This document shows positions 1 through 64,000 of a stretch of DNA of 64,000 bases, piece after piece. How positions within the stretch are numbered: position 1 is the stretch's first letter; every line of letters starts with the position of its first letter. This DNA comes from a virus (Duplodnaviria > Caudoviricetes). Below the pieces are notes generated by a model. The model saw nothing but the letters and a program-made list of their open reading frames with translations. It was not told where the DNA came from and ran no database searches. The position numbers and the translations under genes were made by a program. The stretch is taken from positions 128,001 through 192,000 of the IMG/VR virus record IMGVR_UViG_3300046820_001270; one strand, given 5' to 3'.

Positions 1-79
1 CACATGAACAAACGTCTTCGTAAATTACTTTGGGAAGAAATAACAAGAGTAATTGATGAGGACATTGAAAATCAATTAA

Positions 80-298
80 ATGGTAGAGAACCTAATCCGG
101 ATATTGAAACATTTGAAACAAAATAATATGAATGTAACAAAAAACGATATTAAAGAAATTGGAATAAAATATGGTATTTTATTAAGTAATATTCAAATAA
201 ATAATATCTTTAATGAATACAATAGAGTAGTATTGGATAAAGCAGAGGATTGGGAAGATATAGTTAAAGATTTATTTATTAAACAAATAACAAAATAA
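80..298 (+). CDS. hypothetical phage protein
   Basis: 72 aa ORF in tightly packed + strand run. Confidence 0.55.
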   Translation: MVENLIRILKHLKQNNMNVTKNDIKEIGIKYGILLSNIQINNIFNEYNRVVLDKAEDWEDIVKDLFIKQITK

Positions 299-299
299 T

Positions 300-530
300 A
301 TGAAAACATTTAAGTTCCTCTCAAAGAAACAAGTTCCTATACCCAATAGATTTGCCAGTTTAAGTCCTGAGGATAGAAACATATACACAAAAGGATATTA
401 TGATGCATTTGATTGTTACCGTAATAGTCGTTCATTAGAGTCACCATACAATCCACTTGTGGAAGAATATGAGTATGAATTATGGAGAGAAGGAGTTACG
501 ATGTATGAACAAAATAATGATGTAGAATGA
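300..530 (+). CDS. small protein, MKxFKF leader, ribosome modulation factor (RMF)-like motif
   Basis: MKTFKFL start; YTKGYYDA...SPY...LWREGV parallels RMF GYxAG...CPY...WLxGW. Confidence 0.5.
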   Translation: MKTFKFLSKKQVPIPNRFASLSPEDRNIYTKGYYDAFDCYRNSRSLESPYNPLVEEYEYELWREGVTMYEQNNDVE

Positions 531-751
531 TAAAGGACTTCAAATTTTTTAATCCAGTATTATATCCAAAAGGATATTTGAAAAACGATATTGAAATATC
601 ATACTATGGTTATGGTTGGACGGCGGGAAAGAATGGATATAATTACGCGTGTGCTGATTATTTCTCACCAAGGATAAAGAAAGTGTGGTTGGCAGGATAT
701 TACAATTATTTAAGTTATAAAGAGTTCGGTAAAATACCAAGTGGAATATGA
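527..751 (+). CDS. small protein, MKxFKF leader, RMF-like motif
   Basis: MIKDFKFF start; YGYGWTAGKNG...CADY...VWLAGY. Confidence 0.55.
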   Translation: MIKDFKFFNPVLYPKGYLKNDIEISYYGYGWTAGKNGYNYACADYFSPRIKKVWLAGYYNYLSYKEFGKIPSGI

Positions 752-841
752 TATAAAAATTCAGTATAAATACTGATGTTTTATTTAAAAAAGTTGTATA
801 TTTTTGTAATATAAAAACAAATAACCATTAAAATTTAAAAC

Positions 842-1066
842 ATGATTTACTTAATTGTTACATTTATTACTATTCTATACATAATAATTGGTCTGGTGCT
901 ATTCAAAATTGATATTGATTATGGCAGCGTTATCCTAACTACAGGTTGCTTTAATGATAAAGGATTTGAATTATACTTTTTACTTTATGCTTTTTTATGG
1001 CCCGTGTTATTAGCAATAACCATAATAAGATTACCTAAATTAATTGAAATAGTTAAAAACAAATAA
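842..1066 (+). CDS. small membrane protein
   Basis: two hydrophobic segments, LWP motif. Confidence 0.6.
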   Translation: MIYLIVTFITILYIIIGLVLFKIDIDYGSVILTTGCFNDKGFELYFLLYAFLWPVLLAITIIRLPKLIEIVKNK

Positions 1067-1115
1067 CTTATGAAAACAGCAAACAAAATAAAATACTATA
1101 ATCAAAAGAAATAAC

Positions 1116-1298
1116 ATGAAAACAATAGATTTAATTAAATCAATTTTAAGGCTTGTTTCAAAACAAGAACACAGTATAGATGACGCAACAAAAGATTTAA
1201 AAGAAATTTTACAAGTTGAGAGATTTACATATTTTTTGCGTGGGTTCGTTATTGGAGGTGTTGTTGCACTATTAATTATTAATTTTTTAATAAAATAA
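1116..1298 (+). CDS. small protein with C-terminal TM helix
   Basis: GFVIGGVVALLIINFLIK hydrophobic tail. Confidence 0.55.
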   Translation: MKTIDLIKSILRLVSKQEHSIDDATKDLKEILQVERFTYFLRGFVIGGVVALLIINFLIK

Positions 1299-1301
1299 CC
1301 T

Positions 1302-1574
1302 ATGAAACTAAAAGAATTAAAACTTATCAACCCATTTCATATAGAATTACACCAAAGCGGACACGGTGAATTTCCAGATTCATATAAAATAACCAACGAA
1401 GGTGTGAAAGCAATATTAGATGCAGTTAGTGGTGATGATAAATTGATACAACATATCAGAAAAGAAACGGGAATGAATAAAACCGATATTAAAGATGCAT
1501 TAACTGATAGCAAAGAAGATATTGCAAACGTAATTTCAAATTGGTATAGAACCCACGGTAAAAAAACATCTTAA
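1302..1574 (+). CDS. hypothetical protein
   Basis: 90 aa ORF, contiguous with neighbours. Confidence 0.6.
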   Translation: MKLKELKLINPFHIELHQSGHGEFPDSYKITNEGVKAILDAVSGDDKLIQHIRKETGMNKTDIKDALTDSKEDIANVISNWYRTHGKKTS

Positions 1575-1577
1575 AAA

Positions 1578-1910
1578 ATGAAAGGATTTAAATTCTTCAA
1601 AGATAACTTAAACGAATTAAACATTTTTTGTTTTAATTCTGAAGAATATGAAGATGTGGTTGCCAATTTAATAGTACAACAAATTGTAAATGGTTCAAAT
1701 GTTACCGATGCATCACTTATCTTCACTGATGTTCTTACCTCACATAATAGTGAAGTAAGAATATTGCAAGTTGAATCTTTGGTTGATTACTTTAGAATTC
1801 ATTATAGAGTATTAGATTTTGTTAGTAGAACATCAACCAGATATATTAACGAATTTGATTATAGAACAATAAATCGTTTAGTGGATGATGCGAGACTTCA
1901 AATTTTTTAG
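1578..1910 (+). CDS. hypothetical protein, MKxFKF leader family
   Basis: starts MKGFKFFKD. Confidence 0.65.
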   Translation: MKGFKFFKDNLNELNIFCFNSEEYEDVVANLIVQQIVNGSNVTDASLIFTDVLTSHNSEVRILQVESLVDYFRIHYRVLDFVSRTSTRYINEFDYRTINRLVDDARLQIF

Positions 1911-2328
1911 ACCTAACGAAACAAGAATAAATTGGCAACTAACTGGTTTGTTAGATGATGCAACAAATGTTCCATTATTGATTGGTGTATTAGACATCAC
2001 ATACAAATATATTCAGGATAATAATCTAATGGATAATGACAGGGTTAAAAATATATTGATTATTGTTATGACCAAATTATATAGGGACAAATATAATTCT
2101 TATAGTGATTATGATATTAGACGTAAGATTGATGAGATTGCAACTTATATGAATAGTGTGGCGGTTAGAAGAATGGTTCAGGAAATTCAAGCAAATGCGT
2201 TTATGACAGTTGATATTGAAGCGGAAACAAATCATATTATTTATGAACGATGTAAATGGGATGAAGATACGGTAGGAGAAGTATTCCACACCAACGCTGA
2301 CATAACTTTAACATTTAGAAATGATTAA
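1885..2328 (+). CDS. hypothetical protein, MKxFKF leader family
   Basis: starts MMRDFKFFRP. Confidence 0.65.
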   Translation: MMRDFKFFRPNETRINWQLTGLLDDATNVPLLIGVLDITYKYIQDNNLMDNDRVKNILIIVMTKLYRDKYNSYSDYDIRRKIDEIATYMNSVAVRRMVQEIQANAFMTVDIEAETNHIIYERCKWDEDTVGEVFHTNADITLTFRND

Positions 2329-2689
2329 ACCATTCAAGTTCTTCCAAAAGAATATAAAGAGAAAATGGTATTTGAGGAGTGATTACCTTGGTCAAATACA
2401 ATGGATGTATAGGCCTGTGGGTGTAATATTCTATATGGAAAATAGATGGGATGGAAATTTTTATACCGAGGAATTAAAGACGATGACGGTGACAGTTACA
2501 AATAGATATATCAATTCATACAATCATTTTATGGAAATGAGTAGAGATAAGATTATATTTGTATATGAATTCGTGGACAACACAAATATAAGTAATATGA
2601 TACATTACAACGAAGATAATTTTGATGACATGCCAAAGGATAGACCACTAATATTCAGAGGAGTAATAAGAGACAATGAAACCATTTAA
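2321..2689 (+). CDS. hypothetical protein, MKxFKF leader family
   Basis: starts MIKPFKFFQK. Confidence 0.65.
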   Translation: MIKPFKFFQKNIKRKWYLRSDYLGQIQWMYRPVGVIFYMENRWDGNFYTEELKTMTVTVTNRYINSYNHFMEMSRDKIIFVYEFVDNTNISNMIHYNEDNFDDMPKDRPLIFRGVIRDNETI

Positions 2690-2882
2690 ATTCCTCCAAA
2701 GCGAAAAAGATATACCAACACCACAGGATATAAGGAATAGTCCGTGGTTGAGAGGTGTATTTAGACAGGGATGGAACGCAAGATCACAAGGTATTGATAG
2801 TCCACCACCCGAATATAGAGTTTCCCGTAGAACATTGAATGCGTGGTATCAGGGATATTGGGCCTCACAATATAGAGGTTAG
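2676..2882 (+). CDS. small protein, MKxFKF leader, RMF-like motif
   Basis: MKPFKFLQ start; FRQGWNARSQG...PEY...AWYQGYW. Confidence 0.55.
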   Translation: MKPFKFLQSEKDIPTPQDIRNSPWLRGVFRQGWNARSQGIDSPPPEYRVSRRTLNAWYQGYWASQYRG

Positions 2883-2897
2883 ACATATTTATATACA

Positions 2898-4022
2898 ATG
2901 AAGTTTTTAGATCTAATAAACGAAGACGAACAATCCGAATGGAACAAATTGTTTAAGAAAACCCAATTGGTTTTTAAAACGTTGAGGAAGGGGAGAATAC
3001 GCACACATTCGAATGTGGTCTTTAGTTATGAAATACCAGAAGATAGTCATATAAGTGTTGCTAGTTCACATGGTAAGGATGACCTCACAGCCTATATTAT
3101 GTGTGAAAAAATTAAGATAAAAGAAGAATCTAAAGAATGTTCTCATGTGTCTTTTGGTAAGTTTGGTGAATTGATTAAAAGAAAGTTTGATCATTTTGGT
3201 ATAATGTTTATTTTTAACGTTTACCCTGAAGATATTGAGAAATACAAACACGAGACCATTAATGAAGTTTTAGACCATCAGGACGAAGAAAGTACAAACT
3301 TAACCGATGACCAATTAAAACAATTAAAGAGAGCTAAAACGGTATACAAAGCTTTAAAGAAAGGAAAGGCCACCTTTAATTTAGCATCTTCATTTGATGA
3401 ACCAGATGAACATACAATAAAATATGAATTAGGTGATCCTTATTATTATTGGATATATGTTGCAGGTACCAATACATTTAGAATAGAAATATCAAAAATT
3501 ACAGTTTATATTGATACTCGTGAATTCTACGAAAGGGCCATTAGTAAAGAAATAATTAAAGGAAGTTATAAAACGATGGAATGGATATTACTTCATAATC
3601 TAATTGCTCCACGTGTTAGAAAGAGATTTGGAAATAATGATATTGAGATAAGAATTGCCGATGCAGATTTAAAGTTTGAATATGTTGAACCACAACCCAT
3701 TAATGAGGACAAAGATAGAAGAATAAAAAGAGCACATACAATATACAAAGCACATAAAAAAGGTTTATTAAACAAAGGTGAACATGGTAATGTTAGATAT
3801 GAATTACCCGATGTATATGATGTTAGATTAAGATCATTAGATGATCAAATGATTATTGAGGTGGGATATGAGGGAGACGATAATGAGGTAAAGTTTTATT
3901 TTGGACCTAATGAAGATGGTAAGTATAAACTTACAAAACCAGGACCAAAATATTATGGACCATTTATAGAGAGATTATCTGATAAGTTTTTTGAACCATA
4001 CGATATAAAATTAATTTTTTAA
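2898..4022 (+). CDS. three-repeat 'KAKTVYKALKKG' family protein with MKxLDxINE leader
   Basis: three internal repeats each following an INE; TATTTATA just upstream. Confidence 0.75.
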   Translation: MKFLDLINEDEQSEWNKLFKKTQLVFKTLRKGRIRTHSNVVFSYEIPEDSHISVASSHGKDDLTAYIMCEKIKIKEESKECSHVSFGKFGELIKRKFDHFGIMFIFNVYPEDIEKYKHETINEVLDHQDEESTNLTDDQLKQLKRAKTVYKALKKGKATFNLASSFDEPDEHTIKYELGDPYYYWIYVAGTNTFRIEISKITVYIDTREFYERAISKEIIKGSYKTMEWILLHNLIAPRVRKRFGNNDIEIRIADADLKFEYVEPQPINEDKDRRIKRAHTIYKAHKKGLLNKGEHGNVRYELPDVYDVRLRSLDDQMIIEVGYEGDDNEVKFYFGPNEDGKYKLTKPGPKYYGPFIERLSDKFFEPYDIKLIF

Positions 4023-4738
4023 TGAAGTTATTGGATATCATATTAGAAGACGAGAATAAGGAAAAACTTATTAAGAAAGCCAAGACAATATACAAAGGTG
4101 TTAAGACCGGAGTTGTTCGTAAAGGTGTGTTCGGTAAAGTTGTATACGTACTCCCTGATGTATATGATGTTCAAATAGATATACATGATGAGATCTTTAT
4201 TAAGGTTGGAGGTAATAGAACAGAGAATGGAGTTAAATTCTATTATGTGGATGATACAGATGGTGAAATGAAACCATTAAGAGTAAATCCTACAGAATAT
4301 CAATTAAACATAAAAAGAATTGAAAACAAAAAATTTACACCATTCGGAATATATTTGTGGTATGAAGAAAGTGATAATTGGGAGAAACCTGAAGTTGTGA
4401 ATGAAAATGAAGATAGTGATCGTACAAGAAAGAGAGTTAAGAATGTTTATCATGCATTAAAGAAAGGGATTGTACACAGGAATGAAAGTGGTATAATATA
4501 TTACGAACTACCTGATGAATATGATTATAAGGAGAAAGGTTATGGAGATCCTCCTTTTCCTGTGGTGTTTGTGGGAAATCATCATCATGAAAATAGTATA
4601 AGGTTTTTCCAACAAGATTACAACACAAGTAAAGAAGATAGAAGAGAATTAGATATACCGGCATATGAATACAATACATTACTTGCTCGAATAGGTGTGT
4701 TGTTCGATAAATTTAATATAAGTTTCCAAAGATATTAA
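4022..4738 (+). CDS. two-repeat 'KAKTVYKALKKG' family protein
   Basis: MKLLDIILE leader; KKAKTIYKGVKTG and KRVKNVYHALKKG repeats. Confidence 0.75.
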   Translation: MKLLDIILEDENKEKLIKKAKTIYKGVKTGVVRKGVFGKVVYVLPDVYDVQIDIHDEIFIKVGGNRTENGVKFYYVDDTDGEMKPLRVNPTEYQLNIKRIENKKFTPFGIYLWYEESDNWEKPEVVNENEDSDRTRKRVKNVYHALKKGIVHRNESGIIYYELPDEYDYKEKGYGDPPFPVVFVGNHHHENSIRFFQQDYNTSKEDRRELDIPAYEYNTLLARIGVLFDKFNISFQRY

Positions 4739-4739
4739 T

Positions 4740-5144
4740 ATGAAACTATTAGATATAATAAACGAAAACGAAGATAAAAAAAGAAAGAAGATTAGGGCCG
4801 TATTTAAAGCACTTGATAAAAAGGTATTTCGTAAGGTTCACATACGTAAGATATTTTACGTTCTTCCCGATCATTATAAGGTTTTAGGGGACAATGAACC
4901 GGGACTTGACCAATACAAACGTAAAAGACGTTATGGTGATGACGTTATATTTGTTCAAGTGGGGCACGATGGTGAGAATAATCAGGTTAAGTTCTTCTAT
5001 ACAACAGAAGGGGAGGATAAAATAGAAAGGTATATACCAAATAATATTGATCAGTATAGTGCTAATTTATCATTTGTTAATGATAAATTCAAACCATTTA
5101 ATATACGAATGGTTTTTAAACGTCATAATGGTGAATGGGAATAA
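4740..5144 (+). CDS. single-repeat 'KAKTVYKALKKG' family protein
   Basis: MKLLDIINE leader; KKIRAVFKAL...DKFKPFNI. Confidence 0.7.
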   Translation: MKLLDIINENEDKKRKKIRAVFKALDKKVFRKVHIRKIFYVLPDHYKVLGDNEPGLDQYKRKRRYGDDVIFVQVGHDGENNQVKFFYTTEGEDKIERYIPNNIDQYSANLSFVNDKFKPFNIRMVFKRHNGEWE

Positions 5145-5180
5145 ATTATAAAGGGTTCTAATAAGGACCTTTTTTTATGA

Positions 5181-5311
5181 CCCACCCAACCGCGAACGGG
5201 ACTTCCGGCGCCCGAGATCCAACTATATCTATTTACATATAAATCACTTTATAATATCTTTATTATATCCAAAAACATATAATTTCTAAAGCGACTGGAG
5301 CTCCTCAGTCC
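5181..5311. repeat. ~130 bp intergenic dispersed repeat, copy 1
   Basis: GGGACTTCCGGCG..GAGATCCAA and TATAATTTCTAAAGCGACTGGAGYTCCTCAGTCC shared with 6747-6951. Confidence 0.8.
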
Positions 5312-5349
5312 TTTAATTATATTATCAATTAATGGGATATTTATTTAAG

Positions 5350-6468
5350 ATGAAGTTTATAGACACATTTACTGAGGACGATAGGAAGAAGTTAATCAAG
5401 AAGGCCAAGTTAGTCTTTTCTGTATTAAAGAAAGGAACAATTACCCGTTCAGATGGTGTGTCATTTAGTTACATACTCGGGGATAATATGAAACCAATCG
5501 TAGTAGATGGTGAGATAGAGATTTTTGCATTCATTTCCAAGATAATAGAAAAAACTTATTGTCCATTAAGTATACATGCGATTAAAGAATTAATTATTAA
5601 GAAATTCGAACATTTCAATATCAATGCAGAATTTTATAATACTGACAACACTCAGATAGAGAAATACCAAGGAAAGAAACCGTGGGAGAAGGACGAACTA
5701 AACGAAGAGGGAAGATTAGTTAAGAAGCAGGACCCAAATGAGGAAAAGAGGGTAAAAACCATTTTTAAAGCATTTAGAAAGGGAGTGATAAAGGTTCAAC
5801 ACCCAAGAACAAACGAGATCATCAAGTTTAGATATTATATAAATGATCCTGTATTTTTTACATGGGAATATTATAATATGATGGAACAACAACTTACCAT
5901 TATTACCAACAACTTCCCTGGTGAAGGTATAACCATTTACTGTGATGATAAAGATGTGGTAGACAAATGTACAAACGATATAGAATCCATATCAAAGAAC
6001 CCAACGGGTATCCATCTGAGGGAAATGTTTATGAATAAACTTAAAAGAAAATTCGACAATTTAGATGTTAGTTTTTATATTAATAAAAAAGGTATGAAGT
6101 TTGTTTTAGGTGAACCAACTGAACTAAACGAAGAGAAGGACAACAATCTTACCGAAAAGAACAGGAAGAAGATAGAACTTATCTATGGTTTATTTAAGAC
6201 GGGGAAGTATAAGGTAGATGATTTAATATACACATATGTTCTTCCCGATGACTACTGGACATCAAATGATGATGAATCGGGGGAACTTATTATTGTTCTT
6301 ACCATGAACCCACAACAGAGGATGAAACTATATGCAACGATGGATAATGGTAATCTAAGTATAAGTCCCGGAACGGAAGTGGAAACACAATACCATCATT
6401 TACACAATAATGCAAAGGAAAGGATTAAAAAGAAGTTTGCAAGGTTTGGTATAGATATAATATTTTAG
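5350..6468 (+). CDS. three-repeat 'KAKTVYKALKKG' family protein
   Basis: MKFIDTFTE start after GATATTTAT motif; three repeats separated by LNE. Confidence 0.75.
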   Translation: MKFIDTFTEDDRKKLIKKAKLVFSVLKKGTITRSDGVSFSYILGDNMKPIVVDGEIEIFAFISKIIEKTYCPLSIHAIKELIIKKFEHFNINAEFYNTDNTQIEKYQGKKPWEKDELNEEGRLVKKQDPNEEKRVKTIFKAFRKGVIKVQHPRTNEIIKFRYYINDPVFFTWEYYNMMEQQLTIITNNFPGEGITIYCDDKDVVDKCTNDIESISKNPTGIHLREMFMNKLKRKFDNLDVSFYINKKGMKFVLGEPTELNEEKDNNLTEKNRKKIELIYGLFKTGKYKVDDLIYTYVLPDDYWTSNDDESGELIIVLTMNPQQRMKLYATMDNGNLSISPGTEVETQYHHLHNNAKERIKKKFARFGIDIIF

Positions 6469-6500
6469 GATATTCCAAATCATACTAGTATATTTGTGGT

Positions 6501-6746
6501 ATGAAAATACCTATTCAACTATCATTCAAGTTATTCAACGAGACAACGTCCATTAAGACAACCGTGGAGGACCTCCATATAGGAAAGACGATGGATATGT
6601 ATAAGAACATTATGGTACCCCTATTCGGGGAGGAATCCTATGAAAACACCATACTTCAACTTGCCAATAGAATAAAGGACAAAAGGAATAAGGACCCCTA
6701 TATGTGGAGGTTTTTTAAATGGATGGATAAGTTCTTCAAGGAATGA
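6501..6746 (+). CDS. hypothetical protein
   Basis: 81 aa ORF; TATATTTG (-7-like element) immediately upstream. Confidence 0.6.
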   Translation: MKIPIQLSFKLFNETTSIKTTVEDLHIGKTMDMYKNIMVPLFGEESYENTILQLANRIKDKRNKDPYMWRFFKWMDKFFKE

Positions 6747-6951
6747 CCCCAACCACCGTGAATGGGACTTCCGGCGTCGGAGATCCAATGTAGGATATAT
6801 CATGCACTAACCACAAATAACCATATTAATGCACGAGAAAACCGGCACACGAGATCCAATACTATATGACTTTACATATAATAACCATTATACTTTACAT
6901 ATTATATCCAAATAGATATAATTTCTAAAGCGACTGGAGTTCCTCAGTCCG
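6747..6951. repeat. intergenic dispersed repeat, copy 2 (with internal duplication)
   Basis: matches 5181-5311; CCGGC..GAGATCCAA block occurs twice. Confidence 0.8.
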
Positions 6952-7028
6952 TTAGTGGTATTATATATGTGGATAAGTTTACGGGGGATTGTTTTTATTT
7001 ACAAAATATCTTATCTATACTTAATAAC

Positions 7029-7559
7029 ATGACAAAGTTATGTAAAAAGTGTAATAAAGAGTTCACACCTATCAAAGGGTATGTTAATTATTGTGGACCG
7101 AAATGTAGAAGTGGTAGGGAACAAACCCCTCAGATGTTAGAAAAGAAGAGTATTGCCAATAAGAAACACTGGAAAGATGGTGGGGTATTCAGAAATATGG
7201 ACTGGGATGTGCTAAATAACCGACCTGAGAAGATTAAGGTTACATTAGAGGTATGGTTCCTTAAAGCGGAACAAAGAGTATTAAACGGGGAACAACTCAA
7301 TAATGAGACCACAAAGAAGTATCTAATAGAGAAACACGGTCATAAGTGTTGGGGATGTGGAGCAACTGAATGGCAGGGGGAAAAACTACACTTAGAAATG
7401 GATCATATAGATGGAAATAATAAGAATAATGATATTAACAATATAAGGATACTTTGTCCTAACTGTCATAGTATAACTCCAACATGGAGATATAAGAACA
7501 TTAAGAATAAAAAGGATAACCCTAAAGCTAAAGGTCTAAGGTCAGGATATAATTTATAA
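7029..7559 (+). CDS. HNH endonuclease
   Basis: CWGC...LEMDHIDGNNKNN...LCPNCH; N-terminal CxxC...C zinc motif; likely start M at 7029. Confidence 0.85.
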   Translation: MTKLCKKCNKEFTPIKGYVNYCGPKCRSGREQTPQMLEKKSIANKKHWKDGGVFRNMDWDVLNNRPEKIKVTLEVWFLKAEQRVLNGEQLNNETTKKYLIEKHGHKCWGCGATEWQGEKLHLEMDHIDGNNKNNDINNIRILCPNCHSITPTWRYKNIKNKKDNPKAKGLRSGYNL

Positions 7560-7605
7560 GAGTAGACTTCAATATTATATAGGAATATGTTATATTCTAT
7601 ATAAG

Positions 7606-8202
7606 ATGAAAAAGAAAGACATATATAGAAAAGAAGTAGAAGTAGGAAAGAAATATAATAAGCTATTGATTACAGAAATATCACACCATGATAGTAACAA
7701 TATTCTATGGGTATGGACACTATGCGATTGTGGTACTGTAAGGAAGAAAATGGGTATGGCTGTAGTAAATGGAACCACAAAGGATTGTGGATGTAGTAAA
7801 CCAAAACTCACTCGTGAAGAAAAGGAACTACTACCTGACTGTTGGTATGAGATGAAGAACATCATACTCATATATAAGAGACATGCAAGAGATAGGGGAT
7901 ATGAGTTTAACCTTACAGATGAACATGTACTTGATCTTATACAACAAAATTGTTTCTATTGTGGAATACCTCCGAGTAATTTTAGAAAGAGATCTACTAA
8001 GTACGTAAAGAAAGATACGAGTTTTTATTATAACGGAATTGATAGGATAGATGGTGAACCTTTCTATAATGAAGATAACACCGTTACTTGTTGTAGTAAG
8101 TGCAACACTGCCAAGAGTGATATGAACCAGAAGGAGTTCATGGATTGGATTAGTAGGTTAGTTGGACATCAGATTGAGACAGATAATATTGGAGTAATAT
8201 AA
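7606..8202 (+). CDS. HNH-type homing endonuclease-like protein
   Basis: CDCG..CGC N-terminal module; CFYCG...GIDRID...CCSKCNTAK. Confidence 0.8.
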   Translation: MKKKDIYRKEVEVGKKYNKLLITEISHHDSNNILWVWTLCDCGTVRKKMGMAVVNGTTKDCGCSKPKLTREEKELLPDCWYEMKNIILIYKRHARDRGYEFNLTDEHVLDLIQQNCFYCGIPPSNFRKRSTKYVKKDTSFYYNGIDRIDGEPFYNEDNTVTCCSKCNTAKSDMNQKEFMDWISRLVGHQIETDNIGVI

Positions 8203-8206
8203 AGAT

Positions 8207-8515
8207 ATGGCAAGGAAACAATTTCAGAAGATGGTTAAGGAATGGAAGGAGTGTGGTCCTAAGGAGGTATTTGAGGGTGTAAGGGATAACTTCATCTTCG
8301 GGTTCTTGGGAGCCATGATCATTGTATTCGTTTCTACCCGTACAGACATCATGGTCCTTGTTGGATATCTATCTTATTACTTCTTCATGGGAAGGATTGT
8401 TAATCGTCCTAAGTATGTTACCGATCTTGGTAAGATGATTGTGTTCCCTATCCCTTCAGCACTCGGAGCCTTCACAGGGTATAAATTGTCCATGATATTA
8501 CAGAGTTTATTGTAG
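8207..8515 (+). CDS. small membrane protein
   Basis: three hydrophobic segments. Confidence 0.65.
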   Translation: MARKQFQKMVKEWKECGPKEVFEGVRDNFIFGFLGAMIIVFVSTRTDIMVLVGYLSYYFFMGRIVNRPKYVTDLGKMIVFPIPSALGAFTGYKLSMILQSLL

Positions 8516-9253
8516 TATGTCTCCGACATCCGTGTCGGGAACATCCTGTTTATCCCCCGAAGGACCCGTTAGGGTCCGCAGTAATCGGTACAAATATAGT
8601 ACAAAAATCCCACCTTTAGACCCCTGAAAATTACCCCTAATTTATCCCCGATATTGACCCCTGTAGAGGGGTTTTATTTGTACCTTTTTATCGTAGGGTT
8701 TAAATTGGTCTAATAATCCCACTTTTACTAATATTTATTGATTGTAGATATCCCAGCGTCATTTTGGGGAGAAAGTGGGGAAAAGTGGTAGTATGTGGGG
8801 ATTGACCCTCGACCGAAGTAAGGACCATATCCTAAAAAATTTGAATATATAACTGTAATACGGGGTCCTTCGGACCCCTTCAGGTCTGTCATAGTGTCAT
8901 ATATAGTTATATATAATAACCCTTTATATATGTAATACGGTGATCTGTAATACCTTACATTCTATTTAACATAAAGTACGTTATAGGTTCACAAGTTATC
9001 CACATTACTGACCCTTGTCATACACCCTGAAGGGACGACCGTAGGATCGTCCCGTAATACTTGCCAAACAATATCAGGGAAATTAATGTTTAACCATTTA
9101 AGTGTAATACTTACACAAAACTTGCCAAACAATATTACAGGTCTTTTGGGCCAAACACATTTGTCCGTCATACATCCGTTCGTCTACGGTAATACATAAA
9201 ACCTGAAGGGGACCCTATGGGTCCCCGAAAGTAAGCTTATTATGTAATACGAA
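8516..9253. other. non-coding convergent junction with GC-rich hairpins and GTAATAC repeats
   Basis: no credible ORF; hairpins GGACCCGTTAGGGTCC, GGGGTCCTTCGGACCCC, GGGGACCCTATGGGTCCCC; strand switch. Confidence 0.55.
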
Positions 9254-10162
9254 TTAATATCCTATGTCGAAGTTCTTAAAACGTTTCTTTAGATATTCAC
9301 GGAATTCTTTTTGTTCCTCGTCAGACAGAGGTGATTCCTCGGGGGAGTTCTTTTTACCATCAACAATTTCCCACCCAAAGTTACAGGTGATTTCGAAGTT
9401 AGGATGTAATACCTTATCGGCTCTATTGTAGTTAAACTTATCTTGATGTATCACAAACCCCTTGGACCAATCATGTGGTTCGAACAATTCATATGTATGA
9501 CCTCTCCATGTTCCTCTCTTCAGTGCGTTATACACAGACCTGGCTTTCTTTACCAACTTGGACATTGCCAGAGAATATCCGTCTGAGAAGGTTGGAAGAT
9601 CCCCTTGGGTTAAACTATACGTATTTAACAGATGTGATCTTGAGAACATGATACCACCGAACTTTTGTGGGGACAGAAGTTTCAAGTTATACGTCGGAGT
9701 ATCCATGTAGTCCCTTAGGTGAAGTATACCTTGACCAGGATGGACAGATATATTCTGTAATTTCAAATGATAACAATCAATTAGATCAGGAGGATAGATC
9801 GATGGTTTATTCATTAGATCAGGATTAATCTTAAGTAGACTATCGACGAAGTCAGCTACAGATACCTGTAGGATATTCAAAGGGATCTCAGGATTTGGGT
9901 TCATGTTTGGCATGTAGTCAATTCTAAGATTGATCTCCCCAAGATACTTCTCCTCATTATACCTAACAAAGGTGTATGGTATTTGGTCCAATTGAACTGA
10001 ATAATGTATCTCACCTTCAGGTATTTGGAACTTCCTATAGAACATATGTTCCTTCTTAAACTTCTGCACAGTCTGCACGAATTTTTCACTGGCAAACTTA
10101 AACTTGTCATTAGGGATATTATCCTGTTCCTCCGTTAATCCTTTTAATTTACTTAGTCTCAT
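9254..10162 (-). CDS. 'KAKTVYKALKKG' family protein with extra N-terminal domain
   Basis: KKARSVYNALKRG...KKRFKNFDI; TATTTATA upstream on minus strand. Confidence 0.7.
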   Translation of the reverse strand: MRLSKLKGLTEEQDNIPNDKFKFASEKFVQTVQKFKKEHMFYRKFQIPEGEIHYSVQLDQIPYTFVRYNEEKYLGEINLRIDYMPNMNPNPEIPLNILQVSVADFVDSLLKINPDLMNKPSIYPPDLIDCYHLKLQNISVHPGQGILHLRDYMDTPTYNLKLLSPQKFGGIMFSRSHLLNTYSLTQGDLPTFSDGYSLAMSKLVKKARSVYNALKRGTWRGHTYELFEPHDWSKGFVIHQDKFNYNRADKVLHPNFEITCNFGWEIVDGKKNSPEESPLSDEEQKEFREYLKKRFKNFDIGY

Positions 10163-10282
10163 AGTATATAAATATTGCCAAACAACATTGGATCGATCAG
10201 ATCCTGAAGTTCCTGTTGTTCCTAATGTACCATATGTTCCTGATGTTTCTTGCCAAACAATATCAGCATCCTGCGTCTTCGA

Positions 10283-10540
10283 TCAGGATAGTGGTTCTAC
10301 AGATACAGTTCGTCTATTGTTCTTACCAGTCTTGAAGGTCATTATACCATCTGCTGTAGCAAATAGTGTATGATCAGAACCCATACCGACATTGCTGCCA
10401 GGATAGTACTGTGTTCCTCTCTGGCGGATGAGGATGTTACCAGCTCGTGCTGACTGTCCACCGTGGATCTTTAATCCTAATCTTTTGCTGTGTGAATCAC
10501 GACCGTTCTTTACGGACCCTTCACCTTTCTTGTGTGCCAT
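10283..10540 (-). CDS. rpmA: 50S ribosomal protein bL27 (phage-encoded)
   Basis: [27 protein letters not shown]...[10 protein letters not shown]...PG.NVG.G.DHTLFA..DG: full-length L27 signature. Confidence 0.95.
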
Positions 10541-10574
10541 ATTCTTTTGTTATTTACTGTTTACTATAAATAAT

Positions 10575-10600
10575 AAACCCCCCACAATAGTGGAGGGTCC
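10575..10600 (-). terminator. intrinsic terminator upstream of rpmA
   Basis: minus strand CCCTCCAC-TATT-GTGGGGG followed by TTT. Confidence 0.6.
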
Positions 10601-10623
10601 ATTATTGTTCGTCTATAATACGA

Positions 10624-10821
10624 TTACGCCGTCTTCAATAATTGGTTACGGAAAGTAATTGCTGTTCTCTTGTTTGAGAAGTTCTTAGAGATCTTATTAC
10701 CGTTAACAGATGCTCTTACGCGGTATGAACTACCGTCGAAATATACATTGTTAGATACTGGTACATAAGTTGTCTTGGTGCGACGAGCTGTACTCTTACG
10801 AGTTGTTGTTGTTTTTTTCAT
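10624..10821 (-). CDS. small basic AP2-like DNA-binding protein
   Basis: NNVYFDGSSYRVRASVNGNKISKNFSNKRTAITFRNQL resembles the AP2 three-strand/helix pattern; start at MKKTT. Confidence 0.5.
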   Translation of the reverse strand: MKKTTTTRKSTARRTKTTYVPVSNNVYFDGSSYRVRASVNGNKISKNFSNKRTAITFRNQLLKTA

Positions 10822-11061
10822 AATCATTAATTGTTTATAATAAAATATAACACCAATTATTGATAATAAAAAATTTAAGGCAACTTTTTTTTGGATTTCT
10901 CGAAATTTAATTTGCCAAACAACATTCCACAGACTCACTGTCCCGATCAGTACTTCTCCTCTACATGATCATACCACACATCTCCCCACTTACCACACAT
11001 GTAGTTGAAGTGTTCCTCAGTACTCATGAGGTAGTAAAGGATATGTTTGTCCCATATGAAC

Positions 11062-11244
11062 TTAAACTTTGTCATGGTATTTAATTTCAATGTTAACACT
11101 GTCTAAATTGAAGGTGTCGTAGAAATCTTGTAGGATCTCTATCTTGGCCCTTCCCACCCAAGGCAAGAGAAACCCCGAATCCATCTTTCGTTGGATCTTG
11201 GATATCTGATCCCTAACCCATAGTTTAACTAATTGATCATTCAT
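11062..11244 (-). CDS. hypothetical protein
   Basis: 60 aa ORF in minus operon. Confidence 0.5.
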   Translation of the reverse strand: MNDQLVKLWVRDQISKIQRKMDSGFLLPWVGRAKIEILQDFYDTFNLDSVNIEIKYHDKV

Positions 11245-11614
11245 TTTCTAATATTTTATATTGTTTATCACCAACAGTATCCAAGATATATGCAACCTCT
11301 ACTATATCCTCCAAGTCGTAGGTGGACAAGTCATCGAACTCATCCCCTTCTTGGTTCATACCCGTTAAGTACTGTCCATCGGTCATAGTCTTAACAAGGT
11401 ATGGTACCTTGATCCAATAACCTGACATATCCTCCTCACTGACATAGACATTGAATGGTTGATCAAACTCTATGGTCTGACCAAGTTGGAATAGATTCTC
11501 TATTTCGTTACAAAACTTAATCCTTAAGTTCTTAACTTCTTCTCTTGAGTTGTAGTTCATATTAATCTTCGTTGTTTTCGTTATCAAATTCTTCTTCCTC
11601 ATCTTCATTCTCAT
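11237..11614 (-). CDS. hypothetical acidic protein (true start probably near 11560)
   Basis: ORF track; N-terminus overlaps upstream gene. Confidence 0.6.
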   Translation of the reverse strand: MRMKMRKKNLITKTTKINMNYNSREEVKNLRIKFCNEIENLFQLGQTIEFDQPFNVYVSEEDMSGYWIKVPYLVKTMTDGQYLTGMNQEGDEFDDLSTYDLEDIVEVAYILDTVGDKQYKILENE

Positions 11615-12149
11615 CTAAGAGGTCCTCATCGGAGTTCCCAAGATACTCTAATCTAATTCCCACAATCTTATCACCATCCATCATTACATCCATAGGATAT
11701 AGTCCATCACCAATACCTGATGAGGTTACCACACCTGTGTCATACAAACCCCATTGGTTTTCAGATAAGGTAAATCTACACATCTTCTCATACCACTTCT
11801 CTCCACCATCGTCCTTTCTATATTGTCCAAGACTGAAGTCACTCTCGGGTGTTGTAATACCTTCAGACATTTCATCGTTACGATAACTTGTCATACAGAA
11901 GACACCACACTGTCCACTATCAACACCACATTCACTGTGTTGTTCCCAATCACCATCATCTACATAATCCTCGTGGATTACTGTAATACTTGACACTCGG
12001 GTACCCCAACCTGTTCCTTCATCGTGTCTATCTACCTCGACATTGTACTTACCGGGTAATACATTAGTTAATTTAGTTTGACACCAAGTGTCGGGTGTAT
12101 AACAAGGGTCAGACACCATTACATTTTCGGAGAGAGTAATTTGATTCAT
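11562..12149 (-). CDS. DUF4241-like protein
   Basis: VSDPCY...VDSGQCG...SGIGDGLYP motifs. Confidence 0.55.
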   Translation of the reverse strand: MNQITLSENVMVSDPCYTPDTWCQTKLTNVLPGKYNVEVDRHDEGTGWGTRVSSITVIHEDYVDDGDWEQHSECGVDSGQCGVFCMTSYRNDEMSEGITTPESDFSLGQYRKDDGGEKWYEKMCRFTLSENQWGLYDTGVVTSSGIGDGLYPMDVMMDGDKIVGIRLEYLGNSDEDLLDENEDEEEEFDNENNED

Positions 12150-12174
12150 TTTAATTTAGTTTAGTTTATGGGGA

Positions 12175-12206
12175 TAAAGTTAAATTGTTTATTCGAATAT
12201 ACCAAA
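12175..12206 (-). promoter_or_regulatory. Bacteroidota sigma70-type promoter
   Basis: TTTG-N20-TAACTTTA on minus strand. Confidence 0.65.
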
Positions 12207-12207
12207 T

Positions 12208-12702
12208 TTAGTTGGAATATATTTTAGTAAAGTTATCCACATTTTCAATAATAGTTTCTAACATAGATGTCCTTAACTTGTAATACACCTTCTTCATAAA
12301 GTCCTCATTGCCAAACAATATCTGAGGATCCACTGTCATCCCATTCGGGAAGTAGAGGTCTATAGGATCAATTAGAACTCTGAGTTCATTGATGTCATTA
12401 TCGGTTCTGTAGAAATTTGTTCTGGCATAGATGTACTTGTCCTTAACGGTATATAGTTTCACATTGCCAATCAAGTTTGACAGTGATCGGATCTGAAGTA
12501 CTATAACTTCTAAATCAGACAACTCTTGTATATCGGTCTTCATCGCAGTTACTCGTTCCTTGTACAGTTCCACGAATTTTGCCAAACCAATTTCGGGATG
12601 GAGATCCGTCCCGTGGTCATCAGTTATGAATTGTTCCCACTGCGGTATAGTCTCTTGATCACCTACCACTTTAAGGAAAACTCCGTTGTTTAATTTGCCC
12701 AT
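12208..12702 (-). CDS. hypothetical protein
   Basis: 164 aa ORF; carries TGCCAA motif copies inside the coding sequence. Confidence 0.6.
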   Translation of the reverse strand: MGKLNNGVFLKVVGDQETIPQWEQFITDDHGTDLHPEIGLAKFVELYKERVTAMKTDIQELSDLEVIVLQIRSLSNLIGNVKLYTVKDKYIYARTNFYRTDNDINELRVLIDPIDLYFPNGMTVDPQILFGNEDFMKKVYYKLRTSMLETIIENVDNFTKIYSN

Positions 12703-12926
12703 GATAATGGATTTAAAAAGTTAATAATTTTGCCAAACAAATTCCCACCAGCAGATCTTGTCTGTCCAAGGAAAACTTTTGTGTTAAACACATTGCCTCC
12801 ATAGTATCGTGTGGGTTTAGTGTATCCACTTGCCACACCATATTGGCGGAACCACTCGTCTTGAGTCAGTTGTTTTTCGGGGTAAGTAGTCTTACTCACC
12901 TTCGGTGTCGTCGTCATCTTCGTCAT
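12690..12926 (-). CDS. hypothetical protein
   Basis: 78 aa ORF in operon. Confidence 0.5.
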   Translation of the reverse strand: MTKMTTTPKVSKTTYPEKQLTQDEWFRQYGVASGYTKPTRYYGGNVFNTKVFLGQTRSAGGNLFGKIINFLNPLSWAN

Positions 12927-13542
12927 TGTTATTAATTGTTTCGTTATAAATTCTTGTTAATTCTACCTTGTCTTCATCTGATACGAAATCGAATTCGGTT
13001 AGGAAGTCCTCTAATGATAGTTCCTCATCTACAATACAATCACTTCTATATTCTACTTCAGACCAAAACTCCTCTCTTGAGTATTTGTATATTCCCTCAA
13101 GATATCCACATTCGTCGTCATATACTTCCAACTCACCATGCACCCAATTAAATGTGGTTTCACCAGCAAACCCTACTCCTCCTTCAGAATAGAACAGGTA
13201 CGCATTCACCTTGTACATCTCACATAAGTTCTGTAGGAATGGAATCGGTGGTGACCAAGCCGTTTCACAACTCAAAGTGATTTCATCTTTACTGAATGTA
13301 AATGAATGTTCCTCATATGAGATGTCCCATTTAGTTCCAAACCATTCAATGTTAGTGTCGTACCATTTCTCCTTGTAATCACCATCAGACATATGTTGAG
13401 GTAATCCTATGAGGGATTGAAACACATTATCACTTGGACCATCATCATCAGATGACTTAAGGGATTTGATAACGGATGTGAGAGTACGAATTGTACCCTC
13501 ATCACCGCTGATTTTAATGTAGTTGTTGCACCAATTTGGCAT
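12892..13542 (-). CDS. DUF1281/YubB ferredoxin-like family protein
   Basis: MPNWCNN start; WFGTKWD; F/CETAWSPP motifs. Confidence 0.8.
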   Translation of the reverse strand: MPNWCNNYIKISGDEGTIRTLTSVIKSLKSSDDDGPSDNVFQSLIGLPQHMSDGDYKEKWYDTNIEWFGTKWDISYEEHSFTFSKDEITLSCETAWSPPIPFLQNLCEMYKVNAYLFYSEGGVGFAGETTFNWVHGELEVYDDECGYLEGIYKYSREEFWSEVEYRSDCIVDEELSLEDFLTEFDFVSDEDKVELTRIYNETINNNDEDDDDTEGE

Positions 13543-13548
13543 AGTATA

Positions 13549-14145
13549 TTAGTTTTCTTGTTCTTGTTTAAAATCATTTAGGAACTCGTCCTCAAATGGT
13601 AAGTTATTTAACTGATAAGATTTAATCAATTTGATTGGATGATAATCACTACCCTTTTCAGTTAGATTAAAGAACCTATCCTCTATTGTTAGTGGTTCTT
13701 TATTAAAACCCTCGTAAACTTCTAATTTGTTATTATCCAAATCTACAAGATATGCCCACTCACAGAATAAACTATCACCTGCGAAGTCTGTGCTATCGGT
13801 AATCCAAATCTCATCTTCTTCACCATCTCTAATCATTTCGAGAATTCTAGCACCATTATCTCTTGTGAGGTATGGATACTTCTCTTGATATAACTTCGAC
13901 TGGTCTCCTGTCATCCAACCATTCTCACATCCAATAGTCTTTAACCAATTCTGAATTTCTTTCTCTTTGTTTCCGTTTGTAAAGAAAACTTTGTTTAGTT
14001 TGTTTTTAAATTCTTCCAAATTAGTTGTTTGTAAGAACTCTAATACAATAACACCATTACCTGATGGGTATCCATCCCATTGTCCGTATTGTGCTACCTT
14101 TGTTTCTCCATTGGAGATTACCATTGTTAAATTTCTTGTTCCCAT
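13549..14145 (-). CDS. hypothetical phage protein (YxQWDGYP family)
   Basis: MGTRN...QYGQWDGYPSG...EWAYLVDLD. Confidence 0.7.
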   Translation of the reverse strand: MGTRNLTMVISNGETKVAQYGQWDGYPSGNGVIVLEFLQTTNLEEFKNKLNKVFFTNGNKEKEIQNWLKTIGCENGWMTGDQSKLYQEKYPYLTRDNGARILEMIRDGEEDEIWITDSTDFAGDSLFCEWAYLVDLDNNKLEVYEGFNKEPLTIEDRFFNLTEKGSDYHPIKLIKSYQLNNLPFEDEFLNDFKQEQEN

Positions 14146-14165
14146 AGTTTTATAAGTTTAGGACA

Positions 14166-14197
14166 CAAAGATAAAGTTTATATTTTTATCCAACAAA
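14166..14197 (-). promoter_or_regulatory. Bacteroidota sigma70-type promoter (perfect consensus)
   Basis: TTTG-N20-TATCTTTG. Confidence 0.85.
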
Positions 14198-14216
14198 TTT
14201 ATTTCAAAGTTTTTTT

Positions 14217-14233
14217 TGTTAAAATGTTGTTAA
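14217..14233 (-). promoter_or_regulatory. TTAACA-N5-TTAACA direct-repeat box
   Basis: same box upstream of promoters at 16060, 17386, 18473, 19373. Confidence 0.7.
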
Positions 14234-14428
14234 AGGATTTTACCAGAAAAACTGGTAGGCGCAGCTGGCTGATATTGATTGGCAACATTTGCGCTGTAAA
14301 ATCCAGCAGAGGCGCACAGGGGGAATTTGTTTGGCAAACATAACTCGTTGATAATCAATAAAACTAATTTTGCCAAACAACATCGGTGCTGTGCTGCGCT
14401 AGAAATTTAAATTGCTTCATTAGTGCGC

Positions 14429-14460
14429 AAAAAAATCCCCCGTACTTCTACGAGGGATCG
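14429..14460 (-). terminator. intrinsic terminator
   Basis: hairpin CCCTCGTAG-AA-GTACGGGGG with T-run on minus strand. Confidence 0.6.
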
Positions 14461-14487
14461 AACTAAACTTACTAACCCACACCTTCT

Positions 14488-14664
14488 CTATTTACTTTGT
14501 AATACGTCTTTAAATAATTTTAAAGAACCATTTATTATAGTCGTCTCTTTAATCGCATCATCTATTGATTTAAAACTCTTGTGTAATACGAAAGTCTTGC
14601 TATCATTGGAATACCAAACATCATACGTTTTTTTACTTGGAGATAAAATTATCTTCGTGGTCAT
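14488..14664 (-). CDS. small hypothetical protein (58 aa, below ORF-track cutoff)
   Basis: MTTKIILSPSKKTYDVWY...; TACCTTTG element upstream, terminator downstream. Confidence 0.55.
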   Translation of the reverse strand: MTTKIILSPSKKTYDVWYSNDSKTFVLHKSFKSIDDAIKETTIINGSLKLFKDVLQSK

Positions 14665-14903
14665 TGTTATACGGATTTAATGAAGTACAAAGGTAATACA
14701 TATTTTATTACAAACCAACAAATTTTTAAATTTATTTATTTTTTTATTATATGTGAAAGATTTAATCAAAAAAGTTAAACAGATCTTGCCAAACAATATC
14801 TCACCAGGCCCATTACTGGTATTACATCTAATAAAAATGGAGATCCGTAGATCTCCATTGTACAACTAACCAAACACTTAATTATTAAACACTATATAAT
14901 ATA

Positions 14904-15188
14904 CTAAAAATTTTTGACTTGGTCAACTTTATTAGAGAAAACTTCTAATACATCACCTCGACCATTCATGTTGTATATCTCAGCCGTAGATTCACCACCA
15001 TTATCACTTGGTTGTAATACTTCCTTTGTATCCATAATCTCTTCCCAACTAATCTGTTCAAGGTCTCCGTCTTCATACATTTGTTTGGCAATCTTAACTG
15101 CCTCGTTTAAGTCGTTAGCCTTAACTTCAAAGTCGGTTCTCATCCATGTTGTAACCTTTTGGTCTAAAAAGAATTCAAATGTTTTCAT
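14904..15188 (-). CDS. hypothetical acidic protein
   Basis: 94 aa ORF. Confidence 0.65.
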   Translation of the reverse strand: MKTFEFFLDQKVTTWMRTDFEVKANDLNEAVKIAKQMYEDGDLEQISWEEIMDTKEVLQPSDNGGESTAEIYNMNGRGDVLEVFSNKVDQVKNF

Positions 15189-15191
15189 ATG

Positions 15192-15431
15192 TTAAAATTT
15201 ATTTCTTACACCCACCTTACGAAACAAATCGTCGTACGGGTCTGTTTTTGGTTTTAGTGATTCATTAATTAGTGTGATATCAGCTTCGGATATTTCATCC
15301 ACAAACTTCTTATCCAAATCGTCGAGATGTCTGCCAGACAATTTGTCGAATCCTCCCATCTGATATTTGGGATAGATAATCTTGGTTTCTGTGTCGATTA
15401 CTGATGCTACGGAGTTTAGTTCTACTATCAT
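15192..15431 (-). CDS. hypothetical protein
   Basis: ORF in coupled operon. Confidence 0.6.
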   Translation of the reverse strand: MIVELNSVASVIDTETKIIYPKYQMGGFDKLSGRHLDDLDKKFVDEISEADITLINESLKPKTDPYDDLFRKVGVRNKF

Positions 15432-15664
15432 GGTAAATCGTTTTCGGTGATTGTTAATATAGTTTCTATATCATATTTAAAACTTATCAAATACTCAAAC
15501 ATCTTCTCATCACTCTCAATAATTTCTTGTTTGGTAATTGGTGAACTATTCCAATTATCGTAGAAATTATTAATCACTGCGTTTCTCAAACCTTTAATGG
15601 TAAAATACATTTCATCTGACGATGTATCTTCCTTATCTTTTAATTTTAAAATATCTATTTTCAT
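15428..15664 (-). CDS. hypothetical protein
   Basis: ORF overlapping neighbours by 4 nt. Confidence 0.6.
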   Translation of the reverse strand: MKIDILKLKDKEDTSSDEMYFTIKGLRNAVINNFYDNWNSSPITKQEIIESDEKMFEYLISFKYDIETILTITENDLP

Positions 15665-16002
15665 ATTAATTGTTTTAATTTGTAATTAAATTCTTCTCTC
15701 ATACCTTCTACATCATAAACCTTCTTGGTCTCGTCGTCGTTGGGATGATAGAAACTAATATCCACCTCAATTTTATTACTTGGAAGGATTTGTTTCATAA
15801 GATAATCTACAACCTTACCACCGATAATTTCTTTCACCTCTTCAATCTCTTCCTCGTTCTCCACATCAATAGTGATACCACCTTGAATTAAATTATCAGT
15901 AACCTCCTCAATAAATTCATCACAAGAAATACTTTCGATGAATTGTGTGTGTTTGTCGGCGAATATGTCATTCACCATTTCAGATACAATTTGTTTGTCC
16001 AT
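15661..16002 (-). CDS. hypothetical acidic protein
   Basis: first gene after promoter at 16022. Confidence 0.65.
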   Translation of the reverse strand: MDKQIVSEMVNDIFADKHTQFIESISCDEFIEEVTDNLIQGGITIDVENEEEIEEVKEIIGGKVVDYLMKQILPSNKIEVDISFYHPNDDETKKVYDVEGMREEFNYKLKQLI

Positions 16003-16021
16003 GTTTAATAAGTTTAGACCA

Positions 16022-16076
16022 CGAAGATAATTGTTTTTTCTTTATCAAACAAATTGATTTGTTAAAACTTTGTTAA
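16022..16076 (-). promoter_or_regulatory. Bacteroidota-type promoter plus TTAACA-N5-TTAACA box
   Basis: TTTG-N20-TATCTTCG; box at 16060-16076. Confidence 0.75.
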
Positions 16077-16221
16077 AGAAATTAACAGATGTATTACCTG
16101 TGATCCGAGCTGTATTATTGTTTGGCAGAAATGTCAAGTTTATTGCGCAGAAAACTTGACAAGTGTTATAGTTTTATATAAAAAGGTAACAAGTGTAATA
16201 CGTTGTTGCCAAACAACTTTG

Positions 16222-16296
16222 GGTACATGAGGAACAAGTGGCACTTCAGGAACATCTTGGAGGAACTTGTGGCACTTCGGGAACTTGAGGAACAGC
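16222..16296. repeat. 9-bp-periodic GGAAC/GGCAC tandem repeat
   Basis: ggtacatgaggaacaagtggcacttcaggaacatc...; similar arrays at 10203-10250 (reverse) and 19962-20003. Confidence 0.65.
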
Positions 16297-16416
16297 AGAT
16301 CCCAACAATTTGATTGGCAATTGCCAAACAACAATGTAAGCTCACCAGGCGCTAGTATTTGTAATACGATTGCCAAACAACATTCCTCGCCGGCACTGTG
16401 CCTATTTTGATAAAAT

Positions 16417-16443
16417 AAAAAACCCCCTACTTTCGTAGAGGGT
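16417..16443 (-). terminator. intrinsic terminator
   Basis: CCCTCTAC-GAAA-GTAGGGGG + TTTTTT on minus strand. Confidence 0.75.
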
Positions 16444-16469
16444 CGGGAGGGAAAACACAAACCTAACTA

Positions 16470-17318
16470 TTAAACCATATGAACCAAATCTGAAAATATC
16501 TCTTGTTCTACTTGACCAATACCACCGAACATTTTTGCTTCGGTATTATCGTTCTTACTATAAGAGTGTGTAGTGTATTTTGTTACACCACTAAATAAAC
16601 CCCACATATTATCACCCTTTTGAGACAACTCACCATTTAAGTCAATATAAAATCTTGATAAGTTATTACGTGTTCTCGTTGATAAAGCATCTCCATCATT
16701 TAAATCAACTTCAGGTTTGATGCCAAACAATTTTCGAGTCACCTTCTCCTTCAACAAATCGTCAAAACGTGTTTCACTTAATTCAGTAATGAATCTGAAT
16801 GTTTCCTTCTCTTCTTGCAAAACAATATCCAAACGTCTGCAGATGTCTTCAACTTTTAAAGACATAGACTTTGTGTGTCGAACTTTGTTTTGAAGTCCAC
16901 TCATAACTCTAAAGAACGTGTTCATACAACTGATAGTTGTATTAGAATGACCGAATGCCAATGATGTTGAACCATCAAAAGAATTCACACCCGTTAAGAA
17001 ACCTTCGATGCGGTCATTGCCTAACTTCAAATCATTTCCTTTTAATTGAACGTAGATACGACCACCATCCTTGAACTCACCTCCACGATGAATTTCTAAA
17101 CCCGTTCTACCTGATACTTGATGTAATAAGTCCATCAACTCATAATTCTGATAAGGAACATAACCATCAGAATGCAAACCAACAATCATGTTGTTGTCAT
17201 CTCTAACTATTGCCTTTTTGTTTGGAATACTAATACCACTAATGGTTTGTAATTCCTCTTGGCGAACCGTCCAATTAAGGTTGGTCTTGTCCAATAATGT
17301 TTTTACTTGTTCATTCAT
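16470..17318 (-). CDS. DUF932/DUF945 family protein (TIGR03299-like)
   Basis: LNWTV...KKAIVRDD...Y.P.QN...GGRIYVQ...NSFDGS...CMNT. Confidence 0.8.
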   Translation of the reverse strand: MNEQVKTLLDKTNLNWTVRQEELQTISGISIPNKKAIVRDDNNMIVGLHSDGYVPYQNYELMDLLHQVSGRTGLEIHRGGEFKDGGRIYVQLKGNDLKLGNDRIEGFLTGVNSFDGSTSLAFGHSNTTISCMNTFFRVMSGLQNKVRHTKSMSLKVEDICRRLDIVLQEEKETFRFITELSETRFDDLLKEKVTRKLFGIKPEVDLNDGDALSTRTRNNLSRFYIDLNGELSQKGDNMWGLFSGVTKYTTHSYSKNDNTEAKMFGGIGQVEQEIFSDLVHMV

Positions 17319-17336
17319 ATTAATTTATTTAGAGTG

Positions 17337-17402
17337 TAAAGGTAGTCTTTTTATATTACCCACCAAATATTATTTAATCTTTTTTTGTTAAAGTTTTGTG
17401 AA
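17337..17402 (-). promoter_or_regulatory. Bacteroidota-type promoter plus TTCACA-N5-TTAACA box
   Basis: TTTG-N19-TACCTTTA; box 17386-17402. Confidence 0.7.
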
Positions 17403-17643
17403 AGGATCTGTAATACGAGAATAGGATCTGTGACGCACTGTAAATATTGATTGGCAAATGCCAAACAACATTAACTGAGTAAATTAATCCAAGTCGTGTT
17501 GTCCTGTTTTTTATATAATAAAGTGGACATATGTAATACGAACTTGCCAAACAATATATTTGCATGCGCATGGTAAAATCTGTGGACATAAAAAAAGGGA
17601 TTGTCTTACGACAACCCCCGTTCCTATTATTCACTAACCAAAT

Positions 17644-18390
17644 CTAAAACCTTAAATTAACTTTATTACTTCTCTTGTAATTGTAGATGTCCTCAATCAT
17701 TTCTACATATTGGTCTACCGTACCACAAGCAACTAAATTGTTTGGTCTTAACTTAACTTTGTGTAAGAACTCACTAAACACAAACTCTTTCTTATTTGAA
17801 ACAACTTTGATAAAAGCTCTTACGAAAATAGCTTTAGTGTAATACTTCTCAAAGTAAGGTTTCAACTCTAATATATAACCCGCCCACTCACGAGCTTTTT
17901 TCTCATTCTTAACAACATACTCACCACTTTCAAAAGTATCTCTCTTGATTGTTGATAATGTGTTGTTCAATAACATTGCAACTTCCGTGTATTTAAACAT
18001 TGGAAATTCATTTACGAATTGATTGAAAGTAACGTAGTGTGAATTACCTTTTGTTACAAACTTGTGTAAGTGGTCAAAGGGTGACCAATTTCTTTGTAAG
18101 GTATTCATACTTGTCATTTCATCACTACCTGCACCTTTTGTTACTTTATAACGAATTGGTGTGTTAGCAGACATTGCAGCTTTTACTCTGTGTTGTCCGT
18201 CAATAACTTCACCATTACCATTTAAAGTTACAACTGATGATGATAACCAACCATTTTGTTTCATACGATTAGCTAACTTCTTTACATGATTTTGATTAAC
18301 TAAACGATTGTCGCCACGAAACTTAAAGATTGAATAATCTTTTGTTTCAAAGATTTCACCTACTTTTTTTCCAACTTGAATCTTGTTCAT
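17644..18390 (-). CDS. ParB/Srx-like N-terminal domain protein (DGQHR motif)
   Basis: NRLVNQNHVKKLA...VIDGQHRVKAA. Confidence 0.8.
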   Translation of the reverse strand: MNKIQVGKKVGEIFETKDYSIFKFRGDNRLVNQNHVKKLANRMKQNGWLSSSVVTLNGNGEVIDGQHRVKAAMSANTPIRYKVTKGAGSDEMTSMNTLQRNWSPFDHLHKFVTKGNSHYVTFNQFVNEFPMFKYTEVAMLLNNTLSTIKRDTFESGEYVVKNEKKAREWAGYILELKPYFEKYYTKAIFVRAFIKVVSNKKEFVFSEFLHKVKLRPNNLVACGTVDQYVEMIEDIYNYKRSNKVNLRF

Positions 18391-18422
18391 TTTAATTATT
18401 TTTTAGATTAATGAATAGAGAA

Positions 18423-18489
18423 CAAAGGTCTATATAATAATTGATATAAACAAATATCTTTTATAATATTTCTGTTAAAGTTTTGTTAA
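18423..18489 (-). promoter_or_regulatory. Bacteroidota-type promoter plus TTAACA-N5-TTAACA box
   Basis: TTTG-N20-GACCTTTG; box 18473-18489. Confidence 0.7.
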
Positions 18490-18695
18490 GGTGTAATACG
18501 AAGATTTCCCGTCTGCATCTGTGGTGATGTTGATTGGCAAGATCTCACCAGTTGGTTTCCAGCTCAGGACCAGTGACGATATTGATTGGCAATGCCAAAC
18601 AATAAATGCACGTGCGCTGTTGTCACGGGGGTTAAGTGTAATACGTTTGCCAAACAAGTTCTGAGATGGATCCGAACCAACACTTCTTGTAAATA

Positions 18696-18722
18696 AAAAA
18701 CCCCCGAATTACTTCGAGGGTC
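18696..18722 (-). terminator. intrinsic terminator
   Basis: CCCTCGAA-GTAA-TTCGGGGG + T-run. Confidence 0.7.
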
Positions 18723-18749
18723 TTCACCTTTTCTCAACCTTATGTATTT

Positions 18750-27565: not shown

Positions 27566-27599
27566 ATTTAATATTATATTGGGATATTTATATGTGTAT

Positions 27600-30050
27600 A
27601 TGAAACTATTAGATATTATATTGGAGAATGAATTCCCGTTATCGTTAAGTGAGAAAACTGAAGCTAGAACTAAGGAAGATTTCTTATTAAAAATGAAAAA
27701 TCTGTTTCCTTATCGTAATGGTTGTCTTTATGATTTTGGTAATCAAGAAGTTTTTACAAAAAACTCGACGGTAGATGTCCAATGTAAAAAACATGGAGTT
27801 AGTTTCCCAACAAAGGTTGAGTATCTATTAAAAGGTCGTATTGGACCAAACGGATGTGAGGGATGTAAAAAAGAAGGTAGTTTAAATCAAACTAAATCAA
27901 CTAAAAATGATTTTTACAGTTATGTGAAAAACATATGGAAGGATGAGAATGGAAATCCTTTATATATCTACGATAGACCGGGTTTAAAAAGATATACAAG
28001 TATTAATAACGAATTTGATTTTTATTGTCCAAAAATTGGATCAGATGGAAAACCTCATGGTAAACAAAACATAGCAAACGCACAACTTCATAAATACCAA
28101 AATGTTGGGTGTAGAAAATGTAAAGAAGAACAAGGTGTGGTTAACCAACAACCAACCAATCTTTCTCGTGCGGAGTTTATACGGAAAGTTAAAGAAAGAA
28201 TGAAATTATACCATATTCCAATAAGTTGGTATGATTGGAAGGGAATGGAATATTCAAATCCATCGAGAAACTCTAAAATAAAATGTTTAAAACATAACGA
28301 AGAAGTCACGAGAGTGAAGGGTAAATATTTTTACACCGGTGTACCTTTATGTTCAGAATGTAATAGAATTGCGGTTAAAGAAACAGAATTTATGGATAAA
28401 GTCCGTAAACTCTACAATGATAGATTTGTTTTATTATCAGATTATATTGGAGGAACTTCACCCGTTACTCTCGGTTGTAAATTACATGGAAAAATACCAT
28501 ATCCGGTTGTAGTTGCACACCCCTCATCAATTTGGGGTTCTACTGAAAATTATGGTTCAATTGAATGTAAAGAATGTAAAAGAGTTAATAGTTTAAATAA
28601 TTACAAAAGAACATTTGAAACCGCTCAGTCTAATAGATCAACTGAATATACTTACCCAAATATTGATAAAGAATTTATTAATGGAAACACAAAAATACCT
28701 ATTGAGTGTCATGTAAAAGGATCTAACGATAGAGAACATGGAATGTTTTGGCAAACACCAGCAAATCATTCCACAGGTCAAGGTTGTCCAAAATGTCAAG
28801 AATCAAGAAATGAAAGACATATTCAAAATTTATTAAGTAAAAAGGATATAAAATTTGAAACCCAAAAGAAATTTGATGAACTTGGAGATCAAAAATTTGA
28901 TTTTTATTTACCTGAATACAATGTTCTTATTGAATATGATGGAAAACAACATTTTGAACCTACATTTGGTAAATCAGAATATACTAGACAATTGAATTAT
29001 AATATATTATATGAAAGTGATAATTTAAAAAACAAATTTATTAAAACTAATAATTACGGTTTGGGGTTGATCCGTATTCCACATACCCTTAAAGAAGGTC
29101 AATATGATAAATTATTAGAGAACGCATTACAAAGAGTTGAAAAAAATAAAATAGATCCTCTCGGTGATTATCCAGAAAGACAACTACCTAAAGAACCGAA
29201 ACACAAAGATAAAATAAATGAATCCAAATTATCGTTGATTGATGTAATTAATGGTGTTATTAAAGAACAATCTTCAAATGGTAAAGACCAATTGAAGTGG
29301 TTAAGATCATATGTTGCGTCACCAATGTATTTGGAAAGATTGAAAAAGGAGTTCCCTGGTAAATCTGATGAGTTTATTCAGAACGAAAGAAACACTCGTT
29401 TGAATAATTTGAACAACATGGAAAACAAAACTCATTATGTGAATAGTATTGGTAGAGAACCTCAGTATATTTCGGGTAAAATGATTCCACAAAAAGATGA
29501 AGGTGAATTTTATAATATTAAAACCGGTAAATGGGAACCTGACGTATTAAAGAAAAGTCCTAAGGGTATTGATAAACGAGGTCATGTCTATTTTGAAAAG
29601 GAATACCAACCAAATAGTTGGTACCCATCTAAGGGATTTGAAACAATACCAACTCATGAATATGGTCATATTGTGGATGACGGCGGACAAAGAATTCCTA
29701 AATTAACAAAACAAAAGATTTTCAATTATACAAACCAAAAAAAAGATCAATTAATGTATAGGAGTGATGGTATGGCATTTGATTATCTTTCTACACCCTC
29801 TGAGTTTATTAATAGACTCCAATCAGTTAGATATTTGTTAAATAAAGTAAAGATTTATAATCCATCAACAAATAAGTTTACCGAAAAAGAGTATAACTTA
29901 ATGATTAACAATCCCACCATAAAAGATAATCAACACTATCAGGATATTATGAATACATTAAAAGGTAACGAAAACGACAAAAAGAAATACTTCATTGACC
30001 TTATGAATAGTGTTGCACAAACAAACGGAACTAATTCTACGTCAGTATAA
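27600..30050 (+). CDS. leader + zinc-ribbon repeats + PD-(D/E)XK nuclease + C-terminal HExxH zincin-like domain
   Basis: MKLLDIILE; FDFYLPEYNVLIEYDGKQHF; INESKLS junction; THEYGH. Confidence 0.8.
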   Translation: MKLLDIILENEFPLSLSEKTEARTKEDFLLKMKNLFPYRNGCLYDFGNQEVFTKNSTVDVQCKKHGVSFPTKVEYLLKGRIGPNGCEGCKKEGSLNQTKSTKNDFYSYVKNIWKDENGNPLYIYDRPGLKRYTSINNEFDFYCPKIGSDGKPHGKQNIANAQLHKYQNVGCRKCKEEQGVVNQQPTNLSRAEFIRKVKERMKLYHIPISWYDWKGMEYSNPSRNSKIKCLKHNEEVTRVKGKYFYTGVPLCSECNRIAVKETEFMDKVRKLYNDRFVLLSDYIGGTSPVTLGCKLHGKIPYPVVVAHPSSIWGSTENYGSIECKECKRVNSLNNYKRTFETAQSNRSTEYTYPNIDKEFINGNTKIPIECHVKGSNDREHGMFWQTPANHSTGQGCPKCQESRNERHIQNLLSKKDIKFETQKKFDELGDQKFDFYLPEYNVLIEYDGKQHFEPTFGKSEYTRQLNYNILYESDNLKNKFIKTNNYGLGLIRIPHTLKEGQYDKLLENALQRVEKNKIDPLGDYPERQLPKEPKHKDKINESKLSLIDVINGVIKEQSSNGKDQLKWLRSYVASPMYLERLKKEFPGKSDEFIQNERNTRLNNLNNMENKTHYVNSIGREPQYISGKMIPQKDEGEFYNIKTGKWEPDVLKKSPKGIDKRGHVYFEKEYQPNSWYPSKGFETIPTHEYGHIVDDGGQRIPKLTKQKIFNYTNQKKDQLMYRSDGMAFDYLSTPSEFINRLQSVRYLLNKVKIYNPSTNKFTEKEYNLMINNPTIKDNQHYQDIMNTLKGNENDKKKYFIDLMNSVAQTNGTNSTSV

Positions 30051-30288
30051 AGTGTTTTCTCCCTTTTATAATATTTATATGATATATTTATACATATGAG
30101 TAAAAGAATTATTAAATTATCAGAATCTGATATTAAGAAACACATACAAAATGTAATTTCAGAACAACCAACTAACATACAACGAGATGCTAGTAGACAA
30201 AGTAAAATGATTCCACAAAAAGATGAAGGTGAATTTTATAATATTATAACCGGTAAATGGGAACCTGACGTATTAAAGAAAAGTCCTA
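29476..30288 (+). repeat. 87-bp near-identical direct repeat (29476-29562 and 30202-30288)
   Basis: one mismatch; encodes KMIPQKDEGEFYNI(K/I)TGKWEPDVLKKSP in two adjacent genes. Confidence 0.9.
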
Positions 30289-31364
30289 GAGGTCAAGGAC
30301 AGACACCTCCACCACAAAACCAGACACCACCTCCACAAAAAGGACCTAAATTACCAATTGACCCTAAATTAGACGTTGCACAGAATATTCAAAAATTAGA
30401 ACGTATAATGAGAAGACAATTAACACCACAAGAAATTAATAAATTGACATTCGATTTGGGTCAATTAAAAAAAACACCTAAACGTTCATCAACTCCTTCT
30501 GTTGATAAAAACGATTTAACTGGTGATAATAAAGGTGAGGGAGTTAATTTGTATGGTAATGAAGGTCAAACAGTATTACAATATTCTGCAACAATAGATA
30601 AAATTGTAAAAAGTGGTTCAGGATTTGACATATTTGTTAGTGGTGATTATGATCTTACTGATAAATATTTTCATTGGGATTCCAACGCACCTTATTTTCA
30701 GGCATTTTTAAAATCAACACGTAAACCATTAACATGGGAATATAATGGTAAAACAAGAACACAAAAATTACACAATAAAGAATTTTCAGGTGTTTTACAA
30801 AAAATGCTTTCGAGTGTTGTAGAAAAAGGGATTGCACCTGTTTCATCAACAAATAATGCTAAGTGGGATTTCACATCACCAATGAATGAACAAAGTGAAA
30901 AAATTGGTTCGGTTACCGACGGATTTGGTACTATAAAAGAAATTATTGGATTACCGGTAATGTTCTTTGCTGATAAAGAAGGGAAGATACCATACGGTAA
31001 TAAAATGACGATTTCAAAAGTTGACAAGGACCCAATTTATTCAAGAAAATTTAGAATTTATTTTAAAGAACTTGGAAATGACTATTGTACATTTGAATGT
31101 GGAATGAAAGCGTTTCTTATGAAGAGTAAGGGAGAATGGGTATATAACACCCAATTATTACACGCATTATCATTACCTCTTTGCAATTCTGAATTGAGTA
31201 ATGATGGTAAGGTAAAATCGGTTCCTAATGTGAAATATGCTAAAAACGACTCACAAGGAGCTCCGAGTCAAACTGATAATCAAACTTTAGCGGAATCAAA
31301 ACAAAAACCTTTAAACGAAGGTCAGGAAATACTGAAAGATGTGTTTAAGAGTTTATTAAAATAA
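30096..31364 (+). CDS. putative virion protein with LSES leader
   Basis: MSKRIIKLSESDIKK..VISEQ; QTPPPQ repeats; C-terminal LNEGQE..K..FK. Confidence 0.7.
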   Translation: MSKRIIKLSESDIKKHIQNVISEQPTNIQRDASRQSKMIPQKDEGEFYNIITGKWEPDVLKKSPRGQGQTPPPQNQTPPPQKGPKLPIDPKLDVAQNIQKLERIMRRQLTPQEINKLTFDLGQLKKTPKRSSTPSVDKNDLTGDNKGEGVNLYGNEGQTVLQYSATIDKIVKSGSGFDIFVSGDYDLTDKYFHWDSNAPYFQAFLKSTRKPLTWEYNGKTRTQKLHNKEFSGVLQKMLSSVVEKGIAPVSSTNNAKWDFTSPMNEQSEKIGSVTDGFGTIKEIIGLPVMFFADKEGKIPYGNKMTISKVDKDPIYSRKFRIYFKELGNDYCTFECGMKAFLMKSKGEWVYNTQLLHALSLPLCNSELSNDGKVKSVPNVKYAKNDSQGAPSQTDNQTLAESKQKPLNEGQEILKDVFKSLLK

Positions 31365-31367
31365 CAT

Positions 31368-31393
31368 AAACCCTCCATTGTGGAGGGTTTTTT
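31368..31393 (+). terminator. intrinsic terminator
   Basis: AAACCCTCCA-TTG-TGGAGGGTTT-TT. Confidence 0.8.
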
Positions 31394-31425
31394 ATTTACT
31401 ATTATTAGGATATTTATATAGTATT

Positions 31426-32520
31426 ATGAAAAAAGTTATCAAAATGACCGAGAGTCAACTTAAGAAAATGGTTTTACTAACCATTAATGAACAGGTATCA
31501 ACCGATTATTTCAATGTTTTGGTAAATGCTGGTGATACTGTAAATCCAGATAAAGACGGCGAAACAGATTATAGGAATGTACCTTGGGGAGATAATTCAA
31601 CATTAAGAATTCGTGATGACGGACAATTTGTTTTATATACTAAAAACACGCCAGATTTTAAACCTGCTTGGTTTGGGAAAATGGTTATTATAAGTGATAA
31701 ATCATATAAATTGATGTATGACAATGGAGACGTATATAGAAGTGATATAAATAAAGAACAATCTAATGATAATAAATTATACTCAAACTGTGCTGAGTCA
31801 TTAGATAACATAAAGGAAGATAATTTTGAAATCCTTAAATACGGTTGTAAAAACGAAGCGGTAAAAGAATTACAGAAACTATTGGGTATGGAAGAAAAAT
31901 ATCATACCGGTTATTTTGGTAAAATTACAAGAGGAAAAGTTATTGAATTTCAAAAAACACATAAAGATTCCACAGGTGCTAATTTAAAACCAGACGGTAT
32001 CGTTGGTGGTAAAACATATCAATCTTTAATATCTCAAGTAAAACCAACTGAAGGAGACACTAATACTAATACTGACACTAATACCAATACCGACACTAAT
32101 ACAAGTGTGGATAATAATGTTGAAGGTGATTTTAATGTTGTGGATGATTTTATAAATGAGAGTTATGATGATGACTATAACGAATTAGATAGTTTATTCA
32201 CAAATAATTTCGATACTGAGGATGATTACGACGGTGAAATGTTTAGAGGAGACGATGAAGGTTTCAGTAATAAAATGAGACAAAATCAAATCCACAAAAA
32301 AATGAGATTATCATCAACAGGATTGGATACATATTATAAAGGTGGAGGTGATTTAAAATCAAATACAATTCCTCGTGATTCCGAAGGTGAAGAAGTTAAA
32401 TGGAGTCCAATTAGAGATAATGAAATGCCGTTAGACAAATACCTTGAGAAAAAGAAAATGAAAAATTTGGATGAAGATGAGGACATTGCAATGTTAGACA
32501 ATTTATTAAAAAAAGATTAA
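31426..32520 (+). CDS. leader-bearing protein with peptidoglycan-binding domain and DTNTNT repeat
   Basis: MKKVIKMTESQL; LKYGCKNEAVKELQ...PDGIVGGKT. Confidence 0.75.
   Translation: MKKVIKMTESQLKKMVLLTINEQVSTDYFNVLVNAGDTVNPDKDGETDYRNVPWGDNSTLRIRDDGQFVLYTKNTPDFKPAWFGKMVIISDKSYKLMYDNGDVYRSDINKEQSNDNKLYSNCAESLDNIKEDNFEILKYGCKNEAVKELQKLLGMEEKYHTGYFGKITRGKVIEFQKTHKDSTGANLKPDGIVGGKTYQSLISQVKPTEGDTNTNTDTNTNTDTNTSVDNNVEGDFNVVDDFINESYDDDYNELDSLFTNNFDTEDDYDGEMFRGDDEGFSNKMRQNQIHKKMRLSSTGLDTYYKGGGDLKSNTIPRDSEGEEVKWSPIRDNEMPLDKYLEKKKMKNLDEDEDIAMLDNLLKKD
32056..32103 (+). repeat. 18-bp in-frame tandem repeat (DTNTNT x ~2.7)
   Basis: gacactaatactaatact gacactaataccaatacc gacactaataca. Confidence 0.75.
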
Positions 32521-32530
32521 AACAAAATAT

Positions 32531-32641
32531 ATGGGAACAAAGGCAAATAAACCACGTGCTATGAGAAGTAGAAGAAGTGGTATTAAATCATTAAACATAG
32601 TTAAGAAAAATTTAGAAATTCTAAAGAAACTTAAGGGGTAA
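32531..32641 (+). CDS. very small basic peptide (36 aa)
   Basis: MGTKANKPRAMRSRRSGIKSLNIVKKNLEILKKLKG; stop overlaps next ATG (TAATG). Confidence 0.5.
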   Translation: MGTKANKPRAMRSRRSGIKSLNIVKKNLEILKKLKG

Positions 32642-33285
32642 TGAAAATATTAATTTCGGAAGAACAATTAAAACGTATTATATCCGAACAACCCGAATCA
32701 AGGTTTGCACCAAGAGGTATGTCCAATAAAGAACATATGGATGCTCTTAATAGAACCACTTTAAATCCAAATTTGGATGCTGACGATTATGCGGATATAG
32801 TGTCAGGTTTAATTGATGTTATACCTGGTATTGGTAATGGGATATCGGGAGCAATTGATATAACACATGGTATTACCTATATTGTTAGATATTATTATGC
32901 AAAAACTATAGAAGAGAAAGTTGAATTGGCCGTAATGGGACTTATTACGTTAGGTATGACATTTATCCCTGTTGGGGGTAATGCAACAAACATATTAGCG
33001 AGAAGTGAAATTAAAACGTTATTAAAGAAAACTCCATATGAAGTACGTTTGATGATGAAAAATATGGGACTTATAAAAAGTGCGGGATTCCAATTATCAA
33101 AACAAGCGTGGAAATATTCTTTCTTAATTGCACTCGTAAAAATATTCAGAGGTCAATTAGATAGTGTAATTGGAGATGTTTCGAGAACTTTAACGTCTAT
33201 CTCCAACAAATCTAAGGAACTAAGTCCTATCTTACAAAACTATATGAAAACTATAAACGAACTTAAAAATATTAACAAGGCGTAA
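32641..33285 (+). CDS. leader-bearing protein with pre-toxin-TG-like hydrophobic helices
   Basis: MKILISEEQL; DIVSGLIDVIPGIG..ISGAID...LGMTFIPVGG. Confidence 0.65.
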   Translation: MKILISEEQLKRIISEQPESRFAPRGMSNKEHMDALNRTTLNPNLDADDYADIVSGLIDVIPGIGNGISGAIDITHGITYIVRYYYAKTIEEKVELAVMGLITLGMTFIPVGGNATNILARSEIKTLLKKTPYEVRLMMKNMGLIKSAGFQLSKQAWKYSFLIALVKIFRGQLDSVIGDVSRTLTSISNKSKELSPILQNYMKTINELKNINKA

Positions 33286-35192
33286 TGAAAATACTTTTAA
33301 GTGAAGAACAATATGGTAAATTGATTGAAGCGAATCAAACTTATTCATTTCCTGAAAATAAAGGGGATCTTGATGCGTATATAAGAAGTTTTACCGAGAA
33401 AAACACTAAAAAAGAATTACAAGTAAAACATAATCCAATTTATTATAGATTATGGGCGGGTGGATTGTTAGATAAGTATTATCCCCCTAAAAAACCAATT
33501 ACCAAAAATGAAATAAAAAAATACATTAAGGATAATAATATTACATTAAAATCAAGTGATATAAAAGGGGATACAAGATCATTATCTCAAATGAATGGAA
33601 CTTATTACCGAGCTGCGTGGAGTAATGGATGGTTAGATGATTTATTTCCAAAAGAAAGTGATAAAAAAATATTTAGTAGAATAAAAAAATATATCAAGGA
33701 TAATGATTTAACAAGATCAACATTTAGGTTCAAAAAGTATTATCATATTGCTATCTCAAAAAATTGGATGGATTTGTTATTTCCACCAACAATTGGAACT
33801 AAAGATGAATTTATTAAAACTTGTAAAAAATCACATAAAGGAAGAGATTATGACTATACGGACATAGATTTTAAAGGTACTGGATATGAAATAACAATTA
33901 TTTGTCATAGAAAAGATAATGAGGGAAATGAACATGGACCATTTACTGTGGGGGCTGGAAAACATAAGTTAGGTGATGGAGAATGTAAAAAATGTTTATG
34001 TCAAGACAGAACAGAAAATTTCATTAAAAATGCAATTGAAAAACACGGGAATAAGTATGGTTATGATAAAGTCGATTTTTGTGATCCAAAGTATCAAGTA
34101 AAAGATACCTCAGGAAAAAATAAACATAGATGGTATTTTCCAATATATTGTGAAACACATAAAACTTATTTTAGACAAAGAACGGATATACATTTAACTC
34201 CACATGGATGCCCTTATTGTGCGGAATCACAAGGTGAATCGGCAATTAAAAAAACATTAGATGAGATGGGGTTAAAATATTCGGCGTGGGAAAGTTTTGA
34301 TTTTTGTACCAATCAAGGTTATAAAGGAAGAAAATGTACTGATTTAGAATTTGATGTTTATATCCCCGATATGAAAACTATTATTGAATACGACGGAGGA
34401 GGACACTTTGGACCAATTGATTATTTTGGAGGACAAGATACTTTTACACAAGTTGTACATTACGATAATTTGAAAAATGAATTTTGTGATGGACAATATA
34501 ATATACGTGGAACTCATATTGAAAAACTAATACGTATATCAGATAAAACCCCATTAAACGAAATACCAAGTGAAGTTAAACGTTTAATTATGGGTAAAAG
34601 AAAAGGTTTGTTATTATCAAAAAATTACCCATCCGCTGGTTGGAATGGAGGTGGTATAAACGAATCCAAATTATCGTTTGAAAATGTCTTAACCGAAAAG
34701 TTAAGAGATATGGTGTCAATTCCAATCTATCACCATACCACAGAGGAACGTGCTTTGGGTATTATGAATAGTAATATGTTAAAAGGATCTAAACAATATG
34801 AGGAGGTTTTAAATTTAGATAGAACATTAAAACAATCCAAACATAAAACAATGGTTTCCTTTACTCGTGATAAGAACTTTATACCAGATGGGTCTATTGG
34901 TAATTCTGGGGATGGTCCTCGTATTAAACCTGATATGTTGAACGTAATCTTTGTTGCAGATAGAAGTCGTCTTAAATCACGTTATAGGGTGGTTCCTTTT
35001 GATTATGGAACAATTGCAAATAAAGCTTGGATGGATCCAGTTCCACGTAGTCGTAAAAACCCTGAGGTAGAAGAAAGAGTATTAACTGATCGAATATATC
35101 CATTAAGACAATACCTTACAAATATTATTTATACAGGTCAAGATCTTGAGATACAAAAGAAGATAGATGAGTATCTATCGGGTATTAAATAA
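33285..35192 (+). CDS. leader + zinc-ribbon/PD-(D/E)XK nuclease + C-terminal ADP-ribosyltransferase-like domain
   Basis: FDVYIP..IIEYDGGGHF; INESKLS junction; IYHHT...VSFTR...EVEE. Confidence 0.75.
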   Translation: MKILLSEEQYGKLIEANQTYSFPENKGDLDAYIRSFTEKNTKKELQVKHNPIYYRLWAGGLLDKYYPPKKPITKNEIKKYIKDNNITLKSSDIKGDTRSLSQMNGTYYRAAWSNGWLDDLFPKESDKKIFSRIKKYIKDNDLTRSTFRFKKYYHIAISKNWMDLLFPPTIGTKDEFIKTCKKSHKGRDYDYTDIDFKGTGYEITIICHRKDNEGNEHGPFTVGAGKHKLGDGECKKCLCQDRTENFIKNAIEKHGNKYGYDKVDFCDPKYQVKDTSGKNKHRWYFPIYCETHKTYFRQRTDIHLTPHGCPYCAESQGESAIKKTLDEMGLKYSAWESFDFCTNQGYKGRKCTDLEFDVYIPDMKTIIEYDGGGHFGPIDYFGGQDTFTQVVHYDNLKNEFCDGQYNIRGTHIEKLIRISDKTPLNEIPSEVKRLIMGKRKGLLLSKNYPSAGWNGGGINESKLSFENVLTEKLRDMVSIPIYHHTTEERALGIMNSNMLKGSKQYEEVLNLDRTLKQSKHKTMVSFTRDKNFIPDGSIGNSGDGPRIKPDMLNVIFVADRSRLKSRYRVVPFDYGTIANKAWMDPVPRSRKNPEVEERVLTDRIYPLRQYLTNIIYTGQDLEIQKKIDEYLSGIK

Positions 35193-35197
35193 ATTAT

Positions 35198-35869
35198 ATG
35201 ATAATTCATAGACCAGCACATACAAGATCTAATCCAAAAAATAATTGGATTAATTCGTATAGAACATTTAGTTTTCCTCCGTATTTTGATCCGAAGTATA
35301 TTAACTTTAGTTATTTACAAACAATCAATGACGATAGAGTTCAACCAAAAGGTCAAGTCGCAATGCACGAACATAAGAATATGGAAATATTTGGTTATGT
35401 TGTTGAAGGTGTTTGTAGGCACACGGATAGTCACGGAAACATATTAGATATACCAGCGGGAGCCGTCCAAAGAATGTCTTGCGGTTCAGGTATAAGACAC
35501 ACTGAGGGAAACACAACAGACACCCCAAATCGTTATTTACAACTATGGATAAGACCTAATGTAAAAGATACAGAACCAATACACGAATGGTATCAATTCA
35601 CAAGAGAAGATAAACTAAATAAGTTTTGCGATATAACGGAGAAATTACCCATAAAACAGGACGCAAGATTGTTGGCAGGTATATTCACAGAAAACTTTAG
35701 TTTTGACCTTAATTCGTCTCGTAAGTACTACCTGTACGTAGTATCAGGAATGTCTACCTTAAACGACACACCATTAATAGAAGGAGATGGTTTAAGCTTC
35801 ACAGAGGAAGATAAAATCAATATAATTACGGATACGGAAATCGAAATCATTTTGTTTGATTTAGGGTAA
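35198..35869 (+). CDS. pirin family protein (YhhW-like)
   Basis: SYRTFSF..YFDP....F..L..INDD.V......HEHKNMEI..YV.EG...H.DS.GN...QRMS.G.GI.H.E. Confidence 0.9.
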   Translation: MIIHRPAHTRSNPKNNWINSYRTFSFPPYFDPKYINFSYLQTINDDRVQPKGQVAMHEHKNMEIFGYVVEGVCRHTDSHGNILDIPAGAVQRMSCGSGIRHTEGNTTDTPNRYLQLWIRPNVKDTEPIHEWYQFTREDKLNKFCDITEKLPIKQDARLLAGIFTENFSFDLNSSRKYYLYVVSGMSTLNDTPLIEGDGLSFTEEDKINIITDTEIEIILFDLG

Positions 35870-35881
35870 TATTTATATCTA

Positions 35882-37330
35882 ATGAAGCTTCAGGTAACAG
35901 AATCACAATTAAAACTTATTGAACAACAACAGTTAAATGAACTGAAGTGGTTGGCTAATGTTCAATCACACATTGTTAAAATGGACGTTCCGTTGACACC
36001 GTCGTTGGTAAACTATATTTGGGGAAGTCAAAGAGTTACAACATTCCACGTCGGAGATGTTAACGGTATTAATGAGATTGGTGCAATGGTTGGAACGAGA
36101 AAATCTTTATCTACATTTAGATTTATGGATAAGGAATTGGTTAAAAATATGAAAGGGGTTCAAACCGAAGGTGGAATTATCTATCAAATTGTTGGAGATT
36201 TACAATTCGACTCACCAACAGATGTTATGAGTGCTCCTGATGAGACAGGTAGAAGATGGGTAAACATTAGAAGTTTCCATAATGACTTTCAAAATAAAGT
36301 CGAACTTGAATATGTAAAGTATGAGAAATTTGGAGATATGGATGAACTATCAAAATCCCCAAAAAATTTAATAGAATATTATAGACTAATGGACCAATTG
36401 GTTCGAGAAAATGCAAAAGAAATTCGTGAATATTTTACCGACATTAAAAAGAACAGAGGTGGAAGGGAAAGTTTATGGAATGAAACTGTTGTGAATAATA
36501 TTGAGGTTAAGGACATATTATGGAAAGAGGATATTGTTGCATTTTTAGATAATTGGGAAACAAAAGAACAAAGGTTAAGTGTACTTGACAAAATTGGTAT
36601 AAAATTGAGTTCTATATCCACAGGAACCGTTTATTTGGCTGATAGAGGTGGTACGTTTGGTTTTAGAGATATTAATCCAGTTAAATGGGTTGAACAAAGA
36701 GGAGGTCTAACTAATTTTAAAAAATACGTTAAAAAATTCCATGTAGATAGTGAACCAAAGAGAATACGGATCAATGAGGATAAACCAAACCCTAATAACC
36801 CACCATTTATAAAATATGGTCAGGGTTATGTTTTAATTACACCCGACAAACCTATAGATAAAACTGCGTGTGTTATTTTCGGTGGTTGGAATACTACAGA
36901 TGGTAATCACAAACATTTAGTAAAATTTATTCCTGAAAATTTACAATATAAAAAAACAATATTAATTACAGTACCTGGTGCAAGTATGGGTGATTTAAAA
37001 AGGATGTTAGGTAATACAAAAATTAAATCTATAATAGGTTTTGAGGAAGGTGGAATGAACGCATGTAAGTATGCTGGTGAATATGATGTAGTTGGGTTAA
37101 TTAACCCCGTTTTAAATAAAGATTCACAAAGATATCATATTAACGATAAAAGAGTTTTCATGTTATATGACCCAAATAAGGGAATTTTAAATGGTAATAA
37201 AATTGAACGAGGAGATAAATACCAAAAAGAATTTGCTTCAATTATGACGGGTAATGCTATACCACTTAAAGATTATAAAAGTGAAAATATGTTAACTTAT
37301 TTCCTTAATAAGTTTCAAAATAATATTTAA
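35882..37330 (+). CDS. leader-bearing two-domain protein
   Basis: MKLQVTESQL; internal INE before second, hydrolase-like domain. Confidence 0.7.
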   Translation: MKLQVTESQLKLIEQQQLNELKWLANVQSHIVKMDVPLTPSLVNYIWGSQRVTTFHVGDVNGINEIGAMVGTRKSLSTFRFMDKELVKNMKGVQTEGGIIYQIVGDLQFDSPTDVMSAPDETGRRWVNIRSFHNDFQNKVELEYVKYEKFGDMDELSKSPKNLIEYYRLMDQLVRENAKEIREYFTDIKKNRGGRESLWNETVVNNIEVKDILWKEDIVAFLDNWETKEQRLSVLDKIGIKLSSISTGTVYLADRGGTFGFRDINPVKWVEQRGGLTNFKKYVKKFHVDSEPKRIRINEDKPNPNNPPFIKYGQGYVLITPDKPIDKTACVIFGGWNTTDGNHKHLVKFIPENLQYKKTILITVPGASMGDLKRMLGNTKIKSIIGFEEGGMNACKYAGEYDVVGLINPVLNKDSQRYHINDKRVFMLYDPNKGILNGNKIERGDKYQKEFASIMTGNAIPLKDYKSENMLTYFLNKFQNNI

Positions 37331-37882
37331 TTAAATTGTAATTCCCTTTTTTTGATTGTATTTGATCATTGATTTAATATTTTTAGAATAATTACATCCG
37401 GGACAATAATCAGTATCCAATTTTTTATAATATCCATCAACGTTTAATGAACTATAACCAAGTTCGTCTTGCATTAATTTGTAATCTTTAACTGAATCAA
37501 CCCAATTGTTATATGTTGCATGATTTCTATTAGTACCTGTTGCAACATTTTTTCTTTGTTTTGGTTGTTTCATCCCAAACAAATTATTATTCTCTTTGAA
37601 CACATTACTTTTAAAATGTTCGCTTTCCCAAAAAGCTTGTGCTAGTGCAATATTTGGGTACTTAATACCTTGTTTAATAATCTCAGCTTTTAAATTTTCT
37701 AAACTAAATGGTTTAGGTTCTGTTTTTTCGGATGTTTTTGGTTTATTAGATTTAGTTAAACGATCATAAGCCGATTTACCCATATCATAAACCGATCTAC
37801 CAAGATTAACAGCATTTAAACCATCTATTTGTTCATTAATTAACCTATCAAGATCACTTTTTTTAATTCTAATAATTTTCAT
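37331..37882 (-). CDS. glucosaminidase (GH73/FlgJ-like) peptidoglycan hydrolase
   Basis: IALAQAFWES..F.S......NNLFGMK. Confidence 0.8.
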   Translation of the reverse strand: MKIIRIKKSDLDRLINEQIDGLNAVNLGRSVYDMGKSAYDRLTKSNKPKTSEKTEPKPFSLENLKAEIIKQGIKYPNIALAQAFWESEHFKSNVFKENNNLFGMKQPKQRKNVATGTNRNHATYNNWVDSVKDYKLMQDELGYSSLNVDGYYKKLDTDYCPGCNYSKNIKSMIKYNQKKGITI

Positions 37883-37925
37883 ATGAAACTATATACTTTT
37901 TTAATATTTTAAGTTAAAATGATAC

Positions 37926-37992
37926 CCAGTATATACTAGTATTATTTATTACTAGATTAATAGCTAGATTCTAGTACTAGAATAAATACTGG
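37926..37992. repeat. AT-rich inverted-repeat element with five CTAG sites
   Basis: CCAGTAT...ATACTGG ends; TCTAGTACTAGA palindrome. Confidence 0.55.
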
Positions 37993-38125
37993 ATAAAATA
38001 GAAAAGTTGAGATGTTTTAATTGAAAAAGATGTACACCTTAAAGTACATGAACCCATGTTAATTGATCTTAAGGGTAAAATTGATACTAATCTCTAAATC
38101 CAAGTATTTATATAAAAACACACAA

Positions 38126-38587
38126 ATGGGAAAGAAATTTAAAATTACAGAAGACCAACTAAAAAGATTGGTTGAAAACAAAAGTAGAATTCAAGAACAA
38201 AATGAAGGATATATGGATGAAGAACTTGACGGACCTTCAAGAGAAGAATATTTTGCTAAACACGGAGATGATAATATGGGTTGGACAGGTAGTTCAAACA
38301 AAACATATCAAGATTTACCTGATGGTGACTATGATGATGAAACGTATGATGATTTTGATACATTACATAATGCTTATCCTAATTTTCATTCACATTATTC
38401 AGGTAAAGGTGAGGTAGATCGAGCAAGAGGAATGTTTGGTACATATAAAAACCTTCGTGGTCCATTACGTATAAAGAAAAGAAGATCTATGGATGAGATG
38501 GGCGTGAAAGAAGATGGTATGATGAACGAATCGATTAAACAATATAAAACCGAATTTGAGAGGTTTTTAAAGAAACCAAAACAATAG
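38126..38587 (+). CDS. acidic leader-bearing protein
   Basis: MGKKFKITEDQLKRLVE; TATTTATA upstream. Confidence 0.7.
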   Translation: MGKKFKITEDQLKRLVENKSRIQEQNEGYMDEELDGPSREEYFAKHGDDNMGWTGSSNKTYQDLPDGDYDDETYDDFDTLHNAYPNFHSHYSGKGEVDRARGMFGTYKNLRGPLRIKKRRSMDEMGVKEDGMMNESIKQYKTEFERFLKKPKQ

Positions 38588-38647
38588 TTAATGAACCCTT
38601 CAGAAATGAGGGGTTTTTTATTATATCTATAGGGATATTTATATACA

Positions 38648-40825
38648 ATGAACTTTAACAACATTTTTGAAGAATTACTACTTGAGTTAAGTGGACAGGA
38701 GATATACCAAAAGTATTATTCTAAAATACCATATGAGACTTTTTTAGATATTGTAATGGCTGACCCGAAAACAAACATAAGTGGATCAGGTGAATTACTA
38801 TCAATAGGAAAATATTCAAAATTATTATTATCATTTTATCAAAAGGGTAGTTTAAGGGATGAGGATTTAGCAAAGGCTGAAGAATATTTGGAATGTGTTT
38901 ATTCCCATAATATCGCATTAGACGTAAGTAAATTAAAAAATTTAGGGGACTTATATCAAGTAGTTCAAAAATATCTTATTTCGGACACACAAGATCTTAA
39001 TGAAATTTTAAAGGCACTTGTTATCGATCAAGATTACAAATTACTACATCAAGGTAAAGATTGGGATTTTTATCAACCTCTTACCGAAAAAGGATCATCA
39101 TATTTAGGATTTGCTACCGAGTGGTGTACCGCTTGGGGTCAGTATTGTCTTAATAAAAAATATAGAGAAAGGCAAAACCATTTTGAAAGACATAACGGAC
39201 AAGGACCTTTATTCATTATGATGAGTAAAATTAATCCATTAAACAAATATCAATTTCATTTTGAAACAAATCAATTTATGGATCCAAAGGACAGTAGAAT
39301 TAATTTTACTGAATTTTGGCCAAATAAAGATGAAATTAAAAATTATTTCTTCCCATCATTAGTTAGAGAAACATCTGAGGAAGAAGTAAAAAATGAATTA
39401 CAAAGAATTTCAATTTTACCTGATGCAGATGGTATGGTAATATTAAAGAAATCAATCGGAACTGTTAACAATCCTTTAGTGGAAGCAATCATAAATGAAG
39501 ATGAAGACGCATTAGAAGATTTGGTTGATGGTGAAGAAAGAGATGGTTCTGTTTATGTTTATAGTGGTAGACTTATTATACAAGTTGACGGGATACCAGG
39601 AGACGATGCTGAGGGTGTTGAAAGATCAATAGATCAATATAGGGGAGAGTCGAATAATGGTTGGGAGTGGGTTCACAGTGATATTGAAAATAGATATTAC
39701 GACGTAAGTGATTATGAAGATGATTTTGAAAAAATTTTTAAATCTTATTACGATAATCACAAAATAATATTACAACAAGAATTGGGTATTAATTCATATG
39801 AAATTTTTAAAGAAGATTATTTTGACAATTATCTTGGTGATAATCATATTGTAGATACTTTTGTAGATGATATAACTGATTTATCATATGCAAGTTATGA
39901 AGCCGAAAATGATAGAGAGGCGGATGCGATTGAAAAGTATTTGTCTTTTGGTTCTTCAGATGAACTTAATTTTTCAATTGTTTTTTTAGTACAATTTTTA
40001 ATTAAAAGAAATATTGTTGGACTTGGTGGGAATTATGATTGGACAATACAAGACATGGTTAGTAGTTATATTAGTCATTATAAATTAACAACTGAAATAG
40101 ATGAACCGGTATATAATTATGAGACAACATATCCAAAATATGGAGACAATAATTATATTACGAAAAGTACTGATGAACATTTCGGTAAATTATTAGATAA
40201 CCCTGAAACAAATCATCAATGTGTAGAATTAAGAAAACAATTAAATTATATTATTAAAACTTTATTTAAAGGATCAAACAAATTTGAAAATGATCATGTA
40301 AAAATTAAGTTAAAATCAAATAAAATTGATTGTGAAAAGGGGACAGTTAATATTGAATTTGTAAATAAAGATACGGGTCAGGTTTTCTACGATAATAATG
40401 TTAAAGTTGAAAATTTACCGAGATATGCAACTAACTACGAATTGAATTTAAAAGAAAATAAAAAAATGAAATTAGTTATAACAGAATCTCAATTAGAAAA
40501 TTTAAAGAAGTCGGTTGGTAAAGGAGAAGATATAGGTGAAAGAAGTCGTAGTTTTGCGTTTACAAGAAAGAAAAGAAAATTTAGTAAACCTGAAAGAATG
40601 TCTAATCCACTTAGATATAAAGAAAAGGATAGATTGGAAGAGGAAGGTGAAGAACATAATTTTAATAAACCGTTAACACCTGAACAAATAAAAAGTATTG
40701 AACAAATAAACAAAGACGCTAAGTTCCTTACTTGTAGAAACTGTAGACATAAATTTACACAAACGACACATAAAAAGAAGAAATCTTTACCTATTTGTCC
40801 AACTTGCGGAACACATAATAAATAA
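38648..40825 (+). CDS. large protein with TEWCT (PcfJ-like) domain and C-terminal zinc ribbon; internal second leader
   Basis: GFATEWCTA; MKLVITESQL at 40466; CRNC...CPTC. Confidence 0.7.
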   Translation: MNFNNIFEELLLELSGQEIYQKYYSKIPYETFLDIVMADPKTNISGSGELLSIGKYSKLLLSFYQKGSLRDEDLAKAEEYLECVYSHNIALDVSKLKNLGDLYQVVQKYLISDTQDLNEILKALVIDQDYKLLHQGKDWDFYQPLTEKGSSYLGFATEWCTAWGQYCLNKKYRERQNHFERHNGQGPLFIMMSKINPLNKYQFHFETNQFMDPKDSRINFTEFWPNKDEIKNYFFPSLVRETSEEEVKNELQRISILPDADGMVILKKSIGTVNNPLVEAIINEDEDALEDLVDGEERDGSVYVYSGRLIIQVDGIPGDDAEGVERSIDQYRGESNNGWEWVHSDIENRYYDVSDYEDDFEKIFKSYYDNHKIILQQELGINSYEIFKEDYFDNYLGDNHIVDTFVDDITDLSYASYEAENDREADAIEKYLSFGSSDELNFSIVFLVQFLIKRNIVGLGGNYDWTIQDMVSSYISHYKLTTEIDEPVYNYETTYPKYGDNNYITKSTDEHFGKLLDNPETNHQCVELRKQLNYIIKTLFKGSNKFENDHVKIKLKSNKIDCEKGTVNIEFVNKDTGQVFYDNNVKVENLPRYATNYELNLKENKKMKLVITESQLENLKKSVGKGEDIGERSRSFAFTRKKRKFSKPERMSNPLRYKEKDRLEEEGEEHNFNKPLTPEQIKSIEQINKDAKFLTCRNCRHKFTQTTHKKKKSLPICPTCGTHNK

Positions 40826-40840
40826 TATTATTAAGATTAA

Positions 40841-41971
40841 CTACAAACACTTAGCCCCTAAATTCCATTGTGTTCCTACAACGGGACTATATACTCTCAT
40901 AGTAACGGATGACATACTTTCATCTTTTGTTATGGTGATACCAACAGAACCATTATGATAAGGATTTAATTCCCAAAAATCGGGATCGTCGGTTGTGGTT
41001 TGTTTAATTGTGGTATTATCAGTAAAGGTATATAATGGTGTAGTTTGTAAAAACTCATCAATAAGTTTCATATTATTTGTTCCTTCACGCATAAATCGTT
41101 CATGATCAATAACATGTCTAAATAAACTCCATAAATCACTTACTCTCTTTCCTTCGAACATATCCAAAGCGTCGTATTTATCTAAACGAACAAAATTATT
41201 TGGAAAGTAATTAGGGATTTTACCTCCGTAACCATAAACTAAAGTTGTCGCAATACATGCGTTGACGAGTGGATCCGATGCTTGGTTGGAAACAAGTCCA
41301 GTGCTTTGAGAAAAAGAACCCGCATTAACCACTAACATATCCGCCATTGAATGTGGAGAAAATACTATTTTAAATTTAGTACCATTTGGTAATTTACTAA
41401 CATCAATTGTTTTTGTGTAACCAACAAAATCATCTTCTTTTTTGGCAACACCACCCTCCATATTTTCAGTAAAATTACAGATTGTTTCTATCGTTCTACT
41501 ACCAATAATTTGTAATGATAATGTAACGTATTGATTTTTTTTGTACTCTATCCAATCCTTACCCTTTTTCGGGTCCCAAGAAGGTCCTTGAACTCCTTTG
41601 TCTATTTTATTGATTTTAACATTTTCCGGTACACTTGATAACATAAATTTTTCTACCTCATCGGCCCTTAAACGTGATAAATCACCAACCTTCATTCCCG
41701 CTGGAGGTGGTACCGCTGATTCGGAGGATTCTACATTAATAATAAATTGTTGATTATTTGGGTAATCTTTAATTTCAGTATTTATTTTATTCATTGCGTC
41801 ATTAATTGATTTAGTGTTTGTCAATTTATATTGACCACTTGCAAATGAATTACTAATGTTGTAAACTTGTGACGGTTTAGTTTCAGTATAACTAGATAAT
41901 ACTTTTTGTTCATTAATCACCACTTTAGTGATTAAATCTTCAATCTGTTTTTCTAATAATATAATTTTCAT
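40841..41971 (-). CDS. leader-bearing protein with OmpA-C-like domain
   Basis: FASGQYKL...INVESSES...LSRLRADEV...NQYVTL. Confidence 0.6.
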   Translation of the reverse strand: MKIILLEKQIEDLITKVVINEQKVLSSYTETKPSQVYNISNSFASGQYKLTNTKSINDAMNKINTEIKDYPNNQQFIINVESSESAVPPPAGMKVGDLSRLRADEVEKFMLSSVPENVKINKIDKGVQGPSWDPKKGKDWIEYKKNQYVTLSLQIIGSRTIETICNFTENMEGGVAKKEDDFVGYTKTIDVSKLPNGTKFKIVFSPHSMADMLVVNAGSFSQSTGLVSNQASDPLVNACIATTLVYGYGGKIPNYFPNNFVRLDKYDALDMFEGKRVSDLWSLFRHVIDHERFMREGTNNMKLIDEFLQTTPLYTFTDNTTIKQTTTDDPDFWELNPYHNGSVGITITKDESMSSVTMRVYSPVVGTQWNLGAKCL

Positions 41972-41991
41972 TGTTATTTCTAAATTGTTTT

Positions 41992-43299
41992 TTATTTCTT
42001 AGGTGGTTTACCACATAAGTCAGTTCTAAGAAGTGCGGTTTCACTCATACTACCTCTTGCCATTTTTACATTTGGTTCACCTTGGTAGAGGTTTCCTTCT
42101 TTATTATTAATTATAACAAATGGAACTTCAGCATGTGAACCATATAAATAAAACATACTATAATCACCCTCACTACCAACTAAAGGTTTAATTGATAAAA
42201 CTATTTCTTCCGCAGGGGCATTGTCTATTATTGATTTGGCCGTTTTACCATCTAATATAAATGTTTGTGAACGAACCCCACCCCATTTATTATCACTATA
42301 TCTATTATTATTTTTATTAATAGAATTATTAACCTTTTCTATATATTCAATATATGGTTCGTATTCATAAGAACCGGTTAATTCTGCATGTTTTGATATA
42401 TATTTATTTAAAAAAACTATTCTATTATCTTCAATAACCGGAGTGGGCTCATCACCTACAATTTTATAAATGTATTGTGCCATTTTTTGGTTGTTTGGAT
42501 TTTTTATTTTACCTTTTTCAATATCCGATAACCAAATTTGATATGCCATTTTTTGTTTATTTTCATATTCAGATTTTACATCAACACCTTTTTTAATGAT
42601 TTGTCTAAATTCAGGTGATGAAATAGTATCTAAAACACCATTGTTTAAATTTACAACTCCTATTGAAACTCCATTCATTTTTAAATCAAATATCGCCTCA
42701 TCACAATTATGTACAGCTTTAGTTTTACTTTGGTCATACATTAACGTAATTTCTAAACCTATAAGACATTCGTAATCTTTACTAGTACTAATAATTGCAC
42801 TTACAAATTGTTCTTTTTGATATAAACTTGTTAATTTCGGATTTTTTAAATCGTTAGATCCACTGTATGGGGTATCCCCAGTTTTTGTTTGAGGTTCTGG
42901 TATTTTAGGTAATTTATCTATGGATCCATTATCAAGAAGATCTTTAAAATATTTACCTAAATAATTAACCATTTGTTCTCCTCTTTTTTGTGATAAAATT
43001 CCTGTGGCTAATTTTGGTTTAGATGGATCTTCATTATCTACGTTTGTTACTTTACTTTCTCCTGCAACAATTTGTATTGTTATATTACTTCCTTTATTCT
43101 TATTGATAAAATTGGTTATTTTAGATAATTCAGGATTTAATTTACTTATTTGACTAGAAGTTAATTTCCAATAACCCATCGGCCAAATAGACCCTAATGG
43201 AACGGTCAATGATTCTGTTCTAACTTCATTTTGTTCGTTGACAACTAATTTATCGACCATCCTCTTAATCTGATCTTCCGTTAAAATTACTTTCTTCAT
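41992..43299 (-). CDS. leader-bearing protein with OmpA-C-like domain (paralog)
   Basis: WPMGYWKL...IQIVAGES...LSQKRGEQM...EQFVSA. Confidence 0.6.
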   Translation of the reverse strand: MKKVILTEDQIKRMVDKLVVNEQNEVRTESLTVPLGSIWPMGYWKLTSSQISKLNPELSKITNFINKNKGSNITIQIVAGESKVTNVDNEDPSKPKLATGILSQKRGEQMVNYLGKYFKDLLDNGSIDKLPKIPEPQTKTGDTPYSGSNDLKNPKLTSLYQKEQFVSAIISTSKDYECLIGLEITLMYDQSKTKAVHNCDEAIFDLKMNGVSIGVVNLNNGVLDTISSPEFRQIIKKGVDVKSEYENKQKMAYQIWLSDIEKGKIKNPNNQKMAQYIYKIVGDEPTPVIEDNRIVFLNKYISKHAELTGSYEYEPYIEYIEKVNNSINKNNNRYSDNKWGGVRSQTFILDGKTAKSIIDNAPAEEIVLSIKPLVGSEGDYSMFYLYGSHAEVPFVIINNKEGNLYQGEPNVKMARGSMSETALLRTDLCGKPPKK

Positions 43300-43359
43300 G
43301 TTATATATAAATACTTTAAAAAGATAAGTTGTATTTATTAGTATATAAATAGAAAAATT

Positions 43360-44202
43360 ATGTTATTAAAATTAGGATCAACGGGAGACGACGTTGTAAA
43401 ATTACAAAATAAATTGGGCGTTGACCCAATAGGTAAATTCGGACCTAAAACCGAAGCTGCGGTAAAAGCTTGGCAATCTCAGAACGGGTTAACCGCAGAT
43501 GGTATTGTTGGAGATGGTACTTGGAGTAAATTATTTGCTGAAGGTACAGTATCCGCTCCGACCTTAATAACTGAGCCTGCACCAATTAGGAGTTCAGGTG
43601 GGTTAAAATTAGAAAAATTAAAGGGACATATTCCCGATGCGGTTATAGCTCAAATTCCTGACACAGCAGCTAAATTCCAAATAGACACACCGTTACGTTT
43701 GGCTCATTTCTTAGCTCAATGTGGACATGAAAGTGGTGGGTTTAGACTTACAAAAGAAAATTTAAATTATTCAGCGAAAGGTCTAACAGGTACATTTAAG
43801 AAGTATTTCCCAACAGAAGCTGCGGCAAAACCATACGAAAGACAACCTGTAAAGATTGCAAATAAGGTATATGGTGGAAGAATGGGTAATGGTCCTGAAT
43901 CATCAGGAGAAGGGGCTAAATTCTGTGGTAGAGGATATATCCAATTAACGGGTAAAGACAACTACACGGCATTTGGTAAATCAATTAATGAGGATATCTT
44001 ATCAAATCCTGATAAAGTTGCAAGTGATTATGCGTTATTATCTGCGGCTTGGTTCTTCTCAAAGAACGGTTTACATAAGATGGCCGATGAGGGTTCATCT
44101 GATACAGTTGTAACTAAAATTACAAAAAGAGTTAATGGAGGTACAATTGGTTTGGCTGATCGTATTAAACACTTTAAAGAATATTATTCATTATTATCAT
44201 AA
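43360..44202 (+). CDS. endolysin: peptidoglycan-binding domain + GH19 chitinase-like catalytic domain
   Basis: LKLGSTGDDV..LQ; RLAHFLAQCGHESGGF..ENLNYS; GRGYIQLTGKDNY; TKRVNGG..GLADR. Confidence 0.92.
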   Translation: MLLKLGSTGDDVVKLQNKLGVDPIGKFGPKTEAAVKAWQSQNGLTADGIVGDGTWSKLFAEGTVSAPTLITEPAPIRSSGGLKLEKLKGHIPDAVIAQIPDTAAKFQIDTPLRLAHFLAQCGHESGGFRLTKENLNYSAKGLTGTFKKYFPTEAAAKPYERQPVKIANKVYGGRMGNGPESSGEGAKFCGRGYIQLTGKDNYTAFGKSINEDILSNPDKVASDYALLSAAWFFSKNGLHKMADEGSSDTVVTKITKRVNGGTIGLADRIKHFKEYYSLLS

Positions 44203-44229
44203 AAAAAGGGACTTTATAGTCCCTTTTTA
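44201..44229. terminator. bidirectional terminator
   Basis: AAAAAAAGGGACT-TTAT-AGTCCCTTTTT between convergent genes. Confidence 0.8.
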
Positions 44230-44231
44230 AT

Positions 44232-45866
44232 TTAATACATTTCTTTTATATCTACATCCGTTTCAGGATCTAAATCACTGAATCTACGTGAATCGTCATC
44301 ATCATTTTCTTCGTCTTTAGGATGCATTTTAGTACCTTCTAATTCCGCCCATTTCTTAGCACCAATAAAGTGGCCTCCGGCCAATTCATTATCCTCATCG
44401 ATAGGATAAACACAATATAGTGTACGATTATCAATCGGACCATTCTCACCTACCACATATGTCTCAACTAAGTATGACTTGTCTTGATCATCAATGTATA
44501 ATATAGTTGATGATTCCGTATAATGAGGTTCAAACATAACTCCATCGTAAACAACCCAATTTGTTTTATCTAAATGATATAAACCAAAATTTTTCTTATT
44601 CTTCTTACTTTTATATAATCTAATCTTAGGATTATCAATACTTGTTCTAGCAGTAATAAATTCATTCTCCATTAAATGTTGGTAAATGAACGCCACACCT
44701 AAATCCGCTAAACTCTGATTTGAAATTCTACCTTGTTGATCTTGTCTTGATCCTACAGATTTAAGTGTACTATCTAATAGTCTAAATTCATTACCAACTT
44801 TTTTAATAGCAGACATTATTTCATATGACGAAAATTTATCAATAGCGTCTCTTGCAGTTACCGTTAAGATATATAGATTTCTAAGGTTGGTATCCATACT
44901 CTTCCAAGACTTTTCGGTTGATATTACCCCTCCTCCATCTAAATAAGCCTTTTTTAATTCTCTTCTTGCCGCTGCAAATTCATTTCTACCTGGATTTTCA
45001 GTAAGTCGATTGGCCATGTTTCTGTCGAATAATTCGGCCTCATCGTAAGCGATGTATTCAAACTTATCTTTATGTTCCGCCAATTGTGGATATATTCGAA
45101 TAACTTCTTCCCATGTTTTAGGGTTATCACCATCATTCAACATACTAGTCATTCTAAAACCGGTATATCCATTATCACGTACACAATATTGTAATGCACA
45201 TATGTAATATCTGTTAATATCCTTATTTGGGTTGTCTTTAGGATTTTTAGATTCATCCATAACAAACCAAAACGTTCTTCTTGGTCTATATGTTCCCCAT
45301 AAATTAGAACGAGAATCTGACGTATTTCTACCCGTTACACACCATTGAAGACCCCCGTGTTTTTCAGCCATTGCTTGTTGGTAAAATCCATACTTAATTG
45401 ATTCTCTAGCGTCAGATACATAGTGTACTTTAAATCCTTCTTCACTAATAATTACGTCTCTATCACTTGACCATAATTTTTTAGATGCTGCAATCTTCTT
45501 TTCGTCAGATGTTAATTTACCTTTAAATTCATCTTCTTCACCTGCAGTTAACACAGCATCTCTAAATTCGTGTAATAAAGATTCAATTTCTTCTAAACTG
45601 TATTGACTAATATCCATTAATTTAGATGGATCAAATGCGGGTAAACCACGAGTACCGTCGTGTCTCATTAAAAAAGTATAGACGGCCGGATTATTAACGG
45701 TTAAACTTTTTTGTTTTTCCATGAATAATGTTAAATCGGCTTCAGCTTGTTGTATTTGTTCTGGAGTTGGATTATCACCAAACCATTTTTTTAATAGAAA
45801 GTTAAATAGTTTCTTATTTTTAACCTCTTCTACTATAACGTCATAAACTAAATCTTGTATGTTCAT
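44232..45866 (-). CDS. large protein with QWCVT (PcfJ-like) domain
   Basis: ESIKYG...LQWCVT...NLWGTYR...FWFVMD. Confidence 0.7.
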   Translation of the reverse strand: MNIQDLVYDVIVEEVKNKKLFNFLLKKWFGDNPTPEQIQQAEADLTLFMEKQKSLTVNNPAVYTFLMRHDGTRGLPAFDPSKLMDISQYSLEEIESLLHEFRDAVLTAGEEDEFKGKLTSDEKKIAASKKLWSSDRDVIISEEGFKVHYVSDARESIKYGFYQQAMAEKHGGLQWCVTGRNTSDSRSNLWGTYRPRRTFWFVMDESKNPKDNPNKDINRYYICALQYCVRDNGYTGFRMTSMLNDGDNPKTWEEVIRIYPQLAEHKDKFEYIAYDEAELFDRNMANRLTENPGRNEFAAARRELKKAYLDGGGVISTEKSWKSMDTNLRNLYILTVTARDAIDKFSSYEIMSAIKKVGNEFRLLDSTLKSVGSRQDQQGRISNQSLADLGVAFIYQHLMENEFITARTSIDNPKIRLYKSKKNKKNFGLYHLDKTNWVVYDGVMFEPHYTESSTILYIDDQDKSYLVETYVVGENGPIDNRTLYCVYPIDEDNELAGGHFIGAKKWAELEGTKMHPKDEENDDDDSRRFSDLDPETDVDIKEMY

Positions 45867-45917
45867 ACTACATAAATATATAATAAATACCTTTTTATCA
45901 ATATAAAAACGGGTATA

Positions 45918-46271
45918 TTATTGAGATATGAACACGTCGGAGTTTGTTAGATTTTTTTTAAGGGTAGATAGTTCATCTGTCACCGATTTTAATAACCTCT
46001 CAATCATAAGGATTTTCATTAAACTATCAGCATCCGTTGTACTAACATCATTGGTTTGACCACCGAAAAGAGCTAACTTAATTAAACTATCGGTTTCATT
46101 TTTAGATTGTTTTTCTTTCTTTCTTTGGAAATATCTTCTAGAATTCTCCCTTGTACAGTCAATACAGTAATTACTATGACCATCTAAAACTAACTTGTTC
46201 TTGTAAAAATTGTCAAGTGTTTTCGGTGTTTTACACCCCGAACATCTCTTCTCATTTTTCTCTTCAGACAT
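45918..46271 (-). CDS. zinc-finger protein (HNH-associated N-terminal type)
   Basis: CSGCKTPK.L.NFY......DGH.NYCIDC; promoter TTTG-N21-TACCTTTG at 46295-46327. Confidence 0.65.
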   Translation of the reverse strand: MSEEKNEKRCSGCKTPKTLDNFYKNKLVLDGHSNYCIDCTRENSRRYFQRKKEKQSKNETDSLIKLALFGGQTNDVSTTDADSLMKILMIERLLKSVTDELSTLKKNLTNSDVFISQ

Positions 46272-46376
46272 AAATCTATTTTTTGATTAAGAAACAAAGG
46301 TAATGTATATTAAAAGAAAAACCCAAATATCATAAAAAATATTTGGGTATAACTTATTTTATATTATATTTTAATA

Positions 46377-46718
46377 TTACCACCAACTTTCATGTTTAGA
46401 TACTAATTTGTCAAAAACCTCCTTTTCTTTTGGTGGCATTTTCTCTTCGGTATCAGGTCCCCACACACCATCGGTTGGGTAAACACGGACAATATCTTGA
46501 TACATTCTAATTGCCTCTTCAGTTGCAGAATTACGTCCAGTTCTACCATCAATAGTTAATTGTTTGAACTTTGGTATTGTTTTTAAACGAAGATTTAAAA
46601 ATTCCTGTACCGCCTTTATTTTATTTCTTTCGTAATTCTGTTCATTGATTTGAGTTCCCGTCATTTGACTATCAATAATTTTCTTAATTTGACTTTCAGT
46701 GAATATATATTTTTTCAT
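46377..46718 (-). CDS. leader-bearing peptidoglycan-binding protein
   Basis: MKKYIFTESQI; KAVQEFLN...IDGRTG...DGVWGPDT. Confidence 0.7.
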   Translation of the reverse strand: MKKYIFTESQIKKIIDSQMTGTQINEQNYERNKIKAVQEFLNLRLKTIPKFKQLTIDGRTGRNSATEEAIRMYQDIVRVYPTDGVWGPDTEEKMPPKEKEVFDKLVSKHESWW

Positions 46719-46719
46719 A

Positions 46720-47046
46720 TTATTTAGTTATTGTCCTTCTTTTTTTAATTAAATTATCGTTCTCTTTAGTTAGATATTCAACTTTAACGGTCAACGCGGC
46801 CACTTCTCTTGTTAAATTCAATACCATTGTACGTAGTTCATCTTTTTCACTTGCGGATTGTTCCAATAAGGCCTCCAATTTAGAGATACGATCTTTACAG
46901 TCATGTCTGATGAAGTCCTCATCTTTCTCCTTATGCATTGCTCTTCTTTCGTAGTATCTCCAAGCACCTCCACCACCTAAGATGGTTACTGCGGTGATTA
47001 ATACTGAATAAATGTTTTCCATATTGTTATAAATAGTGTAATACAA
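46720..47046 (-). CDS. membrane-anchored coiled-coil protein (holin/spanin-like candidate)
   Basis: N-terminal TM LITAVTILGGGGAW then heptad-rich coil. Confidence 0.55.
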   Translation of the reverse strand: MYYTIYNNMENIYSVLITAVTILGGGGAWRYYERRAMHKEKDEDFIRHDCKDRISKLEALLEQSASEKDELRTMVLNLTREVAALTVKVEYLTKENDNLIKKRRTITK

Positions 47047-47244
47047 AATAAAATTTAACTTTTTCTAAGTTGGTGGGGGTAATAACCCGAATTAATTTTT
47101 ACCTGTCAAATCGACACTCTTTTTTTGGGTATTTTCCTAATCAATAACTTATTTATTTTTGTTGTCGGGGGACAAAATAAACTTATTAAATTAATATACG
47201 GGAGATTTCACAAACTCCCCTTTTTTATGTATATTAGGTAAGAT

Positions 47245-47796
47245 ATGAGTAAGATAATTAATTTTTTTGGTGGGCCGGGTATAGGTAAATCCACCCAAGC
47301 ATCAGGTTTATTTACAGAGATGAAAAAACACCATATGAGTGTTGAATACACTTATGAGTTTCCAAAAGAAGTTGCATGGGAAGGAAATGTGTCCCAATTG
47401 AAGGATCAGTTCTTTATTACCGCAAATCAACATAGAAACATTAGTCGTCTTTATGGTAAGGTCGATTATATTATTGTTGATTCACCGATAGTATTGGGTT
47501 GTTTTTACGAACAACGATACGGTGAAGGTTATCCCGCATCACATTACTCAATGTCAGGTTTAAGTAATTTTCTTTGGAGTTTATTTAAAAGATATGACAA
47601 TATAAACATTTTATTAAAAAGGAACGATGAGACATATGATACAAATGGTAGACTTCAGGATTTACAGGAAGCTATCGAAATTGATGAAGACATTAAACAA
47701 ACATTGGATGTTAATAACATACGTTATAGCGAATTTTCTGTTAATAATGATACTGCTTTGGACATTTACAGCTATTTAATAGAAAACAATTTATGA
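47245..47796 (+). CDS. P-loop nucleotide kinase (AAA_28/NadR-like)
   Basis: IINFFGGPGIGKST; IIVDSP. Confidence 0.8.
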   Translation: MSKIINFFGGPGIGKSTQASGLFTEMKKHHMSVEYTYEFPKEVAWEGNVSQLKDQFFITANQHRNISRLYGKVDYIIVDSPIVLGCFYEQRYGEGYPASHYSMSGLSNFLWSLFKRYDNINILLKRNDETYDTNGRLQDLQEAIEIDEDIKQTLDVNNIRYSEFSVNNDTALDIYSYLIENNL

Positions 47797-48452
47797 GGAA
47801 AAATTTAGGTTCTTATGTGGGAATTACATTGATGACTTTAATGTTATTAACGATCACAGTATTCACTTTTGCACAAGATGTGGTGGTTTTAAAACATACA
47901 AATTATACATCACATTTCAGTAAATCAAAGAAATACCCCGTGATGGTTGAATGGTGGGAAACTAAAGCAAAAGTTGCTTGTGAAAAACCAATACCAAGAA
48001 AAGATAATTTTAAACCTGACCCATTATTGGTTAGTGAGACTAATTTAGCTGCAGATTACGTTGGTAGTGGTTTTGATAGAGGTCATTTAATGCCTGCCAA
48101 ATCAAATCAATGTCAAACACCGGCAATACAAGATGAGTGTTTTTATTTTTCCAATATGGTGGCACAATATCATAGATTAAATGCTGGTGATTGGAAATCA
48201 TTAGAAACTTTAACCAGAGATGTTGCAACAATAACCGACTCAGTTCACATATGGGCAGGAAATATCGGTGAAATTAAAAAAATAGGTAAAGTTTCTGTAC
48301 CAAAACAGTGTTGGAAGGTGTTTTATGTTGTTAAAAGTAAAGAATGGTTTGCTTATTTGTTTGAAAACGATTTATCCAATCCTGATGGTATAAATAACAA
48401 TAAAGTTTCAAAAACGGACATAGAAAAATTAACAGGTTTTAAATTCAAGTAA
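47793..48452 (+). CDS. secreted DNA/RNA non-specific endonuclease (NucA-like)
   Basis: signal-like N-terminus; FDRGHL.PA; FYFSN...Q..LN.G.W..LE. Confidence 0.88.
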   Translation: MRKNLGSYVGITLMTLMLLTITVFTFAQDVVVLKHTNYTSHFSKSKKYPVMVEWWETKAKVACEKPIPRKDNFKPDPLLVSETNLAADYVGSGFDRGHLMPAKSNQCQTPAIQDECFYFSNMVAQYHRLNAGDWKSLETLTRDVATITDSVHIWAGNIGEIKKIGKVSVPKQCWKVFYVVKSKEWFAYLFENDLSNPDGINNNKVSKTDIEKLTGFKFK

Positions 48453-48661
48453 TGTTAAATAAAGAATTAGTAAATTATCAAAATAAACTTTATTATATCT
48501 TTAAAAAGATAAAACAAGAACGTATTGTGGAAGGTTCTGTTAATGATTTAAGGGTACATTGGAGATGTGATATTGTTGTTAAAAGTAGAGTCAATAACGA
48601 CGACACACTTCTTTTTTTAGTGGAAATTCCTGAAGCTGAGATCGTAAAAGATCTTATTTAA
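48452..48661 (+). CDS. hypothetical protein
   Basis: 69 aa ORF. Confidence 0.55.
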   Translation: MLNKELVNYQNKLYYIFKKIKQERIVEGSVNDLRVHWRCDIVVKSRVNNDDTLLFLVEIPEAEIVKDLI

Positions 48662-49054
48662 TTACATATTTTTCTTAATGTGTTTTATACACATATTAGT
48701 ATACTTTTCTTCATTACGTTTAGCCTCCTTTTCCAATGGATTTTGAGAGTAATAATGAGTTTTTTCGTAATTTCTATATTTTGTACGAGATTGTAAATAA
48801 TGAGTATATTCGTGGATCATGGTCGCCACAATATCGTGTATTGTGGTATTATTTGGTAGATATAAAGTTATAGTGTTCCTCCAAAAACAGTAGTTTCCGT
48901 AAACATCACAATTACCCATTTTACGTTTTCTTTCACTAACTTTAAAAATAATTTTACGTCTTTTTCTATCACACATCCCAAAATACTCCTTACACCACTT
49001 TAAGGCTTGATGAGCGTAATAAGTTTTGGATCCTATGTCGATAGTTCTAGCCAT
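48662..49054 (-). CDS. small zincin-like metallopeptidase
   Basis: TMIHEYTHYLQ...NPLEKEA. Confidence 0.7.
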   Translation of the reverse strand: MARTIDIGSKTYYAHQALKWCKEYFGMCDRKRRKIIFKVSERKRKMGNCDVYGNYCFWRNTITLYLPNNTTIHDIVATMIHEYTHYLQSRTKYRNYEKTHYYSQNPLEKEAKRNEEKYTNMCIKHIKKNM

Positions 49055-49406
49055 TATTTTTATCTATTTTAATCGTCCTTGGTGATCTTTTAATTGGTTT
49101 TGAGGTTACTTCATTAACTGCATCAAAGTTCTGTGCAATGTCATTTAAAATAGCGGCAAACTCATAATTCTCCGACTCTTCGTTCTTCTTCCAAAGAACA
49201 CTAACAAAACTCCTTAATTCTAAATCTGTCAGTTTAGCCCTTACTTTAACCGCATTTTTCATCAGTTTTAAGACCATGTACTGAACACCTAATTTCTTAT
49301 CTTGATTTAAGGAGAAGTAATTATTGATCGTCACATTAGATAAAATTGATGCCGATACGTTCTCCAAAAATGAAATGAACGACGGATGGTTAATGTTTAC
49401 ATTCAT
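49047..49406 (-). CDS. hypothetical protein with UVR-like ENYEFAA motif
   Basis: EESENYEFAAILND. Confidence 0.6.
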   Translation of the reverse strand: MNVNINHPSFISFLENVSASILSNVTINNYFSLNQDKKLGVQYMVLKLMKNAVKVRAKLTDLELRSFVSVLWKKNEESENYEFAAILNDIAQNFDAVNEVTSKPIKRSPRTIKIDKNNG

Positions 49407-49513
49407 AAGTCTTTTCGTTTTTAATAAATAGTATTGTTATTGTTCTAAAAATGGAAAAGGGGATAAGTTTTTTAATTACTTAACCCCTTGACCTTCAATT
49501 TAATCGATATTCT

Positions 49514-49873
49514 CTATTTCGCCCATTTACCATTTTTTACCAATTGAGCAATAATGGAATAAACCGATAAGTCTTGGTAAGTGTCGTCTACCGCCTCTCC
49601 TACGTTATCCTGACCCCCTAAAACGACGAGTTGTTTGATCCTTTGGATCTTATCGTTCATTCTAAACCAAAGTCCCATTTGGGACAATTTACGGTCTTCT
49701 TCCTTAGTTAGATCTTTACCTAAGGCGATGTTATCAGGACCGTAATTGGACTGTTTTTTACAAAAAGTCTCATATTGGTCTCTCATTATTTTTTTGAATT
49801 CTCGGGTCATTTCTGGGTACTTATCCTCAATTTCTTTGATGACCGGATTTACTTGTGGTTTCTCTTCAGACAT
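49514..49873 (-). CDS. DUF1599 (nucleotide-modification-associated domain 1) protein
   Basis: KKQSNYG.DN...RMNDKIQR...DTYQDL.VY. Confidence 0.75.
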   Translation of the reverse strand: MSEEKPQVNPVIKEIEDKYPEMTREFKKIMRDQYETFCKKQSNYGPDNIALGKDLTKEEDRKLSQMGLWFRMNDKIQRIKQLVVLGGQDNVGEAVDDTYQDLSVYSIIAQLVKNGKWAK

Positions 49874-49945
49874 AAAATATCATTTATATTATAATATAAC
49901 GATTTTCTTTTGTAATACAAAATATTTATATAAAAACATATACAC

Positions 49946-50191
49946 ATGTCTTCTAAGAAATACCAAGAAATGCAGGCTTCGGGTGAAAAACCACATTCAG
50001 ACCAACCTAAACACAAACAACTTATTAAAATGTTGACTTTCAGAGTAGTACCTGCCTACTATAAGGAAATTGAGAAGGTTGCAAACCATAAAGATATGAC
50101 TGTTTCTAAATTAATTAGAACATACATTAAGGATGGTATGAAAAAAGACGGAGAATTAACCGATAAAGAGGAAAAAGATTTTGGTTTATAG
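49946..50191 (+). CDS. ribbon-helix-helix-like DNA-binding protein
   Basis: MLTFRV...EIEKVA..KDMTVSKLIRTYI. Confidence 0.55.
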   Translation: MSSKKYQEMQASGEKPHSDQPKHKQLIKMLTFRVVPAYYKEIEKVANHKDMTVSKLIRTYIKDGMKKDGELTDKEEKDFGL

Positions 50192-50199
50192 TAAATTAT

Positions 50200-50526
50200 A
50201 TGAAAAAAACAATTATTACCGAAAATCAGGTAAAAAACGTATTAGATAAAGTTTTAATGGAAGAAACCTCCAAAGTTTCTCGTAATGAGTTCAGTAGAGT
50301 TCAGTTCAAAATTGAAGAACTACAAAATTCCCTTAATGAAACTGTTAGAGAACTTAGAAAATTGGAAGATTCTATCCCAAGTGGTTTACAAACCCTTACA
50401 AAATCAAGAATTTCGATGATTTCATCAAATTTGTTAAATTCGCAGAAATTATTGGTAATTGTTAAAGAAAAGATCAGAAATTATAAAAAAAGTTTATATT
50501 CACAAACAATAGAAGAAAAGAAATAA
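50200..50526 (+). CDS. leader-bearing coiled-coil protein
   Basis: MKKTIITENQV...LMEE. Confidence 0.65.
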   Translation: MKKTIITENQVKNVLDKVLMEETSKVSRNEFSRVQFKIEELQNSLNETVRELRKLEDSIPSGLQTLTKSRISMISSNLLNSQKLLVIVKEKIRNYKKSLYSQTIEEKK

Positions 50527-51287
50527 TGAAACTTATCCAATTAATAGAAGAGTTTGATCCAAATTTAAAGAAAGATGACCCAAGTTATAAGAAACTTGTT
50601 AAAACTGTCAAATTTCTTGAAAAAAAGGAAAAAGTGTTGTTCATAACAACCTCAAATAGAGGTGAATGGGCGATGAAGGAACTCAAGGAGGAACCAAAGT
50701 CAACAAAATTGGCTAAGGCGGTTCAATCATACTTAGGTAAGTCAAAATGTACACTTTTCGAGACAATAAAATTACAAATACATCATTGTGAGGGTAATGT
50801 GTCCCATTTTGAGGGTAATTCATGTGGTGTTAAGAAGGCGTCCCTAAAAGATAAAGATAAGAACCCAACTGGTAATCATAGATGTTGGAGGAGTATTAAC
50901 AATCCCGATGATGAACTATGGAAAATCACCAAAGAACTCTTTGAATGTGATGCTGTGGTGTTTTTTGGGTCAATTAGATGGGGTCAAATGAATGCTCAAT
51001 ACCAAAATCTAATAGAAAGACTAACATTTTTACAGAATAGACACTCTACATTGAGTGAATCTAACATTTTAGGGGATATTTCATGTGGTATCATCGCCAC
51101 AGGTCAAAACTGGAACGGAAAAGAAGTGATCAACACCCAAAAACAAGTTCTTTCTTTTTTCGGATTTGATGTAAAGGATGAATTATCTTGGAATTGGCAA
51201 TTTACCGAGAATGTACTTGATGAAACATTAAAAAGTTATAAAGCGTCAGGTAAAAAATTTAACGATACTTTTGAATTAGATCAATAA
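50526..51287 (+). CDS. flavodoxin-like / NAD(P)H-dependent FMN reductase family protein
   Basis: LFITTS.RG...IHHCEG..C...D...I...L.ECDAVVFFGSIRWG.M....NLIERL. Confidence 0.75.
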   Translation: MKLIQLIEEFDPNLKKDDPSYKKLVKTVKFLEKKEKVLFITTSNRGEWAMKELKEEPKSTKLAKAVQSYLGKSKCTLFETIKLQIHHCEGNVSHFEGNSCGVKKASLKDKDKNPTGNHRCWRSINNPDDELWKITKELFECDAVVFFGSIRWGQMNAQYQNLIERLTFLQNRHSTLSESNILGDISCGIIATGQNWNGKEVINTQKQVLSFFGFDVKDELSWNWQFTENVLDETLKSYKASGKKFNDTFELDQ

Positions 51288-51715
51288 TTCTTTTTCATCA
51301 CTCTTTTACCCTTTTTAGTAAGAAAAAACATCTCCTCGGTTGTCTCATCTTCATACGAGTCAACTAATCCTTTCTCTTTTAGTTCGTATAACACACTACC
51401 GGCAACGATTTCACGTAAAACAACGTCAAATTCCTCATCGTTAAAAACACCTAAAAATTCGTCCTCGTCATTTTCTAATTCACCCAATATAAACTTTTCG
51501 GTTAGTTTATCTAAAAGGTATTTCTCAGCAAACACAGTAGAATTAATCTCATAATCTTCAAAAAATTCACTTTCAGTCAAATCGGTAATGATTTCGTTAG
51601 TCATTTCGATTACAATAGGTTGGTATATCTTATTCATTATCATTAAAATTGTTCTATTATAAATAATAATCAAAAACCTTATAAAAAAGAAATTTGATGG
51701 ACTTTTGTTTTCCAC
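51281..51715 (-). CDS. acidic hypothetical protein (true start probably near 51640)
   Basis: ORF track; wHTH-like LYELKEKGLV C-terminus. Confidence 0.55.
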   Translation of the reverse strand: MENKSPSNFFFIRFLIIIYNRTILMIMNKIYQPIVIEMTNEIITDLTESEFFEDYEINSTVFAEKYLLDKLTEKFILGELENDEDEFLGVFNDEEFDVVLREIVAGSVLYELKEKGLVDSYEDETTEEMFFLTKKGKRVMKKNY

Positions 51716-51750
51716 ATTTATTTGTTATATTATTAAAAAATTAATTATAC

Positions 51751-53004
51751 ATGAAGAAAGGTAAAATTTTTATCCAAATTGCGTCATATCGAGACCCACA
51801 ATTAGTTCCAACAATTAAAGACTGTATTGAAAAGGCAAAGAACCCTAAAAACTTAGTGTTTTCAATTGCTTGGCAACATTCAACTGAAGATGCTTGGGAT
51901 AATTTAGATGAATTTAAAGATGACAAAAGATTTAAAATTATTGACATTGATTATAAAGATGCCAAAGGTGCTTGTTGGGCGAGAAACCAATTACAACAAC
52001 AATATAACGATGAAGAGTACACATTACAATTAGATTCACATCATAGATTTTTAGAAAATTGGGATGCTGAGTTAATCACGATGTATAAAGGACTAGTAGA
52101 GAAGGGTCATGAAAAACCATTGTTAACAAGTTATATTTCATCATTTGATCCTGATAACGATCCTGCGGCAAGAGTACAAGTTCCTTGGAAAATGAACTTT
52201 GATAGATTTATTCCTGAAGGTGCAGTATTTTTCTTACCAGCAGGTATCGACAACTATAAAGAATTAAGTGAACCTATTCCTGCAAGATTTTACTCAGCAC
52301 ACTTTGCATTTGCTTCAGGTAGTTTTGTAAAAGAAGTTCCACACGATCCTGAATATTATTTTCACGGAGAAGAAATCTCAATTGCCGTTAGAGCGTACAC
52401 ATGGGGATATGATTTATTCCACCCACATAAGACTTTAATTTGGCACGAGTATACAAGAAAGAATAGAACTAAACAATGGGACGATGATAGAACTTGGGTT
52501 GACAAAAACAATGCATGTCATAAAAGAAACAGAAAATTATTCGAAATGGACGGTGAAGTAAAGGACATCGATTTCGGACCATATGATTTTGGTACAGTTA
52601 GAACATTGGAAGATTACGAAAGATATTCTGGTTTATCTTTTAAAAAGAGAGCAGTACAAAAATTCACATTAGATAATAATATTGCACCAAATCCGCCATT
52701 ATATGGCCAAGAATTCGAAGATTCATTTTTGAAGATATTTAAACATTGTATAGATGTACATAAAGGATCATTTAATAAAGAAGAGGATTACGATTTTTGG
52801 GCGGTTATTTTCGAAGACGACTCAAGTCAGCCTTTACATAGAAAAGATCTTGAACTAAATGAAATTAATTCGTTATTAAACAATAACGATCAATTTGTTA
52901 GAATTTGGAGAACATTTGATACTGAAACAAAACCAAGTAAATGGATTGTTTGGCCTCACTCAACAACTAACGGTTGGTTAAATAAAATTGAAGGTAGAAT
53001 ATAA
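51751..53004 (+). CDS. GlcNAc-transferase-like glycosyltransferase (PF11397-like)
   Basis: IFIQIASYRD...GACWAR...LQLDSHHRF...FHGEEI...TWGYD.F.P. Confidence 0.85.
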   Translation: MKKGKIFIQIASYRDPQLVPTIKDCIEKAKNPKNLVFSIAWQHSTEDAWDNLDEFKDDKRFKIIDIDYKDAKGACWARNQLQQQYNDEEYTLQLDSHHRFLENWDAELITMYKGLVEKGHEKPLLTSYISSFDPDNDPAARVQVPWKMNFDRFIPEGAVFFLPAGIDNYKELSEPIPARFYSAHFAFASGSFVKEVPHDPEYYFHGEEISIAVRAYTWGYDLFHPHKTLIWHEYTRKNRTKQWDDDRTWVDKNNACHKRNRKLFEMDGEVKDIDFGPYDFGTVRTLEDYERYSGLSFKKRAVQKFTLDNNIAPNPPLYGQEFEDSFLKIFKHCIDVHKGSFNKEEDYDFWAVIFEDDSSQPLHRKDLELNEINSLLNNNDQFVRIWRTFDTETKPSKWIVWPHSTTNGWLNKIEGRI

Positions 53005-53016
53005 AATAAAAAAAAT

Positions 53017-53577
53017 ATGGATTTAACTTTAGAAAGAATGTATCACATTGGGAGACCTAGACCACCTAAAGGTCAGGGATTTGGTGGTATATATGAAAAT
53101 GGATATTATATTAATTATTTACATGGATTAGATTTTTTTTGTAGAAAACACATAAATAAAACGACTAAAATTTTAGAATTAGGTTGTTTTTATGGTGCTT
53201 CTTCGGAATTATTTAGTGAATATTCGGATTTTGTAACCAGCGTTGACTTGGAGTTACATAATGAAATGAAAGATGTTATTGAAAGAAAAAATGTTAAATT
53301 TATTCAATCAGATTCTATTGAATTTTTAAGTAAATTAGAGGTTGGTGAATATGACATCATTTATATTGATACAACACACGACTTCGGTCAAACCAAAAAA
53401 GAAATTTTATTATCTTATGAAAAATTATTAAACGGACAGTTTATTTCTGGACATGATTATAATTCTCCCGGTGTGTATAATGCGGTAATGGATGTTTTTG
53501 AATATCCTGATATTGAAATATACTTAGATAGTTCTTGGTTAATTAAGAAGACAGAAAATTTAGTGATAAAAAAGTAA
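53017..53577 (+). CDS. class I SAM-dependent methyltransferase (Methyltransf_24-like)
   Basis: ILELGCFYGAS...DIIYID..H...GHDY. Confidence 0.85.
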   Translation: MDLTLERMYHIGRPRPPKGQGFGGIYENGYYINYLHGLDFFCRKHINKTTKILELGCFYGASSELFSEYSDFVTSVDLELHNEMKDVIERKNVKFIQSDSIEFLSKLEVGEYDIIYIDTTHDFGQTKKEILLSYEKLLNGQFISGHDYNSPGVYNAVMDVFEYPDIEIYLDSSWLIKKTENLVIKK

Positions 53578-53580
53578 AAA

Positions 53581-54399
53581 ATGAAAAAAGCATTATTAGG
53601 GTTATCAAATAATATTAGTCAACATAAAGAAAAAATAAAAATTTGGTCAGATAGTTTTAGAAAGTTTTCGGATGGAGAAGTAATTCTATTAGCTGCAAAT
53701 TCAAATGAAGAAGATATTAGGGTTTGTAATGAATTGAACATTAGACCCATTCCTGTAGTTGTTGAAGATACTTGGTATATTAATCATAAAAGATTGGAAC
53801 ATACCTATAATTTCTTAAAAGATACTGACATTGATTTGTTTATGATAACAGATGTGTTCGATGTGGTATTTCAGTCTGACCCATTTCAAAAATTTGATTT
53901 GGAAAACTATGACTTATTTATGGGCGCTGAAGGTATTTTAATGTCTGAAGAGCCTTGGAATAGTGATGTTATAAATAAAGTATTTCCAGGTGAAATAGAA
54001 TGTTGTAGAAACCACGAAATCATTTGTAGTGGAGTGATCGGCGGAAAGAAAGATCAATTGGTTTCATTATATAAACGTATGTACGATAAATGTGAATCTG
54101 GAACTAACAATCATAATATAAAGGATCAGGCAGCATTAATCATTATGATTGCTAAAAACGAAATTGATAAATTAAAGATTTTTAATTTAAATGATGCATG
54201 GGCGATGCATTGTTCTACCTCAGGACCAACACAATTCTTCGAATCGTGGGGACTTAGAAATAATATTGAAAGGAGGTATAATGTTCCTAAAATGATAGAC
54301 GGTAAAATTTACACAAACGATAATAAACTTTACGATATTGTACATCAATTCAATAGAGTACCGGAATGGAAAGATATTTTAACAGATGAGTTTAAATAA
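53581..54399 (+). CDS. glycosyltransferase-like protein
   Basis: ITDVFDVVFQSDPF...CSGVIGG...DQA...VHQFNR. Confidence 0.75.
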   Translation: MKKALLGLSNNISQHKEKIKIWSDSFRKFSDGEVILLAANSNEEDIRVCNELNIRPIPVVVEDTWYINHKRLEHTYNFLKDTDIDLFMITDVFDVVFQSDPFQKFDLENYDLFMGAEGILMSEEPWNSDVINKVFPGEIECCRNHEIICSGVIGGKKDQLVSLYKRMYDKCESGTNNHNIKDQAALIIMIAKNEIDKLKIFNLNDAWAMHCSTSGPTQFFESWGLRNNIERRYNVPKMIDGKIYTNDNKLYDIVHQFNRVPEWKDILTDEFK

Positions 54400-55147
54400 T
54401 GCATATTGTGTATGTACCGTACCGGGTACTTACCAATCATACGTAAGACATTGGGATTCATTTAAAGAAACCGGAAGAGAATTAACATTCGTATCGGATA
54501 TTAGTTCCGATGGATCTTTTGATGTTGGTTTTTTATATAATGAAACCAATATTAGAATGAGTCTTAATTTTTATAAAGATGTTGATAAAAGAAATTTTTG
54601 GAACTCGGTTGGTAATAGAAACATTATATGGTTTTATGCACATTTTAGAATGTTAAATTATTACATACATAATCCACATTACGATAACTATTGGTTTTTC
54701 GATGATGACGTTAGAATGGATGATTGGAACGCGTTTTTTAATGGTGTTGATAACGACGATTCAGATTTTATGTCTTACTTTTGTTTTAAAAATAAAAATG
54801 TAGAATCTCAGTTATCAATTCCAAAAATAGATAGTAATACACATTCTTGTGATGCGTGGTTTTTAAGATTTCCAGGTCCAGGTGATGTAGTACCTGAAGA
54901 TGTTAAAGAAATATTTGGATCATTTTTTCCCGTTGTAAAATATTCAAACAGAGCAATGAAAAAATTATTAGATTTAAATAACGAAGGATTAAGTGGATAC
55001 TCAGAAGGATTTGTACCTACAATGTTAAATAAACATGGAATGAAAATAAACACATTGATTAAATCAGATGACACGTCAGATTTTTTTGATGTTAACGAAG
55101 TTAATATTAAACATAAAAATATAAAAATAGAATGGTCATGGATATAA
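54386..55147 (+). CDS. glycosyltransferase-like protein
   Basis: YDNYWFFDDDV DxD motif; in GT operon. Confidence 0.65.
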   Translation: MSLNNAYCVCTVPGTYQSYVRHWDSFKETGRELTFVSDISSDGSFDVGFLYNETNIRMSLNFYKDVDKRNFWNSVGNRNIIWFYAHFRMLNYYIHNPHYDNYWFFDDDVRMDDWNAFFNGVDNDDSDFMSYFCFKNKNVESQLSIPKIDSNTHSCDAWFLRFPGPGDVVPEDVKEIFGSFFPVVKYSNRAMKKLLDLNNEGLSGYSEGFVPTMLNKHGMKINTLIKSDDTSDFFDVNEVNIKHKNIKIEWSWI

Positions 55148-55935
55148 AAAAACCAGTAATAGTAACAGCACTATATGATATCGGTAGAGATAAATGGGAA
55201 AAATTTACATCGTCTTATGGTGGTTATATTCATATGATGGAAAGAACATTATCAATTGATAATGAGATGGTTATCTATACACAAGAAAAATTTAAAGATG
55301 AGATCATTGAACTTAGAAAAAAGTATGATGTTAATTTAAATAAAACGGTTTTAATTATTCAAGAATTAGAAGAGTTGGATGCGTATAAATTGTATAATGA
55401 AAAATTAAACGATTTAATGTTCTCCGATGAATTTGTTAAGAAGGTTTCTTTTCCTGACGTTCCCGAAATGTGTAAACCATTATATAATGTAATCATGTTC
55501 AATAAAATGTTTTGGTTAAAAGATACAGTCGATAAAAAATATTTTGATGGGGATTTGATCATTTGGGCAGATGCGGGTGGTTTAAGAGAACCAATGGAAT
55601 TGTATAAAGGGAAGGTTTGGCCAAGTATTACTAAGATAAATGAAATTGAAGGAGAAAAAATTATTTTCTTTAGTCATCATGAAGATTTTAATGTTGACGA
55701 CAAAGAATTCTTATCATTATCTCAAATTAGAAATATACAAGGTACGGCTTTCTTTGTACCAACAAATATGGTGAATTATTTGACAGAAGAGTTTTGTAAA
55801 ACAATTGACGAATCTATTGATAACAAATATATTGGTAGTGATGAAAAAGTTTTTGACATTACTTATGTAAGAGATAAATCCAAATATCATTTGGTTAAAT
55901 GTACATGGAGAGAATACTTTAAAATATTTGAATAA
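55132..55935 (+). CDS. HtrL/YibB (WlaTC)-family glycosyltransferase
   Basis: IVTALYDIGR...MFNK.F.L...WADAG...GSDE. Confidence 0.8.
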   Translation: MVMDIKKPVIVTALYDIGRDKWEKFTSSYGGYIHMMERTLSIDNEMVIYTQEKFKDEIIELRKKYDVNLNKTVLIIQELEELDAYKLYNEKLNDLMFSDEFVKKVSFPDVPEMCKPLYNVIMFNKMFWLKDTVDKKYFDGDLIIWADAGGLREPMELYKGKVWPSITKINEIEGEKIIFFSHHEDFNVDDKEFLSLSQIRNIQGTAFFVPTNMVNYLTEEFCKTIDESIDNKYIGSDEKVFDITYVRDKSKYHLVKCTWREYFKIFE

Positions 55936-55946
55936 TAAAAAACCAC

Positions 55947-56087
55947 CTATTTGGTGGTTTTCTTTTCTTCAGGTTTCTTTAAACCTTTCTTTAATTCTTC
56001 TTTTTTCTCACGAGCGATTTGTTCAAGTTTTTTATGTTGCTCGGAAATTCTTTTCTTTTCCTCTTCGGACATTCCAAATACTGACAT
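55947..56087 (-). CDS. small charged protein (46 aa)
   Basis: MSVFGMSEEEKKRISEQHKK... Confidence 0.55.
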   Translation of the reverse strand: MSVFGMSEEEKKRISEQHKKLEQIAREKKEELKKGLKKPEEKKTTK

Positions 56088-56089
56088 GA

Positions 56090-56410
56090 TTATATTGTTT
56101 TATTATCTATTATTTCAATTGCATCATCTTTTTTATGTTTTAACATTTCACATTTTTCATATTCTTCTCGGTCTTCAAAAATAAGAATTAAAGCATCCAA
56201 TATTTCAATGTAAAGTTGTAAATCATTATCATAAGATAAGATGGTACACGTATTATTATAATCATTTAATATCTCATTGTCAACTGCAACCATAAAATTC
56301 GATATCATCTCCAATTCATCTTCATCATAATTGTCGTTATGTAAGACTCTTGTTGATTGTAAAAGAAAGTTGGATGACATACTCATACTATTATCATAAA
56401 TATCACTCAT
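56090..56410 (-). CDS. hypothetical protein with UVR-like EEYEKC motif
   Basis: FEDREEYEKCEMLK. Confidence 0.65.
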   Translation of the reverse strand: MSDIYDNSMSMSSNFLLQSTRVLHNDNYDEDELEMISNFMVAVDNEILNDYNNTCTILSYDNDLQLYIEILDALILIFEDREEYEKCEMLKHKKDDAIEIIDNKTI

Positions 56411-56730
56411 ATAGTGTCTTTTAATTTTTTATCTAATATCCTGAAACATTCAATAAACCCGTCCGTTTCAGTTTCATCTCTGGTTGTTCTTGAATCTTGT
56501 GTTGGACCAAATACAATACCATTTTTAAGTGATATAGTAAAAACCCATTGATGTGGGGTATACATTTCAATGGTTAGGTACACACCTTCTTTATCAAAAA
56601 ATTGATATAATTTTTTTGAGTCGTATAACCCTAAAGTTGATAAACTAATAACCCCAACATTTGGGAACATAATATCCTTAAACCTTTGAAAGGCAATTGG
56701 ATATAGATATTCAATAACATACCAATCCAT
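56407..56730 (-). CDS. hypothetical protein
   Basis: 107 aa ORF. Confidence 0.65.
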   Translation of the reverse strand: MDWYVIEYLYPIAFQRFKDIMFPNVGVISLSTLGLYDSKKLYQFFDKEGVYLTIEMYTPHQWVFTISLKNGIVFGPTQDSRTTRDETETDGFIECFRILDKKLKDTI

Positions 56731-56826
56731 ATTATTAATAATAAGAAAAATATCTCTATTTTGTATCTATAAAAGGTATAATTTTTGATTTTGATTAAAA
56801 TCAATATAATTATGATTGTTTAGCCC

Positions 56827-57066
56827 ATGTACATAAGAGAATTTTATTATAATGACGACAATAGAATATTGTACGTTGAATTTTCAACCGATAATGACGG
56901 TGACGAGACATATCGTGTTTTAGAATTAACTATTGAGGACGTTATGTATTACTCTCCCAGTATTATTCATGAAAATGATATGTATAATATGGAGGAAAAT
57001 GATGTCATTGAATTAATTGACCAATATTCAACGGAAAATGATTTACCCGAAGAATCAATTTTGTAA
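56827..57066 (+). CDS. acidic hypothetical protein
   Basis: 79 aa ORF. Confidence 0.65.
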   Translation: MYIREFYYNDDNRILYVEFSTDNDGDETYRVLELTIEDVMYYSPSIIHENDMYNMEENDVIELIDQYSTENDLPEESIL

Positions 57067-57078
57067 TATTTATAAAGT

Positions 57079-57447
57079 ATGAGTTTTTTAACAGACGAGA
57101 AAAAGGAAATATTAGACAAGTTTGTCCTATTTGTAAAGGAACAATTGGAACTTGAAACCGTTCCTACCATCAAGATCCAAAATCATAGAGATGGTCTAAA
57201 AACGACTGCAAACTACGATTACACCAAAGAAAACAAGATTATTAAGGTATGTGCTAAGAACCGAGCATTAGTTGATGTATGTAGAAGTATTGCTCACGAA
57301 ATGGTTCACCACAAACAATATGAACAAGGACGTTTAGAGAAAAGACCACCCGATATCGGTGGTGAGATCGAGGACGAAGCGAACGCTAAGGCCGGTCAGT
57401 ATATCAAAATGTACTCTAAAAAAGATCCTAATATCTACGAAGAATAG
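57079..57447 (+). CDS. small zincin-like metallopeptidase
   Basis: RSIAHEMVHHKQ...IEDEANAKAG. Confidence 0.7.
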   Translation: MSFLTDEKKEILDKFVLFVKEQLELETVPTIKIQNHRDGLKTTANYDYTKENKIIKVCAKNRALVDVCRSIAHEMVHHKQYEQGRLEKRPPDIGGEIEDEANAKAGQYIKMYSKKDPNIYEE

Positions 57448-57532
57448 TTAAATCTTTATTTTTAACCCAAAAAAGGGTATTTTTCCCTATACCAATATCG
57501 TTTTCAAAAGTTTTATTGGATATTTATAAACT

Positions 57533-59677
57533 ATGAAGTTGGGCTTAACCGATAAACAATACAACAATTTATTAAATTTAATTTTAGAACAGGCGGAACC
57601 CCCTGCGTCAGAACCTGAAGCTGGTACATCAAGTAAACAGTCTGGAGGTCAAGGATATCCTCAAGTGGGTAAATGGGAAAGTGGTGTTACAAGAGGTCCC
57701 GGTAATCAAGTTGGGGTAACTAAATGGGCTGATGTGGTTGGAGCGAAATTGAATAGAGGTAAAGCTAATCCATTAAAAGAAATTAAGTATACAAAGAGAA
57801 GTCTTTTACGTTTAATGAGTGAACAGACACCTATATCCGATAAGGATACTCCGGGAGTTAAAGTGGGAGATGTAAACACGAGTGGGTTTTTGGGATCAGA
57901 ACAACCATCAGAACCCATTCCTGCAATACAAAAATATCCAAATCAGTGTCAATATTATGAGTATGGTAGATGTCCATTTGAGATGAAAAACAGGGAAGGG
58001 GAAATATATTTTTGGCATTATCATAGTGTTGCACCTGTTGGATTTTGGACTTACGTTGGTGAATTACACGGAGAGGTACCTGGTTTAGGGGATTATAAAC
58101 TTGGGAACTATAATTCAAATGATTTTGTCGGTAATAAAAAAGACATGATGGATTATTATGAAAATGAACTTGATTGGTGGTTGAAAGAAAATATGGATAC
58201 TACCTTAGAACAGTGGAAAAGATATCAAAATAGATTAAGTAAAAGTGGTAAAGAAGTTCCTAAAGGATTTGATCCTGATAGATATGACGAATATTTAGCT
58301 AAAATCGGCCCAATACAACAACAAATCGATACTATAGAAAAAAAACATAAATCTAATTGGAATCCATTAAAACCAAATTTTGGACCCGGAGGATATTGGG
58401 ACAAAAAAGACTTAAATGTTTTAAATAATCTTAAACAACAACTTACAAATATAACAAATGAATATTCCAATAATGAATTTAGTTATGGTATCACTAATGA
58501 AGAGTTAGAACAATATAATCAAAGGAAAAAAGAAATTACAGTTGAATATGAAAAAGAGGTTAATGAAATAAAGGGAAAATATGGATCATATGATCTTGAT
58601 CGTGCGGACAATACAAGAACATACAATCAAACCGCATATGCCGAACTTCCACCAGAAAATAATACACTAAAACAACAAAGAGATCAAGAATTATACCAAT
58701 TGCAACAAAAATATCAAAAAAATTTAATGGAACTTGATGTGGTATTTGGTAAAGATGACTTTGGTAAAGATGTTAGTATGTTTGGTCAATCATTTGATAA
58801 ATTTTGGGATAAATGGGGAGGGGCCATACAGACAGTAGGTAATATTGCAGTCATTGCACTTTCGGGTGGTATTGCGGGTATGGTTGAGGGGGTGGTAGGG
58901 GCCGTTGGGTTTACGTTCACCTCTGGAGTACTTAGAGCTATAGCACCTTATGCGGTGGATGCGACTTTTAATGCATTAGTCGGTACATATCAAGCTTCAA
59001 GAGGTAAAAATGAAAATGCGGTCATATCTTTTTTATGTGCAATGATACCGTTTATTTCATATGGAAGAAATGTTGGTAAGGTATCTATTGAAGTTGCTGA
59101 AGGGTTATCCAAAAAAGTTGCTGTAGGTAAATTTGACACTAAAGAAAGTATGGAAATTTTTATAAAGGCATTAACACCTGAAGAAAGATATATTTTTAGA
59201 GATGTTATGACATTACCAAAAGAATCAATTAAAGCTAATTTTGATAAGGCAGTTAAAGAACTTAGTAAAAAAATGGCAGGAAATGGTGTGAAGGTGGCTA
59301 AAGCGGGAACTGCAGTATGGTTACCTAAAATTTTGAAACAATTAGGATTTGAAGCCGTACCACCTACAGCGGCAATGATAACTAACGGGTTTTTAAAAGT
59401 GATTAAAGATAGTGGACATGCGTATACCCAAGATGAACTAATAAGAATTAAACAAACATTAAAGAATATAGAAAAGGAGGGGTTAGCTAAACAATTAATG
59501 ATTTTTGGTGAAGCTAGTAAAATATTAAAAGAGACAAAAGTATCATCTAAGAATAAACCCGATTTAGTGAACTTATTAGGGGCAATCCAAAGTAAACGTC
59601 AAAAAGAAATACCTGAACAAGAAGCTGAAAAGTTTTTTACTGAAATGACCGAAATAATGAAAAAAGGTAAAAATTAA
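57533..59677 (+). CDS. large leader-bearing putative virion/ejection protein
   Basis: MKLGLTDKQY..ILEQ; Gly/Ala hydrophobic helices in C-terminal half. Confidence 0.7.
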   Translation: MKLGLTDKQYNNLLNLILEQAEPPASEPEAGTSSKQSGGQGYPQVGKWESGVTRGPGNQVGVTKWADVVGAKLNRGKANPLKEIKYTKRSLLRLMSEQTPISDKDTPGVKVGDVNTSGFLGSEQPSEPIPAIQKYPNQCQYYEYGRCPFEMKNREGEIYFWHYHSVAPVGFWTYVGELHGEVPGLGDYKLGNYNSNDFVGNKKDMMDYYENELDWWLKENMDTTLEQWKRYQNRLSKSGKEVPKGFDPDRYDEYLAKIGPIQQQIDTIEKKHKSNWNPLKPNFGPGGYWDKKDLNVLNNLKQQLTNITNEYSNNEFSYGITNEELEQYNQRKKEITVEYEKEVNEIKGKYGSYDLDRADNTRTYNQTAYAELPPENNTLKQQRDQELYQLQQKYQKNLMELDVVFGKDDFGKDVSMFGQSFDKFWDKWGGAIQTVGNIAVIALSGGIAGMVEGVVGAVGFTFTSGVLRAIAPYAVDATFNALVGTYQASRGKNENAVISFLCAMIPFISYGRNVGKVSIEVAEGLSKKVAVGKFDTKESMEIFIKALTPEERYIFRDVMTLPKESIKANFDKAVKELSKKMAGNGVKVAKAGTAVWLPKILKQLGFEAVPPTAAMITNGFLKVIKDSGHAYTQDELIRIKQTLKNIEKEGLAKQLMIFGEASKILKETKVSSKNKPDLVNLLGAIQSKRQKEIPEQEAEKFFTEMTEIMKKGKN

Positions 59678-59702
59678 TAAAATATAACAAATATTTATAT
59701 AA

Positions 59703-61751
59703 ATGAAGAATAGTAAAAATTTATTGACCGAGATATTAAGAGTACAAGAATTAATGGGGGTCAAACAACTAATAAGTGAAGAAGGAGGTAAATTTGATCC
59801 AGTGGTGGAATTTTTTAAATCTATGTTGAAAATATCGGCAAAGGATGTAAAATTCACAAAAATGTTTGATGAGGCTTTTGAACATATTAAATATAGAAAT
59901 TCTGAACTTTTTGAAAAACTTAAAAAATCATTGAACTCTACTGAAATTTCAGTTAATGGATTAAAAGGTTTAAGGAATTTATCATCTATTAAATCTTCTG
60001 AATTAAAGGCCATGTTAGAGGAATTACAAAGTGAGATGATTTCGTACGTTTTTACCAAATACACCGATGATTTTATTGAACTAGGTGATGATATAATTGA
60101 AGCTTCTCTTGTTGGTAAACCTCAGGCTAAAAGAGTATATGATTTTATGGTAGATTTGGCCGAAAAAGGTCAAGCAGAAGAATTACAGATTGCCATCCAA
60201 AAACAAAGAGGTAATTTCCCATCTTATGTTTTGGATCATATTCAAAATACTAAATTCATACAAAAGGCGGAAGATGCTGTTGTTGATACAATAGGTAAGA
60301 CAGGTGATGAAATTGTAGATGACGTTAGTGATGAGATGATTGATCAGATTATAGACGCTGGTGATAAATCTCTATCAAGGGTTAAAGAATTTTTTGGATC
60401 GGCTTGGGCTAAAATTGTATACGGTTGGGATAAAATAGGTGATTGGACATTATTATTAAGAAAATATAGTGGATTAAATGGTCCATTAGAAGGTGTTTTC
60501 ACTTCTTTTCCGTTTAAACAAGTTGCCAATGCACCTGGACTTTCTATCATAGCTAAAAAAATGCATCTTACTTATGATAAATTAATGGTAGACCCAATTC
60601 AAATTAAAAAAGATTTAGATGAAATTTTTAAAAGAATTTTAGTTAAACTTGAATCGGGAACGAACACTGACATTACAAATGAACAATTAGAATTAACAGC
60701 AAAATTTTCTCAATTTTTAGCAAAAAGAAATGAGTCACATAAAATAATTTTTGATGAATGGATGATTTTGTGGAAAGAAGATGATAGATTAAAAAGGTTA
60801 TTTAACCCAACACAAAAAAGACCAACAGGTCAATTAGATGCCAATAAAAACCCAATATTTTATGACGTTCCAGAACCTTTATATTTTAAAAATGGATGGA
60901 GTGATCCTAAGTTTATACAAATGATGGAAGCATTTGAAACTGCTAAAGGAAACAATGTTGGTGCAATAAAACAAACATATAATAAAATATATGGATCAAT
61001 ACAATTAGCAAAAAATTTAATAAAAATAATACCACATAGAAGACCTACAATAAAAAACTTTATGAATTATGGTGCAAATGTTTTGGAATTGATTCAAAGA
61101 TTAATAGGTGCATTAGTGGTTTATACTCCAAATACATATAAAGAAGTAGCACATAATGTTAGAGTTTTAGGTAAAGGTAGATGGTTTGGAGTTGGTCTTG
61201 GACAAAAAATAGTGATGTCAACTATAGATATACCATTAATATTAGCCTCTTATAGAACTATTGGTTCATTCATTCAGGATTATGTTAATAGTAGAAGATT
61301 AGCTCAAACAAAACCAGGACAACCATTACCTAAAGAGATGAAATGGTGGTTATTGAGTGATGAAGAATGGTCTATAATGACTAGTGGTCCAGATGGGGAT
61401 GCATTCAAGACAACTATATCATTTTTTGGTGAAAGTTTTAAAAAATTTAGTATAACAAACACAAAAGAATTAACAAATTCAGTTCTTCCATGGACAATAG
61501 CGGGGTGGGCGTATTTTGAAAAATTTAAAGGGGATTGGAAAGTAAGTGATTTCTACGATCAATTCAATTCTGTTGAGTCAAATAGTAAAGAAAATCTGAA
61601 CAAAGTAAATACAGAGGCAGTAAAAGATACAAATCTTAACAAAATAGTAAAAGATAATAATATACAAACATACGAAGAAACAAGTAATAAAATTGATACT
61701 GCACTTAAAACTAGACCTAAATTAGTGCCGACTGAAGAGGCAAATTATTAA
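59703..61751 (+). CDS. large helical putative virion protein
   Basis: MKNSKNLLTEILRVQELMG..ISEE leader; TATTTATA upstream. Confidence 0.7.
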   Translation: MKNSKNLLTEILRVQELMGVKQLISEEGGKFDPVVEFFKSMLKISAKDVKFTKMFDEAFEHIKYRNSELFEKLKKSLNSTEISVNGLKGLRNLSSIKSSELKAMLEELQSEMISYVFTKYTDDFIELGDDIIEASLVGKPQAKRVYDFMVDLAEKGQAEELQIAIQKQRGNFPSYVLDHIQNTKFIQKAEDAVVDTIGKTGDEIVDDVSDEMIDQIIDAGDKSLSRVKEFFGSAWAKIVYGWDKIGDWTLLLRKYSGLNGPLEGVFTSFPFKQVANAPGLSIIAKKMHLTYDKLMVDPIQIKKDLDEIFKRILVKLESGTNTDITNEQLELTAKFSQFLAKRNESHKIIFDEWMILWKEDDRLKRLFNPTQKRPTGQLDANKNPIFYDVPEPLYFKNGWSDPKFIQMMEAFETAKGNNVGAIKQTYNKIYGSIQLAKNLIKIIPHRRPTIKNFMNYGANVLELIQRLIGALVVYTPNTYKEVAHNVRVLGKGRWFGVGLGQKIVMSTIDIPLILASYRTIGSFIQDYVNSRRLAQTKPGQPLPKEMKWWLLSDEEWSIMTSGPDGDAFKTTISFFGESFKKFSITNTKELTNSVLPWTIAGWAYFEKFKGDWKVSDFYDQFNSVESNSKENLNKVNTEAVKDTNLNKIVKDNNIQTYEETSNKIDTALKTRPKLVPTEEANY

Positions 61752-61752
61752 T

Positions 61753-62904
61753 ATGGAAAATGCAATAGATAGAAAAGCAAATAGACGAGCCCTTTATAAT
61801 AAAGTTTTTACACAGTTTACTAATAAGAAAAATATTACATTTACTTTTGAAGAATGGGAAAATTTATTTTTTCAAAATGAAGAAAACTGTGTTACGGGTA
61901 AGGCATCTCCTGCTGATGGAAATGGTTATGTAAAACAAGGAAATTTATTTGACATATTAACACATGTAAATAAAAGAGGAAAAATAATTAAAGACGAGTT
62001 TTTAAAAAATGGTAGTTCAGAATATAATTCATTGAGTGACAAAGTTACATTTGTAAAAATATACGCTTGTTTTGATTTTGATTGGACAACCACAAGTACC
62101 ACAAAATATTGTGGTAATGCTGAAAAATCTAAAACAGATACTAAAACTAACACTAACACTAGTACTAGCACAATAAATTTACCTGACTATATTGGAGCGT
62201 TTAAAACTAAAGAACGTGAAATATTAAATATTATAATGAGTGGTGAAAACGGTATACAAAAATTAAAAATTAATGCCGAACATTTACCTTCAGGAATGAA
62301 TAGTTTTTTCTTAGAACAATCATCGGATAAATATACTTTTGATGTAAAATTACCTTCAGATGTCTCCTCAAAGATTGTAGATTTACTTAAAGATAAAAAA
62401 TCAACTATAAAATTTGCAAATGACTTACAATCGTTTGATTATGATTTAGCGGGACTAAGAAAAGGTACCGCAACTAAAGTTAAGTATGTTGAGAATAAAA
62501 AAACAGACAATAAAAAAAAGGTACAAGACGATGATGACGATGATGATACTAATGATGGAAACGTTATTATAAACAAGAAAGTTTATAACTATCCTGATGT
62601 TAACGTTAAAGACGAACCACCTATAGAGGGTAATAGAGATTGCGACGATTATCCATTCAAACCTGGATGTATAAATGATGATATTGGAGATCTTAATCTA
62701 ATGTTTTTTAACGATCGTAGAGGTAACGTTTTTGGTACTCGTTTATTAAAAAAATTAAATTCAATGGGACTAATTAGTCCTAACGATAAAAATCCAGAAA
62801 TTACTCCAGAGATATTCAATCAAGTTATGAGTAAATTCAAGAAAAATGTAATTAAAGAATCGGTAAAAAAAGTTTTAAAAGAATATACCAATAAGAAAAA
62901 ATAA
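61753..62904 (+). CDS. hypothetical putative virion protein
   Basis: 383 aa; ends VIKESVKKVLKE. Confidence 0.7.
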   Translation: MENAIDRKANRRALYNKVFTQFTNKKNITFTFEEWENLFFQNEENCVTGKASPADGNGYVKQGNLFDILTHVNKRGKIIKDEFLKNGSSEYNSLSDKVTFVKIYACFDFDWTTTSTTKYCGNAEKSKTDTKTNTNTSTSTINLPDYIGAFKTKEREILNIIMSGENGIQKLKINAEHLPSGMNSFFLEQSSDKYTFDVKLPSDVSSKIVDLLKDKKSTIKFANDLQSFDYDLAGLRKGTATKVKYVENKKTDNKKKVQDDDDDDDTNDGNVIINKKVYNYPDVNVKDEPPIEGNRDCDDYPFKPGCINDDIGDLNLMFFNDRRGNVFGTRLLKKLNSMGLISPNDKNPEITPEIFNQVMSKFKKNVIKESVKKVLKEYTNKKK

Positions 62905-62915
62905 CATATTTATAA

Positions 62916-63012
62916 ACAGAGTTTGGCGGTTTGGTCGCCGTTAAATGATAACTCTGTAAACGAAAAGGAGGTATTCTAAATCTCGACAAAGGGTCTTCGG
63001 ACCTTTTGTTGT
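62916..63012 (+). ncRNA. candidate small structured RNA
   Basis: TATTTATA upstream; ACAGAGTT/AACTCTGT stem with inner GGCG/CGCC; GAGGT/ATCTC stem; C(UUCG)G-capped terminator. Confidence 0.4.
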
Positions 63013-63019
63013 TTTATAG

Positions 63020-63043
63020 AAAAACCCATCCGAAGATGGGTTT
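63020..63043. terminator. terminator downstream of tmRNA
   Basis: AAAACCCATC-CGAA-GATGGGTTT. Confidence 0.75.
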
Positions 63044-63044
63044 A

Positions 63045-63443
63045 AGGTGGAGACGAAGGGAGTCGAACCCTTGTCTTTCCTGTTCAACAATAAATGACTA
63101 CACGTTTATTCAATTGGTTCTCAATTGACAAATAGAAGGTTAATATCAGGAAACCATCAATACTGTTCCTAACCGGATTTTCAAGAGCCGTCAAGTTTGC
63201 TCCAACACTCTAGGGTTATGTTCCACCGAAAGGACTTCTGTTCCTAGGTTATATGTCCGTCGACCCGTGCGTAGAGGCTAATCTAATTAGGCTGCTACTT
63301 TAGAAGTTGCAAGAATACCTGCAATTTCCATTGTGTTGTAAACGTTGTCGTTTAATTTTCTTCACCGTGGATTTAAGTCATAGATGAATTCTGACTACGT
63401 GCCATTTACCCCTGATACCTGAAATCAAATCCAAGGCGTCCCC
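63045..63443 (-). ncRNA. ssrA: tmRNA
   Basis: 5' GGGGACG pairs with 3' CGTCTCC-A-CC incl. G3:U; T-arm GGGTTCGACTCCC; tag ORF 63349-63287 (A)DNVYNTMEIAGILATSKVAA*; TATATTTG upstream. Confidence 0.93.
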
Positions 63444-63523
63444 AGTAAATAGAATACAAATATAGATAAAAAAGGGTTAAAAAACTAATTTTAACCCTGA
63501 ATAACCTATATGTTAGAAAAAAA

Positions 63524-63748
63524 TTACTTAGTAGTAGTTTTCTTAGCTTTTGGTGCTTTATCAGTTACTTTTTTAACTTTAGCTTTAACTTCCGCTACTT
63601 TCTCTTTTACAACTTTAACTTCGGCAACAACCTCAGTTTCTAATTGTTGTAATTCAACGGCCTTTTCAGCCATAGTTCCAGTACCTAAAAGTTTCTTAAT
63701 TAAATCAATAATTTTTTTCATAATTTTTCTTTTATATAAATATATCAA
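63524..63748 (-). CDS. small basic Lys/Ala-rich protein
   Basis: likely start MKKIIDLIKK; KAKVKKVTDKAPKAKK tail. Confidence 0.6.
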   Translation of the reverse strand: MIYLYKRKIMKKIIDLIKKLLGTGTMAEKAVELQQLETEVVAEVKVVKEKVAEVKAKVKKVTDKAPKAKKTTTK

Positions 63749-63754
63749 AAATGA

Positions 63755-64000
63755 CTAAATTGTCAAGGGTAGTTGTTTTTCAAATAACGATTCAAACAGT
63801 AGTTTATTCTTTTCCCATTGCTTATTAGTCATACCTACAGATTTATGAGTAATCCCAAATTTGGTGGTTAAACCGACTTTAACACCTTCCATATAATTCT
63901 CAACACAGAATAAAATATCATAGAAATGAAACCCTTCAAACTGTTCGTTAAATTCCTTCTTTAGAATACTTTTATGAACCATAAAGAACAAACCATCCAC
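63755..64000 (-). CDS. glycosyltransferase family 2-like, partial (runs off window)
   Basis: DGLFFMV...FNEQFEGFHFYD. Confidence 0.65.
   Translation of the reverse strand: MDGLFFMVHKSILKKEFNEQFEGFHFYDILFCVENYMEGVKVGLTTKFGITHKSVGMTNKQWEKNKLLFESLFEKQLPLTI

Follow-up and report, generated by a model that had tools for sequence, protein, structure and literature searches.

Virus-encoded ribosomal proteins blur the usual line between virus and cell. Virus-encoded bS21, bL12, bL9, bL31, bL33 and others were described by Mizuno et al. (2019, Nat Commun 10:752, PMC6375957), the main text of which does not mention bL27 or bL21. Those genes are like the one considered here in that they are host-derived auxiliary genes under purifying selection, frequent in aquatic viruses, and their products have been suggested to take the place of their cellular counterparts in the ribosomes of the host. 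A difference is that loosely bound, exchangeable proteins are stressed in that survey. bL27 by contrast is a late-assembly protein with a tail reaching the peptidyl-transferase centre.

A phage bL27 is nevertheless on record, since bL27 and bL21 were described in 2025-2026 from PhiMa05 / MaAM05, a jumbo phage of Microcystis (ISME J 2026, PMC13157829; GenBank MW495066 rpmA), and so the statement in a preliminary description of the present DNA that bL27 is not known to have been characterised in phages does not hold. The likeness to PhiMa05 is considerable: there too a full-length host-derived bL27 came by horizontal transfer into a phage with a genome above 250 kb, and again bL21 plays a part. 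However the bL27 of PhiMa05 groups with Vampirovibrio-like bacteria (PMC13157829) and in the tree described below lies far outside the Bacteroidota clade, and it stands in an rpsA-rplU-rpmA row of native appearance, with further cell-like genes around it, whereas the DNA analysed here (64,000 nucleotides, positions 128,001 to 192,000 of IMG/VR record IMGVR_UViG_3300046820_001270, referred to as the window) holds a lone 287-bp L27 cassette between phage genes, patchy in close relatives, with no bL21 found in the window. Because the PhiMa05 L27 falls so far outside the phage clade seen here, the two acquisitions are taken to be independent. A search of the literature found no work on L27 exchange and no jumbo-phage L27 or L21 report besides PhiMa05. 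The window group is thus a second, independent phage bL27 group, with a donor from another phylum, a cassette that stands alone and a presence that varies among relatives. The earlier report concerns one cyanophage only, in a very cell-like region, and the window case is independent and cleaner, offering a traceable donor group, a single origin, long purifying selection and two insertion sites.

The preliminary description took the gene for an intact full-length L27, and this is confirmed by profile matches and by alignment. Pfam Ribosomal_L27 (PF01016) matches the ORF at E 4.9e-35 and 119.9 bits (cut-off 20.5) over model positions 1-79 of 79, the NCBIfam equivalog TIGR00062 gives 117.7 bits, above its cut-off of 90.35, and residues 1-84 are alignable with solved bL27 chains (9i5t_Z, 24yw_W). 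Chain alignments and column counts find the beta-sandwich core motifs (GN-I, RQRGT, PG-NVG-G-DHT-FA) in place, and the N-terminal (M)AHKK tail carries no propeptide. Positions of the gene and of the elements around it are collected in the table.

Table. Features at and around the bL27 gene, in window coordinates
Feature	Position	Strand	Description
bL27 (rpmA) CDS	10283..10540	(-)	85 aa, intact, ATG to TGA
L27 cassette, insertion/deletion unit	10280..10566	(-)	leader + CDS + 3 nt, 287 bp; from junction comparison with L27-less relatives
L27 leader	10541..10566	(-)	26 nt, with rplU-rpmA spacer remnants (AGTAAATAAC ... AAAAGAA) as in the spacers of L015, L016, L018; remnant in L103
TATTTATA octamer	10565..10572	(-)	24 nt before the L27 ATG; terminator U-tract plus first two cassette bases
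Intrinsic terminator hairpin of upstream 65-aa gene	10569..10606	(-)	17-bp stem, UAUU loop, U-rich tail
CGTATTATA box	10614..10622	(-)	just after the stop codon of the upstream 65-aa gene
Upstream phage gene	10624..10821	(-)	65 aa; 64-98% identity in relatives
Spacer, L27 to 302-aa gene	10176..10260	(-)	two TTGTTTGGCA boxes (10251-10260, 10176-10185), no terminator
Downstream phage gene	9254..10162	(-)	302 aa; TATTTATA 4 nt before the ATG (10167-10174); homologues adjoin the 65-aa gene in L27-less relatives
TATTTATA near-ATG copies	2886-2893, 10167-10174, 23362-23369, 24167-24174, 25769-25776, 30085-30092		
TATTTATA near-ATG copies, continued	35870-35877, 38636-38643, 43306-43313, 57067-57074, 57521-57528, 59692-59699		
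tmRNA	63045-63443	(-)	Rfam 80.7 bits (cut-off 47); ARAGORN tag peptide DNVYNTMEIAGILATSKVAA

The window belongs to a giant tailed phage of lake water, since related records that encode terminase and tail sheath share the genes flanking L27. It is of 32% G+C and its ORFs are mostly without family, those families that are found being homing-type endonucleases, DUF932, an Api92-like DUF1281_C, a glycosyltransferase PHROG and tmRNA, together with lysins (PG_binding_1 with GH19; glucosaminidase). The DUF932 protein (window 16470-17318) served as marker for relatives and led in IMG/VR to 14 related records, including contigs of 335,630, 316,007 and 269,133 bp. The 335-kb relative, G001, is 100% complete by CheckV, and both it and the 269-kb G002 encode a large terminase, detected in the relatives with Terminase_6N (the Terminase_6C profile gave no match there), and a tail sheath. 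A megablast of window 8-14 kb against GenBank phages returned no match. The 65-aa and 302-aa genes on either side of L27 have homologues in IMG/VR giant-phage records, in the same order around the L27 position, and so the phage-family flanks claimed at the outset are upheld by homology and synteny.

Whether the gene truly belongs there was judged from loci of other samples and, for 9000-11500, from contigs of public runs aligned to the window. L27s 96% identical to that of the window, and flanked as in the window by the 65-aa gene upstream and the 302-aa gene downstream, occur in L008-L010 (two other JGI samples and one Logan run), and L136, a 12.9-kb metagenome contig, has L27 with the same flanking genes. 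From an independent lake study a single contig of 2134 nt covers 9202-11362 at ~95% identity, its only break against the window being a 46-nt stretch replaced in the spacer after L27. Uncovered stretches in RNA run X24 (10596-10847) and in DNA run X3 (below 10008) are holes in the contig data and not evidence. An assembly chimera or contamination with host DNA is conceivable in principle, as the hybrid contig L093 (see below) shows that cross-joins of bacterial and phage rpmA can occur in such metagenomes, but for the window it is practically eliminated: both L27 junctions recur in at least five contigs of other samples or studies, no bacterial gene lies beside the window L27, and the GC3 of L27 (0.37) matches that of its phage neighbours. 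Near-identity to a host rpmA, which the preliminary description had named as fatal to its reading, is likewise ruled out, the best bacterial match being only ~77-78% identical in amino acids and L27 lying outside any rplU-rpmA context.

As to the origin of the gene, a search of ~5.8 billion representative proteins gave a top match of 96%, next one of 79% (the hybrid L093) and then a group at 72-75%, followed by a long run of Chitinophagaceae L27s (Hydrobacter, Sediminibacterium, Asinibacterium). Within the 72-75% group every member with fetched context is on a phage contig syntenic with the window gene block, the genes in common including DUF4314, a 174-aa and a 76-aa gene, DUF932 and DUF1281_C. 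Among cellular L27s the closest, whether from the protein collection or from GTDB genomes, belong to Chitinophagaceae (66-78% identity). In a maximum-likelihood tree of 56 L27 sequences, with a Cytophagales outgroup and the hybrid L093 left out, all 11 L27s of phage context form one clade (ultrafast bootstrap 99, SH-aLRT 100, stem 0.61) and the window lineage is on a long branch of 0.73. The phage clade falls inside one formed by freshwater Chitinophagaceae MAGs (L015, L016, L018, with metagenome proteins; support 96/94), which is itself within Chitinophagaceae. The early remark that the variant resembles Chitinophagaceae L27 is therefore borne out by database search and tree. The phage copies share with these Sediminibacterium-like MAGs the first 22 residues and the core motifs, and the leader of the window gene resembles their rplU-rpmA spacer in holding both AGTAAATAAC and AAAAGAA; they differ in lying away from rplU, in phage regulatory surroundings. 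The simplest reading is that rpmA and a piece of its 5' spacer were captured once, long ago, from freshwater Chitinophagaceae. As the rpmA donor is traced to that group, freshwater Chitinophagaceae are also the best guess for the host of the phage, and so L27 supplies a predicted host for this uncultured group of giant phages.

The G+C of the L27 gene, at 45% against 32% for the window, could be read as a sign of recent import, and this is ruled out by the GC3 of 0.37, the same as in the neighbouring genes; since GC3 matches, the excess is put down to amino-acid composition. The whole block that holds L27 is compositionally distinct, window 8000-14000 having a G+C of 37-39% against ~30% in most of the window and genes with GC3 of 0.33-0.50 against a median of 0.285.

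Other candidates for phage or donor L27s were set aside. L093 (ENA ERZ28593909, KRAE22 scaffold_54139; protein P0002) is a hybrid contig of 1573 bp, the left part of which is bacterial and comprises a gene 80% identical to the rplU neighbour in L016/L018, rplU and the first 126 nt of rpmA, whereas from rpmA nt 127 to the contig end, including 219 nt downstream, it is 100% identical to phage contig L005. With an rpmA half bacterial and half of the L005 phage type it was rejected as a bacterial donor at the base of the phage clade. The hybrid protein is on record from two contigs, and L093 is the product of an assembler cross-join at a conserved stretch, or else of genuine recombination between phage and host. 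Searching IMG/VR with L27 peptide patterns matched no relative, which is because the IMG/VR relatives are without the gene, and tblastn of L27 against GenBank phages gave 15 records, MaAM05 among them. Rejected too as a phage L27 was L097 (CAKLQH020000002.1, 'Acinetobacter phage MD-2021a', 254 kb), with the gene row ispB-rplU-rpmA-lolA-serS; that record, or the part of it around L27, is bacterial DNA.

How the gene is distributed among the relatives was followed in 94 DUF932-anchored loci, 14 fetched from IMG/VR and 80 from metagenomes, which cover the site upstream of DUF932 in 68 cases and the window-type site in 19. L27 occurs at two places. In another phage lineage (L001, L005, L091, L094, L098, L099) it lies just upstream of DUF932, and in the window lineage its place is ~6 kb farther on, with the 65-aa gene on one side and the 302-aa gene on the other. 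Just 2/94 of the anchored relatives carry it, one at each site; related phages with a syntenic rpmA exist (L008-L010 and L136, for example), most relatives being without the gene. The L27-less relatives show what the unit is. In L101, with a DUF932 97% identical, and in L104 the sequence ...TTTATT(G/A)TTTA is joined directly to AAGACGA, and L103, from the complete 335-kb genome, retains a 22-nt remnant of the L27 leader and no CDS, a deletion scar. The alignment of G001 to the window runs up to 10191 and resumes at 10552, 74 nt replacing 361, and there is no match to L27 or L21 anywhere in this complete genome. Contigs in runs X3 and X4 also appear to skip L27, with just 29-30 nt on the shorter side of the joints. 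Given the two sites, the L27-less junctions and the leader scar, the stretch 10280-10566 behaves as a small mobile insertion/deletion cassette that is rare, repeatedly lost, moved at least once and long intact where present. Natural variants with and without the cassette are a ready comparison for the effect of an extra bL27 on the phage. The site between L27 and DUF932 is an insertion hotspot; in the P0005 contig (ENA ERZ1426817, genes at 2555-6227) helicase-like (DEAD/ResIII), Eco57I-like and 200-aa genes stand between the two.

Rarity and repeated loss among relatives mean that any benefit of L27 is conditional or small. They would also fit a mere passenger, an rpmA gained by illegitimate recombination and persisting without benefit to the phage, as would the complete relative without L27, the scar in L103 and the want of a conserved promoter of its own in the window-type cassette. 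Against this, L27 is intact although synonymous sites are saturated between the phage lineages, where dN/dS is 0.04-0.16, and pairwise dN/dS is low overall, at 0.04-0.23 (25 computable pairs among 8 phage L27s). The gene has moreover survived a move between two genomic sites, the cassette of the other lineage has a promoter and a terminator of its own, and an unselected ORF of 258 nt would hardly stay open across such divergence. A passenger is on this balance unlikely, and purifying selection has kept the phage bL27 in working form where it is retained.

Regulation of the gene looks different from what was initially proposed. The preliminary description gave L27 an upstream terminator of its own and a late-type motif, and the rival account that follows is of a late gene, driven by TATTTATA, swapping a protein that contacts the peptidyl-transferase centre late in infection. 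A hairpin is indeed present, with a fold of -27.3 kcal/mol (z = -4.23 against shuffles), but because it is conserved in relatives without L27 it belongs to the preceding 65-aa gene. The motif is present as well, and with 34 copies in the window TATTTATA is well above the 15.7 expected; it stands 3-6 nt before the ATG at 12 genes at least. Such a fixed spacing would suit a phage promoter of leaderless or near-leaderless mRNAs, or else a start-site signal. The copy before L27, however, is at 24 nt, unlike the 3-6 nt of the others, and arises where terminator and cassette meet. L008-L010 have TGTTTATA in its place, and L136 lacks it along with most of the leader. An octamer thus mutated or missing in the nearest relatives is not a conserved promoter element; L27 accordingly falls outside the late class with TATTTATA 3-6 nt before the start and conserved in relatives. 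In the other lineage the cassettes use a host-type promoter among early-looking small genes, and the tail reaching the peptidyl-transferase centre is identical to the host's. A late swap driven by TATTTATA is for these reasons very unlikely, and the L27 context of small genes, DUF932 and DUF1281 looks early, not late.

L27 is surrounded by a set of intergenic boxes. Within the window TTGTTTGGCA occurs in 39 copies against 0.29 expected, all within 9062-22562, and CGTATTAYA boxes number 14 against 1.36 expected, 12/14 of them on the minus strand at 8.8-20.3 kb. The window L27 is inside the 9-22.6 kb minus-strand block, the only one with TTGTTTGGCA and with nearly all the CGTATTAYA boxes. Together the two kinds of box fill the intergenic regions of this one gene block, and related boxes, TTTGTTGGCAAG ... 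CGTATTACA ... CTTGCCAAGAAAC, partly palindromic, are seen in distant relatives (L001:11850-12180; L005:1455-1746, 2005-2430). The set has the look of an operator or promoter system conserved in these phages. A GTATTAY-N4-GACGAAC motif was not significant, and a search for Bacteroidota promoters in strict form (TTTG-N17-21-TANNTTTG) gave 7 matches in the window, no enrichment over the 4.2 expected. In the window-type cassette L27 is followed by no terminator and preceded by no promoter that can be recognised as its own, and its transcription would most simply come about by read-through from the 65-aa gene, together with co-transcription with the 302-aa gene. The cassette of the other lineage is a complete unit and comprises, like its neighbours, TTTGTTGGCA and CGTATTACA boxes, a Bacteroidota-type promoter (TTG ... 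TAnnTTTG), L27 and its own terminator. A contig from a metatranscriptome library spans 10110-10417 except for a differing 46-nt spacer segment, and is compatible with these routes, but no more than a weak hint of transcription of L27, DNA carry-over being possible and contigs lacking strand and start.

For the role of the protein, its known place in the ribosome is the starting point. bL27 binds late in 50S assembly and its loss impairs assembly and subunit association, and its N-terminal tail lies beside the tRNA acceptor ends. In all 11/11 phage L27s, as in the sister bacteria, the first 22 residues, which include this tail, are identical. The phage copy therefore leaves the contact with the peptidyl-transferase centre unchanged, which counts against the swap of a protein contacting that centre proposed in the preliminary description. 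From the unchanged host-type tail and the conserved body under purifying selection it is probable that the phage gene is a working host-derived auxiliary gene supplying bL27 to host 50S subunits in infection. An ancestor of the freshwater giant tailed phages (relatives of 269-336 kb) would have captured rpmA and part of its 5' spacer from Chitinophagaceae, and the gene, in the form of a small cassette, would then have changed place between two sites and passed among related phages, under purifying selection where kept, yet so often lost that only a minority of relatives carry it. The phage bL27 would take the bL27 place in the host's own 50S subunits, and its supply may keep ribosome production or repair going as host expression fails in a long giant-phage infection. 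Expression timing, ribosome incorporation and benefit to the phage are the parts of this account that we infer. The gain from an extra bL27 is not obvious, because E. coli ribosomes without L27 form peptide bonds at normal rates (PMC4647459).

The body of the protein has nevertheless its own peculiarities. Two positions near-invariant in the host family are changed in all 11 phage L27s, H46Y and K49S/N, where H46 is found in 44/45 and K49 in 43/45 of the bacteria sampled. M53, H/Y57 and T62 are further differences from the sister bacterial clade, the 3-residue C-terminal extension of which is missing from the phage copies, and the window lineage adds the unique changes V23L, Y26H, L32R, V67M and K71T. 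Y46 and S/N49 with the window-lineage changes could mean an altered or non-ribosomal role. Such a protein might be a specialised or defence-related bL27 that resists or titrates a host or phage factor acting on bL27, or that tunes the 50S toward phage mRNAs, and besides the replaced residues the long stem of the clade and the still longer window-lineage branch would agree with this. The proposal is an improbable one, given that the N-terminal 22 residues and the RQRGT, PG, NVG, DHT and FA motifs are unchanged, that dN/dS is low throughout and that no partner gene travels with the cassette. Supply of an ordinary working bL27 is preferred.

The preliminary description went on to group L27 with tmRNA and RMF-like genes in a toolkit for translation control, and part of this survives. 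The tmRNA is confirmed, while a screen of 66 small and medium ORFs of the window gave no RMF-like family. The tmRNA is conserved in the complete 335-kb G001 and in the 269-kb G002 and so, unlike L27, is a core gene of the phage group.

A wider proposal, to which only a low probability can be given, is that bL27 and, separately, bL21 circulate as mobile cassettes among giant Chitinophagaceae lake phages, that the distinct Y46, S/N49 variant alters ribosomes or resists a factor aimed at bL27, and that the late-assembly step is a general bottleneck which phages relieve. The idea of a general bottleneck comes from two unrelated giant-phage groups, that of the window and PhiMa05, which both drew on the rplU-rpmA pair. 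Apart from this proposal, a sister lineage acquired bL21 in a separate event, which suggests that the pair is a recurrent target. The bL21 gene there (99 aa; L001:11551-11850, also in L002-L004) was inserted so as to follow DUF932 immediately and is confined to one sub-lineage, the near-identical relative L091 being without it. Its identity to bacterial L21 of the same Chitinophagaceae group is 86-87%. The operon partner of rpmA was thus captured separately, and more recently. The bL21 phage versions in the protein collection are three only, and near-identical.
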